A stretch of 64,000 nt of DNA from an uncultured bacterium (GCA_963813815.1 CAWFAD010000008.1:32001-96000); one strand, 5' to 3'. Shown: positions 1 through 64,000, numbered from the stretch's first letter. Made by a program: numbers and translations. Notes: a model not told the origin generated them from the sequence alone.

Positions 1-999
1 GACAGCCTTCCTTACAATCCGCTCTGGACGGCCCGCATCTATCTGACTGCTCCCGGCTCCGCTCCCTCTTCGGGCGACCCGAACGTCTGCGAGACGGGAA
101 CGCTGCAGGATCCGAATCAGCCGTATCTCGAGTACAGCGCGGCGGACGGCACGGATGGCGTGCTCACCGTTATGCATAAATGGCGCGACGTCGACGGCGA
201 CAACGTCAGGGACGCGAACGAGGTCGTCCGATGGGATCCGCTGCAGATGCCGCCGGAAAACCTGACCTGGGGATTCCCCGTCGAGGTCGTCACGGTGAGG
301 GGATACCTCGGAGACGCCCAGCGGACCATCGAAGCGGAGGTCACGAAGCGCACGATCATAGCCCGCACCCTTGGCGCGGTCTTCTGCAACAATCCGCTCT
401 GGCTCACGGGAAACGTCGACTTCTGCGGCTACAACCACAGCATCACGACGCCGGCCGGCCTCGTCCCGCCGGCGTGCTACCCATACCACCTCGCCTCGGG
501 CCACTTGCCCGGCGGGGCGACGACGGGCGACGACATTCACATACAGGGAGGCGTGAACGTGGTCGGCAGCCCAGCCCCCACCAACACCTCCGCGTCGAAT
601 CCGTGGTACTCGCTCGCCGAGGTGCTCGGCCTCGACCAGAGCGAGGTCGACGCCATACTCGCGGACGCGGATAACACCTCGCTCGTGAACCCGCTGAACG
701 GCATCACCTATATCAACGGCGATCTGAACGTCACCTCCAACCTGACCGGAGAGGGCCTGCTCTATGTGACGGGAGCCCTCAAGGGAGCGGGCGCCTTCGC
801 GTACAGAGGATTGGTTTACGTCGAGGGCGATTTCATGTTGAGCGGAGATCCGTGGATACTCGGCAGCCTGGTCGTGAACGGCACGGCCAACTTCGATTTC
901 AACTCCGGAAACGCGGCCGTGCTCTACAGCAAGGACGCGCTCTCGACCTATCTCTCCCGGCCCATGCCGTGCATCGTTCTCTCGTGGAGCGAAAAGTAG
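1..999 (+). CDS. Partial (5'-truncated) exported protein, PilX-like/beta-helix C-terminal region
   Basis: Frame is open from base 1 to TAG at 999. C-terminal G-x-L-Y-V-x-G repeats (GITYINGDL, GLLYVTGAL, GLVYVEGDF) resemble pilus-assembly PilX-type proteins. Confidence 0.5.
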   Translation, partial: DSLPYNPLWTARIYLTAPGSAPSSGDPNVCETGTLQDPNQPYLEYSAADGTDGVLTVMHKWRDVDGDNVRDANEVVRWDPLQMPPENLTWGFPVEVVTVRGYLGDAQRTIEAEVTKRTIIARTLGAVFCNNPLWLTGNVDFCGYNHSITTPAGLVPPACYPYHLASGHLPGGATTGDDIHIQGGVNVVGSPAPTNTSASNPWYSLAEVLGLDQSEVDAILADADNTSLVNPLNGITYINGDLNVTSNLTGEGLLYVTGALKGAGAFAYRGLVYVEGDFMLSGDPWILGSLVVNGTANFDFNSGNAAVLYSKDALSTYLSRPMPCIVLSWSEK

Positions 1000-1036
1000 C
1001 GGCGAGCAACCCCGCGGCGATAGACGAATGCGAGCG

Positions 1037-1070
1037 CGAGCCCGGCCCCGCGAGGGGCCGGGCTCGTTTT
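1037..1070 (+). terminator. Intrinsic terminator between convergent genes
   Basis: 13-bp stem CGAGCCCGGCCCC-gcga-GGGGCCGGGCTCG followed by TTTT. Confidence 0.8.
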
Positions 1071-1077
1071 CCATCTA

Positions 1078-3804
1078 CTACTTCATTCCGACGAGCTCCA
1101 TCTTCGCCGTGCCGCCTCCGGAGGAGGCCGGCAGGACGTAATCCGCGCGAACCATCACGCGGGGCTCTTTCGCGCTCATGAACGCGGTCGTCGCGCCTTC
1201 GTCGCCGACCGACACGAGCTCGACCCTGAAGCATTCGAACGTTCCGGCCGGCACGGTGACGCTTTCGATCCCGGGCACCGAGAGCTTCATCGCGCGCGAG
1301 CTCGCCATCTGAAAATCGAACACGCGGATCGCCGCCGCGTACCCGGGCGCGAGCGGGAGCGCCCCGAGAAGCGTCTCGAGCGACGATCCGTCGCCGAAAA
1401 CGGGCGCCGCGAGCTCGGCGTTGATGGGCATCTCGTTCCCGCCGAATTTCAGGGCTCCCTTGACGGACGACTCGGCGAAGTCGAGCCGCACCGACGCGGG
1501 TCCCTGCACGCCGACCCAGCTGATCGGCGCGAGCGTTCGGAGATCCAGGTCGAAGGTGTCGACCGCGGAGCCCTGGGACGATTTCTGCTCGGAGGTGACG
1601 CGCCAGATCTCGACGCCGCCGGAAACGGCCTTCGCGAGGCCGCGGGCGAGCTCGAACGCGATGCCGTTTCCTCCGACCTTCGCCTCGCCCCGGTACGAGA
1701 GCGACACGGGCCGGAGAAGCGAGCCGTCGCAGCGGGGCAGCGGCGCGGTCGTCGCGTCATCGGCGCCGGCGGGAGAGGCGACGAGCTTCACCGTCGCGAC
1801 GTCGACCGTGATGCCGTCGAGCTTTTGCCTGATATTATCGGGCATATCCTCCTGAAGGCGTCCGCCGATGTGCTTCGCGAGGAAGCGCTCCGCCGCGGCG
1901 TAAAAGGCGATGCGGTTCTCGGCGCCACGGAAGCCGTGTCCCTCGTCGGGCGCCACGATGTACTCGACGTGCCGCCCGAGGTCGCGGAGCTTCACGACGA
2001 TCTGGTCGGATTCCGCCTTCTTCACGCGCGGGTCGTTCGCGCCCTGCACGACGAGAAGCGGCGCCACGATCCTGTCGGCCGAGTAGAGGGGCGACTGGCG
2101 CTTGAGCCGCTCGGCGTCCTCCGGCTTATTGGGATCGCCGACGTGCTCGTTGAAGAGGTTGCGCATCACTTCCCAGTACGGAGGAATGGAGCTGAGGAGC
2201 GTGAGCAGACTCGAGGGGCCGACGTACGATATGCCGGCCGCGTAGAGATCCGGCGTGAAGGCGAGTCCCGCGAGCGTCGCGTAGCCGCCGTAGGATCCGC
2301 CGTAGATCACGACCTGCTTCGGATCGGCGATGCCCTCCTCGATGAGGTAGGCCCTGCCGTCGGTGAGGTCGTTCTGCATCGCGTCTCCCCACTGCTTCTT
2401 CCCCGCGTTGAGAAACGCCTTGCCGTAGCCCGTGGAGGCCCGGAAGTTCGGCTGGAACACGGCGTAGCCGCGGTTCGCGAAGAACTGCGCCTCGGAATCG
2501 TACCCCCACTGATCGCGGAACCAGGGGCCGCCGTGGGGCAGGATGATGACGGGAAGGTTCTTCGCCTTCACGCCCTTGGGGACGGTGAGATAGGCGTGAA
2601 TCTTGAGACCGTCGCGGGCCGTGTAGACGACCGGCTTCATGGGAGCGAGATCCTTCACCGGCAGCTTCGGGCGGGGACGGTAGAGAAAGGTGACGGCGCC
2701 CGACTCGACGTCCCAGAGATACGTCGCGCCCGGATCGACGTCGCTCGTCACGCCCACGATCCAGTACCGCTCGTCCGCCGTCCGGGAGCCGACGTAGAGA
2801 TCCCCGCCGGGGACTTTCTTCCGCAGGTTCCGGTAGCGTTTCTCCCAGACCTTGTCCTTGAAATAGATCCTGAGACGATCTCCGAGATAGGAGGTCGCGA
2901 CGATCTCGTCGGTGACCTCGGAAAACACCACGCCGCCGAGATCGACCTCGTTCTCGGGATCCGACTCAACGGGCTCCAACGCGCCCGTCGAGGGATCGAA
3001 CAGCAGGAGCCGGGAGAGATCCACGTCGGGACCCATGTTGGAGTCGAGGTAGATGCGCCTTCCGTCCTTGTGAAACTCGAGCGGCCCGATGTTCTCTTCT
3101 CCGGTGCAGGCGAGCACGCTCATCATCGTGTCGGCGTCGACGCGGAATATCTCCGTGCCGCCGTCTTTCGTCTCCTTCGTCGCGAGGCGGAGAGCTCCGT
3201 CCCGGTCGAATACCCATCCCGACATTCCCTGCTCGTTCACGCGGACGAGCTCCCGCTCGCCGGTCGCGATATCGAGCCGGTAGACGTCATGGTAGCGTTC
3301 GTCGCGGTCGTTGAGCCCGACGTACATGACGCCGGGGCTCTTCCGCGGGAGCGAGTAGATCTGCGCGGCGACCTTCGGAACGGGCGTGAGATCCCGGGCC
3401 GGCGGAACTCCGAGATCGCCCTCGGGCTTCGCCGCGGGATCGACCGCGTACACGTGCCAGTTCTCGTCGCCGCCCTTGTCCTGAACGTAGAGGATGAACT
3501 TCGAGTCCCTGCTCCAGAAATACCCGGTGACCGGCCGGGTCGTATCGGCGGTCACCGGACGCGCCGCTTCGAAGGGCTCTCCGATCCCCTTGACCCATAT
3601 GTTGAGAATGTCGCGGTACGGTTTGAGGAACGAGATGCGCGCTCCGTCGGGGGAGATTTGCGCCCCCGCGAACTCGGGATTCCCGAAGATCACCTCGCGG
3701 TCGATGATCGGGGGAAGCTTCGAGAGATACGCCTTGTCGATGGCCGACGACGCGCCGGTCGCGAGAAACGCGACGAGCGCGAGCGTCGAAAGAATGCGCC
3801 TCAT
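1078..3804 (-). CDS. S9 family (prolyl oligopeptidase/acylaminoacyl peptidase-like) secreted peptidase with extra C-terminal domain
   Basis: Signal peptide [21 protein letters not shown] after an AGGAGG RBS; HGGPW, GGSYGG nucleophile, GANDPRV and DEGHGF motifs. Confidence 0.9.
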
Positions 3805-3966
3805 GGGGACCTCCTCCTTTTGAATAACGCGAATTTTGATTCTAGTACCGCGCCGAATTCGAGGCAAGCCAAAGAATAACGAGCGGCGTCGGGCCTCCCC
3901 CGGGAGAGCGGCGAGGCGGATAATTGAAGGTTGCGCCCGGCGCGTAACCTGTTATATCGTCGGAGC

Positions 3967-5493
3967 ATGAAACATAAATACCTCTACCTCGCAATCTCGG
4001 TGAGCGGGGCCTCCGTACTCGCCATCGAGATTCTCGGCACGAGAATTCTCGGTCCCTTTTACGGAGTGAGTCTCTTCCTCTGGTCGGCGCTCATCACGGT
4101 GACGCTCGCGGCGCTCGCGGCCGGATACGCCCTCGGAGGCCGATGGGCGGACCGCGGAGCGACGATGGCGAGGCTGTGCATCTTGCTCGCCGTCGCCGGC
4201 GTCTGGCTCATCGCCGTCCCGTGGATCAGGGATCCCCTGCTTCACGCAACGGAGCGGGCGGGTCTTCGCTCGGCCGTTCTTCTCTCGGCGCTCGTTCTCT
4301 TTTTTCCGCCGCTCTTGCTGCTCGGAATGGTGACCCCATACGCCGTGAAGCTCCGCACGGCGAGCCTGAGCGAGGTCGGCCGCTCGGCAGGCAACCTCTA
4401 CGCGATCTCGACCCTGGCGAGCGTCGCGGCCGCGCTCGCGACGGGGTTCTTTCTCATCCCGCATTTCGGCGTCCGGCGTCTCACGCTCGCCGTCGGGGCG
4501 ATTCTCGTGGCGACGGCGCTTCCCGGGCTCGTCGGCCGCCGCTCCTCGGCGGCGGCGCGTTCCGCCGCCGCTCTCGTGCTCGTCGCGGCGGCGCTCTTCG
4601 CAGCTCGACTCGACGAAAACGCGGCCGCCCCCGAGGAGGGCCTCGTCTTCAAGACCCAAAGCGTCTACGGCGAGATCCGCGTCGTCGACGATCAGGAGAT
4701 CCGCTACCTCCTCATCGACGGCGGCATTCACACGGCGGTCGACACGTCGTTCTATTTCAACACGATCATGCAATACGCGAACGTCGTCGACCTCGCGAGA
4801 CTCTACTTCGACCGGCCGGGAAAGCTCCTCCTCGTGGGGCTCGGCGGAGGCTCGATCGCGAGGAGCTACACGCGCTCGGGATGGACGGTCGACGCGGTCG
4901 AGATCGATCCGGTCGTCGTCCGGACCGCGACGGACTATTTCGACCTTCGCCCGTCGCACGCGCGCATCTTTACGATGGACGGCCGGCGCTTTCTTTCGTC
5001 CCGCGCCGAGACCTATGAAGTGATCGTGATGGACGCATACGGATCGAGCTCCATCCCCTTTCACCTCGTGACGAAGGAGGCCTTCGCCGTCGCCGCCGGG
5101 CGGCTCGCCGACGACGGCGTGATGGTTCTCAACGTCCAGTCGGTGGGATGGAAGAGCGGGCTCGTCCGCTCCCTCGCGGCGACCCTCGAGACGGCGTTTC
5201 CGAACGTCGTCGTTATGCCCGTCATAGAGCCGCCGAACAAGGTCGGGAACGTGCTGCTATTCGCCTCGCGTCGATCCCTCGATCTCGCCGAGGCTCCTCC
5301 CGTGCCGATCGATCGCTTCGACGCCGATTACGACCGCCGGCACGCCTGGGACAACCGCTTCACACCCGTGACGACGGGGGTCCCCATTCTCACCGACGAC
5401 CGCAACCACGTCGACATCTGGAGCGAGGCCGTCAACATCGCCGAGCGCGACGAGCTGCACTCTCGTTTTGTGAAGCGGGATGTGAGCTGGTAG
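3967..5493 (+). CDS. Fused membrane domain/spermidine synthase-like SAM-dependent transferase
   Basis: N-terminal multi-TM region (EILGTRILGPFYG); C-terminal LLVGLGGG, VEIDPVV, DGRRFL, MDAY and LTDDRN motifs. Confidence 0.85.
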   Translation: MKHKYLYLAISVSGASVLAIEILGTRILGPFYGVSLFLWSALITVTLAALAAGYALGGRWADRGATMARLCILLAVAGVWLIAVPWIRDPLLHATERAGLRSAVLLSALVLFFPPLLLLGMVTPYAVKLRTASLSEVGRSAGNLYAISTLASVAAALATGFFLIPHFGVRRLTLAVGAILVATALPGLVGRRSSAAARSAAALVLVAAALFAARLDENAAAPEEGLVFKTQSVYGEIRVVDDQEIRYLLIDGGIHTAVDTSFYFNTIMQYANVVDLARLYFDRPGKLLLVGLGGGSIARSYTRSGWTVDAVEIDPVVVRTATDYFDLRPSHARIFTMDGRRFLSSRAETYEVIVMDAYGSSSIPFHLVTKEAFAVAAGRLADDGVMVLNVQSVGWKSGLVRSLAATLETAFPNVVVMPVIEPPNKVGNVLLFASRRSLDLAEAPPVPIDRFDADYDRRHAWDNRFTPVTTGVPILTDDRNHVDIWSEAVNIAERDELHSRFVKRDVSW

Positions 5494-5497
5494 GCGG

Positions 5498-5722
5498 TCA
5501 GTCCCGGTCCAACGCGCGGACTTCCCCTATTTCCTCAATCCGTACGCGATGCCCTTCGAGCTCGCCGGGCACGAGCTTCTCGTGCTGGCCGGTTTTCTTC
5601 TCGACGAAAACGAGGATGCAGGGCGTGCCGTTCTCGAGCGCGCCGACGCCGACGCCGACGACGCCGGGGATCGCCATGAGGCGATCGACGTGATCGTTCA
5701 TGACGGCCGAAATATCCCTCAT
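5498..5722 (-). CDS. Small protein resembling the N-terminal pro-region of the adjacent protease
   Basis: GGAGG RBS upstream; aligns by eye with the MEDPEVVGTGTG...VPKTLDGVPV...GEIKAF segment of the 5823-6923 protein. Confidence 0.7.
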   Translation of the reverse strand: MRDISAVMNDHVDRLMAIPGVVGVGVGALENGTPCILVFVEKKTGQHEKLVPGELEGHRVRIEEIGEVRALDRD

Positions 5723-5743
5723 CGATTCGCCTCCCGAAGAAGA

Positions 5744-5778
5744 CGACGCCCGCCCCGGAGAACCGGGGCGGGCGTCTT
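5744..5778 (-). terminator. GC-rich hairpin after the protease gene
   Basis: GACGCCCGCCCCGG-agaa-CCGGGGCGGGCGTC; on the minus strand followed by GTCTTCTT (weak U tract). Confidence 0.55.
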
Positions 5779-5822
5779 ACGCTGGCATCGAGCCTTGGAA
5801 TCCGTGAGATTCCAGCTCTCGA

Positions 5823-6923
5823 TTAGATACCGACCATCGTCGCCCCGTGATAGCTGAGCACGGGAGCGATCGGATTGGCGATGGCGCTCGAAGTGCTGCC
5901 CGCGAAGAGGAGTCCCACCGCGCGGGGATTCGTCGCGACATCCTCGACCAGCAGCGAGCCCGAGTCGCCGCCAGCGAGGAACGCGCTGCGTTTCTGGTAC
6001 ACCATAACCTGGCCGGTGTAGCTCCGGGTGAACGCGACGCCGTTGCACTCGTCCTCGTAGCCTACGTTGACCGCCACGTTGATCGCGCTCACGTAGCTCC
6101 GGGTGAGACCCGACGTGCGTCCGCTCTTCTTGACGAGGAGCCCGACGTAAGCCTCGAGCGTCGCCGACGAGAGCACGCCGATCTCATAGATCGAGCCGTC
6201 GGTCCGCACCATGCCGGGGATGACCTGGGCAATGGCGCAGTCGACGTTGTGGCTCGTCGGATAGTAGCTCGAAAGGCTCGAGAGATTCGCCACGAAATCG
6301 GCCGAGAGCTTCTGGCAGCTCACATCGATGAGACCCGGCTGGTTGATGGGGTCGCCGAGGACCGCCACGTCCGGATCCCCCGAGCTCGCCGCGACGTCGC
6401 CGCAGAACACGTGCGAGTTGCTGAGGATGTACTGGACTCCGCCCTTCTGAACGAGGGCGCCGAGCGTGCCGCTGCAGCAGTAGTTGTTCGCGAGGTCGTT
6501 GGCGTTGCCGCCGGAGACCCCGAGCTCGATCGGACGCGGCATGCGGGCGGTGTGCGGCGTGGTCGTCGTCTTGAACGCTTTGATCTCGCCCGTGACGAAG
6601 GGCACGACCGGCACGCCGTCGAGCGTCTTGGGAACTCTCACTTTTCCGGCTTCGGATTTGAGGAACACCATGACGGCCGGCTTTCCATCAGCCGTGAGAC
6701 CGGTGCCCGTCCCAACGACTTCAGGATCCTCCATAAGGGCCGGCGTATGCTTGTTCTGGACCGCCATGACCGCGAGGGCCTCGGGACTCGCCGCCGAGAG
6801 AGTGACTCCCGTCTGATCCGACACTGGAGAAGCTGGTGTCTCCTCCTTGTCGGAGCAGCCGACTAGGCCCACGAAGGCCACGACAGCGATGGCGAGAATC
6901 GCAAGCCGTGAATAACGCTTCAT
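5823..6923 (-). CDS. Trypsin-like (PA clan) serine protease lipoprotein
   Basis: Lipobox LVGC after MKRYS; catalytic triad motifs LSNSHV, VDCAIA and GDSGS. Confidence 0.85.
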   Translation of the reverse strand: MKRYSRLAILAIAVVAFVGLVGCSDKEETPASPVSDQTGVTLSAASPEALAVMAVQNKHTPALMEDPEVVGTGTGLTADGKPAVMVFLKSEAGKVRVPKTLDGVPVVPFVTGEIKAFKTTTTPHTARMPRPIELGVSGGNANDLANNYCCSGTLGALVQKGGVQYILSNSHVFCGDVAASSGDPDVAVLGDPINQPGLIDVSCQKLSADFVANLSSLSSYYPTSHNVDCAIAQVIPGMVRTDGSIYEIGVLSSATLEAYVGLLVKKSGRTSGLTRSYVSAINVAVNVGYEDECNGVAFTRSYTGQVMVYQKRSAFLAGGDSGSLLVEDVATNPRAVGLLFAGSTSSAIANPIAPVLSYHGATMVGI

Positions 6924-7097
6924 GGAAACCTCCTGTGCTGAAGGGGATGAAATGGATTTATAAAGTAGATTGTCCTCCCCGCGGTTTGCGGAGTCAATAG
7001 CATTTTTTGGCCGTTCCGCCGGGGCCCGCCGGCGCGATAACCTTTGCAAAACGCCGAAATCGGGGTATATTATCTATGGTCTCACCGAGGCCTCTGT

Positions 7098-7455
7098 GGG
7101 GGCGAATGGATTCGACGGGGATGGAAGAGGCAAGGGGAGCGTGCCGAGGCGCCATCAACCTCGTAAATCAGGTGGCACAACACAACTGCCGACAACCAGT
7201 TGGCACTGGCTGCCTAGTACATAGGCAACCCGTCCGCTCCGTCTGCGCAGGCAGGGGCGGAACCCGGGCGTCGATTACTGCCGGCTAGCGTGAATCTTTG
7301 CTCAGGAGATTCACGCGAAACAAACATGAGCTAGTCTCTCGGATCTTCTGCCTGTCGAGGCTCCCCGGGACGAAACAAACTCGATAGGACACGCACGTAG
7401 CAGCCCCTCGCGGAAACATCTTCGGACGCGGGTTCGATTCCCGCCGCCTCCACCA
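7098..7455 (+). ncRNA. ssrA: tmRNA
   Basis: 5' GGGGGCGAATGGATTCGAC; 3' GGTTCGATTCCCGCCGCCTCCACCA; tag ORF (A)ADNQLALAA-stop at 7188-7217. Confidence 0.97.
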
Positions 7456-7493
7456 TTATCAAGTTGGCACGCCACGCGCGGCGCCTCGGAAAT

Positions 7494-8672
7494 CTAGTGA
7501 AGTGTCCCCTCCAGCAGAAGATCGTCGACGTTTGTTGATTCGAGAAGTCTGAGCCCCTTCTCGCGGTCGACGACGAGCGGCATACAGCCGGGATAGCGCA
7601 GCTTGAATTGTTCCAACCCCCGAAGAGTTCTCGAAGCGCTCGACTTTGCCTCGATCGCGTATATCTTCCCTCTCAGCTCAACGACAAAGTCGACCTCGAA
7701 CTTCCCTTCTCGCCAGTAATGAACCCTTCCGCTGGAACGCAACAACGCCGCGCCGACGGCCGCCTCGAAAATCCGGCCATACCACTGAGGATTTGCGTCG
7801 ACCTCTTCGGGCGATCGGAAGGCATGTACCAGAGCGTTGTTCAGCGGCAAGAGTTTCGGGCTGGAAGCCCGCGTCCTCACTTCCGAGCCGCTGTATTTGT
7901 GAAGTGTGCGAATGAGGAATGCCCCCTGCAACAGATCCAGGTAGTGCTTGATCGTGTTCACATTCCCGGTTTCCTGAAGTTGGCCCAGGAGTTTCTGGAG
8001 TGACACCTCCTGGGCTGGATATGCCATCGCAAGCTCGAACATCTGGCGGAAGAGCGCCGGCTTCTGGACTGAACTGAGGCCCAGTATGTCTTTGATGAGC
8101 ACGGGTTCAATAATCGAGTCCCGCAGATACTTCTGCCATCTCGGAACGTCGTGACACAACGATGCGGCTGCCGGATATCCGCCGAACTTCAGGAACTCGT
8201 CGAGTCCCCATCCAAAAGCCTCCCTGCACTCGCCGAGATTCCAATGATCGGCAGTGATGACCTCGTATCTCCCGGCCAAGCTTTCACCGAGTCCCCGCTG
8301 AAGGGACAGGCTGGCTGATCCCAACAAGACGACTTTGAGTCTCTTGGACTCGCGGTCCTGATCGAACATGTGCTTGATAACCGAGCTCCAGTGGGGAATC
8401 TTCTGAACTTCATCGATCACGAGAAGGACGCCATCGCCCATTCGCCTGGCCCTTTCCCAATGCGCCGTGAGCCACTCCCTGTCGGGAGTAACGATCTCAT
8501 CCGCCGTGACCATAAGCGAGGGGCCCTCCCAACGTGCGATAATTTGCTGGAGCCCCGTGGTTTTACCGACTTGCCTCGGGCCGATGACCACCTGGATGAA
8601 ATTGAGCTGCTCGCGCAGCCGGGATGCCAATAGTCGAGTGAAATGCCGTTCAATTTCCTTCATAGTGGCCAT
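7494..8672 (-). CDS. AAA+ ATP-binding protein (AAA_14/DUF4143 type) with C-terminal PD-(D/E)xK-like motif
   Basis: Walker A GPRQVGKTT, Walker B IDEVQK, LAGR, GGYP, C-terminal EVDFV...AIEAK. Confidence 0.9.
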   Translation of the reverse strand: MATMKEIERHFTRLLASRLREQLNFIQVVIGPRQVGKTTGLQQIIARWEGPSLMVTADEIVTPDREWLTAHWERARRMGDGVLLVIDEVQKIPHWSSVIKHMFDQDRESKRLKVVLLGSASLSLQRGLGESLAGRYEVITADHWNLGECREAFGWGLDEFLKFGGYPAAASLCHDVPRWQKYLRDSIIEPVLIKDILGLSSVQKPALFRQMFELAMAYPAQEVSLQKLLGQLQETGNVNTIKHYLDLLQGAFLIRTLHKYSGSEVRTRASSPKLLPLNNALVHAFRSPEEVDANPQWYGRIFEAAVGAALLRSSGRVHYWREGKFEVDFVVELRGKIYAIEAKSSASRTLRGLEQFKLRYPGCMPLVVDREKGLRLLESTNVDDLLLEGTLH

Positions 8673-8819
8673 AGCATATTCATTTTTGGTAGATTTGTCT
8701 AGTATATTTAGGAGAATAATCTACTAAACTTTGAATTATGCCGCAACAAATTGTTATTATATGAGTTATATAATTAGCACTTCTACGGAAAGCGGGCAAA
8801 AACAGGGGTGTCCCTCCGC

Positions 8820-8841
8820 TTCTTTGCAACAGTGTCCACCA
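8820..8841 (+). repeat. att-like site copy 1
   Basis: TTCTTTGCAACAGTGTCCACCA. Confidence 0.75.
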
Positions 8842-8908
8842 TTTTCGAGCATAAGCTTCGATTTCCATGCAACAATGTACACTGTATATCGCATGGCTGG
8901 ACGACAAC

Positions 8909-9235
8909 TCACGAGACGAACCGGAAGGCCCCGAACCAGACGACAAACATGAATCCGAGCACGCAGAGAAATCCGAAGGCTATCAAAGCCGCGATTATCA
9001 CGGTGCGCCGGAACATGAGTCGCTTTGCTTCCATGTAGGTTTCCATTGCATCCTCCTTGTTGAGCGGTACAGGCGCATCTCCCGTCGTTTCCATCTTTGC
9101 GAACTCCTTGGCAAGGTCGGCGGTTTCGGGGTCACTCGCCAGGTACGATTCGACAAGCGCGCGCGTATCCGCGCTCGCCTCGTTGGCCACATAGATGGGT
9201 AGAAGATCGAGAATCACGTTTCGAGTGATCTTCAT
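8909..9235 (-). CDS. Putative membrane anti-sigma factor
   Basis: ITRNVILDLLPIY...ASADTRALVESYL N-terminus (zf-HC2-like but lacking Cys/His) plus a C-terminal TM; directly downstream of an ECF sigma. Confidence 0.75.
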   Translation of the reverse strand: MKITRNVILDLLPIYVANEASADTRALVESYLASDPETADLAKEFAKMETTGDAPVPLNKEDAMETYMEAKRLMFRRTVIIAALIAFGFLCVLGFMFVVWFGAFRFVS

Positions 9236-9236
9236 T

Positions 9237-9722
9237 TCAATACACCTTCCTTTCGATACAGGCCGCAAGGATCATCTTGCGAACGCGATGCACTTTCACT
9301 TTGGCTGATGCGAGTGTGATTTCCAAGACGCGGGCGATCTCCTCGTAAGGCATATCATGCCGCACGCGCAGGACAAAGGCCGCACGATCGATCTCCGGAA
9401 GCGTTCGCAGGAGCCTCTCAACTCTTACCAGCTCGAGCCGGGATTCGGCTCGATCTTCCGGTCCGGCCGCGGGATCCGGCAGCGTCTCATCGAGAGCGAT
9501 CTCGCGCCGGCTCTTGCGCCGCCGTTCAAGAAACGTGTTGCGAGCGATCGTCATGAGATATGCCTTGAGGGTTTCCGTGCGAATGGCGCTTCTCTTCACC
9601 CATGCGCGAACGAACGTTTCGGAAGTGATGTCCTCCGCTTCGGCGCGCTCGCCCGCAAGCGAGAAAGCGAAGCGGTAAACCTCCGGGGCGTAGGACTCGT
9701 ATAGTTCTTGAAAGCGCAGCAT
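9237..9722 (-). CDS. ECF RNA polymerase sigma factor
   Basis: GGAGG RBS; region 2 AEDITSETFVRAW...YLMTIARN; region 4 YEEIARVLEITLASAKVKVHR. Confidence 0.92.
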   Translation of the reverse strand: MLRFQELYESYAPEVYRFAFSLAGERAEAEDITSETFVRAWVKRSAIRTETLKAYLMTIARNTFLERRRKSRREIALDETLPDPAAGPEDRAESRLELVRVERLLRTLPEIDRAAFVLRVRHDMPYEEIARVLEITLASAKVKVHRVRKMILAACIERKVY

Positions 9723-9856
9723 TTTTCTCCTCCGGTGATAATAGACATTTGGAGATGGAAAGTTACAAACAAATGGATGTGACATGAGGAGGGATGCGCT
9801 CACTCCGGAGCCGAGCGACAGAGATGGGGTACGGTACGATAGCGTGCAGGTGGCGT

Positions 9857-9878
9857 TTCTTTGCGAGCGTGTCCACCA
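9857..9878 (+). repeat. att-like site copy 2
   Basis: TTCTTTGCGAGCGTGTCCACCA. Confidence 0.8.
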
Positions 9879-9904
9879 ATTCAAATCAGACGACAACGTC
9901 AGGC

Positions 9905-10756
9905 CTACGGCCGAATCCCGGCTGATTCTCGAAAGATCGTTCGCGATACCAGCTCGGTTGCACAAGCAGTCAGCGCGAATATCGCGAGAATGATCAGGTA
10001 GATCTGCAGGGCGCTCAGGTCTCCAAAATCCCACCAGTTGTCGCGCATAAGATTCACCGCCGATGTATTCAGCACGGCATGAAAAAACATCGCTATGAAC
10101 AAACTGCCATTGCTCCATCGCCAGAGGTGACCCATGATAAATGCGATGAGAATCGTAGATATCGGATATAGCACGACAAATTGCGACCAGCTCAATCCAT
10201 TGCGGAAATCCGCAAACCTGAATGCGGGGAAATGCCAACACGCCCAAACGAGGCCGACTATGATTGCCCTGGTCACTGATCTCAAGCGGTCCTGCAAACG
10301 AGATTGGAGAAAACCGCGCCAACCCATCTCCTCTCCCAACGGGCCTACTCCGAAAATAATCCCGCCCAGAAATGCATTCACCGGCACGAGTGCGATCATG
10401 GTAGCGGCGATTTTCCATAGGGCGATTTTGGCCGAAATCCCCAGAACGAGATAGAATACCAGTCCGATGGCGGGCAGCAGAAAGAAGGCAGCAATATAAA
10501 CACGCCAGTTTACCTTTACGAGAATCAAGCGCTTCAGCAGACCGAGGACAGCCGCGCGCCCGCCGGTTAGGCCAGTCATAATAAGCGCAGCTGCGGTCGG
10601 GCCAAAGCTGCCTGCCAGAAGAAATCCCGCAAATCTCCCGTCGTTGATACCGACCATTCCATTAATCGATGCTATGCCCATCAACCAGATCGCCCACGAA
10701 ATAGCGTAGGCAACAGCCACAAAAGCCAAGATGGACTTGATCCCTCGATCCTTCAT
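9905..10756 (-). CDS. CPBP/CAAX family intramembrane metalloprotease
   Basis: EEMGWRG, WACWH and FHAVLN motifs; multiple TM segments. Confidence 0.92.
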   Translation of the reverse strand: MKDRGIKSILAFVAVAYAISWAIWLMGIASINGMVGINDGRFAGFLLAGSFGPTAAALIMTGLTGGRAAVLGLLKRLILVKVNWRVYIAAFFLLPAIGLVFYLVLGISAKIALWKIAATMIALVPVNAFLGGIIFGVGPLGEEMGWRGFLQSRLQDRLRSVTRAIIVGLVWACWHFPAFRFADFRNGLSWSQFVVLYPISTILIAFIMGHLWRWSNGSLFIAMFFHAVLNTSAVNLMRDNWWDFGDLSALQIYLIILAIFALTACATELVSRTIFRESAGIRP

Positions 10757-10927
10757 TGAGGGCCTCCTCAATCAAGGCGGCATCCGGCCCGTAGGAGAGT
10801 ATCATCGCCGAGTGAAGTAAGGCATACCTGGACTGCGTGCATCAATACGGCACAGCGGCGCAGTTGTTTCCAGAAAAGAGCCCGCCTGGATTCGGTCTTG
10901 CATTCCAGCAGTACGTGCGGCGGTCAC

Positions 10928-11149
10928 TCAGTATCTGTCGAGTGCCCAGTTCAGCGCCTTCGCGACAGTCTTTCCCTTAACACCGATATGCCGGGCAATA
11001 GCCTCGTTACTGAGCGCCAACCGTTTCAAATGCAACGCCTTTCCCGCGATCTGCTGATATTTTGGAGGGATCTCGACCTCCAGAAGTTCCGCTTCGAATG
11101 TCATCTCCGCAAAGGTTCGAATTCTTTGCGGGCGTGTCCACCATTTCAA
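10928..11149 (-). CDS. Small HTH-containing ORF that starts across the att-like site
   Basis: LSNEAIARHIGVKGKTVAKAL HTH; N-terminus KWWTRPQRIRT is encoded by the repeat itself; no clear RBS. Confidence 0.5.
   Translation of the reverse strand: MKWWTRPQRIRTFAEMTFEAELLEVEIPPKYQQIAGKALHLKRLALSNEAIARHIGVKGKTVAKALNWALDRY
11107..11143 (+). repeat. att-like site copy 3 with T-loop-like hairpin
   Basis: CCGCAAAG-GTTCGAATT-CTTTGCGG-GCGTGTCCACCA. Confidence 0.8.
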
Positions 11150-11164
11150 CTCAATTGTGTCGGA

Positions 11165-11653
11165 TCATTCTTCGCAGACCGATTTCGAGCGTTTGCGACC
11201 CTTAATGGTCTTCAGCGCATCGGTGAGGACCTTCAGGACGAGCCTGTCTTTCTCCCTTGCCGCCGCTTCCTTGCTGGCAATGATCCGCTCCAGCTTCAGA
11301 ACGAGCACTTTTGTCCGACCGAGAGGCACCTTGATCGCATGTTTCCTTTCCTCGTCGAATTCGCCCAGTCCGTCCATAGTGAGAACGATATCGAAGAGCT
11401 CGATGCCATTGCCGGCGAACATTGGCCCATTCCTCGCCGTCGGAGGAACGTAAACGCCACGAACCTCTTTCAGGGCTTTTTCAAGGCCGGGATCCGGCAG
11501 CGTGCGAAACCACAGGTCGATACCCTGAGTCACAACGGGCGCTCCCTGAAGGGCGGCGGCGGAAAGCCCCACGATCATGAACTCGACTTTCTGGCGAACG
11601 AGCTCCTTCAGAAACTCCGCTTCCCGATCACCGAATATCAACGAATCGGCCAC
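11165..11653 (-). CDS. Nucleotidyltransferase-fold protein (putative TA toxin-like)
   Basis: MIVGLSAAALQG-x4-TQGID and K-x4-REKD motifs typical of DNA pol beta-like/AbiEii-like NTases; overlaps the upstream HTH gene. Confidence 0.7.
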   Translation of the reverse strand: MADSLIFGDREAEFLKELVRQKVEFMIVGLSAAALQGAPVVTQGIDLWFRTLPDPGLEKALKEVRGVYVPPTARNGPMFAGNGIELFDIVLTMDGLGEFDEERKHAIKVPLGRTKVLVLKLERIIASKEAAAREKDRLVLKVLTDALKTIKGRKRSKSVCEE

Positions 11654-11996
11654 GACGCAACGCCCTCCTCAAACGCTCGACAGGCTTCTCACTCAAGAGA
11701 AGCAGTGTATGCCTGATATTGTCTCGATCGATCCCTGGATGCAGCCTCGAGATGCGTTCCGATTCGGTGGCCAGGGATTTCATCCGTTCGGCCGGCGTAT
11801 CCGTTTCTTCGAGCAGGGCCGATACGGATATATGCAGGCGCTCCGCAATAAGGATCAGGGATAACGGGACGACGTAATCCTTGCGAGCCAGCGAATAGAA
11901 CGCATTTCGACTGACCCCCGCTTCACGCAGCATCTCTCCGATGTTCAGGCCCCTCCGGCGGCATTCGTATTCGACCTTATCCATGGAAAGCTTCAT
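11628..11996 (-). CDS. XRE-like HTH protein (putative antitoxin/regulator)
   Basis: RRRGLNIGEMLREAGVSRNAFYSL...IAERLHISVSALL; alternative start at 12002. Confidence 0.7.
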   Translation of the reverse strand: MKLSMDKVEYECRRRGLNIGEMLREAGVSRNAFYSLARKDYVVPLSLILIAERLHISVSALLEETDTPAERMKSLATESERISRLHPGIDRDNIRHTLLLLSEKPVERLRRALRRGRFVDIR

Positions 11997-12002
11997 ATAC
12001 AT

Positions 12003-12031
12003 AATGTACCACTATTTGGTACACTTGTCAA
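12003..12031 (-). promoter_or_regulatory. Sigma70 promoter with overlapping palindromic operator
   Basis: TTGACA-17 bp-TACATT on the minus strand; TGTACCA-N5-TGGTACA palindrome at 12005-12023. Confidence 0.75.
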
Positions 12032-12060
12032 CCGAGAATAGGCCCTTGTGTGACGTTATT

Positions 12061-12163
12061 CTAACCGTTGGGTCGATGCTCGACACGCCGGAGCCAGGCA
12101 GCAGCTTTAGTCGCCGTCTTGTCTGTGATTCCGAGCCTCCTGGCGATCGCCGAGTCGGGCATA
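12061..12163 (-). pseudogene. Truncated paralog of the 10928-11149 HTH ORF
   Basis: MPDSAIARRLGITDKTATKAAAW versus LSNEAIARHIGVKGKTVAKALNW. Confidence 0.65.
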
Positions 12164-12167
12164 GTCT

Positions 12168-12944
12168 CTATTCGCCAAAAAGAGTTTCCGGCCGCTGCTC
12201 CATCAATTCTCTCATTGCCGCCAAGAAACGCCCGGCATACGCACCGTCCAGCGGACGATGATCGAAGATCAGGGTGGCAGAAATGAATTGCCTGAAAACA
12301 CACTGCCCCGCCGCATTCCGAACAGCCTTCTCCTGCAGGGCCCCCAGGCACAGCACGGCGATCATCGGCATCGACATTGCCGGAACACCGTTGGTGACGC
12401 CGAAGCTGCCGAGATTCGTGATGACAAAATTGCCATAACGCTTTTGAAGAAAATCTATCGATCGTGACGGGAACCTCATGGCGAGCTTCCGAATAAAGGC
12501 CGGGATGCGCATAAAGCGTTTCAGATAGAGATAGAATTCCCCTTCATCCCGCTGAATTCTTTCGACCTGCCCTCTGCTTTCCTTGACAATCTCATCCAGC
12601 CTTTTCTTGTCGGGGTTGTGCAGTACGACGTACTCCACATGGTTCTCGCTGTCGACCGGAATATTGAAGACCATCTCTTTGGCATCGACGATTTTCTTCC
12701 CATCGAACGAGGCGTAGAGAAACGGAAAATGCAGCAAGGTCTTCGCGGATGCTTTCATGAAAAGATGGGTAAGCGATATTCTGAGGGAAGCCTCACGTTT
12801 GGCATTTGCTTCGCTCCGAAGCGCCAGAAGCCTGTCCATCTCGATATCGATCGCCATCGAAACCGCCGGAACGCGTCGATTCTTGTCGAATTTCATAATT
12901 TGAAATCTTCGAAAGAGCCGCTCTTTCTCTTCCCGTTGCACCAT
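12168..12944 (-). CDS. 2-oxoacid dehydrogenase E2-like acyltransferase, catalytic domain only
   Basis: ITNLGSFG and catalytic DHRPLDG motifs; no lipoyl domain. Confidence 0.85.
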   Translation of the reverse strand: MVQREEKERLFRRFQIMKFDKNRRVPAVSMAIDIEMDRLLALRSEANAKREASLRISLTHLFMKASAKTLLHFPFLYASFDGKKIVDAKEMVFNIPVDSENHVEYVVLHNPDKKRLDEIVKESRGQVERIQRDEGEFYLYLKRFMRIPAFIRKLAMRFPSRSIDFLQKRYGNFVITNLGSFGVTNGVPAMSMPMIAVLCLGALQEKAVRNAAGQCVFRQFISATLIFDHRPLDGAYAGRFLAAMRELMEQRPETLFGE

Positions 12945-13042
12945 ACGTGTTTCTCTCTTTCGTGGAGCGATACTGATGAAAGTCAATCTTATGGGCAATT
13001 CGATTCCGTGTCAAGGTGCCGGCGGGTTGTGCACGCGCCCCC

Positions 13043-14837
13043 CTATTTCCCTTCCTCCAACCGCTTCAGGGCGGCTTGGCCGTTCTTGTTCCCCGGATTG
13101 AGCTCGAGAGATTTTCGGTACCCTTCGATCGCGCGCTCCTTCTGCCCCACCTTCGCGAGGACCTCCCCGAGGCTGTCGTAGGCATTCCAGGAATTTGGAT
13201 AGAGCTCGACGGTCTTTTCGAACACGTAGACGGCGGCCGCGATCTCGTTCTCCTGAAGCAGCCGGTACCCGAGGTTGTTGAAGTCGGCTTCTTCGAACAC
13301 CGGGCCGTCTTTCCCGCGCCGCGCGAGGAGCTCCCGCAGCTTTGCATCGGCGGCCGGGATTCCTCCCTCGGCGAGGGACTTTCCGAGAGTGTCCGCGGCG
13401 GACCCGAGCCTTTGCTTGCGAACCGCCGTTTTCGCCCGTTCGATCTGCGGCTGCTCCCAGGGGAACATCGCCTCGACCTTTTCGCTTTCCTTCAGGATTT
13501 TCTCCGCTGCGGCGACGTCGCCGACGCCGAGATACGCCTGGGCCAGCATGGAGTAAGTGCTGGCGAATTGTGGGAAATCCTCGCGGCATGCGCGCAGAAG
13601 ACCGATCGCTTCGGCGTACTGCTTGCTCCCCAAGTATTGAGTGGCCCGTTGCATTGCTTCGTCGACGCCGAAGAAGGACGCGTCGCCTCTCTTCGCGCGC
13701 GCTCCATTGAGACCGGCGACCGCCGCCTCGACGCCCTTCTCACCCGCGTCGCGCACGTACTCTTCCACAAGGGATGTCCTCAGGTTCAACAGGCTGGCGG
13801 ATTCGTCCTGCGGGACGGGATTCCCTTTCTCCAGAAGCTGCAGCGCGAATTCCAGAACGCGGTCGGTCCCTGAGGCGATGTCGGCCGGCGTGTTCAGCAT
13901 GCGCAGATCGGGAGGCACGCCGACTCCTTCCCAGGAAACGCCGTTGTAATCGCTCATCACCTTGAAGGCCACCCACAGGGTCCAGCCATTCGGCATCCGA
14001 TCCGGGTATTGCGCCGAGAAGGCGCCCTCGGTGAGATCCCCCACGACGGTGACGTGGGGAAGCACGCGCATGGCCAGCACGAAGACATCGGCGCCGCTCG
14101 CGCTGAGGCGATGCGCGAGAAGGACGCTGGGCCGCGTGAACTGGACTGGACCGCCGGGCTCGACGTTGCGGTACTCCACCGGGGCCAGATCGTCGTGCTT
14201 GGGACCGTAGCGGGTCTGCGTTCGCATATAGTGTCGCTTGCGGTCGGCGAACCGATTCGCCACGAGCTCCGCCACGTTCCCCGTTCCACCCGGGTTGCCG
14301 CGCACGTCGACGATCATCCCCCGAGCGCCGGCGAGCTCCGCGATCGCCATGTCGATCGCCTGACTCGTCGGCCCGGGTCCCGCTTTGAAGTCGCCGAAAT
14401 GCATGTACCCGATCCCGTCCGAGAGCCAGCCGTAGGTGAAGCGACCCTTCAAGGTATCGGTGGCGCCGCCCTTCAAGTATTTCGACTTCACGAGATCCAG
14501 GGAGAAGTCGTCGGGCTCGCGGGCCTCCATCAATCCGCCGCAGTCGCGCCGCGTCCCGTCGGACAGGCAAACGTGCGCGTCGTTCAGGTTCCGCAGCATG
14601 GAGAGCAGTATGCCCCACAGCTCCTCGTCGGTGGTCGCCGGGGTGACCTGCGGGCGGTATACCTTGTACAGGGCATCCCAGTCGACGTGCTTGACACCGA
14701 ACTGGGCGTAGTTTCTATCGAGGCTCTTCCATACGTACTCGAAATTCAATACGGGATCGCGGGGATTTGCGCTCCCCTCGATTCTCGGCAACGGCGGCCG
14801 ACGCCCAAAGGCAAGCGGCGGCAAAGACAATCCACAT
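13043..14837 (-). CDS. S41 family peptidase with C-terminal TPRs (frameshift near 14775)
   Basis: DVRGNPGG, SASGAD and GVPPD motifs; TPR NAYDSLGE; signal peptide MWIVFAAACLWASAAVA lies in a different frame. Confidence 0.8.
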
Positions 14838-14932
14838 GACGTGCCATGATCGATAGCTCCTTTCCGTATGCTCCCCAATCTTGTCAACACTCGAATGATA
14901 CGAGAACGGAATGGAAGTTGTTGCCCGGAATA

Positions 14933-14967
14933 GCGAAGGTTCGAATTCCTCGCGAGCGTGTCCGCCA
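14933..14967 (+). repeat. att-like site copy 4 (outermost)
   Basis: GCGAAG-GTTCGAATT-CCTCGC-GAGCGTGTCCGCCA. Confidence 0.75.
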
Positions 14968-15103
14968 TTTCCTCTTGGCCGACGAATGCCCGCCGCCGGA
15001 AGCGTCCCGGAGATAACATTTTCGCTCTACCCCCGTACGGACGGTTTTGGTATCGTGACGTCGCACGGGACCGCACACGGGCTTGCGGGCAAGGAGGTCA
15101 TCG

Positions 15104-15517
15104 ATGAGGCGGATCGTCATTCTCGCCGCAGCGGCGCTGATCCTCTCCGCCGGCTGCACGAAGATAGACTATGTGGGCAAGGAGTTCCCGCCCACGGCCG
15201 ACGTGGATATCTTTTTCGCGCTCGACGACGTCGACCGCGAGTACGAGGTGATGGGTCACCTGACAGCCACCGCCAACGATATAGTGAGCGCGGAGAAGAT
15301 GCAGGAGGAGATACTGAAAAAGGCCCGCGAGAAGGGCGCCGACGCTGTCGTCATCCTCGGGCTCAACCGATTCGAGACTCCCACGCCGGCGACCTGGTCC
15401 GAGACGACGGAAATAGAAGCGACCAAGGCAGGAACGAAGACCACAACGACGGGGACTTCGTCATCCGGCACGAGCGAGCAAAAGGAGATACGCGCGACCT
15501 TTCTCAAGTACCGCTGA
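15104..15517 (+). CDS. Hypothetical lipoprotein (YbjQ/heavy-metal-binding-like fold possible)
   Basis: AAGGAGG RBS; lipobox SAGC; KAREKGADAVVI motif. Confidence 0.75.
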   Translation: MRRIVILAAAALILSAGCTKIDYVGKEFPPTADVDIFFALDDVDREYEVMGHLTATANDIVSAEKMQEEILKKAREKGADAVVILGLNRFETPTPATWSETTEIEATKAGTKTTTTGTSSSGTSEQKEIRATFLKYR

Positions 15518-15638
15518 TCGCTCGGAGCACGGAGACCGATTACGGGCCGTCGTAGGCGATGCCGCAGGGGATCGACGAGCGATTCGCTGCCGAAGCTCAG
15601 GTTGCGGTAGAAAAAGTAGGGCTCATCGTCGGCGGCCC

Positions 15639-17645
15639 TCATGGCTTTTGACAATCACGCAGCAGCACCGCGAGCTCCGGGTCGTCCGGGACCGAGGAGA
15701 GGCCGACCGTTAGCAGCCTCAGCGCGTCGTCCTTTCTCTTGTCCCGTATCAGCAGGCGGACCACCTCCGCGAGCGCTTTGCCGTTCGATCGATCGAGCTC
15801 GAGCGCGCGAGCGTAGAGGGGAAGCGCTTCGGCTACCCGGTTGGCGCGTAGCATAAGCTTCCCGAGCGCGAGCTGATACTTCGCCTCGTTTGGATTCTGG
15901 AGAATGAGCCGATTCAGAATGTCGAATGCGTCGTCGACCTCGCCGAGCTGATCGAGGGTGACCGCGAGATACCACCGGGCCGTTTCGGCGTTGGGATCGG
16001 CTGCCGCCGCCTCCCTGAAGCACGGAAGCGCCCCGGAGTAATTCCGCTGCTGAAAGCGAACGTATCCGAGCGAGTACATGAAAGTCGAAAAGAACGGCCG
16101 CTTCGATTTCCCGGCGCGCTCCTTCGCCTCGGCGAGCATGCTCTCCGCCTCCGCGTACCGCCCCTGCTTGGCGAGGGCCATGCCCGCGTAGCCGTATCCC
16201 TGCACGTGCAGTCTGTCCACGTTGGGCGGCGTTTGCCAAACGAGCAGGACGCCGCAGACGAGGACCGCGGCGGCGAGCGCGAAGCGCCTGATGTGTCCGG
16301 CCCTCCATTGCCGGTAGAGCCACTCGGCCGCGTGGCTTCCGAGCACAATGAGCGCCATGACGGCGGCAATGCGAAAGCGAGCGTTCGTGAAAAACACGAC
16401 GCTGATCGCCATATAGACGCACACGGTGCCCCACAGGGGGAAGTGAGCGCCCGGTCGGCGGAAGCACAGCAGCATGCCGAGAAGTCCAAGGGGGCCGACG
16501 AGCCAGAACCCGATGGGCATGAAGCGAGTAACCGAGCCGTACCGCTCGGTGATGAATGCGATATCCTGATCATTCGGAATTTCGTCCCGGCCCCAAAAGA
16601 AAAGGAGCTTCCGCAGCATTCTGCCGAACGCCTCGCGGGGGTTTGCCTCGATATATCGAAACGTTTCGCGGACGTAGTAATCCGAAATCTCCGACGCCTT
16701 GAGGGAGCGGCCCTCGGCCCGCTCGGCCCTCTCGACCTGCGCCTCGTATCCGGCCACCAATTGGGTGGGATCGCCCGGAATAATCGCCGCCGTGCCGTCG
16801 GCGCGCGGATTGTTCCCGATGTAGAAATTCACTCCACCGTTCGCCGTGATCAGCACCGCATCGCGTCCCACCGCGTAGTTGCGGATGCTGACCGGAAGGA
16901 TGGACACCATGCATCCCGCGATGAAGCAGAGCGCATACAATCCGACGCTGCGCCATCGAGCGCGGTGCAGGAACGCGATCCATCCGAGGATCACTGGAGC
17001 AAAGATCAAAATATCCGGCCGCGTGACGGCCGACAGCCCGAGAAAGCCGCCGTTTACGAACCAGAGCGCGGCGCTCGGCCGGGATCGCGATCGGAGCAGC
17101 CCCCATACGAGGAGAAGCGTGAAGAAGATGATGAGAGTCGGGCTGAGCAGCTCCGCGTCGAAGTACGCGAGCGTCCCGTACAACGCGGCGGCGATTCCGG
17201 CAATGATGCCGGCCGTGCGGCCGAACGCGTTGCGGCCGATGACGAAGAGCAGGCCGCAGTTCGCCGCGCCGATTGCCGCCTGCGCAATCCGCGGGGCCCA
17301 AGGTCCCGTTCCGAAAAGCCGGTAGATCAAGCCCAGAAACATCGGATAGAGCGGCGGGCGGAAGTAGGGACCGGATACGAATGGCTCTCCCTTCGCCAAG
17401 GCCTCGCCCCATTGATGGTTATAGAGGGAATCCATCTCGGGACTCGCGAAATACGGGCTCCTGCGCAGCTGGTAGACGTAGACGAGCCTCAGCACGAAGG
17501 CGACGAACGCTATGGCGAGAATCCACTTGCCGTCCGGTCCCTGAATCGAGCGGAGGATTCTCGACGACGCGCTCGGCCGGGGCGGCGCAACGCGGCGCCC
17601 GGCTGTGTGCTTTGATGCCGTCTGCTTGGATACGCCTTCTCTCAT
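15639..17645 (-). CDS. GT-C (family 39/ArnT-like) membrane glycosyltransferase with C-terminal TPRs
   Basis: DSLYNHQW, RPPLYP, NGGVNFYIGNNP and ARFR motifs; TM-rich; TPR tail. Confidence 0.8.
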   Translation of the reverse strand: MREGVSKQTASKHTAGRRVAPPRPSASSRILRSIQGPDGKWILAIAFVAFVLRLVYVYQLRRSPYFASPEMDSLYNHQWGEALAKGEPFVSGPYFRPPLYPMFLGLIYRLFGTGPWAPRIAQAAIGAANCGLLFVIGRNAFGRTAGIIAGIAAALYGTLAYFDAELLSPTLIIFFTLLLVWGLLRSRSRPSAALWFVNGGFLGLSAVTRPDILIFAPVILGWIAFLHRARWRSVGLYALCFIAGCMVSILPVSIRNYAVGRDAVLITANGGVNFYIGNNPRADGTAAIIPGDPTQLVAGYEAQVERAERAEGRSLKASEISDYYVRETFRYIEANPREAFGRMLRKLLFFWGRDEIPNDQDIAFITERYGSVTRFMPIGFWLVGPLGLLGMLLCFRRPGAHFPLWGTVCVYMAISVVFFTNARFRIAAVMALIVLGSHAAEWLYRQWRAGHIRRFALAAAVLVCGVLLVWQTPPNVDRLHVQGYGYAGMALAKQGRYAEAESMLAEAKERAGKSKRPFFSTFMYSLGYVRFQQRNYSGALPCFREAAAADPNAETARWYLAVTLDQLGEVDDAFDILNRLILQNPNEAKYQLALGKLMLRANRVAEALPLYARALELDRSNGKALAEVVRLLIRDKRKDDALRLLTVGLSSVPDDPELAVLLRDCQKP

Positions 17646-17981
17646 ACACCGGAGCTCCTGATGCGCGGCGAATCCCGCACGATCATCGAGGCGTCAGGGG
17701 TAAGCAGTATGCCCGCTCTGCTCGGCCGTGTCAAGGTGGGCACTGGTCGGGGTCGTGGGCGACTGCATCCAAAATCGCCGCCTCAATCGGGATTTCCGCT
17801 TGACCTTCCCCCACTACACTCCTCCACACAAAGGGTCAATTGCGGGACATCTCTCTAACCGCCGGTCGATGCCCGAGCCGCGAGGCGCTCCTCTAACCCG
17901 AACAAGCGGGGGTTGCACCCCGCCCGATTATGGATTAAACTGTTAGGTAATTGCTATCATTGAAAACTTCGGGAGGTTCCC

Positions 17982-19145
17982 ATGATTATCGCCAAACGCA
18001 AGCGGTTGGCGTTGATAACCGCGGCCGTATTCGTCGTCCTGATTGTGAGCGGCATCGTCGGGTTCCGCGTGGCCGTCAGGGCTCTGAAGGGTAAGGTCGT
18101 GGAGGCCCTGGGGCCGAACAGCGAGATCAGGGACATTCGGTTGGGCTGGTCCAGCGTGAACATCGAGGGGTTGAGGATCAAGGGACCGAGCTGGTGGCCT
18201 GATGCCGAAGTGTTGCAGGCGGAGCGCGTGGCCGTTGTCCCCAGCCTGCGCAGCCTTTTCTCCCGGCAATACCGGGTCCGCTCCATCACTATCGTCAAGC
18301 CCTATGTTTCGGCACTCCGAACCAAGGAAGGGAAATTGCTGATTCTCCCCGGTCTGCTGACAAAGGAGGCCGACGAAGGCCAAGCGGATACCCTCTCGCG
18401 CCCCGCCGCTGCCTACTCGACAGTATCCATCGGCCGTATCACTCTCAAGGATGGGATCGTGGAACTGTACGATGCCACGGTGACCCAGCCTCCGTTGAAG
18501 ATCCGGCTCGAGCAGATCAAGGCCACCATGCGGAACATGGCCGTACCGGGGCTCAAAGGGAAGAGCCGTTTCGAACTCGCGGGCGTCGTAAAGGGCGCCC
18601 AGCGGGACGGGCAGATCAAAATGGCGGGGTGGGTCGAGGTGGGCACCAGGAACTCCTCGGTGAAGACGGAGCTCCGGTCCGTGGACCTCGTGGTGCTCCA
18701 GCCCTATCTCATCAAGGCCGGCGAGAAGGGCGTTCAGAAGGGCACCTTCGACCTCGATCTGCAATCGGACGTGAGCAATAACCAGCTGAAAGCTCCCGGG
18801 AAGGCCACGATCTCGGATATGGAGCTCGTCCAGGCCGAGGGCGGCTTCGACACGTTCATGGGTCTTCCCCGTCGGGCCGTGTTGGCCTTCCTGTTGCGCA
18901 ATGAAAATAGGATCACGGTGGATTTTGTCCTGGAAGGGGACATCAATAGTCCCGAGTTCTCCCTCAACCAGACCTTCACCACGCGGTTGGCGTTCGCAAT
19001 GGCGAAGGTCCTTGGGCTCGACTTCAGCGGAATTGTGCAAGGCGTGGGTACGCTGGGACAAAAGGGCGGGGAAGCGGTGGGCCAGGCGGCGAAGAGCACG
19101 GGGGGCTGGCTGCAACGGCTTTTCGGGGGCAAGAAGAAGCCTTAG
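17982..19145 (+). CDS. DUF748/AsmA-like protein
   Basis: GGGAGG RBS; N-terminal anchor; beta-rich body; FVLEGDINSPEFS motif. Confidence 0.7.
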   Translation: MIIAKRKRLALITAAVFVVLIVSGIVGFRVAVRALKGKVVEALGPNSEIRDIRLGWSSVNIEGLRIKGPSWWPDAEVLQAERVAVVPSLRSLFSRQYRVRSITIVKPYVSALRTKEGKLLILPGLLTKEADEGQADTLSRPAAAYSTVSIGRITLKDGIVELYDATVTQPPLKIRLEQIKATMRNMAVPGLKGKSRFELAGVVKGAQRDGQIKMAGWVEVGTRNSSVKTELRSVDLVVLQPYLIKAGEKGVQKGTFDLDLQSDVSNNQLKAPGKATISDMELVQAEGGFDTFMGLPRRAVLAFLLRNENRITVDFVLEGDINSPEFSLNQTFTTRLAFAMAKVLGLDFSGIVQGVGTLGQKGGEAVGQAAKSTGGWLQRLFGGKKKP

Positions 19146-19161
19146 GCTATTGAGGCCTGCA

Positions 19162-19818
19162 ATGGCAAAGATTCTAATCCTGCTGATTGAAGACAACCGC
19201 TTTCTGCGGGAAGGCATCGCCGCCATGCTCAATAGTGAGAACGATATCGAAGTCGTCGCGCGAGCCGAAGACGGCGATGCGGTGCGTGAGCTGAAGAGCA
19301 TGAAAAAGCCCCCTGACATCATCCTCTTGGATCTTGGGCTGGAAAAGGAAAACAGCCTGAGACTGATGAACATGTTGCAGGAAGAAGCGCCGTCGGCGCG
19401 GATCATCGCCATGGATATATTCCCTGAGCAGATCGACATCGTCGAGTTCGTGAAATCCGGCGGCAGCGGCTTCATCCTCAAGAATGCCCCGTCGAAAGAT
19501 TACATTAAGACCATCAGGACCGTCGCGGCAGGTTCAAAGGTGCTTCCGCCGGCTTTGACCAATTCGCTTTTCACACAGATCATCGAATCCGCGCTCAAAA
19601 CAGGCAACGGCATCCCCAACAGCTCAATAGTTTTGACCAATCGTGAACGAGAGGTTATCGCCCTGATTTCCGAAGGCATGAGCAACAAAGAAATCGCCGA
19701 GCGGCTTCATGTCGCTACATATACCGTAAAGAGCCATATACACAATGTTCTGGAAAAGCTGTCGCTTCACACCCGGCTGCAAATAGCGGCCTTCGTCCGC
19801 AGGGAAGAATCCGAATGA
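19162..19818 (+). CDS. NarL/LuxR family response regulator
   Basis: Receiver LIEDN...PDIILLDL; HTH LTNREREVIALISEGMSNKEIA. Confidence 0.93.
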   Translation: MAKILILLIEDNRFLREGIAAMLNSENDIEVVARAEDGDAVRELKSMKKPPDIILLDLGLEKENSLRLMNMLQEEAPSARIIAMDIFPEQIDIVEFVKSGGSGFILKNAPSKDYIKTIRTVAAGSKVLPPALTNSLFTQIIESALKTGNGIPNSSIVLTNREREVIALISEGMSNKEIAERLHVATYTVKSHIHNVLEKLSLHTRLQIAAFVRREESE

Positions 19819-19856
19819 CCGAATTCGGATCTTGATTTCCCATAAAGCGATACATT

Positions 19857-19881
19857 GGACTAGCTCCGGAGGACTAGCTCC
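19857..19881. promoter_or_regulatory. Direct repeat, putative regulator binding site
   Basis: GGACTAGCTCC at 19857-19867 and 19871-19881, upstream of the next operon. Confidence 0.45.
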
Positions 19882-20036
19882 TTTTCCATCCCTTGGAGCG
19901 ATTCACTCGCTGAGGGTTCCCGAGTACACTTCCTTCAAAGAACACTACACCGGACAATATTCCGAAAGGAGCGTTGATGCATTGCTGCGGAGCGGGTAAC
20001 CATTCAGCTCGGTTTCACGCCACGAAAGGGGCAGAT

Positions 20037-20471
20037 ATGTTCAAGCGAACGTCATTACTAGTTGTCGTCATGATGTGTGCCCTTGCTCATGCCGGACTGG
20101 CGGCAGAACAGGACAATGTTCAGAAATACTTCAACGACGCTGCGTGCAAAGTGAAGGCGGCGACCGATCCGTCGCAGAAGCGCGAGATTCTCGAAAACAA
20201 GATCGAGGATATGTCCAAGGCGTTGGGCATGGTTCGGAACTCGCGACTCGTTTCGCAAGCCGATCGCGCGGGCCTTGATCGTCTCGGCGCCTCCCTTCAG
20301 GAGAAACGGGACGAGCTCGCGGGTACGAACGGCTACGCGCGCGTTGCCGATGATCAACTCAACGCGTTCTCCGAATACGTCGTGCAGGACATGGAGCAGG
20401 CAGACAGGACGATAACCCTCAGCGTCGTCACGGCGCTCTTGATCATAATCATCATAATCCTTGTCGCCTGA
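20037..20471 (+). CDS. Hypothetical exported helical protein with C-terminal TM anchor
   Basis: Signal peptide; hydrophobic C-terminus TALLIIIIIILVA. Confidence 0.7.
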   Translation: MFKRTSLLVVVMMCALAHAGLAAEQDNVQKYFNDAACKVKAATDPSQKREILENKIEDMSKALGMVRNSRLVSQADRAGLDRLGASLQEKRDELAGTNGYARVADDQLNAFSEYVVQDMEQADRTITLSVVTALLIIIIIILVA

Positions 20472-20505
20472 TCTCTCTCTTCCGCGAGGATTTCGTGTGT
20501 TTGGT

Positions 20506-21627
20506 ATGAATGGCTTGTCCAATGGATTTTCTGCGAGCGCCCCACAGGCACAATCGACGCCCGTGGCGCGTTTCGCCTGTGTGGCGCTCACTTTGTTTCT
20601 CTTTTCGTGCAGCTCCGTTCCTCCTGCCCGCCGCGCGGCTTCGCCGGCAGATTATGGCGGGCTCCCCCCGCGCTACTCGATCGTATGCATCATTCATGGC
20701 GATGGCAACTATCTCTATCATGATGCCCGTGGCGACGCGCTCAGCGCGGATGAGGTGACTCTCGCAAAAGCGATAACAGTCGCGGAACGCAACGCGCAGG
20801 CAGAGATGTTCATTTTTCATGAAAGACGCAGAAACAATCTCTTGCTGTTCTTTCCTCGTCGCGACGGAACGTTTTATTACTACCGGAACGGCTTCCTCCT
20901 CGCCGAGGAATCGTACTGGCGGGATCAGGGAGCATTGCGTTTCGATCCTGAAATGGAGCTTTATAACCGCTTCCGCGCGGAGGGCTCACCTGATCCGATG
21001 AGATTATTCCTGTATTTCGGTCATGAAATCCCCGAGCTCGGCGGAGCCGGTTACGATGCGTCGTACAAGAGCCGAACGTTCAGCGTGGACGACCTCGCGG
21101 ACGGATTGAAACGCGTCGCCCGCGATTCCACGAAGATCGATCTCGTCGTGCTTTCTGCATGTTTCAGCGGCACGCCGCGCACGCTGGCCGCGATTGCTCC
21201 CTACGCGCGATACGTCATCGCTTCTCCCGACAATCTTCACCTCTCATACTTCGATCTCCGCCCCTTGGAGCAATTGGATATCGGCCTGCGGGGGGAAGAC
21301 GTGTCCGAATTTGCCGATGCATTCGCTCGCCATGCGTTCGACAGGCTGACGGAGGATACACAGACAGCGGTCAGCGTTGTCGTATACGATGTGGATCGCG
21401 TTCGCGGATTCGTGCGCTCCGTGGACAGTGTCTACGATCATGCCATGGCCACATTGAAGGGGAAACCACCGGCATCCATCGAGCGCTGCGATTGCGCGGA
21501 TGATCCCGCATATATGATGCCGGGGCTCAATGAGGGAATAACTGTGCTCTATCGCGCGCCACGTTTTGGACGCTTGCAGCACAAACAAAGCCATTCGGGA
21601 TGGGAATGTTGGAGGCTTGTGAATTGA
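20506..21627 (+). CDS. Hypothetical lipoprotein, caspase/clostripain-like fold
   Basis: LFSC lipobox; YFGHE, VLSAC and YVIAS motifs resemble the clan CD His-Cys dyad context. Confidence 0.55.
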   Translation: MNGLSNGFSASAPQAQSTPVARFACVALTLFLFSCSSVPPARRAASPADYGGLPPRYSIVCIIHGDGNYLYHDARGDALSADEVTLAKAITVAERNAQAEMFIFHERRRNNLLLFFPRRDGTFYYYRNGFLLAEESYWRDQGALRFDPEMELYNRFRAEGSPDPMRLFLYFGHEIPELGGAGYDASYKSRTFSVDDLADGLKRVARDSTKIDLVVLSACFSGTPRTLAAIAPYARYVIASPDNLHLSYFDLRPLEQLDIGLRGEDVSEFADAFARHAFDRLTEDTQTAVSVVVYDVDRVRGFVRSVDSVYDHAMATLKGKPPASIERCDCADDPAYMMPGLNEGITVLYRAPRFGRLQHKQSHSGWECWRLVN

Positions 21628-21641
21628 TCGAGCGCGGAAGT

Positions 21642-22361
21642 ATGCGGAACGTGAAACTGACAACACACTATTATGTCCTTTCCCTGAGCGAGCACACCAG
21701 CAGGCTCTACGAAGCATTCCGGGACACGCTTATTGATATTCAAAACAAGGAGTTCCCGATTGAATCATCGGAGGTTCCGCGCGGGCCCATCGATACGGCG
21801 CCCAACAACGGTGGATTGCCGAAATTCATCCGCACGACGGACCAGCACTTTGACCACTATTTCGGACAGGATCCGCTTCGATTGGTTGTGGTCGGCGAAA
21901 GCAAATACCTGTCCATCTTCGGGTCCGTGACATCGCATCAAGACGCGTTGATTGGCGTGGTTGAAGGCGACCATACTGCAACTTCTCCGCACGATTTGGG
22001 CAAAATCGTATGGCCAATCGTCAAGGAGGTTATAGCGGGCACACGTAAAAACGCGATGCACGACTTGGAAGCGGCAGAAAACTCGCGGAACGTCGTTTCC
22101 GGAATCGATGCGGTGGCACATTCGGCGGGCTCGGGGAAAGGCGACACCTTGTATGTCGAGGAAGATTATCATATAAAGGGCGGCATTCGCGAAACGGATC
22201 ATTCGCTTATTCGGCCAAAGGATTTAGATATACAAGAGGCAATCGATGACGCCGTGGATGCCATTATCGCAAAGGTGCTGGAAGAGGGTGGAAATGTAAT
22301 ATTTCTGACAAGCGGTTCGCTGGCAAGGCTCCAGAGAATCGCTCTCGTTCTAGGTGGCTGA
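21642..22361 (+). CDS. Bacterial archaeo-eukaryotic release factor family 3 (baeRF3)-like protein
   Basis: YYVLSLSE..RLYE, TLYVEEDY and DAVDAII..VLEEGGNVIF...IALVL motifs. Confidence 0.7.
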   Translation: MRNVKLTTHYYVLSLSEHTSRLYEAFRDTLIDIQNKEFPIESSEVPRGPIDTAPNNGGLPKFIRTTDQHFDHYFGQDPLRLVVVGESKYLSIFGSVTSHQDALIGVVEGDHTATSPHDLGKIVWPIVKEVIAGTRKNAMHDLEAAENSRNVVSGIDAVAHSAGSGKGDTLYVEEDYHIKGGIRETDHSLIRPKDLDIQEAIDDAVDAIIAKVLEEGGNVIFLTSGSLARLQRIALVLGG

Positions 22362-22405
22362 TTGCCCATTCGCAACGAGGATATCGATAGGGAGGTGACG
22401 CAGAA

Positions 22406-22552
22406 ATGCTTTGGACTATAGGAATCATTCTATTAATTCTCTGGCTACTCGGGTTGATCACCGCGCACACGTTCGGCGGGGTCATTCACGCTCTCCTGGT
22501 CATCGCGCTCGTGGTGATTATCATCCGTGTCCTTCAAGGTCGGCGCCTGTAG
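22406..22552 (+). CDS. lmo0937-family small membrane protein (absent from ORF track)
   Basis: GGAGGT RBS; MLWTIGIILLILWLLGLITAHTFGGVIHALLVIALVVIIIRVLQGRRL. Confidence 0.9.
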   Translation: MLWTIGIILLILWLLGLITAHTFGGVIHALLVIALVVIIIRVLQGRRL

Positions 22553-22599
22553 CGCATCCGAGATACTCTTGGAGAGGAGATAATATCTTGTGCAAGAAC

Positions 22600-23139
22600 A
22601 TGAAGAAAGTGTCGCTGATGCTGGGGCTGGCCGCATTGATGGCCACCCAGGTGCACGCACAGAGCATAGGCATCGGCCCGCAGGTCGGCTATTTTCGAGC
22701 CAAGGATGCCGATGAGGGCAATTTTACGGGTGGAGCGGCCCTTCGGCTGAAAATGACTCCGTTTCTCGGCGTCGAGGCGTCCATCGGCTATCGTCAGGAA
22801 CAATATGCGGATGACCTCTTGACGGTTCGCAGCTGGCCGGTGATGATAACTGGTTTGATTTATCCGCTCCCCATAATCTACGGGGCCATGGGCTTCGGCT
22901 GGTACAACACAACGTTCGATTATGACCAGGTCAGCCTGCCGCTTCTCAAAGATGATACGGTGCAGAAAGTCGGCTGGCATTTCGGCGGCGGCATGGAACT
23001 GCCCATCGGAACAAAGATCAAGCTGACGACCGACATTCGCTATGTCTTCCTGGATTACGATTTTGAGGAAGTCCCGGGCAGCGGTGACATGAGCAGCAAT
23101 TTCTATGTTATCACCGCCGGAATACTATTCGCTTTATAA
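22600..23139 (+). CDS. Outer membrane beta-barrel protein
   Basis: Signal peptide ending VHA; alternating beta-strand pattern; terminal ITAGILFAL. Confidence 0.8.
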   Translation: MKKVSLMLGLAALMATQVHAQSIGIGPQVGYFRAKDADEGNFTGGAALRLKMTPFLGVEASIGYRQEQYADDLLTVRSWPVMITGLIYPLPIIYGAMGFGWYNTTFDYDQVSLPLLKDDTVQKVGWHFGGGMELPIGTKIKLTTDIRYVFLDYDFEEVPGSGDMSSNFYVITAGILFAL

Positions 23140-23300
23140 TATCTATTCAGGAGGACATGATATGAGGACTTCTCGGATCGCTCTTGCGACACATTCGACC
23201 TGGTCGCCGAGGTCGGTATCGGGATCAACGACGACTCGTTTACCTCTGTGGGCGCTGGCATCACGTATTACGTCCATTGATAGCGAGAGGAGATGATTCA

Positions 23301-23522
23301 ATGAGTGGAGCAAAGATCCTGGCACTCGTGTTGATCGTGGCCGGCATCATCGGTCTCATGTATGGCAAGTTCGGCTGCGCCAAGGAGACCCACAAAGCCG
23401 ACCTGGGCTCGATTCAGCTTTCGGTTAAGGAAGAGCGCTCCGTCAACATCCCCCTCTGGGCTGGCGTTGGGATGATAGCGGTCGGGGGTGTTCTTCTGAT
23501 TGTGCCGCGCAAGAAGAGCTAG
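23301..23522 (+). CDS. Small two-TM membrane protein
   Basis: GAGGAG RBS; KETHKADLGSIQLSVKE..VNIPLWAG pattern. Confidence 0.75.
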   Translation: MSGAKILALVLIVAGIIGLMYGKFGCAKETHKADLGSIQLSVKEERSVNIPLWAGVGMIAVGGVLLIVPRKKS

Positions 23523-23687
23523 TTCTTGCTGTTAGTGCCAAATGGGGGAACTCTCTTGCATATTAGGCGCGATCGTTGACGCGATTTCAATCAGCTGCTA
23601 CCACGCAGGGAACCAGCCGCAGTGGCCGACCCAGGACGCGTGGAGCCCGGTTCGGGCATCGCCCGTAACACGTAGGAGGTAAGACGA

Positions 23688-24047
23688 ATGAGATGGAACG
23701 CACTGCTCTTGGCTATCATCGCGGGTGTTTTCGCTTTCACGGTCCAATCTTGTGCCGTTGGATACCAAGGCCCGCCGCGTGCGGCAGCGCACGGTTACGT
23801 CGTGGTCCACCAGGAAAGGGAACTCGTTTTCGACTCGACGCTCGGATTGTATATCGTCACTGGCTACCCCAGCTTGTACTACTATGGGGGGTACTACTAC
23901 CGCGTGTACAGCGGAGGTCGTTTTGCGAGGTGCAGGACGATCAGCGGGGCCTGGAAATCGATCAGCCCTTCGAGATTGCCGCCGGGTCTCGCGAAGAAGT
24001 ACGGCGCGCACCCGGGCAAGCATCGCGGCAAGAGGCACAACAACTAA
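23688..24047 (+). CDS. Hypothetical lipoprotein with LPPGLAKK motif
   Basis: AGGAGGT RBS; VQSC lipobox; Tyr-rich core; LPPGLAKK. Confidence 0.75.
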   Translation: MRWNALLLAIIAGVFAFTVQSCAVGYQGPPRAAAHGYVVVHQERELVFDSTLGLYIVTGYPSLYYYGGYYYRVYSGGRFARCRTISGAWKSISPSRLPPGLAKKYGAHPGKHRGKRHNN

Positions 24048-24207
24048 CCCACCGCGCAGGCAACTTCGCCGTGCCGGCCTGCGTTCGTCGTGCGTGAAGA
24101 CGCCCGTCGCGCTGGGACGATCTGTGATCCGCTAATCGCCCAGTGTGACGGGCTCTTCGATTGTTGGAAGAGAAACGTAAGCTTCCCCGTCAAGTAGACA
24201 ACGCCAA

Positions 24208-26153
24208 AGTGGACACTCGGCGAGAACCGCGAGTCCTCCCAGATGCACGTCGTGACCCGATGGGACGATGAAATTCAGACCCTGATCGCTCGAAATAGAT
24301 ACCACCCGGAGTATGGAAACCGGGTCGCCTTCGCGGCCATCAGCCCGCCGGCGGATTCGTACAACGGCGACCGCACCTCCTTCCTGGGGCGCAATCGCTC
24401 GATGCGCAATCCTGCGGCAATGGAGCGAGTGAAGCTTTCCCGACGGACGGGAGCGGGATTCGACCCATGCGCCGCGCTGCAGGTCAAGATTGAACTGGCG
24501 CCCGGCGGGCGAGCCGATGTCACGTGCATGCTGGGCCAAGCCGAGTCGATTGATGAGGTGCACGAGCTGGTTCGAACCTACCGGGAAAGCTCGGCTCTCG
24601 AAGACGCTCTCAACAAAACGAAAAGCTGGTGGGACGATCTGCTGGGCGCGATCGAGGTGCATACCCCCGAGCTCGCGGCGGATTTCCTCGTGAACCGCTG
24701 GCTGCTGTACCGGGACCTCAGCTGCCGGATCTGGGGGCGCACGGCTTTCTACCAATCGGGCGGCGCGTTCGGATTCCGCGACCAATTGCAGGACATCACG
24801 GCCTTCGTCTATGCGTATCCCGAGCCGGCGCGGGAGCACATCCTGCTCGCGGCGAGCCGCCAGTTCAAGGAAGGCGATGTCCAGCACTGGTGGCATCCGC
24901 CGAACGGCGCGGGAATCCGTTCGCGGATCTCCGATGATCTCCTGTGGCTTCCATACGCTGTCGCGCACTACGTCAGGATCACCGGCGATGTGGACATCCT
25001 GCACGCGACGGTTCCGTTCCTCAATGCTCCCGTGCTCGAAGACGGTCAACGCGAATTCCTCTCCACGCCTGAGATCGCGCGGGAACGCGCCACGCTGTTT
25101 GAGCACTGCCAGCGCGCGGTCGCGCGCGGCCTGACTTTCGGGCCCACAGGGCTGCCCCTGATGGGAACGGGCGACTGGAACGACGGGATGAACCTCGTGG
25201 GTGCCGGGGGCAAAGGGCAGAGCATTTGGCTGGCGTGGTTCCTGGCGGATGTGCTTCAGGGCATGGCCGAGATGTCCGACTTGCTCAATCGACCGATTCT
25301 GAGCCTTACCTTCCGGCAAGACAGGAAGGCGTTGATTCAGCGTGTCGAAGAGGTTGCGTGGGACGGGCAATGGTATCTTCGGGCGATTTTCGACGACGGC
25401 ACGCCGCTCGGTTTCTCGGCGAACAAGGAAGCGAGCATCGATTCTCTGCCACAATCCTGGGCCTGGCTGAGCGGCGCCGCCGACGCAGATCGCGCCGGCA
25501 AAGCCCTGGAATCGGCGTGGACGCATCTCGTTCGCGAGGATGAAGGTTTGGTGCTGCTCCTCGAGCCTCCTTTCGACATTTCAGAGCCCTCCCCCGGCTA
25601 CATCAAGGGATACCCACCCGGGGTGCGTGAGAATGGAGGCCAATACACTCACGCCGCCCTGTGGCTCGCCATGGCGATGGCGCGTCGCGGAGACGGCGAG
25701 CGGGCGGCCAAGATTCTGCGCCTGCTCAATCCTATCGAGCAGGCACGCGATCCCGAATCGGTCTGGCGCTATGGAATCGAGCCCTATGTGATCGCCGCCG
25801 ACGTGTACCGGTTGCCCGGGCGAATCGGCCACGGAGGCTGGTCGTGGTATACCGGTGCGGCCGCGTGGATGTACCGGGCCTGGATTGAGGAAGTCCTGGG
25901 TTTGCAGGTGCGGGGGGATCGCATGCAGTTGAACCCGGTCATTCCCGGATGGTGGGACGGCTTCAGCCTGCGCTATCGTCACGGCGAAGCGATATACGAG
26001 ATCAAGGTCGAGAACCCGGAAGGGCGCCAGGGAGGCGTGTCATGGGTGGAGATGGATGGTCAGCGCTTGCCGGGCGGAGTGATTCCTCTGGACAAGGCCC
26101 TCGTGAAGCATCGTATACTCATACGTATGGGGGAGCCGCAGCAGGCGGTCTAG
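24208..26153 (+). pseudogene. ndvB: 5'-truncated cyclic beta-1,2-glucan synthase/GH94 phosphorylase C-terminal fragment
   Basis: YQSGGAFGFRDQLQD, GTGDWNDGMN, YPPGVRENGGQYTH and WSWYTG motifs; homology begins mid-domain (WTLGENRE) with no RBS. Confidence 0.8.
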
Positions 26154-26177
26154 GATCCGCTGCCTGCGGCTGGATAA

Positions 26178-26723
26178 ATGAAAAAGGCTGTTTTTCTGGC
26201 TGCGCTGCTGACGCTCGCCGCGGGAGCCGCGCAGGGGGCGAGCTATATCGGGCTCTATGCCGATCCCGCTCATCTCGTGTGTCAGATGCGAACCCTTCAG
26301 TACGTGCCCTTCGACTGCTACGTGTTCATGATCAATTCGGACGGCACCGGCATCAAGGGGGCCGAGTACAAGGTCGTCTTTCCGTCCGGATATATCATAG
26401 CCTTTACGGTGGCCAATCCGGACATAACCGTTATTCTCCGCGATCCCTTTTGCGGCACTATTCTTACCTTCGAGACCTGCTGGATGGACTGGGTCTGGTC
26501 TCACAAGTTCACCTGTATTAGCCTGATCGAACCGGCTCCCGCGGTCATCACGGTCGAAGGCAATCCGGACGACTACTACCTCCTCCAGATCGTGAGCTGC
26601 GAGCCGGGGCTGCCGGCGTACCCGCTCACGATACTGAATCCGCTGTTTCTGAATAGTTTCGGGTCAGGATGCGAGATCGCGGTCGAGGAATCGAGCTGGG
26701 GAGCTATCAAGAGCCTCTTCTAG
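26178..26723 (+). CDS. Secreted protein with C-terminal ESSWGAIKSLF motif
   Basis: Signal peptide ending AQG; YIGLYAD N-terminus; several Cys residues. Confidence 0.8.
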   Translation: MKKAVFLAALLTLAAGAAQGASYIGLYADPAHLVCQMRTLQYVPFDCYVFMINSDGTGIKGAEYKVVFPSGYIIAFTVANPDITVILRDPFCGTILTFETCWMDWVWSHKFTCISLIEPAPAVITVEGNPDDYYLLQIVSCEPGLPAYPLTILNPLFLNSFGSGCEIAVEESSWGAIKSLF

Positions 26724-27130
26724 GAGCGCCAGTCCCGCATCGCGCTGCAAACGGCCCTCTCGAGACCGGAGATGTCGAGCGGTTTCGGGAGAAAATCCCT
26801 CGCGCCGAGCGAGACCGCTCGTGAGCGCATCTCCACCGTGTTTTCCCGCGTGACGACGATCACAGGGACGTCGGAGCCGACGCGACTCTTTATATAAGAA
26901 AGGATCGCGAGCCCTTCCGCGTCGTCGTCGTCGGCCAGGTAATGCGGCAGGTTGAGGTCGAGAAGGACGAGCGAGGGCACGCCCGTCCGGAGATACTCGA
27001 ATGCCTCCTCCCCCGACGAGACGCGGGCGACCGGAAGGGGAGGGCTCCACATGGCGAATAGATCCTCGACAAAGTCACGATCGTCTTCGACGATCAAGAG
27101 CTCGCCGTTCGCTTTTCCGGCAGCATTCAT
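26720..27130 (-). CDS. Single-domain response regulator
   Basis: LIVEDD, LLDLNLP and FLPKP motifs. Confidence 0.9.
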   Translation of the reverse strand: MNAAGKANGELLIVEDDRDFVEDLFAMWSPPLPVARVSSGEEAFEYLRTGVPSLVLLDLNLPHYLADDDDAEGLAILSYIKSRVGSDVPVIVVTRENTVEMRSRAVSLGARDFLPKPLDISGLERAVCSAMRDWRS

Positions 27131-27532
27131 AGCTCCGCCTTTCAATAGGCGACCGCTCTCCATCTCTTCCCCTAGGTGCCGGCGCCGGCATGAGCCGATA
27201 TCCCCCTCCGGTGCCCAAACGAGACCAATCCGTTGTGCGATTCTCGAACCGGATATTCTCGTTTGTCAACAAGGCCAAGAGCAATCGGCGTTCCACTATG
27301 CCGCGGCGCGGAACAAGCCGGAACGGCCGCCCCTATCTACATCGATTGCAACGAATCACGCGGGGCGACGCCGTCGCGCCGCATCGAAGGGAGTCGAGTC
27401 GCGCGCAACCGCGGTTGCCGCGCCGGGCCGCGGAGAGTAACGGGTAACGAGTTGCTCCATAGTCTGTTGCGGAGGGAAAACCGGTCGAAGGCCAGCGGCA
27501 ACTCGCGTTGCCGTTTCCAGAGGGAATGAACC

Positions 27533-28882
27533 TCATTTATTGATTTCGTTCAGCATCTTCTGGAGCCCGAACCGCGTGAGCCCCATGCGCCGCGCGGCCT
27601 CGCAGAGATCCCCGCCGCACGCCGCGATAACCGCTCCGGTGTATTTCCTCTGAAACTCCTTGAGGACGGCGTTCTTCGCGTCGCGATACCCCATTCGGAA
27701 CAGAGCTTCGCCCGACAGGGCTCCTTCCGCGTTCTCCTCGAACACATTCCGGCCCCCGAAGGCGCCGCGCACGACGTACGCCTCGACCATGTTCTCGAGC
27801 TCGCGCACGTTGCCCGGCCAATCCCTGCGGCAGAGATCGATCATCATCGCCTCGTCGATTTCGCGCTTCGGCTTTTTGAGCTCGATCGACTTGCGCTCCA
27901 GAAAATAGCGGGCGAGAGCCGGAATGTCCTCCCTGCGCTCCCTGAGAGCCGGCACGTCGACCACGTTCGCGCCGAACCGGAAGTACAGGTCCTGCCGAAG
28001 CGATCCGGTCTCGAGGCTCTCCTTGAGCGGCCGATTCGTCGAGGCGAGGAGCTTTCCGCGGAAGGGGATCTTCCTCGAGCTCCCGTTCCGCTCGAACTCC
28101 CTTTCCTGGACGACGCGGAGGAGCTTGGCCTGCAGCGAGGAATCGATCTCCGTTATCTCGTCGAGAAAGAGAACGCCTTCTTGAACGAGCTCGAAAATCC
28201 CCGGAATGTCCTCGGCTCCGGTAAAAGCTCCCCGGACGCTTCCGAAGAGCTTCAGGCTGAAGGTCTCGCGGGGCACCGCGGCGCAGTTGAGCGGCAGAAA
28301 CGCCCGGCCGGGACAGAATCGCTTGTGAATCTCCCTCGCCACGAGCTCCTTGCCGGTTCCCGTCTCCCCGGTGATGAGCACCGGCCCCGGACTCCCGGCT
28401 GCGAACGCGATCTCGCGGCGCAGATCGCGCATCTTCGCGCCGTCGCCGACCATTGCGCCGTATATCTCGTCGATTTCCATCCGGAGCGCGTCGTTGAGCC
28501 GGCTGATTCTCTGCTCCTCGATCGCCCGCGATATCCTCCGCTCGAGGTCGCCGAGATCGGGCCTCTTGTCGATGTAATCGGCGGCCCCTTTCTTGAGAGC
28601 GGCGGTCGCCGAAGCCGACGACGAATCGCGCGTCACCATGATGACGGGCAAGCTCGCATCGGATGCGCGCAGCGCTTCGAGGATCTCGAACCCGTCGAGT
28701 CCCCTCCCGAGATCGATGTCGAGCAAAACGGCGTCGAAGCCGAGCCGTTCGTGCGCGGAAAGGGCCTCTTTCGCGTTGTGCGCCATCACGATCTCATAGC
28801 GATCGGTCATGAGCCTCCCGAGATCGCCCAGAAACGTCTCGTCGTCGTCCACGATGAGAATGCGCACCCGTTCGGCGTTCAC
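27533..28882 (-). CDS. NtrC-family sigma54-dependent response regulator
   Basis: Receiver domain; GETGTGKE, GAFTGA, LFLDEI and WPGNVREL motifs; C-terminal HTH. Confidence 0.93.
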   Translation of the reverse strand: MNAERVRILIVDDDETFLGDLGRLMTDRYEIVMAHNAKEALSAHERLGFDAVLLDIDLGRGLDGFEILEALRASDASLPVIMVTRDSSSASATAALKKGAADYIDKRPDLGDLERRISRAIEEQRISRLNDALRMEIDEIYGAMVGDGAKMRDLRREIAFAAGSPGPVLITGETGTGKELVAREIHKRFCPGRAFLPLNCAAVPRETFSLKLFGSVRGAFTGAEDIPGIFELVQEGVLFLDEITEIDSSLQAKLLRVVQEREFERNGSSRKIPFRGKLLASTNRPLKESLETGSLRQDLYFRFGANVVDVPALRERREDIPALARYFLERKSIELKKPKREIDEAMMIDLCRRDWPGNVRELENMVEAYVVRGAFGGRNVFEENAEGALSGEALFRMGYRDAKNAVLKEFQRKYTGAVIAACGGDLCEAARRMGLTRFGLQKMLNEINK

Positions 28883-31299
28883 GAAGTCCCCGCTTTCTCG
28901 GATTTTCTGAGAATGGCCCGCATGGTCGTTCCCGAGCCCAGGACGCTGTCGACGACGTAGATCTTTCCCCCGAATCTCGCGAGCTCCTGGCGGGAGTAGT
29001 ACAACCCGAAGCCCCCCTCGGCCTTCGTGGTATAGTGCCTATCGAAGACTCGCTCCCAATCCTCGCGCGGAATCCCGCATCCGTTGTCGCGAACGTCGAT
29101 CCGGCAGTAGTTCCCCTCCCATTGCGCCGCGATCGCGATCTCCGCGTCCGGCTTCCCTTCGGTCGCCCGGACGGCGTTCGTGAGAAGCGTCTCGAATATC
29201 TTGTCGAACGAGACGGAGGAAATAAAAACGGCGGCGCCTCCGGACGCATCCGGCGCGAGCGCGAACGAGATCCCCCCGGTCCCATGATCGTACCGGAATT
29301 GCGCGATCAAGCGATCGAGATTCTCGGCGACGGGGACGCTGAAAACGGATCGCAGATGCGAGCGAATTCCCGCGATCGACTCATCGACGGCATCGAGGGC
29401 AGAGAGCGTTTTCGCGATCTTCTCCTCCCAGGGGGCGGCCTTTTCGGAGTCGAAAGCGAGGACCTCCCCGATTCCGTCACCGGCGAGCCGAGCCTGCGAG
29501 AGGAGCGTCTCCCAAACTCCTTCCGGAACATTCGCCCTGCGGGCGAGCATAACGAGATGCTCGAGCTCCGGCACGATTGTTTCCCGGTACGTCTGCTGCA
29601 GTCTCGCGAAAAGATCCTCCCTCGTCACCCCATCGGAACGTATCCGCTCCCAGTTCTTCAAATGGAGCCGGAGGCGGTCGAGGGTCTTGAGGGACGATCC
29701 CCCGTGGCCGAAAGCCGACATCGCGGTGAGGAGCTCATTTTGCGCTTCCTGGAAATCGATCTGCTGCTCATGCCGCCGCCTGAGCCGGCGGCGGACGGAT
29801 ATCACGGCCCAGCCGCCGAGAAGCACGGCCGCCGACGCGCCGATCGTCAGGCGCCGCGAATGCGCCCTGAGCCGATCCGCGATCGGCGTCCTCGACATGG
29901 CCATGACATGGATCGAATCGCCGACCGCATGCCTGCTGTGCTCCTTGCTCCTGACGCTGCTGCCAGTCCTGAAGACGAAGTAATCCCTTCCCCCATGGCT
30001 GGCGCGCTGTACATCGAGTATGTTCTTGATCGGATGATCAGCGATTATGTTCCCTCTCTGGTCGAGCGCTATGAACCTGCCGGCCATGTAGCCGAGCAGC
30101 CGTTCTTTCCCGTCGCCGGCGAAATCACTCGCTCCATAGAACCGAAAACCCGAACCCCCCACCTGCTTGAAAGAAACGAGTTCCCTTCTCGTTTTGAAAT
30201 CGTGACTGAACAAGGAAAGGCTTCTGCCGACTCCCTCAATGAGAATTTCCGGAATGGAGTCGCGGTCAAGATGCACCGCGTGAATTTCACACACCCGGGA
30301 AGACAATAGAAAGGTGGAGAGCATCTTGCCCTCATGGTTCAGGATCGCTACGTTCCACGGATTCGTCGAATTGATGAAGGTCGAGTCGCCCATCTCCGCA
30401 TACCGAGTGGCGAGAATCTCTTTCAAGCCGTCGTGGTCGATGTCCGCGATCGCAAAGTCGCACCGGCCCGCGTACCCGGACATTTCCATGCTCCAGAGAC
30501 AGCGCCCGTCGCGCCGATCGAGACAGAATAATTGGGATAAGCTGTCGACGTGCCCGTGGCACACAATCCCGGAGGTCAACCCGCCGGTCGCCAGCAAGAC
30601 GCGAGGAACGCCGGCGCCGAAATCTTCGCACTTCATATTCAGCAAATAAGCCCCACAATCGAAGCGCCACAGATCCCGGCCCGTCGCCCCATCGTAAGCG
30701 AGGAGGGAACGGCAAGGCGCTTCGTCCTTGGGCATATTGAGCTGGATAAGAATCGTCGCGCGCGGGTCCCCGTCCGCTTTGAGGCTTCTTACCGTGATGT
30801 TAGAGAAGCATAGCAGAGGATCCTGCAACGCCCCTTTTCTCGGAGGAAGCAAAGGACCGATCGTATAGATGGGCGCCGACGCCTCATTCGGCGAAAACCA
30901 TCTATAGCAGAAAAGATATGGAGCCTCCCGCACGTTCCTGAGGACGAGGAACTCCTGCCGCCCATCGCCGTCAACATCCGCCACGACACGGGTGCTTCCG
31001 ACGCCACCGTATACGCGCTCCCCCGCGAGAGTCAGCTCGTTCCCCTGTAACCGGTACCGGAGGAGCCGATCATCCTTGTTGACGAAAAAATCGTCATTGC
31101 CGTCGTGATCGATGTCGGAAGCGATCAAAGGCCGGAACGATACGATTGGTTGGGAAACGACCTTCTCGATTCTGAAAGGGGTCACCCCGGTGTTGGGTCC
31201 CGAGGCTGCGTCCCGCCGGGGCCCCGCGCTCAGCACGAGGAGCACGCCGCCCAGAACGGCGAATGCGATTATGTATCCTATTGGCTTCGTCAGACGCAT
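28879..31299 (-). CDS. Membrane sensor histidine kinase with FG-GAP/beta-propeller-like extracytoplasmic domain
   Basis: DIDHDG/DVDGDG repeats; TM segment; HATPase motifs LTNAVRA, DNGCGI and GGFGL. Confidence 0.82.
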   Translation of the reverse strand: MRLTKPIGYIIAFAVLGGVLLVLSAGPRRDAASGPNTGVTPFRIEKVVSQPIVSFRPLIASDIDHDGNDDFFVNKDDRLLRYRLQGNELTLAGERVYGGVGSTRVVADVDGDGRQEFLVLRNVREAPYLFCYRWFSPNEASAPIYTIGPLLPPRKGALQDPLLCFSNITVRSLKADGDPRATILIQLNMPKDEAPCRSLLAYDGATGRDLWRFDCGAYLLNMKCEDFGAGVPRVLLATGGLTSGIVCHGHVDSLSQLFCLDRRDGRCLWSMEMSGYAGRCDFAIADIDHDGLKEILATRYAEMGDSTFINSTNPWNVAILNHEGKMLSTFLLSSRVCEIHAVHLDRDSIPEILIEGVGRSLSLFSHDFKTRRELVSFKQVGGSGFRFYGASDFAGDGKERLLGYMAGRFIALDQRGNIIADHPIKNILDVQRASHGGRDYFVFRTGSSVRSKEHSRHAVGDSIHVMAMSRTPIADRLRAHSRRLTIGASAAVLLGGWAVISVRRRLRRRHEQQIDFQEAQNELLTAMSAFGHGGSSLKTLDRLRLHLKNWERIRSDGVTREDLFARLQQTYRETIVPELEHLVMLARRANVPEGVWETLLSQARLAGDGIGEVLAFDSEKAAPWEEKIAKTLSALDAVDESIAGIRSHLRSVFSVPVAENLDRLIAQFRYDHGTGGISFALAPDASGGAAVFISSVSFDKIFETLLTNAVRATEGKPDAEIAIAAQWEGNYCRIDVRDNGCGIPREDWERVFDRHYTTKAEGGFGLYYSRQELARFGGKIYVVDSVLGSGTTMRAILRKSEKAGTS

Positions 31300-31420
31300 T
31301 CTCGAAATGTAGACCGGTTGGCGATCCGAACCGGATGGATGTGTCTTTATATTCTAAAGCACATCCACCATGCCTGTCAACGCGCGAGCGCGGTCGCCGA
31401 GCTTCGGCGCGGCCCGGCAC

Positions 31421-31452
31421 AAAAACGCCCCCCGGCGCATGCGCCGGGGGGC
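31421..31452 (-). terminator. Intrinsic terminator after HU gene
   Basis: GCCCCCCGGCGC-at-GCGCCGGGGGGC, followed by GTTTTT on the minus strand. Confidence 0.8.
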
Positions 31453-31486
31453 TTCGCTTCACTCGGCAATGAATCCGCGAGCGCTC

Positions 31487-31810
31487 TTAGAGCATGTCCT
31501 TGATGGCCTTCAAGGGACGGACACGCACCGTGCGCGAGGCCGGACGCGCCTTCTGCTTGATCATCTCGCCGGTGAAAGGATTGCGGACGAGCTTGCCGCC
31601 AGCAACCGCGGGTTTCTTCACCAGCGTGAGCTTCATGAGGCCCAGCTGGTTGAAGATCCCGTACTTCTTGACCGACTTGATCATGACGTCGGTCAGCGCG
31701 TCACAGACGGCGACGACGTCCTTCCGGGCGAGGCCGGTCTTCGCGGCGATTTCGCGATAGACCTCGTTCTTGGTCGGCGGCTTGTTTCCGACGGGTTTCT
31801 TCTTCGCCAT
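31487..31810 (-). CDS. HU family DNA-binding protein
   Basis: TKNEVYREIAAKTGL, RNPFTGE and KARPAS motifs. Confidence 0.9.
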   Translation of the reverse strand: MAKKKPVGNKPPTKNEVYREIAAKTGLARKDVVAVCDALTDVMIKSVKKYGIFNQLGLMKLTLVKKPAVAGGKLVRNPFTGEMIKQKARPASRTVRVRPLKAIKDML

Positions 31811-31948
31811 TTTCCTTGCTCCTCCTTCGCCGTAGGGGTGAACGGATACCAACCTCCATAAGCGCTGCGCATCATAGCGCACAATATGCCTGTATGCACA
31901 GATATTTTTGCGTTTTCAGCCAAAAACTCCAAAGAGGGAGCACGCGGA

Positions 31949-33082
31949 CTATTCGGGGGGAGCGCCGGCGAGCCCCCGCTCCGTGGTCAGGTACACGGCG
32001 AACGAGGCGAGCCAATGCCCGCCCTCGTAATGCTCGCCCGTCACGGCGCGCACGCCGGACGCGGCGTGGACCGCCGCCGCCGCGCGAAGGGCCGGAATCC
32101 GGATATCGTCCGGCGGAAGACCCCGGGCGATCCCCTCGAGCATCCAGGCGCGGCTCAGATTGAGGCCGTCGAGATGGACGAGCTTCCCGTCCGCCGGATC
32201 GGTGACGGCGCCCGGCTCGAGCCAGTCGCCCCGGCCGTCGCGGGGGATCCCCGGGAGGAATGATTCGAGCCATTTCGCGTACTCCGACGGCTCGAGGACC
32301 CGCCGCACGAGATCCGCCTCGGCAAGACAGGGGGAAAGAAAGTCCTCGCCCGATGGCTCATAGCCGAGAGGCGCATCTCGGTCGCCGAGAAAGAAATCCC
32401 TGACGCGCGACTCGATGAGCTCCTCCGCCTTCCGGTCGCCCGAAACGCGGGCCCAGTCGAGCGCGAGCCCGAGGGCGAAGGCCGTCTGGCTGTGCTCCCC
32501 CGAGCGAACCGGGCGGGTGAGCTTGGGAAGCCAGCTCCCGAGCCTCTCCATAGCGAGCTTCTCGAGCGGCGCGAGCGCCCTACCCCACTCCGCCGCCCGC
32601 GGATCGTCCCATTCCCTGAGCTCCGCGGCGAGCTGCAAAAGCCAGGCGAGGCCGTAGGGCCGCTCGAAAGAAGCGCGGTCCTCGGCGGAGAGATAAGCGA
32701 CCTCGGCGGCGATATTGCCGGAGGTCAGGCTTCGGCCCAGCGCTTCGCGGGCGGGCTCGACGAACGGAGCCCCGGGATAGAGACGCGCCAGCCGGACGAG
32801 GAGCCAGTGGCCGTGCACGGCGGAATGCCAGTCGTAGCAGCCGCAGAAGGCCGGCGTCAGCCGCCGCGGCGGAAGCGCGTCGGCGTCGCTCGCGAGGGTA
32901 TGGGCGATCTTGTTGGGATACTCCTGATGGACGCACTTCATGGCCAGCGCGGCGAAGCGGCCGGCCGCCGCCTCGTCGAGGCGGCGATTGTCCCCGCCCG
33001 CCGGACGAATCGATGACGACCAAAGAACAATTATCGCGACCGCTCCCGCGGCGAGGAGGATCGATGCCCGCGCGATTCCCAT
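31949..33082 (-). CDS. DUF2891 domain protein
   Basis: EYPNK, GCYDWHSAVHGHW, FERPYGLAW, HLDGLNLSRAW and HYEGGHWL motifs. Confidence 0.88.
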   Translation of the reverse strand: MGIARASILLAAGAVAIIVLWSSSIRPAGGDNRRLDEAAAGRFAALAMKCVHQEYPNKIAHTLASDADALPPRRLTPAFCGCYDWHSAVHGHWLLVRLARLYPGAPFVEPAREALGRSLTSGNIAAEVAYLSAEDRASFERPYGLAWLLQLAAELREWDDPRAAEWGRALAPLEKLAMERLGSWLPKLTRPVRSGEHSQTAFALGLALDWARVSGDRKAEELIESRVRDFFLGDRDAPLGYEPSGEDFLSPCLAEADLVRRVLEPSEYAKWLESFLPGIPRDGRGDWLEPGAVTDPADGKLVHLDGLNLSRAWMLEGIARGLPPDDIRIPALRAAAAVHAASGVRAVTGEHYEGGHWLASFAVYLTTERGLAGAPPE

Positions 33083-33135
33083 GAATGGATAGTAGTCCCA
33101 CGCGGCGGAATAAAATCAAGCGGAGGAAAAGACAA

Positions 33136-33165
33136 TTGACGCGGGAGGGCGTTTTGCTGTACGAT
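33136..33165 (+). promoter_or_regulatory. Putative sigma70 promoter of the redoxin-peptide operon
   Basis: TTGACG-18 bp-TACGAT. Confidence 0.45.
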
Positions 33166-33292
33166 TTCGCCCGAGCTTGCGAGTTTTTCGAAATCCTAGG
33201 GGTTGCAGTTAGCTCTTATTCCAGACAATGATTTCCTTCGCCATTTCCATGTGGACGAATGCATCCATTTCTTACGCCCGGAGGTGCGGTGA

Positions 33293-33902
33293 ATGCAGGG
33301 TGGCTTGAAACGCATAGCCGTCTTGAGCGTGGTCGTGGTCGTGGTCGTGGCCGTCGCCTACATCCTCGGATCGGCGACCGGCGCTTACCTGAGAGGCGGG
33401 AGCAGAGCAAAATCGAAAATGATGTATCGCAAAGAGGCAGGCCGACACGAGGGCGATGGCCGAGAGCACGGCGGCTGATAAGGTTGGAGCCGTTCTCCCC
33501 AATCATGTTTTCTCCGATCTCGACGGCAATCCCGTCACGCTCGCCGAGGTTCTCACGAAAAAAACGGTGCTGACCGTCTTCTCGGCGAACTGCGATTACT
33601 GCAAGGAAGAGATGGATCTAGTCCTGCGGCTCGCCGAAAACGACGGCGACTGGAAGACATTCGTCTTCATATCGGGCGACAGCACGCAGGCTCTTCGGGC
33701 GATGCGCGACACGCTGGATTCGAGGATGCGAATCCTCTACGACAAGGACTTCAAGTTCGCCTCGTCCTTCTTTGGCTTCGTGCCCTTCCCCTTCACGATC
33801 ATCACGGACAACACGGGAACGGTTCTGGATTTCATGGTTGGCACGCTCGTCGAGAGAGAGATAAAGGACATTCTCGCCTTCAACAGAAAACAGAAGGATT
33901 GA
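33293..33902 (+). CDS. Membrane-anchored thioredoxin-like (TlpA/redoxin) protein, apparent frameshift near 33420-33456
   Basis: TM anchor in ORF 33293-33478; GAVLPNHVFSDLDG, CDYC and FPFT in ORF 33456-33902. Confidence 0.75.
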
Positions 33903-33966
33903 TCGATGAAATCCGATGGCTCCGGCGTCATGGTACAAGGCTGCAAAGCGGAAGGGAGGTGATTTC

Positions 33967-34218
33967 ATGAAGAGCAATTTCCTGGCGATGTTGGCCCTGG
34001 CGTTTCTTTTTGCATTCGTGTTCTCCTTGGCAATGACATTCGCTGTGGATCTGAAGGCAAAAGATCCCTACTTTTGCGGCGGCTGCTGCTATATCCCGGC
34101 AAAGGTGAGGTGCACCGCGGGATGGGGGCGGCTGATTGACAACAAGTGCGACTGCAGAATAATCATCTGCCCGGCAATCGACCCGCCGTGCAGGTACGTG
34201 TGCCCGGTTTGCGGTTAG
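33967..34218 (+). CDS. Secreted 10-cysteine peptide 1
   Basis: GGGAGGT RBS; hydrophobic leader; core CGGCC...C...CDC...C...C...C..CG. Confidence 0.85.
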   Translation: MKSNFLAMLALAFLFAFVFSLAMTFAVDLKAKDPYFCGGCCYIPAKVRCTAGWGRLIDNKCDCRIIICPAIDPPCRYVCPVCG

Positions 34219-34312
34219 CATCTCAATCGACAGCGGCTCACGCCTGACGCCGGAGCCGGAGGATAGAGGGGTCCCATCCGAGAACGCGAAAGACTCGAGG
34301 GGAGGTGATTTC

Positions 34313-34561
34313 ATGAAGCGTTACCTTCCGACAATGCTGGCCCTGCTGTTCCTGTTCGTGTTCGTGTTCTCAGTGGCCGCGGCGATCACCGGAGAGCTGA
34401 CCGCCGCGACGACGTACAAGTGCGGCGCGTGCTGCTACAAGCCGCCGACGACCAATTGCACCGCGGAGTATGGGCAATTGATCACCGGTATGGGCTGCAG
34501 CTGCAACGCCGTCGTGTGCTACCCGACGAAGTGCGTCTTCATCTGCAAGAGCTGCAGCTGA
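34313..34561 (+). CDS. Secreted 10-cysteine peptide 2 (paralog)
   Basis: Same RBS/start context as peptide 1; core CGACC...C...CSC...C...C...C..CS. Confidence 0.85.
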   Translation: MKRYLPTMLALLFLFVFVFSVAAAITGELTAATTYKCGACCYKPPTTNCTAEYGQLITGMGCSCNAVVCYPTKCVFICKSCS

Positions 34562-34645
34562 GAGTTCGCTGCGACGTTCGATCATGGGCGGCGCCGGAGC
34601 CCGGCCGATGCGATCGGCCCCAAGGTTCCGGCGCCGCCGTCTCTC

Positions 34646-35938
34646 ATGGGAGGTTCGCGTACGTTGTTTTCCATTCGCCGGTCCGCCTGCTTCGCGGCCG
34701 CAGCGGCGGCCGCGCTCGCGCTCGCGTGGCGCTCCGAAGCGGCCGCTCAGACCGCGTGCGCCGAGGACTCGCTCCTCCAGGCGGGAGCGTCGAAGGTGTA
34801 CCTCGACCTGCCCGAGAAGTATCACGACTACATCAAGGCCGAGATCCCGTGGGTGAACTACGTTCGGGACCGCCATCTCGCCGACGTACAGATCCTCCTC
34901 ACGAAAGAGACCACGGGAAGCGGGGGCGACGAGTTCACGCTGACGCTCTTCGGGCGCGGCGAGTTCGATGGGGTGAACGACACGCTCGTTTTTTCACTGG
35001 AGCCCTCGTACACGGAGGACGCGGCGCGGAGCGCCATCGTCACGCATCTCGAGCGGGGTCTCGTGCGGTACGTCGAAAAGACGCCGGTCGCGGACTATCT
35101 CGATATTTCCTACACGAGGCGGTCCGCCCCCGAGGCGATGCGGGACCGATGGGATTACTGGGTATTCGCCGTGAGCGCGCAGGGATGGGCGCAGGGAGAG
35201 AAGAGCTACGACAACGCCTATCTCTGGAGCACCGTGAGCGCCGACCGAGTCACCTCGTCGCTCAAGATCGGTCTCGATCTCGGCTCGAGCTATAACGAGA
35301 GCGCTTTCGACGTGGGCGGGGCGACGATCACGAGCATCTCGCGATCGCATTACCTGAGCGGCACCGCCGTCAAGAGCGCCGGGGAACACTGGTCGTACGG
35401 GATCTTCACGGGGCTCAGCTCGTCGTCGTACGGCAATACCGATCTCGAGCTCTACGCGGGCCCCGCGGTCGAGTACAACGTCTTCCCGTACTCCGAGTAC
35501 ACGCGGCGGGAGCTCCGCGTCCTCTACCGCATTCTCTACTATCACGATCGTTATCTGGAAGAAACGATATACGGCTTCACCGAGGAGGACCGCCTCAAGG
35601 AGCGCCTCTCGATCGAGTACGTGGCCAAGGAGCCGTGGGGCTCGATCTCGGCGAGCGTCCTCGGATCCCACTACCTTCATGACTTCGACAAGAACCGGCT
35701 GACCTTCACCTGCGATCTATCCCTGCTCATCGTCCGCGGGCTTTCGCTCACGCTCGCCGGGAGCGCTTCGTTGATCCACGATCTCCTCTCTCCCGCGAAG
35801 GGCGAGGCGAGCACGGAAGAGCTCCTCCTCCGCCAGCAGCTGCTCGACACCCAGTACACCTACTACGTTTCGTTCGGGTTCCAGTACTCGTTCGGCTCGA
35901 TCTACACCAACGTGGTCAATCCGCGCTTCGGGGGCTGA
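34646..35938 (+). CDS. Hypothetical outer membrane protein
   Basis: Signal peptide; aromatic alternating strands; C-terminal YSFGSIYTNVVNPRFGG. Confidence 0.75.
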   Translation: MGGSRTLFSIRRSACFAAAAAAALALAWRSEAAAQTACAEDSLLQAGASKVYLDLPEKYHDYIKAEIPWVNYVRDRHLADVQILLTKETTGSGGDEFTLTLFGRGEFDGVNDTLVFSLEPSYTEDAARSAIVTHLERGLVRYVEKTPVADYLDISYTRRSAPEAMRDRWDYWVFAVSAQGWAQGEKSYDNAYLWSTVSADRVTSSLKIGLDLGSSYNESAFDVGGATITSISRSHYLSGTAVKSAGEHWSYGIFTGLSSSSYGNTDLELYAGPAVEYNVFPYSEYTRRELRVLYRILYYHDRYLEETIYGFTEEDRLKERLSIEYVAKEPWGSISASVLGSHYLHDFDKNRLTFTCDLSLLIVRGLSLTLAGSASLIHDLLSPAKGEASTEELLLRQQLLDTQYTYYVSFGFQYSFGSIYTNVVNPRFGG

Positions 35939-37180
35939 CGGCGGCCGAGCAGCCACACGAAGCCGGCCGCCGCGAGGGCGAGGACGAGGGGCTCGATCGG
36001 TATCCTATAGCGGATGGCGGAAGTGAAAACTGCGTGAACCGCCGTCTGGCTCGCGATGAGGATGACGAAGAGCAGGGTCGCGCCCCGCCGCCATCCGCGC
36101 CGCGCGGCATGAAGCGCCGCCAGCGGCAGGGCGACGCCGAAGCTCCCGATGGTCAGGAGACTCTGCCAGAGCGGAACCCGCGGGGAGTATACCTTCCAGA
36201 GCTGCCCGAGCCGCACGGCGCAGAGCTCGAGAAAGCGGCCGGGATGCGAGCGGATGAACGCCGCGGCGTCCGCCTGATACAGCCTGCCGCGCTGCGCCTC
36301 GTTGGGGTGCAGTTCGCGCGGGTGGATGAGGGACAGCTCTTCGCTGAACAGTCGAAAATCATGGCTCAGGATCCCCGTGGCCCGCGGATTATTCCCGATG
36401 TAGAGCTCGATCCCTCCCCCCGTCGAGGCCGGCACGAACTCGCCCTGAAGACGCGCGTTTCTCGCGGCCCACGGCGCGAGCACGGCGGCGAACGCGATGC
36501 ACGCGAGCGCCGCGGCCTCGATGCGACGCCGCCGGCCCGGCGCGACGAGGAGTATCCAGAGAACGATCCCCGGCACGAACGCCAAGCCGGTCGGCCGGCA
36601 AGAGCGCGCCCGCCCCGCCGAAGAGACCGGCGAGGGCATACCAGCGGAGCGAATTTCTCCGCCATCCCTCGACGAGGGCCCAGGCGAGCAGCCCCGTCGC
36701 CGTCGCGCTCGATAGGTCCGTGAGGAGGTCGCCGCCGTACCGCACCCAGTTCGGAAAAACCGCGGCGGCGAGGGCGCATATCATCCCCGCTCGCCTGTCG
36801 GCGAGGGCGCGCCCGAGGAGATAGCAGACCGGCACGAGAAGAGCGCCCAGCACGCACATGAGGACGCGGCCCCAAACGACGCTGGGTCCCGTAAAGTAAA
36901 AGAGCGCGGCCAGAACGAGGGGCACGCCGGGGGTTCGAGCCGAGCTCGGCCGTCCGTCCGCGCCGGCGACGCCTCGTCCTTCGACGAGACTCACCGCGCG
37001 CGCGTAGTAGTCCGGCTCGTCCCCGTCGAGCGGGCGATCGAGCCCCCCCGCCACCCACTCGGCGGCGGCGATGCGGAGAATAACCGCGACGAGGAAGACG
37101 CCCGCAAGGAGCACAGGGACGCGCGAGCGCGGGGACGGCGCGCGGGCCGCCGCGCCGAGATCAGGCGATGTGCCGCTCAT
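35902..37180 (-). CDS. GT-C (family 39-like) membrane glycosyltransferase, split by frameshift near 36600
   Basis: DEPDYY in ORF 36389-37180 continues as CRPT...ELYIGNNP...RYRIP in ORF 35902-36639. Confidence 0.75.
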
Positions 37181-37916
37181 TGCGTTTCTCCGGCCATACC
37201 CGGCACTTCAGAAGACACCAGACCGCCTCGAAAAAATCACGATAGCCGATCTTCTTTCCCTCGGCGGCCGTCCGGTAGCGGTACGTTATCGGCACCTCTA
37301 TGATCCGATGCCCGCGCCGGATCACTCTCGCCGTGACCTCCGGGCAAAACTCGAACCGCCGGCACTCGAGGCCGATGTCCTTGAGGAGCGAGGTCCGAAA
37401 CGCCTTGTAGCACGTAGCCTCGTCCGTCACCCGTTGCAGGTACAGCACCCTCACGAGGAGATTCAGAGACAGCACCCCGATCTTGAACTTCGTGAAGGGG
37501 AGGTCGTTTTTCTTGCTGATGTAGCGCGAGCCGTAGACGACGTCGCTGTAGCCTTTGCGGATGATCTCCACGAGGAGCGGATAATCGTTCGGATTGTATT
37601 CGAGATCGGCGTCCTGAACGATGCACACGTCGCCGCGCGCGTGCGCGATGGCCGTCCGAATGGCGGCGCCCTTCCCGAGGTTGCGCTCGTGCCGGAGGAT
37701 CGTGTAGCCGGGTCGCCCGGCGTACTCGGCGAGTATCTCGCCCGTGCCGTCGGTGCTCCCGTCGTCCACGACGATAACTTGTTTCTCGTAGGGGGCCGCC
37801 TCGACGCGGGACAGCAGCTCCCGAATCGTGCGCGCCTCGTTGAACGCCGGAACGAGCACGGACAGCAGGAAATTCTCCTCGATGGCGCGCGACACGGTTT
37901 TTCCTTTGCCGTTCAT
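37161..37916 (-). CDS. GT2 polyprenol-phosphate glycosyltransferase
   Basis: VPAFNE, VDDGSTDG, QDADLEY and VYGSRY motifs. Confidence 0.92.
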   Translation of the reverse strand: MNGKGKTVSRAIEENFLLSVLVPAFNEARTIRELLSRVEAAPYEKQVIVVDDGSTDGTGEILAEYAGRPGYTILRHERNLGKGAAIRTAIAHARGDVCIVQDADLEYNPNDYPLLVEIIRKGYSDVVYGSRYISKKNDLPFTKFKIGVLSLNLLVRVLYLQRVTDEATCYKAFRTSLLKDIGLECRRFEFCPEVTARVIRRGHRIIEVPITYRYRTAAEGKKIGYRDFFEAVWCLLKCRVWPEKRNERHIA

Positions 37917-37920
37917 GATA

Positions 37921-38727
37921 TCAGTTGAGCGGGATCGTCATGCCGACGGAGAGCGACACGTCCGGCGACGAATCGGAGAGCCCGATCATCGCCGTTCCGC
38001 CGGCGCCGCGGCCTCCGCTCAGGAGGTAATTGAAACCGACGCCGATCTGGCGCGGCGGCTCCACGCCGGACACGATCTCGGTGCACGAGAGATAGATGAC
38101 GCTCGCGAGCGCTTTGCCGCCGTCGAAAGACCGGCCGAGACTCGCGCTGAGGGAAAGAGGATTCTCGAAGTCGGTATCCGGCAAATCGCCGAGCGCCCAG
38201 TACACCGCCTCGACGAGCAGGAGCGTGCTCCCCGCCGCCTTGGCGAGGGAGATCCCCGCGCCGTAATCCCACTCCCCCGTACCGAGGCCGCTCGACGTAT
38301 CCGCGAAGGGGATCTTCGCCTCTCCGATGAGCGTCACGACCGGGAGATGCTCGTGCGGGCCGATCGCCTCGATATCCACTCTCGCTATCGGATCGCCGAT
38401 GCCGTACACGCCCTCGCTCTCGCTCGTTTGATCGCTCCGGAGATAGACGCTCGCGCTCGACGCGTCGACTTCTCCCCGGGGAATCACTCCGGCGCCCGTC
38501 GTGGATACCCAAGAAGTGCTCTGCGCGATCAGCGGAAACCCCAACGAAACCCTGACCGGGTGTACGGAAAGGTTCAATTCGTTGAGAAAACTGAACCCCG
38601 TGGTGCGCTCCGTGAGGCCGTACGTGCCGGAGCTCAGGAGCACCGATCCGGCGTAGGCGAGATCGGCCGCGCGAACCGGAAATGCGGCGACCGAGACCGC
38701 CATCGCGATCCCGGCCGCCCATTTCAC
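37921..38727 (-). CDS. Putative outer membrane beta-barrel channel (MetA-pathway/transporter-like)
   Basis: Signal peptide; GIGD and KIPFAD..GLGTGEWDYG motifs. Confidence 0.65.
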   Translation of the reverse strand: MKWAAGIAMAVSVAAFPVRAADLAYAGSVLLSSGTYGLTERTTGFSFLNELNLSVHPVRVSLGFPLIAQSTSWVSTTGAGVIPRGEVDASSASVYLRSDQTSESEGVYGIGDPIARVDIEAIGPHEHLPVVTLIGEAKIPFADTSSGLGTGEWDYGAGISLAKAAGSTLLLVEAVYWALGDLPDTDFENPLSLSASLGRSFDGGKALASVIYLSCTEIVSGVEPPRQIGVGFNYLLSGGRGAGGTAMIGLSDSSPDVSLSVGMTIPLN

Positions 38728-38764
38728 CAAATCAGAAGCTCTATCTTCGATTCGAAGCACGCCG

Positions 38765-39328
38765 TTACTCTGTCGTTTCGGCCTGCCCGAGGCGCTTGTT
38801 CATGCGCTCCATGATCGTGAGCATGTTCTCCACGCTCTCGCCCATGTTCTTGAAGCTCTCGTTGAGCTGGAACATTTCCTGTTCCATGCGCGGGTCGGAA
38901 ACCATTTCCTTTTTCTGTATCATCTTCTGGAGCTTTTCCATGGACTTTTTCATGTCCTTGGTCATGGTTCCGACCGACTTGTTCAGGCCTTCCATAAGGC
39001 GCAGCTGCTCCCGCACGCGCACCTGATTCCTCTGGGGGTTCTCGGCCATCTCGTTGCCGAGATTGTTGACGCGCAGTTGCAGGCGGTTCGCGTACTCCAT
39101 CATCTCCTGGTTGCGCTTCATCTGCTGCTGCATGAGCTGCTGGTTCTTCTGGAGCATCTGCTGCTGCATCTGTTGCTGCTGCTGTTGCTGCATCTGCTGT
39201 TGCTGCTGCATCTGCTGCTGCATTTGCTGCTGCTGCTGTCCGCCCTGCTGGGCGAAAAGCGCGGTTGCCGCCGCGGCCAGAACGATCGCGACGACAAAGA
39301 CTGCGATGACTGCCTTTGACAGCTTCAC
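38765..39328 (-). CDS. Secreted Gln/Met-rich helical protein
   Basis: AGGAGGT RBS; GTG start; signal peptide ending LFA; poly-Q tract punctuated by Met. Confidence 0.85.
   Translation of the reverse strand: MKLSKAVIAVFVVAIVLAAAATALFAQQGGQQQQQMQQQMQQQQQMQQQQQQQMQQQMLQKNQQLMQQQMKRNQEMMEYANRLQLRVNNLGNEMAENPQRNQVRVREQLRLMEGLNKSVGTMTKDMKKSMEKLQKMIQKKEMVSDPRMEQEMFQLNESFKNMGESVENMLTIMERMNKRLGQAETTE
39119..39240 (-). repeat. Imperfect CAG/CAA trinucleotide repeat encoding poly-Q
   Basis: Runs of TGC/CTG on the plus strand. Confidence 0.85.
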
Positions 39329-39484
39329 TTGGCACCTCCTTGTGCACAAACCCCTATCGGACACAACCGGAAATTCGCATAAAACATGCCCAACATCTTC
39401 TCCCCTAGCGCCTGCGGGGAATTGTACGCCATCGACGACCCGCAATCCAGCACCAATAATAGCGCACGCGGAAACGGGCGGCTC

Positions 39485-40579
39485 TCAAACGTTGAATCTG
39501 AAATCGATGATGTCGCCGTCCCGGACGACGTAGTGCTTTCCCTCGAGACGCAGCAATCCCTTCGAGCGAGCCACGGAGAGGCTCCCGGCCTCGACGAAAT
39601 CGTCGTAGGAGACGACCTCCGCGCGGATGAAGCCCCGCTCGATGTCGGAGTGGATCTTTCCGGCGGCCAGCCGCGCCGGCACTCCCTTTCTCACCGTCCA
39701 GGCGCGCACCTCGTCCTCGCCGACCGTCAGGAAGGAGACGAGCCCGAGCATGTCGTACGACTCGCGGATCATGCGCTCACGCGCCGAGACGGCGACGCCG
39801 AGGTCCTTCAGAAAAACCGCGGCGTCCTCGGGGGGGAGCTGGGATATTTCCATCTCGATCTTCCCCGAGAGAACGATCGGGTCGACGGGCGCGTCCGTAA
39901 AGCGGGCGGTCCTGCCTCGAATCGCCGCGCGCCAGGCGTCGCTCTTCGCGCTCGAGAGATCCTCCTCGGCGACGTTGATGACCGCCATCACGGGGAGCAT
40001 CGATATGAAATCGAGGTGCCGCAGGGCGGCCCGTTCCGCCTCGTCGAGCGCGAGATAGCGGAGCGGCATCTCCCGCTCGAGCGCGTCCCGGCACGTGCGG
40101 ACGGCGGCCTCTTCCTCGCGTCTCGCGGGCTTCCCTTTTCTCGCGGATTCCTCCATGGCGGCAATGCGCTTCTCGGCGAGGTCGAGATCGAAGAGCACGA
40201 GCTCGGCTTCGAGCGTATCGAAGTCGCGGACCGGATCGACGGCGCCGAGGGGATGCGCCACGTGCTCCCCCTCGAACCCGCGGAGCACGTACACGAGCGC
40301 GTCCGCGTCCTTGATGAAGCCGATGACCTTCCGGTTCTGCTCGGCGTCTCCCCGCGAGAGCCCGAGGTAATCCATGTATTCGACCCGGGTGCGGGTCGTC
40401 TTCTTCGGCTTGAAAATCTTGGCGAGCTCGTCGATGCGCCGGTCGGGCACGCTGATGACGGCCACGTTGGGCCCCTCCTCGATCGCCGCGTAGTTCGTCG
40501 TCGCGGCCGCCTGGCCGGTCAGGCTGTTGAAGAGGGTCGTCCGACCCGAATTCGAGATGCCCACGAGCGCGAGCTTCAT
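39485..40579 (-). CDS. ychF: YchF/OLA1 family P-loop ATPase
   Basis: VPDRRID, AAGKIHSDIERGFIRAEV and RLEGKHYVVRDGDII.FRFNV motifs. Confidence 0.9.
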   Translation of the reverse strand: MKLALVGISNSGRTTLFNSLTGQAAATTNYAAIEEGPNVAVISVPDRRIDELAKIFKPKKTTRTRVEYMDYLGLSRGDAEQNRKVIGFIKDADALVYVLRGFEGEHVAHPLGAVDPVRDFDTLEAELVLFDLDLAEKRIAAMEESARKGKPARREEEAAVRTCRDALEREMPLRYLALDEAERAALRHLDFISMLPVMAVINVAEEDLSSAKSDAWRAAIRGRTARFTDAPVDPIVLSGKIEMEISQLPPEDAAVFLKDLGVAVSARERMIRESYDMLGLVSFLTVGEDEVRAWTVRKGVPARLAAGKIHSDIERGFIRAEVVSYDDFVEAGSLSVARSKGLLRLEGKHYVVRDGDIIDFRFNV

Positions 40580-40708
40580 GACGTCTTTCTCCCGGGGACT
40601 CCGGAAACGACGAGCCGAGAGATTCTCCATCGGCCCTAAAATACTGAAATCTAACTTCTTTTTCGGAATTCGCAAGCGTTAAGGAAGGCCGCTTCGGGCG
40701 GAGCGGGG

Positions 40709-41878
40709 CTATCCTCCCGACCGTTTTCTCTTGCGGGCGAGAAGCGTCTGGTAGGCCTCGCCGACCCGCCGCGCGACGCTCTCGATGCCGAAACGCTCCT
40801 CGGCTACGGCCGCGGCCGCGGCCCCGAGGGAGCCCCGGAGCGCGGAATCTCCGAGAAGCCGGGATATCGCGTCCGCCGCCGCGACGGGGTCGCCCGGCGG
40901 CACTAGAATGCCGGTCTCGCCGTCCGTGATCGCGTCGGGTATCCCCCCGACGGAGGTCGCGACGATCGCCTTCCCAGCCGCCATCGCCTCGAGGAGCGAC
41001 ACGGGAAGGCCTTCCCGGATGGAGGTCAGCGCGAACACGTCGGCCGCCGCCAGAAAATCGGGAATATCGGTCCGGGCGCCGGCGAGAGCGACGGCGCCGG
41101 CGGCGCCGAACCGCTCGATCGCGGCCACCGCGTCGTCCCTCGCGCTCCCCTCGCCGACAATGAGGCACCGCGCGTCGGGGAACCGAGAACGCAGCAGAGA
41201 AACCGCCTCCACGAGGGTCGCGTAGCTCTTCGCCGGCACGAGGCGGCCGACCGCGAGCACGAGCCGGTCATTCGGCTCCCAGCCGAACTCGGCCATGACG
41301 TCCGCCTTGCCGCGCAGCGTCTTCCGGACGGAGGCCGAATCGACGCCGTTCGGAATGTACGCGAGCTTGTCCGGGGGCGTGCCCTCGCGGCGGCGCCGGA
41401 TCTCGATGATGTCGCGGCTCACGCAGATCCTGAGATCGGTCGCGGGCATGAGGAGCCGCTCGAGGAGAAGGTGCGGTTTCGATTTCCAGAGGTGCTTTCC
41501 GTGCTCGGTCGTGACGACGACGGGGACTCGAGCGATCGCTCCCGCGATTCGTCCCAGCACGTCCGCGAGCGAGAGATGGCAGTGCAGAACGTCGAATCGC
41601 CCGCGCTCGAGGTAACGAGCGAGCCGCAGGAGAGCGAACGGCAGGCTTCTCATGCGGAATTGAAGAACCTCATAGCCGTCCGCGAGCTCGCGCGCCCGCC
41701 TCTCCCACTCGGGGTCGCCCACCTTGAGGCAGCAGAGCGACACGTCGAACCGCGATCGATCGAGCCGCTCGAGGAGCTGCATGACGTGCGTCTCCGCTCC
41801 CCCGATACCGAGCCGCGGCAGGAGCAGGCACACGCGGATTTTTCCGGCGGCGGGGTCCTCCGGCATCGAATCCTTCAT
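40709..41878 (-). CDS. GT4 glycosyltransferase
   Basis: GGAETH, IPNGVD and EGLPVSLLEAMA motifs. Confidence 0.92.
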   Translation of the reverse strand: MKDSMPEDPAAGKIRVCLLLPRLGIGGAETHVMQLLERLDRSRFDVSLCCLKVGDPEWERRARELADGYEVLQFRMRSLPFALLRLARYLERGRFDVLHCHLSLADVLGRIAGAIARVPVVVTTEHGKHLWKSKPHLLLERLLMPATDLRICVSRDIIEIRRRREGTPPDKLAYIPNGVDSASVRKTLRGKADVMAEFGWEPNDRLVLAVGRLVPAKSYATLVEAVSLLRSRFPDARCLIVGEGSARDDAVAAIERFGAAGAVALAGARTDIPDFLAAADVFALTSIREGLPVSLLEAMAAGKAIVATSVGGIPDAITDGETGILVPPGDPVAAADAISRLLGDSALRGSLGAAAAAVAEERFGIESVARRVGEAYQTLLARKRKRSGG

Positions 41879-41898
41879 TCGTCGTTCGAGAGACAATA

Positions 41899-44150
41899 TC
41901 AGCGCAACAATATGAGCTTCTTGGCCTCGACTTGACCCTCGGCGATGAAGCTCGCGAAATACACTCCGCTCGCGAGCCGCGTTCCCGCGTCGTTCATTCC
42001 GTCCCAGCTCGCGGTGTGCGGCCCGGCCTCGGTCGTCCTGTCCGCGACGAGCGTTCTCACCCTGCGCCCCGCGACGTCGTAGATCGCGAGCGTCACCCTG
42101 GCGCGCTTCGCCAGATAATATTCGATGGTCGTCGCGGGATTGAACGGGTTCGGATAGGAGCCCCGGAGCATCGTCCGGCTTCCTCCATCGGGAAGATCGT
42201 GGCCCGTCGCGTCATCCGCGATGCCCGCGAGTCGAATGTCCCTGCACCGGAAGCCCTGATCGTCGACCGTAACGACCTCCATGAGGTACAGACCGCCCGG
42301 GAAGGGCGAGGTGTCCCACCGAAGCGTGTCCACGAGACCGTTGCCGCGGACCGGCCCGGAGGCGACAAGCAACCACGGCGCGCGATCGGCCGTCCCGAGC
42401 GAGCTTCTCGCGAGCGGGGAAGGCACCGGCGCGCCCTCGGGCGGCGAAACCTTGATGTACCCGGCCACCTTGGCGTCCCCTCCCGCCCCATTGAGATCGT
42501 ACCCCTCGGTCGACGGCTGACCCCCCCCGCCCGCGTCGAGCGGGTAGTCGTTGTCGGCCTGCGCGCCTCCGCCCCACGGATCCATGAAGTCGATACGCGT
42601 CTCGGGCGTTCCGGTGTAGTCCGAGTGCGTCGAGCCGAGGGTCACGGCGTGGGCGCTGGTGTCGCCGGCGGCCGTCGTGTCCTCGAGAATCACGATCACG
42701 TCCTCGCTGTCTGATTCGAACTCGCGGAACATTTCAGCGAGATCGGTGGCGTCGTCCACCGGGTGCCAATCGACCGCCCAGCCGCTCTCGCCGTGGCCCT
42801 GGAGGTAGCCGCCGATTCCGGCGACCATATTATCGGGGGTCGTTCCTTTACTCGTCGTTCCCATGGCGCCCTGCAGCTCCCTCGCCATATCCTCGCCGCT
42901 CATCTCGGGCCTCGCCTCGTCCCCGCCCACGTTATCGAGACCGGGATACCCCTTGCCGGCGAAGTACTTGAGACACGACGCCGCGGCCGCCGGCCCGCAC
43001 GACACCGAATCGAGATCTGTTCCGAGCCCGAGCTGGTCGACCGGGGTGAGCGCCCTCTCGAAATCCTTCTGCAGCGGGAACACCCAGATCTCGCTCATGC
43101 CGGGCGCCGGGAGCTCGTCGAAGAGCTGGTAGGTGACGTCGAAAAACGAATCGACGTCGTAATGCCCGATCGAGTCGCGTTGATGTCGAAGAACGAAGGG
43201 ATCGGCGGAGTCGGATCGACCCAAACGTCGACCGTATCCTTGAAAACCCCGTACGGAGGGATCAGGAGCGCCGCTTCGAACTGAACGCACTGGCCCTCGA
43301 AGGGCTCAGAGCCCGGGTCGAAATACGCGGACCACCCGTCGCCCGAGCCCATCGGTTGAATCGTCGACAAGGCGCGAGCCGAGCCGTCCGTATCGACGTG
43401 GAACGGAACGAAAGGCCCCAAATCGCCGCAGGGCCGGTAGCTGAAAATGGCCTCCTCCGCGCTGTAGTCTCCGGCGAGACCCGCCGACATGTGGATCATC
43501 CCGTCCTCGCCGACGATCGCCACCTCGGAGAGGTAGGCGGTCGAAACGGAGAGACGGACCTCGGGCTCGTAATGCGGGATCATCTCGTGCTCGATCGACA
43601 GCACCATGGCGGCGGTAGATCCGTCGCCGCGCAAAAGCGGAACGGGCGGCATGCCCGGCTCCGATTCGAAGCGGTCGAAATAGGGCGGCCAGCCGCGCGG
43701 CAATCCGAAGGTGCGGACCGGGACGCCGAAACTCAGCGTGTCCTTCGGAAAACGCTCGGGAATCACCATCTCGAAGGTGACGTCGAAGAAGCTCTCGACC
43801 CACGGCTCGGGATCGAGGAGATACGCCTTGCCCATGATGGGAAAGCCGGGAAGCTCCCTTCCCCAAACGCCGCTCCTGTTCCGCAAACGGATGGTATCGA
43901 TTCTCGAGTCGATCTCGAGATGCGGCGGGAAGAGCGGCGAGGGGTAGGGTGCGAGCCATTTCAGCTCGGCCGGCCCCCAGAGCCTGACGGTGTCCTGAAT
44001 GCCGAGCTCCGGGTAATCGATGAGCATCGTCATTCGCCAGTCGACCGTGGTCTCCTGCGGGCGCACCGCGGCCGGGAACAAGGCGCTCTGAAGAATCAAC
44101 ATCCCCACTGATGCGGCGAGAACGCAAACGGCCTTTCCCCTGATGTCCAT
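41899..44150 (-). CDS. Secreted protein with papain/C39-like peptidase domain and C-terminal FlgD-Ig sorting domain; frameshift near 43180
   Basis: Signal peptide; SCGPAAAASCL, HAVTL and MDPW motifs; YPNPFNP...IYDVAGRRV...WDG...SGVYF tail. Confidence 0.72.
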
Positions 44151-44358
44151 GGATCGACCTCCCCTAATCGGCGCGAGCCGGACGAAGCCTGCGTGACCGG
44201 CGCAATTATAGCACGGGAAGGGCGGGAAACTCCACCGGTTAACGGCGCATGGCGGACGCGTCCATCGCGTTCATTTGCAACGGGCTCGACGCCCCATTCT
44301 CGTCTTGACTCGCCGCGCGAGGCGGAGCATACTGTCTCCCGGAAAAAGGAGGTCAGAC

Positions 44359-45027
44359 ATGAGAAACGTCATAGTAATGGTCCTTCTCGCCGCGATGCTG
44401 GCCGGCGTCCACGAGTCGTGCGGCCTCAGCAAGACGGTGCAGGGCACGGCCATCGGCGCCGCGGCGGGCGGCGTGGTGGGAGGCATCATCGGCAAGCAGA
44501 CGGGGAACACCGCGGCGGGCGCCATCATCGGCGCGGCCGTCGGCGGAGCCGCCGGAGCCTACATCGGGAACTACATGGACAAGCAGGCGGAAGAGATGCA
44601 GCGCGACCTCGAGGGCGCGACGATCGAGCGCGTCGGCGAGGGCATCATGATCACGTTCGACTCGGGCATCCTCTTCGACGTCGACAAGGCGGCGCTCAAG
44701 GTCGACGCGCAGGCGAATCTCGACAAGCTCGCCGTCATCCTCAACAAGTACTCCGACACGAACATCATGGTCGACGGGCACACCGACGCGACGGGCTCGG
44801 AGGAATACAACCTGAAGCTCTCCCAGAGCAGATCGCAGTCGGTCGCGAACTACCTCGCGGGACTGCAGGTGATCCCTACCCGCATGACGATCATGGGGTA
44901 CGGCGAATCGCGGCCGGTCGCGCCGAACGAGACCGAGGAGGGGCGGACCCTGAACCGCCGCGTCGAGGTCGGCATCATGGCGAACGACAAGCTGAAAGAG
45001 GCGGCCGAAAAGAGCGCCGCGGGCTGA
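44359..45027 (+). CDS. OmpA family lipoprotein with glycine zipper
   Basis: GAAAGGVVGG glycine zipper; GHTD, YNLKLS and NRRVE motifs. Confidence 0.93.
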   Translation: MRNVIVMVLLAAMLAGVHESCGLSKTVQGTAIGAAAGGVVGGIIGKQTGNTAAGAIIGAAVGGAAGAYIGNYMDKQAEEMQRDLEGATIERVGEGIMITFDSGILFDVDKAALKVDAQANLDKLAVILNKYSDTNIMVDGHTDATGSEEYNLKLSQSRSQSVANYLAGLQVIPTRMTIMGYGESRPVAPNETEEGRTLNRRVEVGIMANDKLKEAAEKSAAG

Positions 45028-45109
45028 CGGTTTCGGAACGCCTTGCATGACGAGCGACGGCCGGGAGCCCTCGGGGCGCCCGGCTGTTCGCATGTTCGCC
45101 ATTTCTCGA

Positions 45110-45138
45110 TTGACACGCCGGTGCCCACGTCCTAGCAT
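45110..45138 (+). promoter_or_regulatory. Sigma70 promoter upstream of riboswitch
   Basis: TTGACA-17 bp-TAGCAT. Confidence 0.7.
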
Positions 45139-45150
45139 TCGACCACACAT

Positions 45151-45311
45151 ATTCCTCAGGTGCTCGCGAGGAGCCGAACAGGGAAGAGGGTGAGAATCCC
45201 TCACGGACCCGCCACTGTGAATGGCGAGCCTCCCGCCCGAAACCACTGGCGTAACGCTGGGAAGGGGGCGGGGGCGACGGAGCCACAAGTCAGGAGACCT
45301 GCCTGAGGAAT
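45151..45311 (+). promoter_or_regulatory. Cobalamin riboswitch
   Basis: AGGGAA..GGTG.GAATCC, GCCACTGT, CCACTG..GGGAAG and AGTCAGGAGACCTGCC motifs; P1 ATTCCTCAGG/CCTGAGGAAT. Confidence 0.95.
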
Positions 45312-45351
45312 CCAACGGCATCGAAACTCACGATGGTGGAGGTTTCGCCGC

Positions 45352-47238
45352 ATGACTCATCACCGACCCGCTAGAATTCTCTTCGCGCTCGCGCTTCTCT
45401 CCTCCCCCGCCGGAGGAGCGCGCGGCGAGCCCGCCGGCGACGGCGAGAAGACGTACCCCGGCCCCGAGATCGTCGTCACCGCGACGCGCATCGAGTGGCC
45501 CGTCGAAAAGACCGCGGGGTTCATCACCGTCATCACGAGGGACGACATCCGCGCCCGCCGCGCGGAGACCGTCGCCGACGCGCTCCGTGCCGTTCCCTCC
45601 CTCGCCGTGGCGCGATCCGGGAGCGCGGGCAAGGCGACGAGCATCTTCATGAGAGGCGCGGCGAGCAACCACGTCCTCGTCATGCTCGACGGAGTGCCGC
45701 TCAACGATCCGACGACGGGGGCTTTCGACTTCTCCGACCTCTCGACCGCGGGGGTCGAGCGCATCGAGATCGTGCGGGGAGCGCACGGCGTGCTCTACGG
45801 CTCGAGCGCGATCGGCGGCGTGGTCAACATCATCACGCACGCGAAGCGCTCCGGCGCCCGGCGGAGCCTCACCGCCGCGGCGGGCTCGCTCGGGAGCGCC
45901 GAGGGGGCCGTCGCGATCTCCGGGGGCGGCGCCTCGCACAGCTACTCGTACTCGCTCTCCGGCATGAAAACCGACGGCAGGACGGACAACGACTTTCACC
46001 GCCACGGAGCCTTTTCCGGCTCCGTCTCGACGGCGGTCACGGAGGCCGCGGACGTCTCGCTCAGCCTTCGCTGGAGCAGGGCGAGCACGGGGCTCAGCGG
46101 TCCGAGCTTCGACGGGGATCCCAACGCCCGGCAGGGCGGCGGCTCGTTCGTTTCGGCCGCGAACTACCGCCAGATCGTCAGCGGCTCCTGGAGCCACGAG
46201 GTCCGCGCCTCGTTTCTCTCGCGCGAGATCACGTGGAACGATCCCGTCGACCCGGCGGAGACGGATGAGTACGCGGGCGACGCCTTCTCGGAGATCAGCT
46301 CGAACGCGGCGAGCGCCGCCTGGCAGAACAATCTGCGGCTCGGCGAAGAGCTCTGGATCACCTCGGGCGCCGAATGGCGGGAGGAGCGGACGACGAACAG
46401 CGGTTACTCCCCCTTCGGCACGACGAGCTTCGACGACCGGATACGCAACGCGAGCGCGTTCGCGAACTGCATCGCCGACCGCGAGCGGCTCCCGACCATC
46501 TCCGCCGGCGCGCGCCTCGACGATCACAGCGAGTTTGGCTCGGTCGCGACGTGGCGGTGCTCCGCCTCGTACGCCGTTCCCCGCGTTGGAACGACGATCA
46601 AGGCCTCGGCCGGCACGGGGCTCCGCGCCCCGAGCCTGAACGAGCTCTACTACCCGGGCTACGGCAACCCCGCGCTCGTCCCCGAGCACAGCCGCGGCTG
46701 GGACTGCGGCGCGCGGCAGGATTTTTTCTCGGGCCGCGCGAGCGTCGAGGCGTCGTACTTCAACAACGAATACCGCGACATGATTTCGTTCGACTTCGCG
46801 ACCTTCATGGCGGGCAACATCTACGAGGCCTCGAGCGACGGCGTGGAGCTTCGCGCGGGGCTCCGGCCGAGCGGCGGAATCGCCGTCGAAGGGTACTACG
46901 CCTACACGCGGACCGAAGACCGCTCCACCGGCGAGTGGCTCCTCCGCCGTCCGCGGCACGCGGGCGGGGCGACCGTGGCGTGGGACGCGGGCCCGGTCGA
47001 GATGTTCGTCTCGGCGGCGGTCTCCGGCAGGCGGCTCGACAACGATTTCGGCGGTCCCCTCGGGGAGCATTACACGGAGGCCTACACGCTCCTCGACGCG
47101 GCGATCGCGTGGCGGCCCGCGCGGGGGTACGAGGTGTTTTGCCGGGGAGGCAACCTCCTCGACGAGCGGTACGACGAGGTCGCGGGGTATCCGGCGCCGG
47201 CGAGGTCGTTCGCCGTGGGGACGACGGTGGAATTCTGA
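45352..47238 (+). CDS. btuB: TonB-dependent cobalamin receptor
   Basis: IVVTATR TonB-box region; plug ERIEIVRG..LYGS.AIGGVVNII; terminal Phe; downstream of a B12 riboswitch. Confidence 0.88.
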   Translation: MTHHRPARILFALALLSSPAGGARGEPAGDGEKTYPGPEIVVTATRIEWPVEKTAGFITVITRDDIRARRAETVADALRAVPSLAVARSGSAGKATSIFMRGAASNHVLVMLDGVPLNDPTTGAFDFSDLSTAGVERIEIVRGAHGVLYGSSAIGGVVNIITHAKRSGARRSLTAAAGSLGSAEGAVAISGGGASHSYSYSLSGMKTDGRTDNDFHRHGAFSGSVSTAVTEAADVSLSLRWSRASTGLSGPSFDGDPNARQGGGSFVSAANYRQIVSGSWSHEVRASFLSREITWNDPVDPAETDEYAGDAFSEISSNAASAAWQNNLRLGEELWITSGAEWREERTTNSGYSPFGTTSFDDRIRNASAFANCIADRERLPTISAGARLDDHSEFGSVATWRCSASYAVPRVGTTIKASAGTGLRAPSLNELYYPGYGNPALVPEHSRGWDCGARQDFFSGRASVEASYFNNEYRDMISFDFATFMAGNIYEASSDGVELRAGLRPSGGIAVEGYYAYTRTEDRSTGEWLLRRPRHAGGATVAWDAGPVEMFVSAAVSGRRLDNDFGGPLGEHYTEAYTLLDAAIAWRPARGYEVFCRGGNLLDERYDEVAGYPAPARSFAVGTTVEF

Positions 47239-47329
47239 CGGGCGCCGTGGTATACTGCCCGAGCCCGCTTCGCGCGGGTCTTCAGCCGGCGCGGCGCCGG
47301 CGTTCGCGAATCACGAAAGGGGGACCGCC

Positions 47330-47533
47330 ATGGCAGTCGCACGGGTAACCGAGATCGTCGCGTCCTCGCCGAAGGGTTGGGCCGAGGCGGCTCAGGAGGG
47401 CTTCAGGCGCGCGGGCAAGACGCTCCGCGGCATCACCGGTCTCGAGGTCGTCAAGCAGACCGCCCACATCGAGGGCGGCAAGATCGTCGAGTACCGCGTG
47501 ACGATGCGCTTGATCTTCGTTCTCGAGGAATAG
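47330..47533 (+). CDS. Dodecin family protein
   Basis: EIVASSPKGW..A, KTLRGI and EYRV motifs. Confidence 0.9.
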   Translation: MAVARVTEIVASSPKGWAEAAQEGFRRAGKTLRGITGLEVVKQTAHIEGGKIVEYRVTMRLIFVLEE

Positions 47534-47564
47534 GCGCGCCCGCGTACGGACCGCGGCCTTCGAG

Positions 47565-47593
47565 CGAGCCCGGCCCCTCGGCCGGGCTCGTTT
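47565..47593 (+). terminator. Hairpin between convergent dodecin and phoU
   Basis: CGAGCCCGGCC-cctc-GGCCGGGCTCG-TTT. Confidence 0.7.
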
Positions 47594-48270
47594 CACGTCT
47601 GCGACCGGTAGTCCTCGGCGTGGTGCCTCACGATGACGCCCTCCACCATGTAGATCACGTCTTCGGCGACGTTCGTCGCGTGATCGGCGATGCGCTCGAG
47701 GTGGCGCGAGCACGAGAGGAGATGGATGAGGCTTTCGAGCTGCTCGGGCCTCCGGCGGATGGCCTCCTGGATGCGGACGTACATGTCGCGGTTCATGGCG
47801 TCCACCTCGTCGTCGGCGACGAGCACCTCGCGGGCGAGCACCGAATCGCGGTTGATGAGCGCGTCGAGGCTCCGCCGGAGCATTCCCTTCGTTTTCTCGG
47901 CCATGAGCGGCAGATCGAGCGGGATCTCGGGGCGCTCGCGCGAGGCGAGAAACACCGCGCGCTCGGCGATGTTGACCGCGAGATCGCCCATCCGCTCAAG
48001 GTCGTTGTTGATCTTGAGAATGGCGACGATGAATCGCAGATCCCCGGCGACGGGCTGATGCAGCGCGAGCACCTTGAGACATTCCTCCTCGATGAGGATC
48101 TCGGTCTGATCGACGTCGCGGTCGTCCGACGCGATGACCTCTTCCGCGAGGGACGAGTCGCGATCGGTGAGCGCGCGGACCGCCTTGTAGACGTTGTCCT
48201 CGACGGTGGCGCTCAGCGCGAGCACCCGCTTTTTGAGAATACTGATTTCACGTTCCAGATGTTTGGGCAC
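47593..48270 (-). CDS. phoU: Phosphate signaling protein PhoU
   Basis: QPVAGDLR, DLERMGD and LERIADHATN motifs. Confidence 0.95.
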   Translation of the reverse strand: MPKHLEREISILKKRVLALSATVEDNVYKAVRALTDRDSSLAEEVIASDDRDVDQTEILIEEECLKVLALHQPVAGDLRFIVAILKINNDLERMGDLAVNIAERAVFLASRERPEIPLDLPLMAEKTKGMLRRSLDALINRDSVLAREVLVADDEVDAMNRDMYVRIQEAIRRRPEQLESLIHLLSCSRHLERIADHATNVAEDVIYMVEGVIVRHHAEDYRSQT

Positions 48271-48326
48271 GATTCACTCCGTCCGGTTGGATTGTTTCGC
48301 CGCCGCGGGGCGGCGCCCGCCGCTCA

Positions 48327-49160
48327 TCAGCCGAAGCGGCCCGTGATGTAGTCTTCCGTGTGCTTCTCTTTCGGCTTCGTGAACACCCGATCGGTGTTGC
48401 CGAATTCTATCAGACGCCCCTCGTAAAAGTAAGCCGTCATGTCGGAGACGCGCGCGGCCTGCTGCATGTTGTGCGTGACGATCACGATCGTGTAATCGCC
48501 CCGCAGCTCGCCGATGAGATCCTCTATCCGGGCGGTCGAGCGCGGATCGAGGGCCGAGGCCGGCTCGTCCATGAGGAGAATTTTCGGATTCACGGCGATC
48601 GCGCGCGCGATGCAGAGCCGCTGCTGCTGGCCGCCCGAGAGCCCGAGGGCGTTATCCGCCAGCCGGTCCTTGACCTCGTCCCAGAGAGCGGCGCGCCTGA
48701 GGCTGCGCTCGACGGTCTCCGCGATTTTCGACCGGTCCCCCGTCCCGTGGATGCGCGGACCGAAGGCGACGTTGTCGAATATGCTCTTCGGGAACGGGTT
48801 CGGCTTCTGAAACACCATCCCGACCATCTTGCGCAGCGACACGACGTCGACGTCGGCGTCGTAGAGGCTCTGGCCGTCGAGGGCGAGCGAGCCGGCCGCC
48901 CTGCAGCCCGGGATGAGATCGTTCATGCGGTTGATGGCCCGCAGAAACGTGCTCTTGCCGCAGCCGCTCGGACCGATGATCGCCGTCACGAGGCCCGCGG
49001 GAATGTCGAACGAGGCCGCGTCGACGGCCGCCTTCGATCCGTAGAAGACCGAAAAATCCCGGGACGCGATGAGCGTCCGCGCCTCCGGCGCCGTCTCGCC
49101 GGCCCCCAGGGTCCGGGCCGGCCTCGTCGGCGGCCCCGTCGGATTGCTCTGTGCAGTCAC
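48327..49160 (-). CDS. pstB: Phosphate ABC transporter ATP-binding protein
   Basis: [24 protein letters not shown] and YITGRFG motifs. Confidence 0.96.
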
Positions 49161-49219
49161 TTCGCGAACCTCCGCATCGAACGCCCGCGAGCCGCCGCGG
49201 CCGCGGGCGGTGTGCCGTC

Positions 49220-50566
49220 CTAGCCCCGCAGCTTCCTCGCGATTCTCGCCCGCAGGATGATCGCGGTGAGATTGAGGAGCAGCACGAGGACGACGAGCGT
49301 GAGAACCATTCCATACTGTACGTGGCGGATCTCGTCGACCGCCTCATGCTCGGTCGCGAGATTGAATATGTTCCAGGGAAGCGCCGGCGTCGGCTGGGAG
49401 AACGTTTGCCAGATGGCGAGCGGTCTTCCGACGCTCACGGCCGCCGTGAAAATGATGGGGGCCGTCTCCCCCGCCGCGCGTCCCATGCTGATGATGATGC
49501 TCGTGAGAACGCCGGGCAGCGCCGCCGGCAGGATCACCGTCGCGATCGAACGCCACTTGCCGGCGCCGAGACTCATCGCCGCTTCCTTGTAGGTCGCCGG
49601 AACCGCCTTGATCGCCTCCTCCGAGGCGCGGATGACGGTCGGGAGCACGAGCAGGGCGAGCGTGAGCGATCCCGCAAGCACGCTCTTCGATGGCGAGACG
49701 TGCAGCGTATTGATGAAGAACGCGAGGCCGAAGAGCCCGAAGACGATGCTCGGCACGCCGGCGAGCGAGCTGATGCACGTGCGAAGCATGCTCACGAAGG
49801 CGCTCTCCCCCGCGTACTCGGCGAGGTAGATCGCCGTGGCCACCCCGAGCGGCACGGCGAAGAGCATCGCGCCGATCGCGAGGTATATCGTCCCGAGCAT
49901 TTCCGGCCAGATCCCGCCGAAGAAGTGCGCGTCGAACGACTCGTCGAAGAGGAACCGCCAGTATAAGGTCGGGCGCGGGCGGAGCATGGCGCGCGCGTCC
50001 CTCTCGAGCAGACCGAAGAGGGGCTCGAGCGCCGTGCCGCGGAACCGCTCGACGCGCGGAGAAAGCGTCTTGACTCCCATCCTGGCCTGATCGGAGTAGT
50101 CGTATTCCTCCACGAAAAGAATTTGGCCGAGCTTGACCCCAGCGCGATCCCAGCGCGTTTGGCCGTATTGATCGCGGGTGAGCACGGGGGTCTCCATCCC
50201 CGGTTCGGGGCCGAGCAGCTCGTCGACGAGATCGCGGACCTCGCGGAACTCCCCGCGATAGGTCCGCCGGTATTCGGCGTCCGCCGTGTCGAGCGCGGCC
50301 TCGAACCCGGCGATCGTCTCGTACACCGGCGCGCGCGCGGCCGCGGCCGAGGCGATTTCCCGCTCGATCGCCGCCCGGTCGCCCCGGTCGAACTTCTCGA
50401 GCATGAGCCGCCGGTACTCGATCGTGCCGCGGAAGACGAACGCGCCCGATCCCTTCGCGAAGATCGGCCACAGCAGCACGACGAGCGCCGAGGCCATGAG
50501 GGCGATGGAAAGCAGCCCCACGACGGTGAAGGAGCGATCGAACATCTTGCGCGACCCGACGTCCAT
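49220..50566 (-). CDS. pstA: Phosphate ABC transporter permease
   Basis: [13 protein letters not shown] and RAAGETAP motifs. Confidence 0.95.
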
Positions 50567-50569
50567 CCC

Positions 50570-51697
50570 CTACCTCTTCCTCCCCCGGCGCACCCTGCGG
50601 ACGGCGAGCTCGCTCAGGAAATTCATGACGAACGCGACGGCCAAGAGACCGAGCGCCATCGCGAACAGCACGTGGTACCGGGCCGAGCCGTACACGTGAT
50701 CGGCCTCGCCCATGTCTCCGGCGATGGTCGCCGTGAGCGTGCGCACGGGCTCGAGGAAATTGAACCACGGTTGAGGGATCCTCGCGGCGTTTCCCGAGGC
50801 CATCCAGACGACCATCGTCTCGCCGATGGCGCGCATGACGCCGAGGATCACCGCGGCGAGAATGCCGCTCTTCGCCGCCGGAACGACGACGCGGAGCAGC
50901 GTCTCGGCGCGCGTCGCGCCGAGGGCGTAGCTCCCCTCGCGGAGCTCCCTCCCGACGGCGTTCAGGGCGTCCTCGGACACGCTCACGACGGTCGGAAGCG
51001 CCATGATGCCGAGGATGATGGAGACGTTGAGCGCGTTGGTGCCGCTCGCGACGTCGACGCGCCCGAACGCCTTCGCGAGCGCGAAGAGCCCCGCCGCGGA
51101 CAGCCCAGCCGCCAGCGCGATCGTAACCGCGCGCACGGCGCCGCGCGCCCGCTCGGCGACCCTCCCGGCCGCCGCGCTTCCCGCGGCGACGGAGGCGGCC
51201 AGCGCGAGCGGCGCGAGCACGATGAGCGCCCCCGCGGCGAGGAGATTTCCCCCGCGGGCCTGCAGGAGCGGCGCGAACACGACGAGCGCGAAGAATCCGT
51301 ACACCACCGACGGGATCGCGGCCAGCATCTCGATGACGGGCTTCACGATCTGGCGCACCGCGAACGGCAGAATGTCGCTCAGGCAGAGCGCCGCGAACAC
51401 GCCGAGCGGCACGGCGACGAGGCTCGCGCCGATCGTCACGAGGGCGCTCCCGACGAAGATGGCGAGCGCGCCGAACTCCGCGTCCTCCCGCGAGGGATAC
51501 CATCTCGCGCTCGCGAGAAACTCGCGGACCCCCTCGATCCGGAAGAAGGGGATCGCGTCCTTGATGATGAAATAGAAGATGAACAGAAGCGCGACGATCG
51601 AGCTCGAGGCGACCGCGACGAGCGCGGTGCGACCGAAGAGGGCGCCCAGGCGGTTTCGCCGCCGGGCGCCCCTGCTCATGAGAAGCTCCGCGCGCAT
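50570..51697 (-). CDS. pstC: Phosphate ABC transporter permease
   Basis: LAAIPSVVYGF and RAIGETM motifs; start overlaps the pstS stop (TAATG). Confidence 0.95.
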   Translation of the reverse strand: MRAELLMSRGARRRNRLGALFGRTALVAVASSSIVALLFIFYFIIKDAIPFFRIEGVREFLASARWYPSREDAEFGALAIFVGSALVTIGASLVAVPLGVFAALCLSDILPFAVRQIVKPVIEMLAAIPSVVYGFFALVVFAPLLQARGGNLLAAGALIVLAPLALAASVAAGSAAAGRVAERARGAVRAVTIALAAGLSAAGLFALAKAFGRVDVASGTNALNVSIILGIMALPTVVSVSEDALNAVGRELREGSYALGATRAETLLRVVVPAAKSGILAAVILGVMRAIGETMVVWMASGNAARIPQPWFNFLEPVRTLTATIAGDMGEADHVYGSARYHVLFAMALGLLAVAFVMNFLSELAVRRVRRGRKR

Positions 51698-52542
51698 TAG
51701 TACTTGGTGACCGGCACGAAGCCGATCTCCTCGACGATCTCCTGCCCCTTCGGGCTCAGGTAGAGGGTGACGAAACCGTGCAGGTGGCTGCCGAGCTTCG
51801 GATAGCCGTTCGTGAACATGTAGAGCGGCCGGGCGACCGGATAGATTCCCGATGAAACAGTCGCGTTGTCCGGCAGAACGTTGTTGACCTTGAGCGCCTT
51901 CACCGTGCGGTCCGCGAAGCCGAGACCGACGTAGCCGATCGCGGCGGGCGTGCTCTGCACGCGCTGGCGGATGGCTCCGTTCCAACCGACGTACTCGGCC
52001 TTGTCCGACAGCTTGGCGTTCTTCATGACGAGGGTTTCGAAGCTCTCGTAGGTGCCGCTGTTCGTGTCGCGGCTGATCATGACGATCCGCACGTCCGGCC
52101 CGCCGATCTGCTTCCAGTTGACGATCTTGCCCGTGTAGATGTCGCGGACCTGCTCGACGGTGAGACCCGATACCGGGTTGCTCGGATGGACGATGATCGC
52201 GATGCCGTCGATCGCGACGACGTGAGCCACGGGGTAGATGCCCTTTTCGATCGCGGCCTTGAACTCCTCCGCTTTCATGAACCGGGACATGTCGGCGATG
52301 TCGCACATTCCGTTCACGAGCGCCTTTGCGCCGTTGCCGCTGCCCGACTCGCTCACCGTGATGTTGACCTTCGGGTTCTTCTGCAGGTAGTACTCCGCGA
52401 AGGCCTTGGCTATCGGACCGACGGTCGTCGAACCGTCGATGATGATCTTGTTGTCCTGCGCCGCGGCGGGCCCGCCGGCGAAGACGCAGGCGACGAGAAC
52501 CGCAGCCGCCGCCGCGCCGAATTTCATTCCTCGCATCATCAT
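51697..52542 (-). CDS. pstS: Phosphate-binding protein
   Basis: DGSTTV, SGSGNG, RDTNSGT and YPVARPL motifs. Confidence 0.95.
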   Translation of the reverse strand: MMMRGMKFGAAAAAVLVACVFAGGPAAAQDNKIIIDGSTTVGPIAKAFAEYYLQKNPKVNITVSESGSGNGAKALVNGMCDIADMSRFMKAEEFKAAIEKGIYPVAHVVAIDGIAIIVHPSNPVSGLTVEQVRDIYTGKIVNWKQIGGPDVRIVMISRDTNSGTYESFETLVMKNAKLSDKAEYVGWNGAIRQRVQSTPAAIGYVGLGFADRTVKALKVNNVLPDNATVSSGIYPVARPLYMFTNGYPKLGSHLHGFVTLYLSPKGQEIVEEIGFVPVTKY

Positions 52543-52593
52543 TCGTACCTCCTCGTTCAAGCTCTTTTCCATACTATACTCGCCGCGCATGAA

Positions 52594-52626
52594 GCCATCG
52601 TTAACGCTTCGTTAGAAAATCGTTAG
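52594..52626 (-). promoter_or_regulatory. PHO-box-like 11-bp direct repeats upstream of pstS
   Basis: Minus strand CTAACGATTTT CTAACGAAGCG TTAACGATGGC, then a TATAGT -10 element. Confidence 0.7.
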
Positions 52627-52644
52627 GGCCGCCGGGGGGCTTCC

Positions 52645-53766
52645 CTAGAACTTCACCTGCACGTCCGCCTGGAGCCTCCGGTACCCGCTCTCGTCGTCCG
52701 TATCTTTGAGGCCCTTCGTGTTGACGAAGTATGTGAGATCGAGGCTCACGTTCTTCACGACGCCGTACGCGGCCCCGAGCTCGAGCCCCTTGCCGTTCGT
52801 GCCGCCGCCGATGAAGTCCGAATCGGTGAACGCCCCCACGACGGCGTCGGACTCGAGACTGCGGTAGTTGGCGTAGATCCTCACAGCCCCCGCGTCCTTG
52901 CCGTAGCTCACGGCGCCCCCGAAGAGCCAGCCCGTGTTGAGGCTGTCGGCGGCGACGTTCCGCACATAGTCGCCGTACAGCTTGAGACCGGCCTTTTCGG
53001 AGAGCGAAACGGTCACGACGCCGAGCACCTCGACCTCGTCGAAGTCCGTCGCGTAGCCGTACACGTCTTCTTCCTCGTCCGCGCCGATGACCGTCTTGGA
53101 GTTGCCGTAGCTTTTCGCGGCGTTGTAGAACAGCGCCATGCCTTCGGCGCCCTCGTAGTCGTAGTATCCGGCCCCCATAGCTATCTTCACGTCATCCGAG
53201 GCCTTCACGTCGAATCCGGCCTGGACGCCGACGAGGTACGACTCGTCGTCCGGATCCCGGTCCTCGATATAGAAGCCGCCTCCGCTGAGATACATCGACG
53301 CCTTTTCGCCGAGGACGCGGCCGTACCGGATCGCGAGGCCCTCCGGATTGAGGTCTCCGTCCCAGATGAGCTCGGCCTTGTCCGCCGTCTCGAAGGGGAG
53401 GTTCATCTTGCCGCCGATGAGACGCAGCCCCTCGATCGAGGCCGGATGAAAATCGAAGTAGGCGAGATCGAGCCCGATCTGCTTCGTCGAGAATCCGTCC
53501 GTCAACGTCTGGTTCGTCGAGACCGGATCGTCCGAGCCCGAGGCGAGGCCGATCGCGGCGCTCCAGGCGCCGGAGATCTCCGCCGAAACGGAGAGCCGGG
53601 CGCGCATGCGCCACCGGTTTTGATCGTCCTTGTCCTCCTGCCGAATGAGCTCGTGGCGCTCGCGGACGTCGCCCTTGATCTTGACCTTCTCATACCACTC
53701 GCCCGCCTGTGCGATCGCCGGCGTCATCATGACGCCTATGATCGCCGCTGCTACTGACGTTCTCAC
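52645..53766 (-). CDS. Putative (phosphate) porin
   Basis: Signal peptide; KGDVRERHE, DPVSTNQT and WDGDLNPEG motifs; terminal QVKF; inside the pho locus. Confidence 0.85.
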   Translation of the reverse strand: MRTSVAAAIIGVMMTPAIAQAGEWYEKVKIKGDVRERHELIRQEDKDDQNRWRMRARLSVSAEISGAWSAAIGLASGSDDPVSTNQTLTDGFSTKQIGLDLAYFDFHPASIEGLRLIGGKMNLPFETADKAELIWDGDLNPEGLAIRYGRVLGEKASMYLSGGGFYIEDRDPDDESYLVGVQAGFDVKASDDVKIAMGAGYYDYEGAEGMALFYNAAKSYGNSKTVIGADEEEDVYGYATDFDEVEVLGVVTVSLSEKAGLKLYGDYVRNVAADSLNTGWLFGGAVSYGKDAGAVRIYANYRSLESDAVVGAFTDSDFIGGGTNGKGLELGAAYGVVKNVSLDLTYFVNTKGLKDTDDESGYRRLQADVQVKF

Positions 53767-53915
53767 GCTGGACACCTCCTTGGCTCGGGTTGGTGAGAGC
53801 GTTTGCCCGACGGCCCGCTTCTCCGAATCATGGCCGTCGCCCCTATGATGCGTGAGCGGCATTCAAGGAGAATGAGCGGCGGGTTAGTTTTGTGTGAACG
53901 AGAGGGAGCGCCCGG

Positions 53916-55696
53916 TCACGATTCCCGGGGCAGATGAATCGTGAAGACGCTGCCCGCGCCGGGAGAGCTCGCGACGGTGACGCTTCCGCCGTGGGCCTGC
54001 GCGATGTGCTTCACGATCGAGAGCCCGAGCCCCGTGCCCCCGAGCTTGCGGCTCCGCGCCTTGTCGACGCGGTAGAAACGCTCGAAGATGCGCGCGAGGT
54101 GCTGCGGCTCGATGCCGGCTCCGTGATCGGCGACGTCGACGAGAACCTCGGGGCCCGCGGCTCGAACCGCGATATCGACCGAACGGCCGGCGTCGCTGTA
54201 CTTGACGGCGTTGTCGATGAGATTGACGAGCGCTTGCTCGAAGAGCGCCGGATTGACGCGCGCGGAGACGTCCTCCGGACAGTCGAGGGCGAGCGCGATC
54301 CCTTTTCCCTCGGCCTTTCGCCCGCAGACCTCCATCGCCTCGAGGATGACGCCCCGAGCGGCGTCCGCTCGAGCGGGATCCGCTCGTGCTTTCCGTTTTG
54401 CTCGAGGCGGGAGAGAAAGAGGAGGTCCTCGACGATCGAGTTCATCCGCTCGGTCTGCTTCGCGATGATGTCGAGAAATTTCCTCGCGTCTTCCGGGTCG
54501 CCGACGGCGCCGTCGCGAAGCGTTTCGACGAATCCCTTGATCGAGGTGATCGGGGTTTTGAGCTCGTGCGACACGTTCGCGACGAAATCCCGCCGCACCT
54601 CCTCGAGCCGCTGGAGCCGCGTGACGTCGTTCAGCACGATAACGGCTCCGATCCGGCGCCCGTCCTCGCCGCGGAGCTCGGCGCCGTGGGCCTGCAGGAA
54701 TCGATCCCCCGCCGCCCCCCGCAGCGTGACGTCTCCCTCGACGGGCTCCGCGGACGAGAGCGCGCGCTGCACGAACTGCTGGAGCTCGGGGTTGCGGACG
54801 ATCTCCTGAATGCTCTTCCCGGCGACGCTCTCCGGCACGTCGAGAATGGCGGCAGCCGCCCGGTTGATCCGCATGACCTTTTCATCGGTATCCACCGCCA
54901 GCAGCCCCTCGACCATGCTCGAGAGCACGGCCTCCTGCTCGTTGCTCCGGCGCACCTCCTCGCGGATGCGCTCGTCGAGGCGCGCGGCCATCTCGTTCAT
55001 CTCGCCGGCGATCTCCCCCATCTCGTCGAGGCGGTACACGGGGAGCCGGTACGAAAGGTCGCTGCCGGAGAATCGCTCCATCCCCCGCTTGATGTCGTCG
55101 AGGGGGCGGCTGATCCGGCGCGCGGCGGCGAAGCTCGCGAGCGCGGCGAGCGCCGCGGCGGCGAGGGCCCCGAGAGCGATGCGGAGCCTGACGCCCCCGA
55201 GCGCCGCGTCGATCCCGGTGAGCGGCGTCGAGATGCGCACCGCTCCGGCGACGGCGTCCCCGCGCGCGATCGGCACGGCGATGTACATCTCGTTTCTCCG
55301 GCGGGTGTCGCTGAACCGCATCGAGGTTCCCACGCGTCCCGCGAGAGCCTGGGCGATCTCCGGCCGGTCGCGGTGGCTCTCCATGTTCGCGGGGCGCTCC
55401 TCCGAATCGCCGATGACCCGCCCCGACGCCAGAACGACCGTGGCGCGCGTCTCCGTCGTTCGTCCGACATCCTTGCAGAGCGAATCGACGCGCGCCCACG
55501 CTCCCTCATCCGCGAGATCGACGCCGCCGAGCAGCCGCTCCACGAGCCGCGCGCGCGAGGCGAGGAAGTCCCTCGTCGTGCCGACGTGGAACTCGCGCAT
55601 CGACCGGGAGACGTATATCCCCGTCACGAGCAGCGCCGCCACGACGATGAGAAGGTGGTACGGGTAGAGATGCCAGAGTATCGTTCCGCGGCGCAT
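53916..55696 (-). CDS. phoR: Phosphate regulon sensor kinase, frameshift near 54354
   Basis: HAMP, PAS and FVANVSHELKTP in one frame; HATPase NLIDNAVKY/FERFYRVD/GTGLGL in another. Confidence 0.88.
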
Positions 55697-56386
55697 CTAG
55701 CTCTCCCGGTAGCGGTAGCCGACTCCGCGGACCGTGTCGATGCGCTCCCCGAGCGCGCCGAGCTTCTTTCGCAGCCCCACGATGTGAACGTCCACGGACC
55801 GGTCGGTGACGGGGTACTCGTCGCCCCGCGCCGCGTCGATGATCTGCTGGCGCGTGAACACCCATCCGGGGCGGCGGGCGAGGAGATGCAGGATTCGAAA
55901 CTCGGTCGAAGTGAGATCGACTCTCTTCCCCTTCGCCGCGACTTCGTGGCGCCCCGGGTGGATCGCGAGATCTTTGAGCCTGATGACGACGGTCTCCTCG
56001 GACGGCGCCTTCGTCTTCCGCCTCAGCACGGCGCGGACGCGCGCCAGCAGGACGCGGGGGCTGAAGGGCTTGGTGACGTAATCGTCCGCGCCGAGCTCGA
56101 GCCCCGCCACGACGTCGGGCTCCTCGCCGCGCGCGGTGAGCATGATGACGGGCACGTTCGCCGTGCGCGGATCGCGCTTGAGCGTGTTGCAGACCTCGAA
56201 CCCGTCGACCCCCGGAAGCATGAGATCGAGGAGCACGAGATCGGGCGCCTTCGACCGCGCCGCCTTGATCGCCTCCTCGCCGGAAGCGGCCTTCGTCACG
56301 CGGTAACCCGCCTTCGCGAGGTTGTACGCCACGAGCTCGAGGATATCCTCTTCGTCGTCCACGATGAGAATGTGCTCGGTCGCCAT
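55697..56386 (-). CDS. phoB: OmpR-family phosphate response regulator
   Basis: Receiver plus winged helix (RSVDVHI, TVRGVGY); adjacent to phoR and pst. Confidence 0.9.
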   Translation of the reverse strand: MATEHILIVDDEEDILELVAYNLAKAGYRVTKAASGEEAIKAARSKAPDLVLLDLMLPGVDGFEVCNTLKRDPRTANVPVIMLTARGEEPDVVAGLELGADDYVTKPFSPRVLLARVRAVLRRKTKAPSEETVVIRLKDLAIHPGRHEVAAKGKRVDLTSTEFRILHLLARRPGWVFTRQQIIDAARGDEYPVTDRSVDVHIVGLRKKLGALGERIDTVRGVGYRYRES

Positions 56387-56458
56387 GCCGTCCTTCCGTT
56401 TCCGCCGCCGACCCGCAGGCGACGCTAAGGATAGTATATCCAGAAATAAGAGTAATGG

Positions 56459-56502
56459 GAAAATGCGAGCGGAGCGTGAGCGAAACGTGAGATTTCCGTT
56501 AG
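56459..56502 (-). promoter_or_regulatory. PHO-box-like 11-bp direct repeats upstream of phoB
   Basis: Minus strand CTAACGGAAAT CTCACGTTTCG CTCACGCTCCG CTCGCATTTTC. Confidence 0.65.
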
Positions 56503-56768
56503 GACGCCGTCCCCCGCCGCGTTCTCAGCTGGTAGAGGTTGTCGAGAAAGTCGCTCCCCGCGTACCCGGCGAGCGCGGCGAGCCGCCAGTCTCCCTCGCA
56601 AAGAGCGCCGGCGAGGGCGCCGGTGGCCGCCGCCGCGAGGATGGAAGCGGCGAGATAGCCGAGCCGGATGCCCGGGCCCTCGGGGCCGCTCCGTTCGAGG
56701 CGCTTGAGGATGCCGACGAGCGAGCGGACGAGCCCGCCGAGCGCCCCCATGCCGACGACGACGATCAT
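56499..56768 (-). CDS. Small membrane protein
   Basis: ATGA overlap with the upstream gene; hydrophobic Gly/Ala-rich helices. Confidence 0.65.
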   Translation of the reverse strand: MIVVVGMGALGGLVRSLVGILKRLERSGPEGPGIRLGYLAASILAAAATGALAGALCEGDWRLAALAGYAGSDFLDNLYQLRTRRGTAS

Positions 56769-57214
56769 TCGGATACGAGCTCCTCGAAAATCTCCACGGC
56801 GTCCCTCACGAGACGCGGACAGAGCGTGTCGAAGAGCCCCTCGCTCTTCGCGCGCTCGAACCCTTCCGGCGTGCCGATCCGGCAGCCGAGGAGCTCGCGG
56901 CACAGAACGGATCCGTTCCGTTCCTCGAACCGCCGCATGAGCTCTCGAGCCGCCGCATACGCCGCCTCCTTCTCGTCCTTCTGATCCGGGCGGCCTCCTC
57001 CGCGGGCGAGGCCGATCGCCATGAGCGCTCCCGTCACGGCGCCGCACGCCTCGCCTCGGCGCGCCATGCCGCCTCCGAAGGCGCAAGCCGTCCGCGCCGC
57101 GATCCCGCGATCGAGCCCGAACCGCGGCGCGAGAGCCGAGAACACCGCCTGCGAGCAGTTGAAGCCGTCCTTGAACACTACCGCCGCCTCTTCCGTTGTA
57201 TTCGCTCTTTTCAC
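56765..57214 (-). CDS. C-GCAxxG-C-C family putative redox protein
   Basis: FNCSQAV, FGGGM, CGAVTG, CRELLG and CPRLV motifs. Confidence 0.9.
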   Translation of the reverse strand: MKRANTTEEAAVVFKDGFNCSQAVFSALAPRFGLDRGIAARTACAFGGGMARRGEACGAVTGALMAIGLARGGGRPDQKDEKEAAYAAARELMRRFEERNGSVLCRELLGCRIGTPEGFERAKSEGLFDTLCPRLVRDAVEIFEELVSE

Positions 57215-57245
57215 GAATGGATTCCTTTCGGTGGGGATTGAAAAG

Positions 57246-57323
57246 TGGTCGGGGCGACTGGATTCGAACCAGCGACCTCTTGCGCCCAAGGCAAGCGCGC
57301 TAGCCTGGCTGCGCTACGCCCCG
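57246..57323 (-). tRNA. tRNA-Pro(TGG)
   Basis: CGGGGCG acceptor; anticodon arm CTTGC-CT-TGG-GC-GCAAG; GGTTCGAATCC; encoded CCA. Confidence 0.97.
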
Positions 57324-58582
57324 ACCTTTTTTTTGCCGGCGATGCCGCTCCCCCGCCGCTCGCGCGCGACATCCCGATAGACGGCTGCAATCCGCTCGTA
57401 GTGGACGTCCGGCCCGTAGAGGCGCTCGGCTTTCTCCCTCCCCCGCCGGCCCATCTCCTCGCGCGCGGAGCGGCTTCCGAGCATTCTCCGCAGGCTCTCC
57501 GCGAGCGCGGCGACGTTCCCCATCGGGAAGAGGAACCCCGTCGCCCCGTCCTCCACCATCTCGGGAATGCCCCCGACGTTCGACGCGACGACCGGTTTCG
57601 AGCACGCCATGGCCTCCATGATCGCGAAGGGGAGATTCTCGTACCCGCGCGACGGGAGCACGACGAACTGAGATTCGGCCGTGAGCCGGCGAAGCTCCTC
57701 GCCGGTCTTGCGGCCGACGAACTCGACCCGGTTCGCGCCGAGCTCCCGCGCGAGCGCGCGAAGATCCCCCTCGGCCGGCCCCTCGCCGACGATGACGAGC
57801 CGCCCCGTCTCCAGCGCGGCCGCGGCGCGGATGAGATCGTCGAGCCCCTTCTCGAAGAGGAGCCTCCCGAGGTACACGAAGTAATCCTTCTCGGGCAGGG
57901 ATCGGTACGATCCGAGATCGACGAAGTTCGGAGCGGCGGTGATGCGTCCCGGATCGAAGCCCCCCGCGACGAGCTTCGCCTTGAGAAACTCGCTCGGCGT
58001 GAGGAAACGATCGATCCGCGCCGGCACCCTCGCCGCGCGGTCGTAGAGCGTCGTGATCATGGCGACGAGGCTCGCCGAGAGGCTCCCTTTCTTGCAGCGC
58101 TGGAGGAGCGCCTCGTAAAAACGGTTCGGGAGACAGCGCTCGCAGATCTCGCCGCGGGAGAGAAACGATGTGTTCGGGCAGACGAGCCTGAAGTCGTGGA
58201 GCGTCCACACGATGGGGATGCCCCTCGCCCGGAGCGGCTCGACGATCGAAGTCGTGAGATGCGCGTGAATGTTATGGAAATGCGCGACGTCCGGCTTCAC
58301 CGCGTCGGCGAGCGCGGCGATTTTCCGCCGGGCCTCGCCGCTGTAAACGCTCCTCGCGAGCACCCGCCACGCGGCGCGGGGGGACCGCCTCGCCAGCATC
58401 GACGGAAAGTCGATCTCGCTCACGAAATACGGCGCGTAGGGAGTCGGCAGGTTGTTCGGCGTCTCCATGCCGAAGGGAATCACCTCGTGCCCGCGCTCCT
58501 CGAGCAGCCTCGAGAGAGCGAGCATGTAGGTCGAGTCCCCTCCGCGGGGGTAGTAGAAGGTTTGCACCATGAGAACGCGCAT
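57314..58582 (-). CDS. GT4 glycosyltransferase
   Basis: YPRGG, TLHDF and ENLPFAIMEAMA motifs. Confidence 0.92.
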   Translation of the reverse strand: MRVLMVQTFYYPRGGDSTYMLALSRLLEERGHEVIPFGMETPNNLPTPYAPYFVSEIDFPSMLARRSPRAAWRVLARSVYSGEARRKIAALADAVKPDVAHFHNIHAHLTTSIVEPLRARGIPIVWTLHDFRLVCPNTSFLSRGEICERCLPNRFYEALLQRCKKGSLSASLVAMITTLYDRAARVPARIDRFLTPSEFLKAKLVAGGFDPGRITAAPNFVDLGSYRSLPEKDYFVYLGRLLFEKGLDDLIRAAAALETGRLVIVGEGPAEGDLRALARELGANRVEFVGRKTGEELRRLTAESQFVVLPSRGYENLPFAIMEAMACSKPVVASNVGGIPEMVEDGATGFLFPMGNVAALAESLRRMLGSRSAREEMGRRGREKAERLYGPDVHYERIAAVYRDVARERRGSGIAGKKKVGA

Positions 58583-58755
58583 CGTTTCACCTCCCGAACG
58601 GGCGCCGCCGACCGGTCCCCGAGCGGCCCGTCCGGTCGAACCTTACTCTAACGGAAACCGTCAGTTATCGCAAAGAAAATGCGAAATTGACAATGGTCAC
58701 TTCGAATGCTATTTTCCACTTGATCGGGGATTTCAATAGGCCGCAAGGAGGAATC

Positions 58756-59373
58756 ATGGGCAGGATCAGAATCGGGGGGCTCCTCTTTTTTTTCATTGCC
58801 GCGGGAGCTTTCCTCGGGTGTTCCCAGGACGGCGATCTCGTCGTCGAGAACGATTGTAAAACCGATTTCGAGGGGTACGTCGACGGCCAGTACGTCGAGA
58901 TCGCGCCGGGCGAACAGGTTTCGATGAATATCTACATCGGAAGAACCGCCTTCGTGATCGGTCCGAACGACATCGACGTCGAGATATCGGGTTCCGCGTG
59001 GACCAAGAAAGCGTTCACGACGAGCGTCACCGTGGAGAGCGACGCAACGACCATCTATCCCATCGTCGACGACGTCTCCGCCATCTCGTTCCTGAACGCC
59101 CATAGCCTCCAGATCAACGAAATCAGCCTCAAGCCTTGCGACAGCCTCCAGTTCGGCGAAAGTTTGCTATCGAAGCTTCAGGTGCTCTCCCCCGGAACGG
59201 CGATGCTGATTCAGGTCGAGGAAAACTGCTGGGATATCCTCGTCAACTACGGCAGAGAGCAGTATCTCGATACGTTGTCAGTGCCGGTCGACAGCGTCGG
59301 CCAAGTGATTTCAATCGCGTGGGTTCCCGGATACGTGTATACGCCGGTTTCGCCCGCCCGGCTGCCTCGATAG
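58756..59373 (+). CDS. Hypothetical lipoprotein
   Basis: AAGGAGG RBS; FLGC lipobox; beta-rich. Confidence 0.75.
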   Translation: MGRIRIGGLLFFFIAAGAFLGCSQDGDLVVENDCKTDFEGYVDGQYVEIAPGEQVSMNIYIGRTAFVIGPNDIDVEISGSAWTKKAFTTSVTVESDATTIYPIVDDVSAISFLNAHSLQINEISLKPCDSLQFGESLLSKLQVLSPGTAMLIQVEENCWDILVNYGREQYLDTLSVPVDSVGQVISIAWVPGYVYTPVSPARLPR

Positions 59374-59383
59374 GAGGAACGAC

Positions 59384-59974
59384 TTGAAGATCGCGAAGAC
59401 ACTCTCAATCGTCGTCGCCGGCGCCCTTCTCGGCGCGGCGCTTCCGGCGGTCGCGTTCACGCAGGCCCTGCAGAATCAGTACGTCGCCGATTTCGGCGTT
59501 GCCTTCACGCAGGCGACCGTCGAAAAGGCCCAGATGGGGCTCGCCGGAATCGACATCCAGGTCGGCAAGATGATCACGAACTCGCTCTCCGTCGGCGTCT
59601 CGACGGGATTCGACATCTGCTCCTTCCGGTCCGTCGAGTACCCGGGGGGGAGCTCCGTGTACGAGCGGCTCGGCGTCATCCCCGTCCTTCTCAAGACGCG
59701 CTACTATCTCACGGTCGCCCCCCTCATGCAGATCTACGCGTCCGTCGCGGGCGGGGCCTACCAGACCGTTCCGCATCTCAACACGACGCCCATCGGCGGC
59801 GTGTGGGAATCCGGCCTTCATCCGGGCGGCGCCGGCGCGGTCGGGTTCACGTACGATTTCCTCGGAACGCAGGGGATCGGCTTCGAGTTCGAGTACCACT
59901 TTTTCGACGTGGGCTCGGACGAGCTCTTCTCCTATTTCGCGGCGCGCATCAACTACACGTTCATCAAGATATAG
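59384..59974 (+). CDS. Outer membrane beta-barrel protein
   Basis: AGGAGG RBS with TTG start; signal peptide; alternating strands. Confidence 0.7.
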   Translation: MKIAKTLSIVVAGALLGAALPAVAFTQALQNQYVADFGVAFTQATVEKAQMGLAGIDIQVGKMITNSLSVGVSTGFDICSFRSVEYPGGSSVYERLGVIPVLLKTRYYLTVAPLMQIYASVAGGAYQTVPHLNTTPIGGVWESGLHPGGAGAVGFTYDFLGTQGIGFEFEYHFFDVGSDELFSYFAARINYTFIKI

Positions 59975-60001
59975 CGCCGCGCCGCAGGCCGAGCGGTCAC
60001 G

Positions 60002-60036
60002 TCCCCGCCCCCCCCCGAGGGGGGCGGGGATTTTTT
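60002..60036 (+). terminator. Intrinsic terminator
   Basis: TCCCCGCCCCCC...GGGGGGCGGGGA-TTTTTT. Confidence 0.85.
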
Positions 60037-60042
60037 GCGCCA

Positions 60043-61299
60043 TTAGGCCCGCCGGAGCCACTTCAGGATCTCGCGCACGTCGGGACGCTTTCCGTACATG
60101 AGAATGCCGATGCGGAATATCTTCGCGGCGAGAAGCCCCGAGCCGTAGATGCTCGCGACGAGGATCGCGACGCTGAGGGCGATCTGCCAGGCAGGCGGCA
60201 TCAGGATGTTGATCCGCATGAACATGAGGATCGGGGCGAAGAAGGGGATCATCGAGAAGATCGTGGCGAAGGATCCATCGGGATTCTGCATCACCGCCAT
60301 CGGGATCACGATGGTGAAGGCGAGGCACATCACGATCGGCGTCTGGAGCTGCTGCGCTTCCTGATCGCTGTTGCACACCGCGCCGACCGCCGCGAAGAGC
60401 GTCGCGTAGAAGAGAAAGCCGAGCAGATAGAAGAGCACGAAAAAGCCGAGGACCGCGGGGTTGAGGTTCACGACGCCGGCCAACGCCCCCGTGCTGAGGG
60501 CATAAGCGGACAGACCGAGCCCGCACACGGCCCAGATCGCGTACTGCGTGAGCCCGACGGCGCCGACGCCGACGATTTTCCCCGCCATGAGATCGAAGGC
60601 CTTGAGCGAGGAGAGGAGCACCTCGATCACGCGGTTGTTCTTTTCGTCGATGATGCTCCGCTGCACCGCCATGCCCCAGAGCAAAATCGTCATGTACAGC
60701 ATCATGATGAAGATGAAGGTCGTGATGTACGTCTTCTCGAACTCGTTCGCCTTCTCGGCCCCCTTCATCACCTGCACCGTTTCGATCTTCACGCGATCGA
60801 GCATCTCGCTCACCTGCGCGTAGTCGAGCCCCTGCGCCGAGAGGCGGCGGGCGACGATCGTCTCGTTGAGCCCGTTCTCGATCCGCTCGAGGGTGCGGAT
60901 GTTGCTCACCTTCTTGCCGAAGTAGGTCGCCTTTCCCGTTTCCATGACGTCAGAGGGAATGACGAGGTATCCCTCGATCGCCCCGGCCTCGACCTCGGCG
61001 CTGAGCCGCTTCCGAACGGCCTCGAGCTCGGCTCCGGACGCCGGCACGGATCTCAGCGAAAACATGCGGCCGCCCCCCGAGAGCGTGTCGTCGAGAGCCG
61101 CGTCGAACCGGTCGAAGAGCGACCCCGTGAGGTCGACCACGGCGAGGTCCACGCGGCCCTCCGGCGCGTGCTCGAAGAGAAGCCCGGGGATCACGATGGT
61201 GGCGCCCATGAGGAGAGGGCCGAGGATCGTGCCGATGAGGAACGAGCGCTTGCGCACGCGCTCGAGATATTCCCGTTTAGCGACTACCAGCAGCTTCAT
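60043..61299 (-). CDS. ABC-2 type transporter permease (NatB/YhaP-like)
   Basis: REYLERVRKRSF, EKNNRVIEVLLSS and GKIVG motifs. Confidence 0.9.
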   Translation of the reverse strand: MKLLVVAKREYLERVRKRSFLIGTILGPLLMGATIVIPGLLFEHAPEGRVDLAVVDLTGSLFDRFDAALDDTLSGGGRMFSLRSVPASGAELEAVRKRLSAEVEAGAIEGYLVIPSDVMETGKATYFGKKVSNIRTLERIENGLNETIVARRLSAQGLDYAQVSEMLDRVKIETVQVMKGAEKANEFEKTYITTFIFIMMLYMTILLWGMAVQRSIIDEKNNRVIEVLLSSLKAFDLMAGKIVGVGAVGLTQYAIWAVCGLGLSAYALSTGALAGVVNLNPAVLGFFVLFYLLGFLFYATLFAAVGAVCNSDQEAQQLQTPIVMCLAFTIVIPMAVMQNPDGSFATIFSMIPFFAPILMFMRINILMPPAWQIALSVAILVASIYGSGLLAAKIFRIGILMYGKRPDVREILKWLRRA

Positions 61300-62203
61300 C
61301 GCCCGCCTCGCCCCCTTTCGCCGTGACCTGAGCTATGAAGATGTCGTGGAGCGACATCTCCCCCAGCTCGAACCGCTCGACGCGGCCGCCCTCGAGGGCA
61401 TGCCGGAGCATCGCGTTCGTATCGCTCCCCGAGCGCAGGGTTATCGAATACTCCTGGCCGAACGTCCGCACGAGCTCGACGCCCGGGTGGCGTTCGAGAT
61501 GCTCCCGGGACCCCGAGTAGCGCATCGCGATGACGTTCTTGCTGAACCGCATCTTGATGTCGGAGAGGCGTCCTTCGAGCACCGTGCGGCCCTTGTCGAT
61601 GAGACAGATCCGGTCGCAGAGCTTCTCGACCTGATCCATGAGATGCGTCGAGAGTATGACCGTGCGCCCCTCGCGCCGCATCTCCTCGATGATGTCCTGG
61701 AGGAGCTGCGTGTTGATGGGGTCGAGGCCGGAAAAGGGCTCGTCGAGAATGACGAGCTTCGGATCGTGCAGGACGGTCGAGATGAACTGCACCTTCTGCG
61801 CCATCCCCTTCGAGAGCGACTCGACCGTCTTGTCGGCCCAGCCGCCGAGCTCGACGCGCTCGAGCCATCGCCGGGCCCGCTCCGCGGCCGTCGCCGCGCG
61901 CACTCCCTTGATCTCGCCGAGAAAGACGAGATGCTCGAGCACCTTCATCTTGCGGTAGAGGCCCCGCTCCTCGGGGAGGTAGCCGATGCGGTCCTTGAGC
62001 CGCTCGCCCATGGGCTCGCCGAACACGCGCACCTCCCCCTCGTCGGGCTGTATGATGCCCATGATCATGCGTATCGTCGTCGTCTTCCCGGCGCCGTTCG
62101 GGCCGAGGAGCCCGAAGATGCCGCCGGGCTCGACCGCGAGCGACAGGGAATCGACGGCGGTCACGCCGTCGTACCGTTTCGTGATGTTGACGAGCTCGAG
62201 CAC
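61277..62203 (-). CDS. ABC transporter ATP-binding protein (YhaQ-like)
   Basis: GPNGAGKTT, YLPEERGLY, LSKGM and LDEPFSGLDP motifs. Confidence 0.93.
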   Translation of the reverse strand: MLELVNITKRYDGVTAVDSLSLAVEPGGIFGLLGPNGAGKTTTIRMIMGIIQPDEGEVRVFGEPMGERLKDRIGYLPEERGLYRKMKVLEHLVFLGEIKGVRAATAAERARRWLERVELGGWADKTVESLSKGMAQKVQFISTVLHDPKLVILDEPFSGLDPINTQLLQDIIEEMRREGRTVILSTHLMDQVEKLCDRICLIDKGRTVLEGRLSDIKMRFSKNVIAMRYSGSREHLERHPGVELVRTFGQEYSITLRSGSDTNAMLRHALEGGRVERFELGEMSLHDIFIAQVTAKGGEAGDEAAGSR

Positions 62204-62215
62204 GCCCGTTCCTCC

Positions 62216-62821
62216 TTACGCCCAGCGGGACAGCAGATACTTCATTTCGACGAACGCCCGGTAGCGGTGGCTCACGGCGTTCTTCTCGGCCGGAGTCATC
62301 TCGGCGACGGTGCGGCCCGTCTCGGGCACGAGAAAAACGGGGTCGTACCCGAAGCCGCTCTCTCCCTTCGGCTCCCGCGCGATGCGGCCGTAGAGAAATC
62401 CCTCGGTCCAGAGCGCGCGGTCGCGGGCGAAGGGCGCCGGATAGAGAACGGCGACGCAGTGAAACCGCGCGCCGCGCCGCTCGTCGCTCACGCCAATGAG
62501 CTCGCCGAGGAGCCTTCGCCAGCGGTCCGCGTCGCCGATCCCGGGCCCCCCGTAGCGGGCCGAGCGGACGCCCGGAGCGCCGCCGAGCGCGTCCACCTCG
62601 ATCCCCGAATCGTCCGCGAGCGCGGGATACCCCGTCGCCGCGTGCACCGCCTTCGCCTTGGCGAGGGCGTTCGCGAGAAACGTCTCTCCGTCCTCGGCGG
62701 GCTCGGGGAAAGGCGGCGCGTCGCTCGCGTCGAGGAGCGCGGCGCCGAAGCCGGAGAGGATCTCCCGGATTTCGAGGATCTTGCCGGCGTTCCGCGTCGC
62801 GAGCATGATGTTCCCGATCAC
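62216..62821 (-). CDS. rdgB: Non-canonical purine NTP pyrophosphatase
   Basis: ATRNAGK, ADDSG, GFGYDP and SHR motifs. Confidence 0.95.
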   Translation of the reverse strand: MIGNIMLATRNAGKILEIREILSGFGAALLDASDAPPFPEPAEDGETFLANALAKAKAVHAATGYPALADDSGIEVDALGGAPGVRSARYGGPGIGDADRWRRLLGELIGVSDERRGARFHCVAVLYPAPFARDRALWTEGFLYGRIAREPKGESGFGYDPVFLVPETGRTVAEMTPAEKNAVSHRYRAFVEMKYLLSRWA

Positions 62822-63678
62822 TCGCCGCTCCCGTTCACGAGAACCGCCTCGAGATCGATCCGCTCGACGCGCTCCATCGGGCGCCGCAGGAAACGCTCGC
62901 CGACCTCCTGAAAGAGGTAGGGAATGTCCGTCACGTAGACCGTGATCCGGCCGGGGCGGGCGGCGTCGCTCCGGAGGCCCTTCGCTTCGAGCACGCGCTC
63001 CACCTCGACCGCGGTCTCGAACGCCGAGTCCACGAGCGCCACGCCGTCCCCGACGGCGCGGGAGATGACGCCCTTGATGACCGGATAGTGCGTGCAGCCG
63101 AGAACGAGCGCGTCGGCGCCGAACTCCCTCATCGGGTCGAGGTATCGCTTGGCCGTGAGATGGGTGATGTCGTCGTCGAGCCATCCCTCCTCGACGAGCG
63201 GCACGAAGAGGGGGCACGGCCGCGACCATATCTTGATGCCGCGGTCGATCCGGTAGAGCTCGTCCTCGTATCCTCCCGAACGGATCGTCGCGGTGGTGCC
63301 GATGACGCCGACGCGCCGGCTCTTCGTGGCCCGCGCGGCGGCCCGGGCTCCCGGCACGAGCACGCCGACGAGCGGCATCTCCTCCTCTTCGAGGAGGCGC
63401 GGAAGGGCGTTCGAGGAAGCGGTGTTGCAGGCGATCACGATCATCTTCACGTTCTTGCGCTTGAGAAACGCGAGGTTTTCCCGCGAGAAGCGGAGCACCG
63501 TTTCGGGGCTCTTCGAGCCGTAGGGGAGGCGCGCCGTATCGCCGAGATAGACGATATCCTCGTTCGGCAGGCGCATGAGCAGCTCGTGAACGACGGTGAG
63601 ACCGCCGATTCCGGAATCGAACACGCCGATCGCTTTGCGTTTCCCGTCGTCCGCGCGGGAAGCCCCCGTTCCGTTCAT
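62818..63678 (-). CDS. murI: Glutamate racemase
   Basis: FDSGIGGLTV, IACNTAS and LGCTHYP motifs. Confidence 0.97.
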   Translation of the reverse strand: MNGTGASRADDGKRKAIGVFDSGIGGLTVVHELLMRLPNEDIVYLGDTARLPYGSKSPETVLRFSRENLAFLKRKNVKMIVIACNTASSNALPRLLEEEEMPLVGVLVPGARAAARATKSRRVGVIGTTATIRSGGYEDELYRIDRGIKIWSRPCPLFVPLVEEGWLDDDITHLTAKRYLDPMREFGADALVLGCTHYPVIKGVISRAVGDGVALVDSAFETAVEVERVLEAKGLRSDAARPGRITVYVTDIPYLFQEVGERFLRRPMERVERIDLEAVLVNGSGE

Positions 63679-63679
63679 C

Positions 63680-64000
63680 CTACCGCCATTTCTTTACGTC
63701 GATCGGCTTGTCGATCGCGTAGTGCCCCGCGAGCGACTCCACGGTCTCGCCCTCGACGAGGATCTGAACCTTCGCCACCTGCGGAAAGTTGGCCGAGATC
63801 GTCTTGATGATCGAGCCGAGGGTGAAATACTCCCCCGTGCTCCCCCCCGGATGGTTGTCCGCGAAGGCGCGGTTGAAATCGAGCAGCAGCGTCTGCGTGT
63901 CCTCGACCCAGAACACCTGACGAAGATCCGATCCCTCCGGCATCGTGCCCACCTTGCCGGAGCCGGTCGAGCCCGCGACGAGCGCGCCGACGACCGCCTT
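63680..64000 (-). CDS. GerMN domain protein (partial, runs off window)
   Basis: LDFN...HPGGSTGE, VQILVEG and LAGH motifs; typical position upstream of murI. Confidence 0.8.
   Translation of the reverse strand, partial: KAVVGALVAGSTGSGKVGTMPEGSDLRQVFWVEDTQTLLLDFNRAFADNHPGGSTGEYFTLGSIIKTISANFPQVAKVQILVEGETVESLAGHYAIDKPIDVKKWR

Follow-up and report, generated by a model that had tools for sequence, protein, structure and literature searches.

Four repeated sites behind the tmRNA gene of an uncultured bacterium as probable scars of small large-serine-recombinase elements

In the genome of an uncultured bacterium (GCA_963813815.1, here G000), the tmRNA gene, ssrA, is followed by a series of genes that are all encoded on the - strand and are punctuated by short direct repeats (Table 1). 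The region lies within a stretch of 64,000 nt (contig CAWFAD010000008.1:32001-96000), referred to as the window, and belongs to an assembly of 2,531,083 bp in 16 contigs that is 90.8% complete. The G+C content of the island is 49-57%, against ~64% for the backbone. An earlier note on this DNA had described cassettes whose genes point toward the tmRNA gene and stop shortly after each repeat, and this description holds, the stops lying 38, 67, 26 and 21 nt past the preceding CCA. Its account of the module contents was upheld in part: Pfam recovered the AAA ATPase, the ECF sigma factor, the CAAX protease, the acyltransferase and the S41 peptidase, but the labels anti-sigma factor (8909-9241) and HTH-NTase (11628-12002 and 11165-11653) were not upheld, these ORFs giving no match in Pfam or NCBIfam. 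The NCBIfam matches of the acyltransferase fall far under the cut-offs. The Peptidase_S41+TPR gene, which lies within the island in G000, has ~80% identical copies on other contigs, away from the tmRNA gene, in five genomes of the same genus. As the earlier note had stated, no recombinase is recognizable in the window: none of the 61 ORFs scanned matched a recombinase or transposase family.

Table 1. Features of the region behind ssrA, in window coordinates.
Feature	Position	Strand	Remarks
tmRNA gene (ssrA)	7098..7455	+	ARAGORN; tag ADNQLALAA; last bases TCCACCA
Cassette 1	7456..8819	-	38-nt flank (TTATCAAGTTGGCAC...), AAA_14/DUF4143 ATPase gene 7494-8672 (Pfam), AT-rich upstream region
Site 1	8820..8841	+	Probable attR-type scar; of the element arm only the inner 15 nt are left, followed by TC-CACCA
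Cassette 2	8842..9856	-	ECF sigma factor 9237-9722 (Pfam) and 110-aa ORF 8909-9241
Site 2	9857..9878	+	Probable attR-type scar, trimmed to 22 bp
Cassette 3	9879..10927	-	Rce1-like CAAX protease gene 9905-10756 (Pfam)
Orphan LSR C-terminal tail	10928..11149	-	WWTRPQRIRTFAEMTFEAELLEVEIPPKY...HTH...; site 3 in reverse complement supplies its first codons
Site 3	11109..11143	+	Complete element-side half-site GCAAAGGTTCGAA-15 nt-TC-CACCA; best-preserved probable attR of the window
Cassette 4a	11144..12170	-	162-aa ORF 11165-11653, 124-aa ORF 11628-12002, truncated LSR tail remnant ~12061-12170
Cassette 4b	12168..12998	-	2-oxoacid dehydrogenase-type acyltransferase, catalytic domain only (Pfam 2-oxoacid_dh); low G+C
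Peptidase_S41+TPR gene	13043..14848	-	Pfam; host-like G+C 64-66%
Site 4	14933..14967	+	Complete element half-site, mutated core TCCGCCA
Chromosomal flank	14968..15517	+	Small lipoprotein-like gene 15083-15517; end of inserted region

The repeats are captured by a degenerate 22-mer that matches exactly, on the + strand, at the four positions given by the earlier note, 8820, 9857, 11122 and 14946. Four occurrences compare with 0.01 expected in the window, and four were reached in none of 100 shuffles. When up to two mismatches are allowed, the whole 2,531,083-bp assembly yields only these four places (a reversed control gave one match), so that the genome scan suggested in the earlier note finds the motif behind ssrA and nowhere scattered. 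The ending TCCACCA, ascribed to every site, is present in three of them; the site at 14946 ends in TCCGCCA. The sites at 11122 and 14946 stretch further left, to ~35-39 bp (GCRAAGGTTCGAATTC...), and retain a full half-site, and those at 8820 and 9857 share the inner 22 bp alone. The tmRNA 3' end, judged from its sequence and from tmRNA ends compared across the genus, is organized as GGTTCGAT-10 nt-TC-CACCA, and constitutes the bacterial half of an attachment site. This site looks unoccupied in G000, because the tmRNA gene is intact and no element arm lies 3' of it.

On the opposite strand, the 22 bp form the start of a conserved helix-turn-helix (HTH) tail, ~76 residues long, of a large serine recombinase (LSR). 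Taken in reverse complement, 20 related sites at 15 loci translate as WWT(L/R)SQRIRTFAEIP..., continue into the conserved HTH tail and reach a stop after ~76 codons, and one site of the relative G039 lies in a frame that stays open over 468 codons upstream of it and 76 downstream. The G039 LSR shows Recombinase and Zn_ribbon_recom above the Pfam cut-offs, a partial Resolvase remnant just below cut-off and, in the tail, an HTH_23-like match slightly under it; in P0001 the Resolvase, Recombinase and zinc-ribbon domains are all above the cut-offs. The family combines these three domains and targets the ssrA 3' end. With the G039 LSR as tblastn query, the window is matched at 10943-11164 (E 1.6e-17, query residues 462-535) and at 12067-12162 (E 2.6e-6), the latter within the tail remnant of cassette 4a, which marks a boundary with a deleted site. 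These two tails are the only matches in G000, and since its assembly contains no LSR body of the family, the assignment rests on relatives. Among 52 genomes of the order there is no demonstrably intact LSR (the query itself is without its first ~90 residues), and 37 of the 54 matches to the query in the order are tails alone.

The intact site in relatives is a 48-bp palindrome inside the LSR gene, GGTTCGAA-15 nt-TC-15 nt-TTCGAACC (8+15+2+15+8 nt), which forms an inverted repeat around CAGTGTCCACCA wherever both arms are present; the partner arm of this attP is missing from all four window sites. The motif GGTTCGA(A/T) stands 15 nt from TC in the element arms versus 10 nt in the tmRNA, and such a shift of register between attP and attB is typical of LSRs. 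At L094 the identity block is reduced to TCCA. In G044 and G051 the LSR frame continues directly into the tmRNA gene on the other strand, and in 13 of the 16 database homologues inspected the conserved WW is followed by RR(R/G/W)E(S/L)NP..., as a tmRNA 3' end reads when translated antisense; the tail stands in this place in two more, one of them without the WW core. Of 80 LSR loci from many phyla, 39 have a tmRNA 3' end no more than 60 nt from the LSR C-end, 17 have a tRNA 3' end there and 21 gave neither, the C-end being unaligned in the other three. More distant members of the family target tRNA genes. At 21 of the 80 loci the tail lies upstream on the same strand, giving elements of ~2.8-11.5 kb with matching attL and attR. 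These comparisons show what the sites are, that the recombinase gene is split and that there is a link to ssrA. The earlier note was correct in regarding the sites as recombination junctions tied to the ssrA 3' end, made up of an element arm and a short core shared with the tmRNA, and the recombinase it proposed to seek beside homologous sites is, in relatives, an LSR whose gene spans the site. Its proposal of a new integron-like system with a novel site finds no support, as the site is half of an LSR attP and also codes for the LSR C-terminal tail.

Tandem islands inserted at tmRNA genes by tyrosine integrases are common (PMC4383910), and the tmRNA-like site ends, with a T-arm-like GGTTCGAA at two sites, could be taken as displaced tmRNA 3' ends of classical islands whose integrases were lost. 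This is very improbable: the match to the tmRNA end covers only 7 nt, the spacing from GGTTCGA to CCA is 5 nt longer than in the tmRNA, and the window has no match to PF00589, the single match in the genome being on another contig, C11. The site sequence is moreover a serine recombinase reading frame, and this frame across the site, together with the attL junctions, contradicts such a reading. No more credence can be given to the idea that the repeat acts as a functional RNA or as a regulatory element, such as a tRNA-like hairpin, a terminator or a promoter, and is reused between genes with separate transcription. The sites do fall between a stop codon and the upstream region of the next gene, and GCAAAGG-TTCGAAT-TCTTTGC could form a hairpin, with one compensatory change between the sites at 11122 and 14946. 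However, the left half of the hairpin is missing from two of the four sites, the hairpin is accounted for as part of the palindromic attP arm, conservation across phyla tracks the coding frame of the LSR tail, and in orthologous cassettes the 22 bp are conserved no better than the adjoining DNA.

The best explanation, with a probability of about 0.8, is that the four sites are attR-type (far-end) scars of small LSR integrative elements stacked at the ssrA 3' end. Because attP lies inside the LSR gene, ~76 codons ahead of the stop, integration splits the gene: the LSR body remains beside the tmRNA gene, reading on into antisense tmRNA, and the last ~76 codons (the HTH tail), with one attP arm, are carried to the far end of the element. 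Crossover probably occurs at the central TC, and the enzyme may recognize the T-arm motif GGTTCGA. In G000, at least five insertions would have been stacked behind ssrA, the newest closest to the gene; every LSR body and body-side arm would have gone, cargo genes being left between a tail-side arm and the TCCACCA core. Loss of the LSR genes may have come about by deletion, or by precise excision of an LSR-bearing element that spared neighbouring cassettes. On this reading site 4 is the terminal and oldest attR, followed on its right by the ancestral flank of the tmRNA gene; in G033, a degenerate copy of site 4 and the same flank lie ~150 nt behind the tmRNA gene. The earlier note took the cassettes to be minimal and non-autonomous, inserted by a recombinase acting in trans. 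Relatives carry the recombinase inside such arrays, and its absence here is therefore decay or loss and no design feature, while for some modules minimal, non-autonomous cassettes moved in trans are possible. As the assembly contains no LSR of the family, the array is at present immobile unless a related element arrives.

Relatives differ in what follows ssrA, both occupied and empty states being found, and, in the comparison that the earlier note had called for, cassettes vary singly with breakpoints at the core. The ATPase cassette, which adjoins the tmRNA gene in G000, is 93% identical in G039 and 90% in G031, with the core at both ends and other neighbours; in G039 it follows a tail and site, with the same flank. 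Cassette 2 recurs in G033 (88.6% identical), where an LSR tail that has lost part of its length comes next, together with a site of full length. A 90% identical copy of the CAAX cassette, the right flank of site 2, sits directly 3' of the tmRNA CCA in G043, and the cassette 4a module is found in G031 (96% identical) joined to the ATPase cassette instead. Site 1 is without the outer GGTTCGAA motif and the tail, and there the homology of orthologous cassettes from three genomes ends at CCA. Sites lie downstream of the tmRNA gene in the same orientation in G009, G010, G019, G022, G036, G047, G031 and G003, a list in which a tmRNA 3'-end fragment at a contig start also counts. Exceptions occur in two near-complete relatives, in which arrays of sites and tails have no tmRNA or tRNA gene near them (G042 contig C3, the tmRNA being on C4, and G010 at 618-621 kb). 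Metagenome contigs from four runs join cassettes in other orders at or near the sites; for example, a site precedes the ATPase cassette on contig X1, and contig X5 has the joints 9878->12161 and 14870->8913. In genomes of the same genus, too, these cassettes are arranged differently, the breakpoints falling at the TCCACCA core, and site-specific accretion at ssrA is therefore supported.

Some of these data might be read differently, the cassettes being non-autonomous, cis-mobilisable units that never carried, or no longer need, a recombinase of their own. An LSR element would land at ssrA, co-excise with downstream cassettes via an attR scar, deliver them elsewhere and later excise precisely. 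This is close to the idea of the earlier note, and it concerns the movement of cassettes, leaving the identity of the sites undisputed. It would fit the ATPase cassette, whose LSR-less ends recur unchanged in three genomes next to varying neighbours, the difference in order between G000 and G031, the rearranged joints in the four metagenome runs, the unoccupied tmRNA end of G000 despite the cassettes behind it, and the 37 of 54 LSR-query matches that are tails alone; McMurdie et al. put forward this idea for 15 ssrA islands that have no integrase (PMC3146451). It is nevertheless judged rather unlikely. No circular form or excision product was found among the metagenome contigs, where the joints have sides of just 22-70 nt; the outer arm motif that an LSR half-site should need is missing from two of the four sites; plain deletions run across a site at a G031 junction and at the G000 junction ~12160-12170; and the flank of the NTase cassette retains 6-12 nt of the body-side arm, as deletion of an LSR gene would leave. 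Furthermore, breakpoints at the core could arise without a recombinase, by repeat-mediated deletion and homologous exchange, and the genomes are metagenome-assembled and may mix strains.

Several observations weigh against the stacked-scar reading itself, among them the absence of an LSR body of the family from the 90.8%-complete G000 assembly, the absence of a demonstrably intact LSR from the 52 genomes of the order, and the arrays of G042 and G010 that are remote from tmRNA and tRNA genes. At the sites 8820 and 9857, which have no tail and no outer arm motif, similarity begins at the same nucleotide, which is not predicted by random decay. G000 and G039 share one LSR-less left junction of the ATPase cassette, and the neighbours of this cassette change between G000, G039 and G031; simple decay in place accounts poorly for this. 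Three genomes of the same genus have a second tmRNA 3' end in altered form (CGTGTCCACCA), behind which comes the LSR arm or a flank that is arm-like or a scar, and a simple TC crossover leaves this extra copy unexplained.

The Ccr large serine recombinases move SCCmec composite islands and pseudo-SCC elements at rlmH, and these resemble the present array in that LSRs insert at the 3' end of a single-copy essential gene and produce tandem composites with several direct repeats, some members being without recombinase genes. On the other hand, their target is protein-coding, attP lies outside the recombinase gene and there is no detachable tail. Such elements are mentioned in PMC10061031 and PMC3146451. 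Also comparable are the ssrA islands of Dehalococcoides, which have a CcrB-like serine recombinase, DsiB (McMurdie et al. 2011, PMC3146451). There, several islands follow ssrA in tandem, with direct repeats of the 3' end of this gene at their boundaries and an element-derived motif immediately upstream of each repeat; the LSR gene adjoins and always overlaps attL, with no stop codon within the island; and about half of the islands have no integration module and, according to the authors' proposal, are either fixed or cis-mobilisable. The authors also considered that a complete enzyme may exist only on the circle, or else at a position downstream of another island. Stacking of ssrA islands, LSR overlap with attL and integrase-less members have thus been known since 2011 (PMC3146451). 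The differences are that the Dehalococcoides repeat is 20 bp with insertion placed in the T-loop, whereas 7 bp are shared here and crossover probably falls in TCCACCA; that the portion past attL is reported there as divergent and is here a conserved ~76-residue HTH tail; and that those islands are larger, with a six-gene integration module, as against cassettes of 1-2 kb with no module.

A recombinase gene partitioned by its own integration is also described, in a review (PMC8371274), for the archaeal SSV-type 'suicidal' tyrosine integrases, in which attP lies in the integrase gene, the target is tRNA-type, and integrated copies are trapped and fragments build up beside the target gene; the review places suicidal integrases in archaea only. 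In IntP of the myxophage Mx8, attP is likewise inside the integrase gene and integration alters the gene (cited in PMC4383910). The SSV split, as described there, separates the catalytic domain, whereas here only a small C-terminal DNA-binding tail is removed. The SSV-type and Mx8 enzymes are tyrosine recombinases, and the one considered here is a serine recombinase.

Like an integron, the array has gathered small modules, most of them with a single gene, by repeated site-specific accretion at one platform in the chromosome, all in the same orientation. It differs in having neither an IntI tyrosine recombinase nor attI, in having half of an LSR attP as its repeat in place of attC hairpin sites, and in that the cassettes bring their own upstream regions and insert at the 3' end of an RNA gene. 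An integron with IntI, an adjacent attI and a Pc promoter was rejected on the PF00589 result, and attC sites were rejected because each window site consists of a single LSR attP arm together with the core. It is conceivable, if doubtful, that cassettes without an integrase are exchanged as units even now: LSR 'shuttle' elements would land at ssrA, co-excise with one or more of the cassettes downstream via the attR scars, take them into other genomes and then leave precisely, regenerating the ssrA site. If true, the tmRNA gene of this bacterial order would be an integron-like accretion platform run by a split-gene serine recombinase.

The 22-bp pattern repeated behind the tmRNA gene has four matches in the window against 0.01 expected, all on the forward strand, and no further copy with up to two mismatches occurs elsewhere in the 2.53-Mb assembly, which bears out the repeat described in the earlier note. 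Sites 11122 and 14946 (named, like the others, by their starts) have about 35–39 bp in common, including GGTTCGAA, and the similarity of sites 8820 and 9857 is limited to the 22 bp. The G+C content is 49–57% across 7456–13000 whereas it is about 64% outside. The genes of the cassettes, i.e. the modules between the sites, gave Pfam matches to an ATPase, an ECF sigma factor, a CAAX protease, an acyltransferase and an S41 protease; the ORFs earlier labelled anti-sigma, HTH and NTase belong to no Pfam or NCBIfam family, and these labels are not upheld. No recombinase or transposase was detected among the 61 window ORFs scanned, as the earlier note had also found for recombinases. Copies of the S41 gene, about 80% identical, lie on other contigs of same-genus genomes, distant from tmRNA, and one genome (G042) carries its copy on the same contig as tmRNA, about 250 kb apart; homology stops at the gene borders, and the gene seems to be a host gene captured into the island. 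Further downstream, a second block of low G+C content encodes a clostripain-like peptidase, a bacterial eRF1-like protein (baeRF family 3) and an outer-membrane beta-barrel protein; 24 nt within it, at 19229–19252, are 96% identical to 11373–11396, inside a 162-aa island ORF.

Features of the tmRNA-proximal island and of the neighbouring low-G+C block, in window coordinates.
Feature	Position	Strand	Remark
tmRNA gene	7098-7455	+	3' end TCCACCA
Site 8820	starts 8820	+
Site 9857	starts 9857	+
Tail ORF	10928-11149		retained at site 11122; tblastn E 1.6e-17
Site 11122	starts 11122	+
Second tail remnant	~12061-12170		truncated
S41 protease gene	13043-14848		G+C host-like
Site 14946	starts 14946	+	core TCCGCCA
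Second low-G+C block	18900-24000		G+C 51-58%

Within the order, the 22-mer, mostly TTCTTTGCGACAGTGTCCACCA, is shared by many genomes: matches with at most two mismatches were found in 36 of 52, and exact or near-exact, clearly related copies in about 15. These related copies lie 1–5 kb downstream of the tmRNA gene and in the same orientation, where the contig permits judging, and their conservation reaches about 30 nt further left. Translated from the opposite strand, the site opens a conserved peptide, WWTLSQRIRTFAEIPIEAEILDTGAAPIYQQIAPKA..LGMS.SAIARRLGVTDKTVAKA.AW, with a stop about 76 codons on. At one site of a relative, G039, an additional 468 codons of open frame lie upstream, and Recombinase and zinc-ribbon domains were recognised in the protein along with the final part of a Resolvase domain; it is therefore a large serine recombinase (LSR), whose main part (the body) is followed by a C-terminal tail with an HTH_23-like match slightly below cut-off. 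Where intact, the right flank is an inverted repeat of the left arm, and the complete site within the recombinase gene measures 48 bp: GGTTCGAA-15 nt-TC-15 nt-TTCGAACC. GGTTCGA(A/T) is separated from TC by 15 nt in the two arms of the element but by 10 nt in tmRNA, and such a 5-nt register shift between attP and attB is typical of large serine recombinases. The sites containing GGTTCGAA might be read as displaced tmRNA 3' ends, but no more than 7 nt agree and the spacing on the acceptor side exceeds that of tmRNA by 5 nt, so that this reading was dropped. An Xer/dif analogy, as with Acinetobacter pdif modules, seems unlikely as well, the site having no 11-6-11 dif-like layout. A 336-codon open frame of G031 that ends in the tail is a chance open frame across an unrelated gene.

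In two further genomes of the order (G044 and G051) the recombinase frame continues straight into the opposite-strand tmRNA gene (...GSNSLRWWRRRESNPRPK...). Among 7,999 protein-database candidates scored, 462 were homologues at E <= 1e-10, usually of about 570 residues and with 85% of the query covered. In 13 of the 16 inspected, WW is followed by RR(R/G/W)E(S/L)NP..., which is a tmRNA 3' end translated in antisense; one has a related ending (WWSRRESN) and another continues differently. The tail replaces the antisense ending in two inspected homologues, the core being absent from one. Eighty LSR loci were then compared, drawn from Acidobacteriota, Actinomycetota, Gemmatimonadota, Gammaproteobacteria, Myxococcota and others, the closest being L082, from Candidatus Krumholzibacteriia. 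ARAGORN placed a tmRNA 3' end no more than 60 nt from the C-end of the recombinase at 39 loci and a tRNA 3' end at 17 (Ala 6, Glu 6, Met 4, Ser 1); neither was found within that distance at 21, in several cases because the contig stops there or the copy sits within an array, and the C-end was unaligned in three. A profile built from 11 tails found a same-strand tail upstream of the recombinase at 21 of the 80 loci, which delimits elements of about 2.8 to 11.5 kb whose junction beside the target gene (attL) matches the far-end junction (attR, the tail plus one attP arm). The elements at L125 (2.8 kb) and L108 (4.2 kb) are intact examples. The LSR gene is, then, split by integration. Since attL and attR may have as little as TCCA in common (locus L094), the crossover falls inside this shared block, and its point is inferred to be the palindrome's central TC. 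Loci that target tRNA-Glu, tRNA-Ala, tRNA-Met or tRNA-Ser (L144, L147, L125 and others) retain the GGTTCGA-type outer motif, with inner arm and core altered to fit the acceptor strand of the target, e.g. TGGGGACGCCA for tRNA-Glu.

All four window sites consist of the tail-side arm and the core, and are therefore attR scars. Site 11122 keeps its tail ORF, and the second, truncated tail remnant marks a fifth boundary from which the site itself has been deleted. Site 14946, at the end of the array, is the oldest scar. G033 carries a degenerate version of this site about 150 nt behind the tmRNA gene, and the lipoprotein flank beyond it is the same as here, so that all of 7456–14967 is inserted DNA. 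A search with a family query revealed no recombinase body of this LSR family in the assembly. An LSR of another family, either frameshifted or decayed, occurs on contig C16 (locus L006, 453–1965, reverse strand) as two overlapping frames of 310 and 257 aa, adjoining a replication-initiator-like ORF. Its split frames, and the failure of the family query to match it, make it unlikely as a trans-acting enzyme for the window sites.

The cassettes occur in different contexts in different genomes. The ATPase cassette lies directly beside tmRNA in the present genome (G000); in G039, where it has the same 25-nt flank, a tail and site precede it, as does the 11144–12170 module in G031. At its far end, homology ends at the CCA of the site in all three, and the DNA beyond differs. 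The CAAX cassette directly follows tmRNA in G043, in G033 the sigma cassette still has a full-length site and a tail with a partial deletion, and G036 has the upstream gene and tmRNA in common but different cassettes. Other cassette orders appeared in four public metagenome runs, on contigs whose joints fall at the sites or near them and have short sides (22–70 nt); contigs cannot reveal circles, and many parts of the window lacked coverage in some runs. No clean empty site was found among the genomes compared, the nearest being G033, with an arm remnant and the degenerate terminal site. Serial integrations at ssrA, by which the most recent element would lie closest to the gene, fit these data. 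Loss of all the recombinase bodies by deletion is suggested by body-side arm remnants of variable extent in relatives, by the 6–12 nt of body-side arm with which the 11144 module begins on the left, and by deletions spanning sites in both G031 and G000. Less probably, cassettes without a recombinase were carried by a neighbouring element through their attR scar, the element later excising precisely; the identical, recombinase-less ends of the ATPase cassette in differing contexts, the conflicting cassette orders of G000 and G031, and the intact, unoccupied ssrA end of G000 point in this direction. Apart from the ssrA-linked arrays, G042 (contig C3, L041) and G010 (618–621 kb, L037) contain site and tail arrays that are several kb or more from any tmRNA or tRNA gene, the tmRNA gene of each genome being located in another place; relocation of the arrays, or integration at secondary sites, may be the cause.

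Several same-genus genomes carry a second tmRNA end. At L162 (G033), L170 (G039), L171 (G034) and partly L167 (G040), the tmRNA ends in ...CGCCTCCA, followed by about 23 nt (ATTTTTCTATyCATCG...) and then by a second T-arm and acceptor strand that reads, like the 22-bp sites, CGTGTCCACCA. Behind this second copy comes a recombinase arm, or an arm-like or scar flank, and the same unit also flanks attR scars; further cases lie at L080 (1700–1770) and L048 (1180–1260). This second end is unaccounted for by simple crossover at TC; it may serve as a landing-pad attB, or decoy, by which the real tmRNA end is spared, or may be left over from another element.

Since the motif is linked to ssrA in relatives, the block is not gained or lost as a single unit (orders and neighbours differ) and breakpoints fall at the CCA core, the accretion at an arm-plus-CCA site proposed in the earlier note stands. 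The new integron-like system does not, the site being part of an LSR gene, and the puzzle of a recombinase-less cassette array is accounted for without one. The array is a decayed representative of already-described ssrA island stacking, resembling that of Dehalococcoides and now seen in another, little-studied bacterial lineage. For Dehalococcoides, McMurdie et al. 2011 (PMC3146451) describe tandem ssrA islands with 20-bp repeat boundaries and an adjacent element motif, a CcrB-like serine recombinase, DsiB, that overlaps attL in every case, and 15 islands without an integration module, the authors suggesting that the enzyme is perhaps complete on the circle only. Clostridial ssrA islands that carry a large serine recombinase, and SCC-like tandem composites, feature in PMC10061031, and the Islander paper (PMC4383910) mentions that Mx8 and SSV integrases reach across attP. 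A conserved tail of this detachable kind was not found described in searches of the literature on serine integrases at tmRNA or tRNA genes, including suicidal and partitioned integrases. With short, well-defined sites and a natural target that is universally present, recombinases of this kind may be of use in genome engineering. Beyond this window, the finding is of a large, multi-phylum serine integrase family whose targets are tmRNA and tRNA genes and whose own gene contains attP. This runs counter to two published statements: that no serine integrases are known to use tRNA-type genes as targets (PMC4383910) and, in a review (PMC8371274), that self-splitting integrases are exclusive to archaea.
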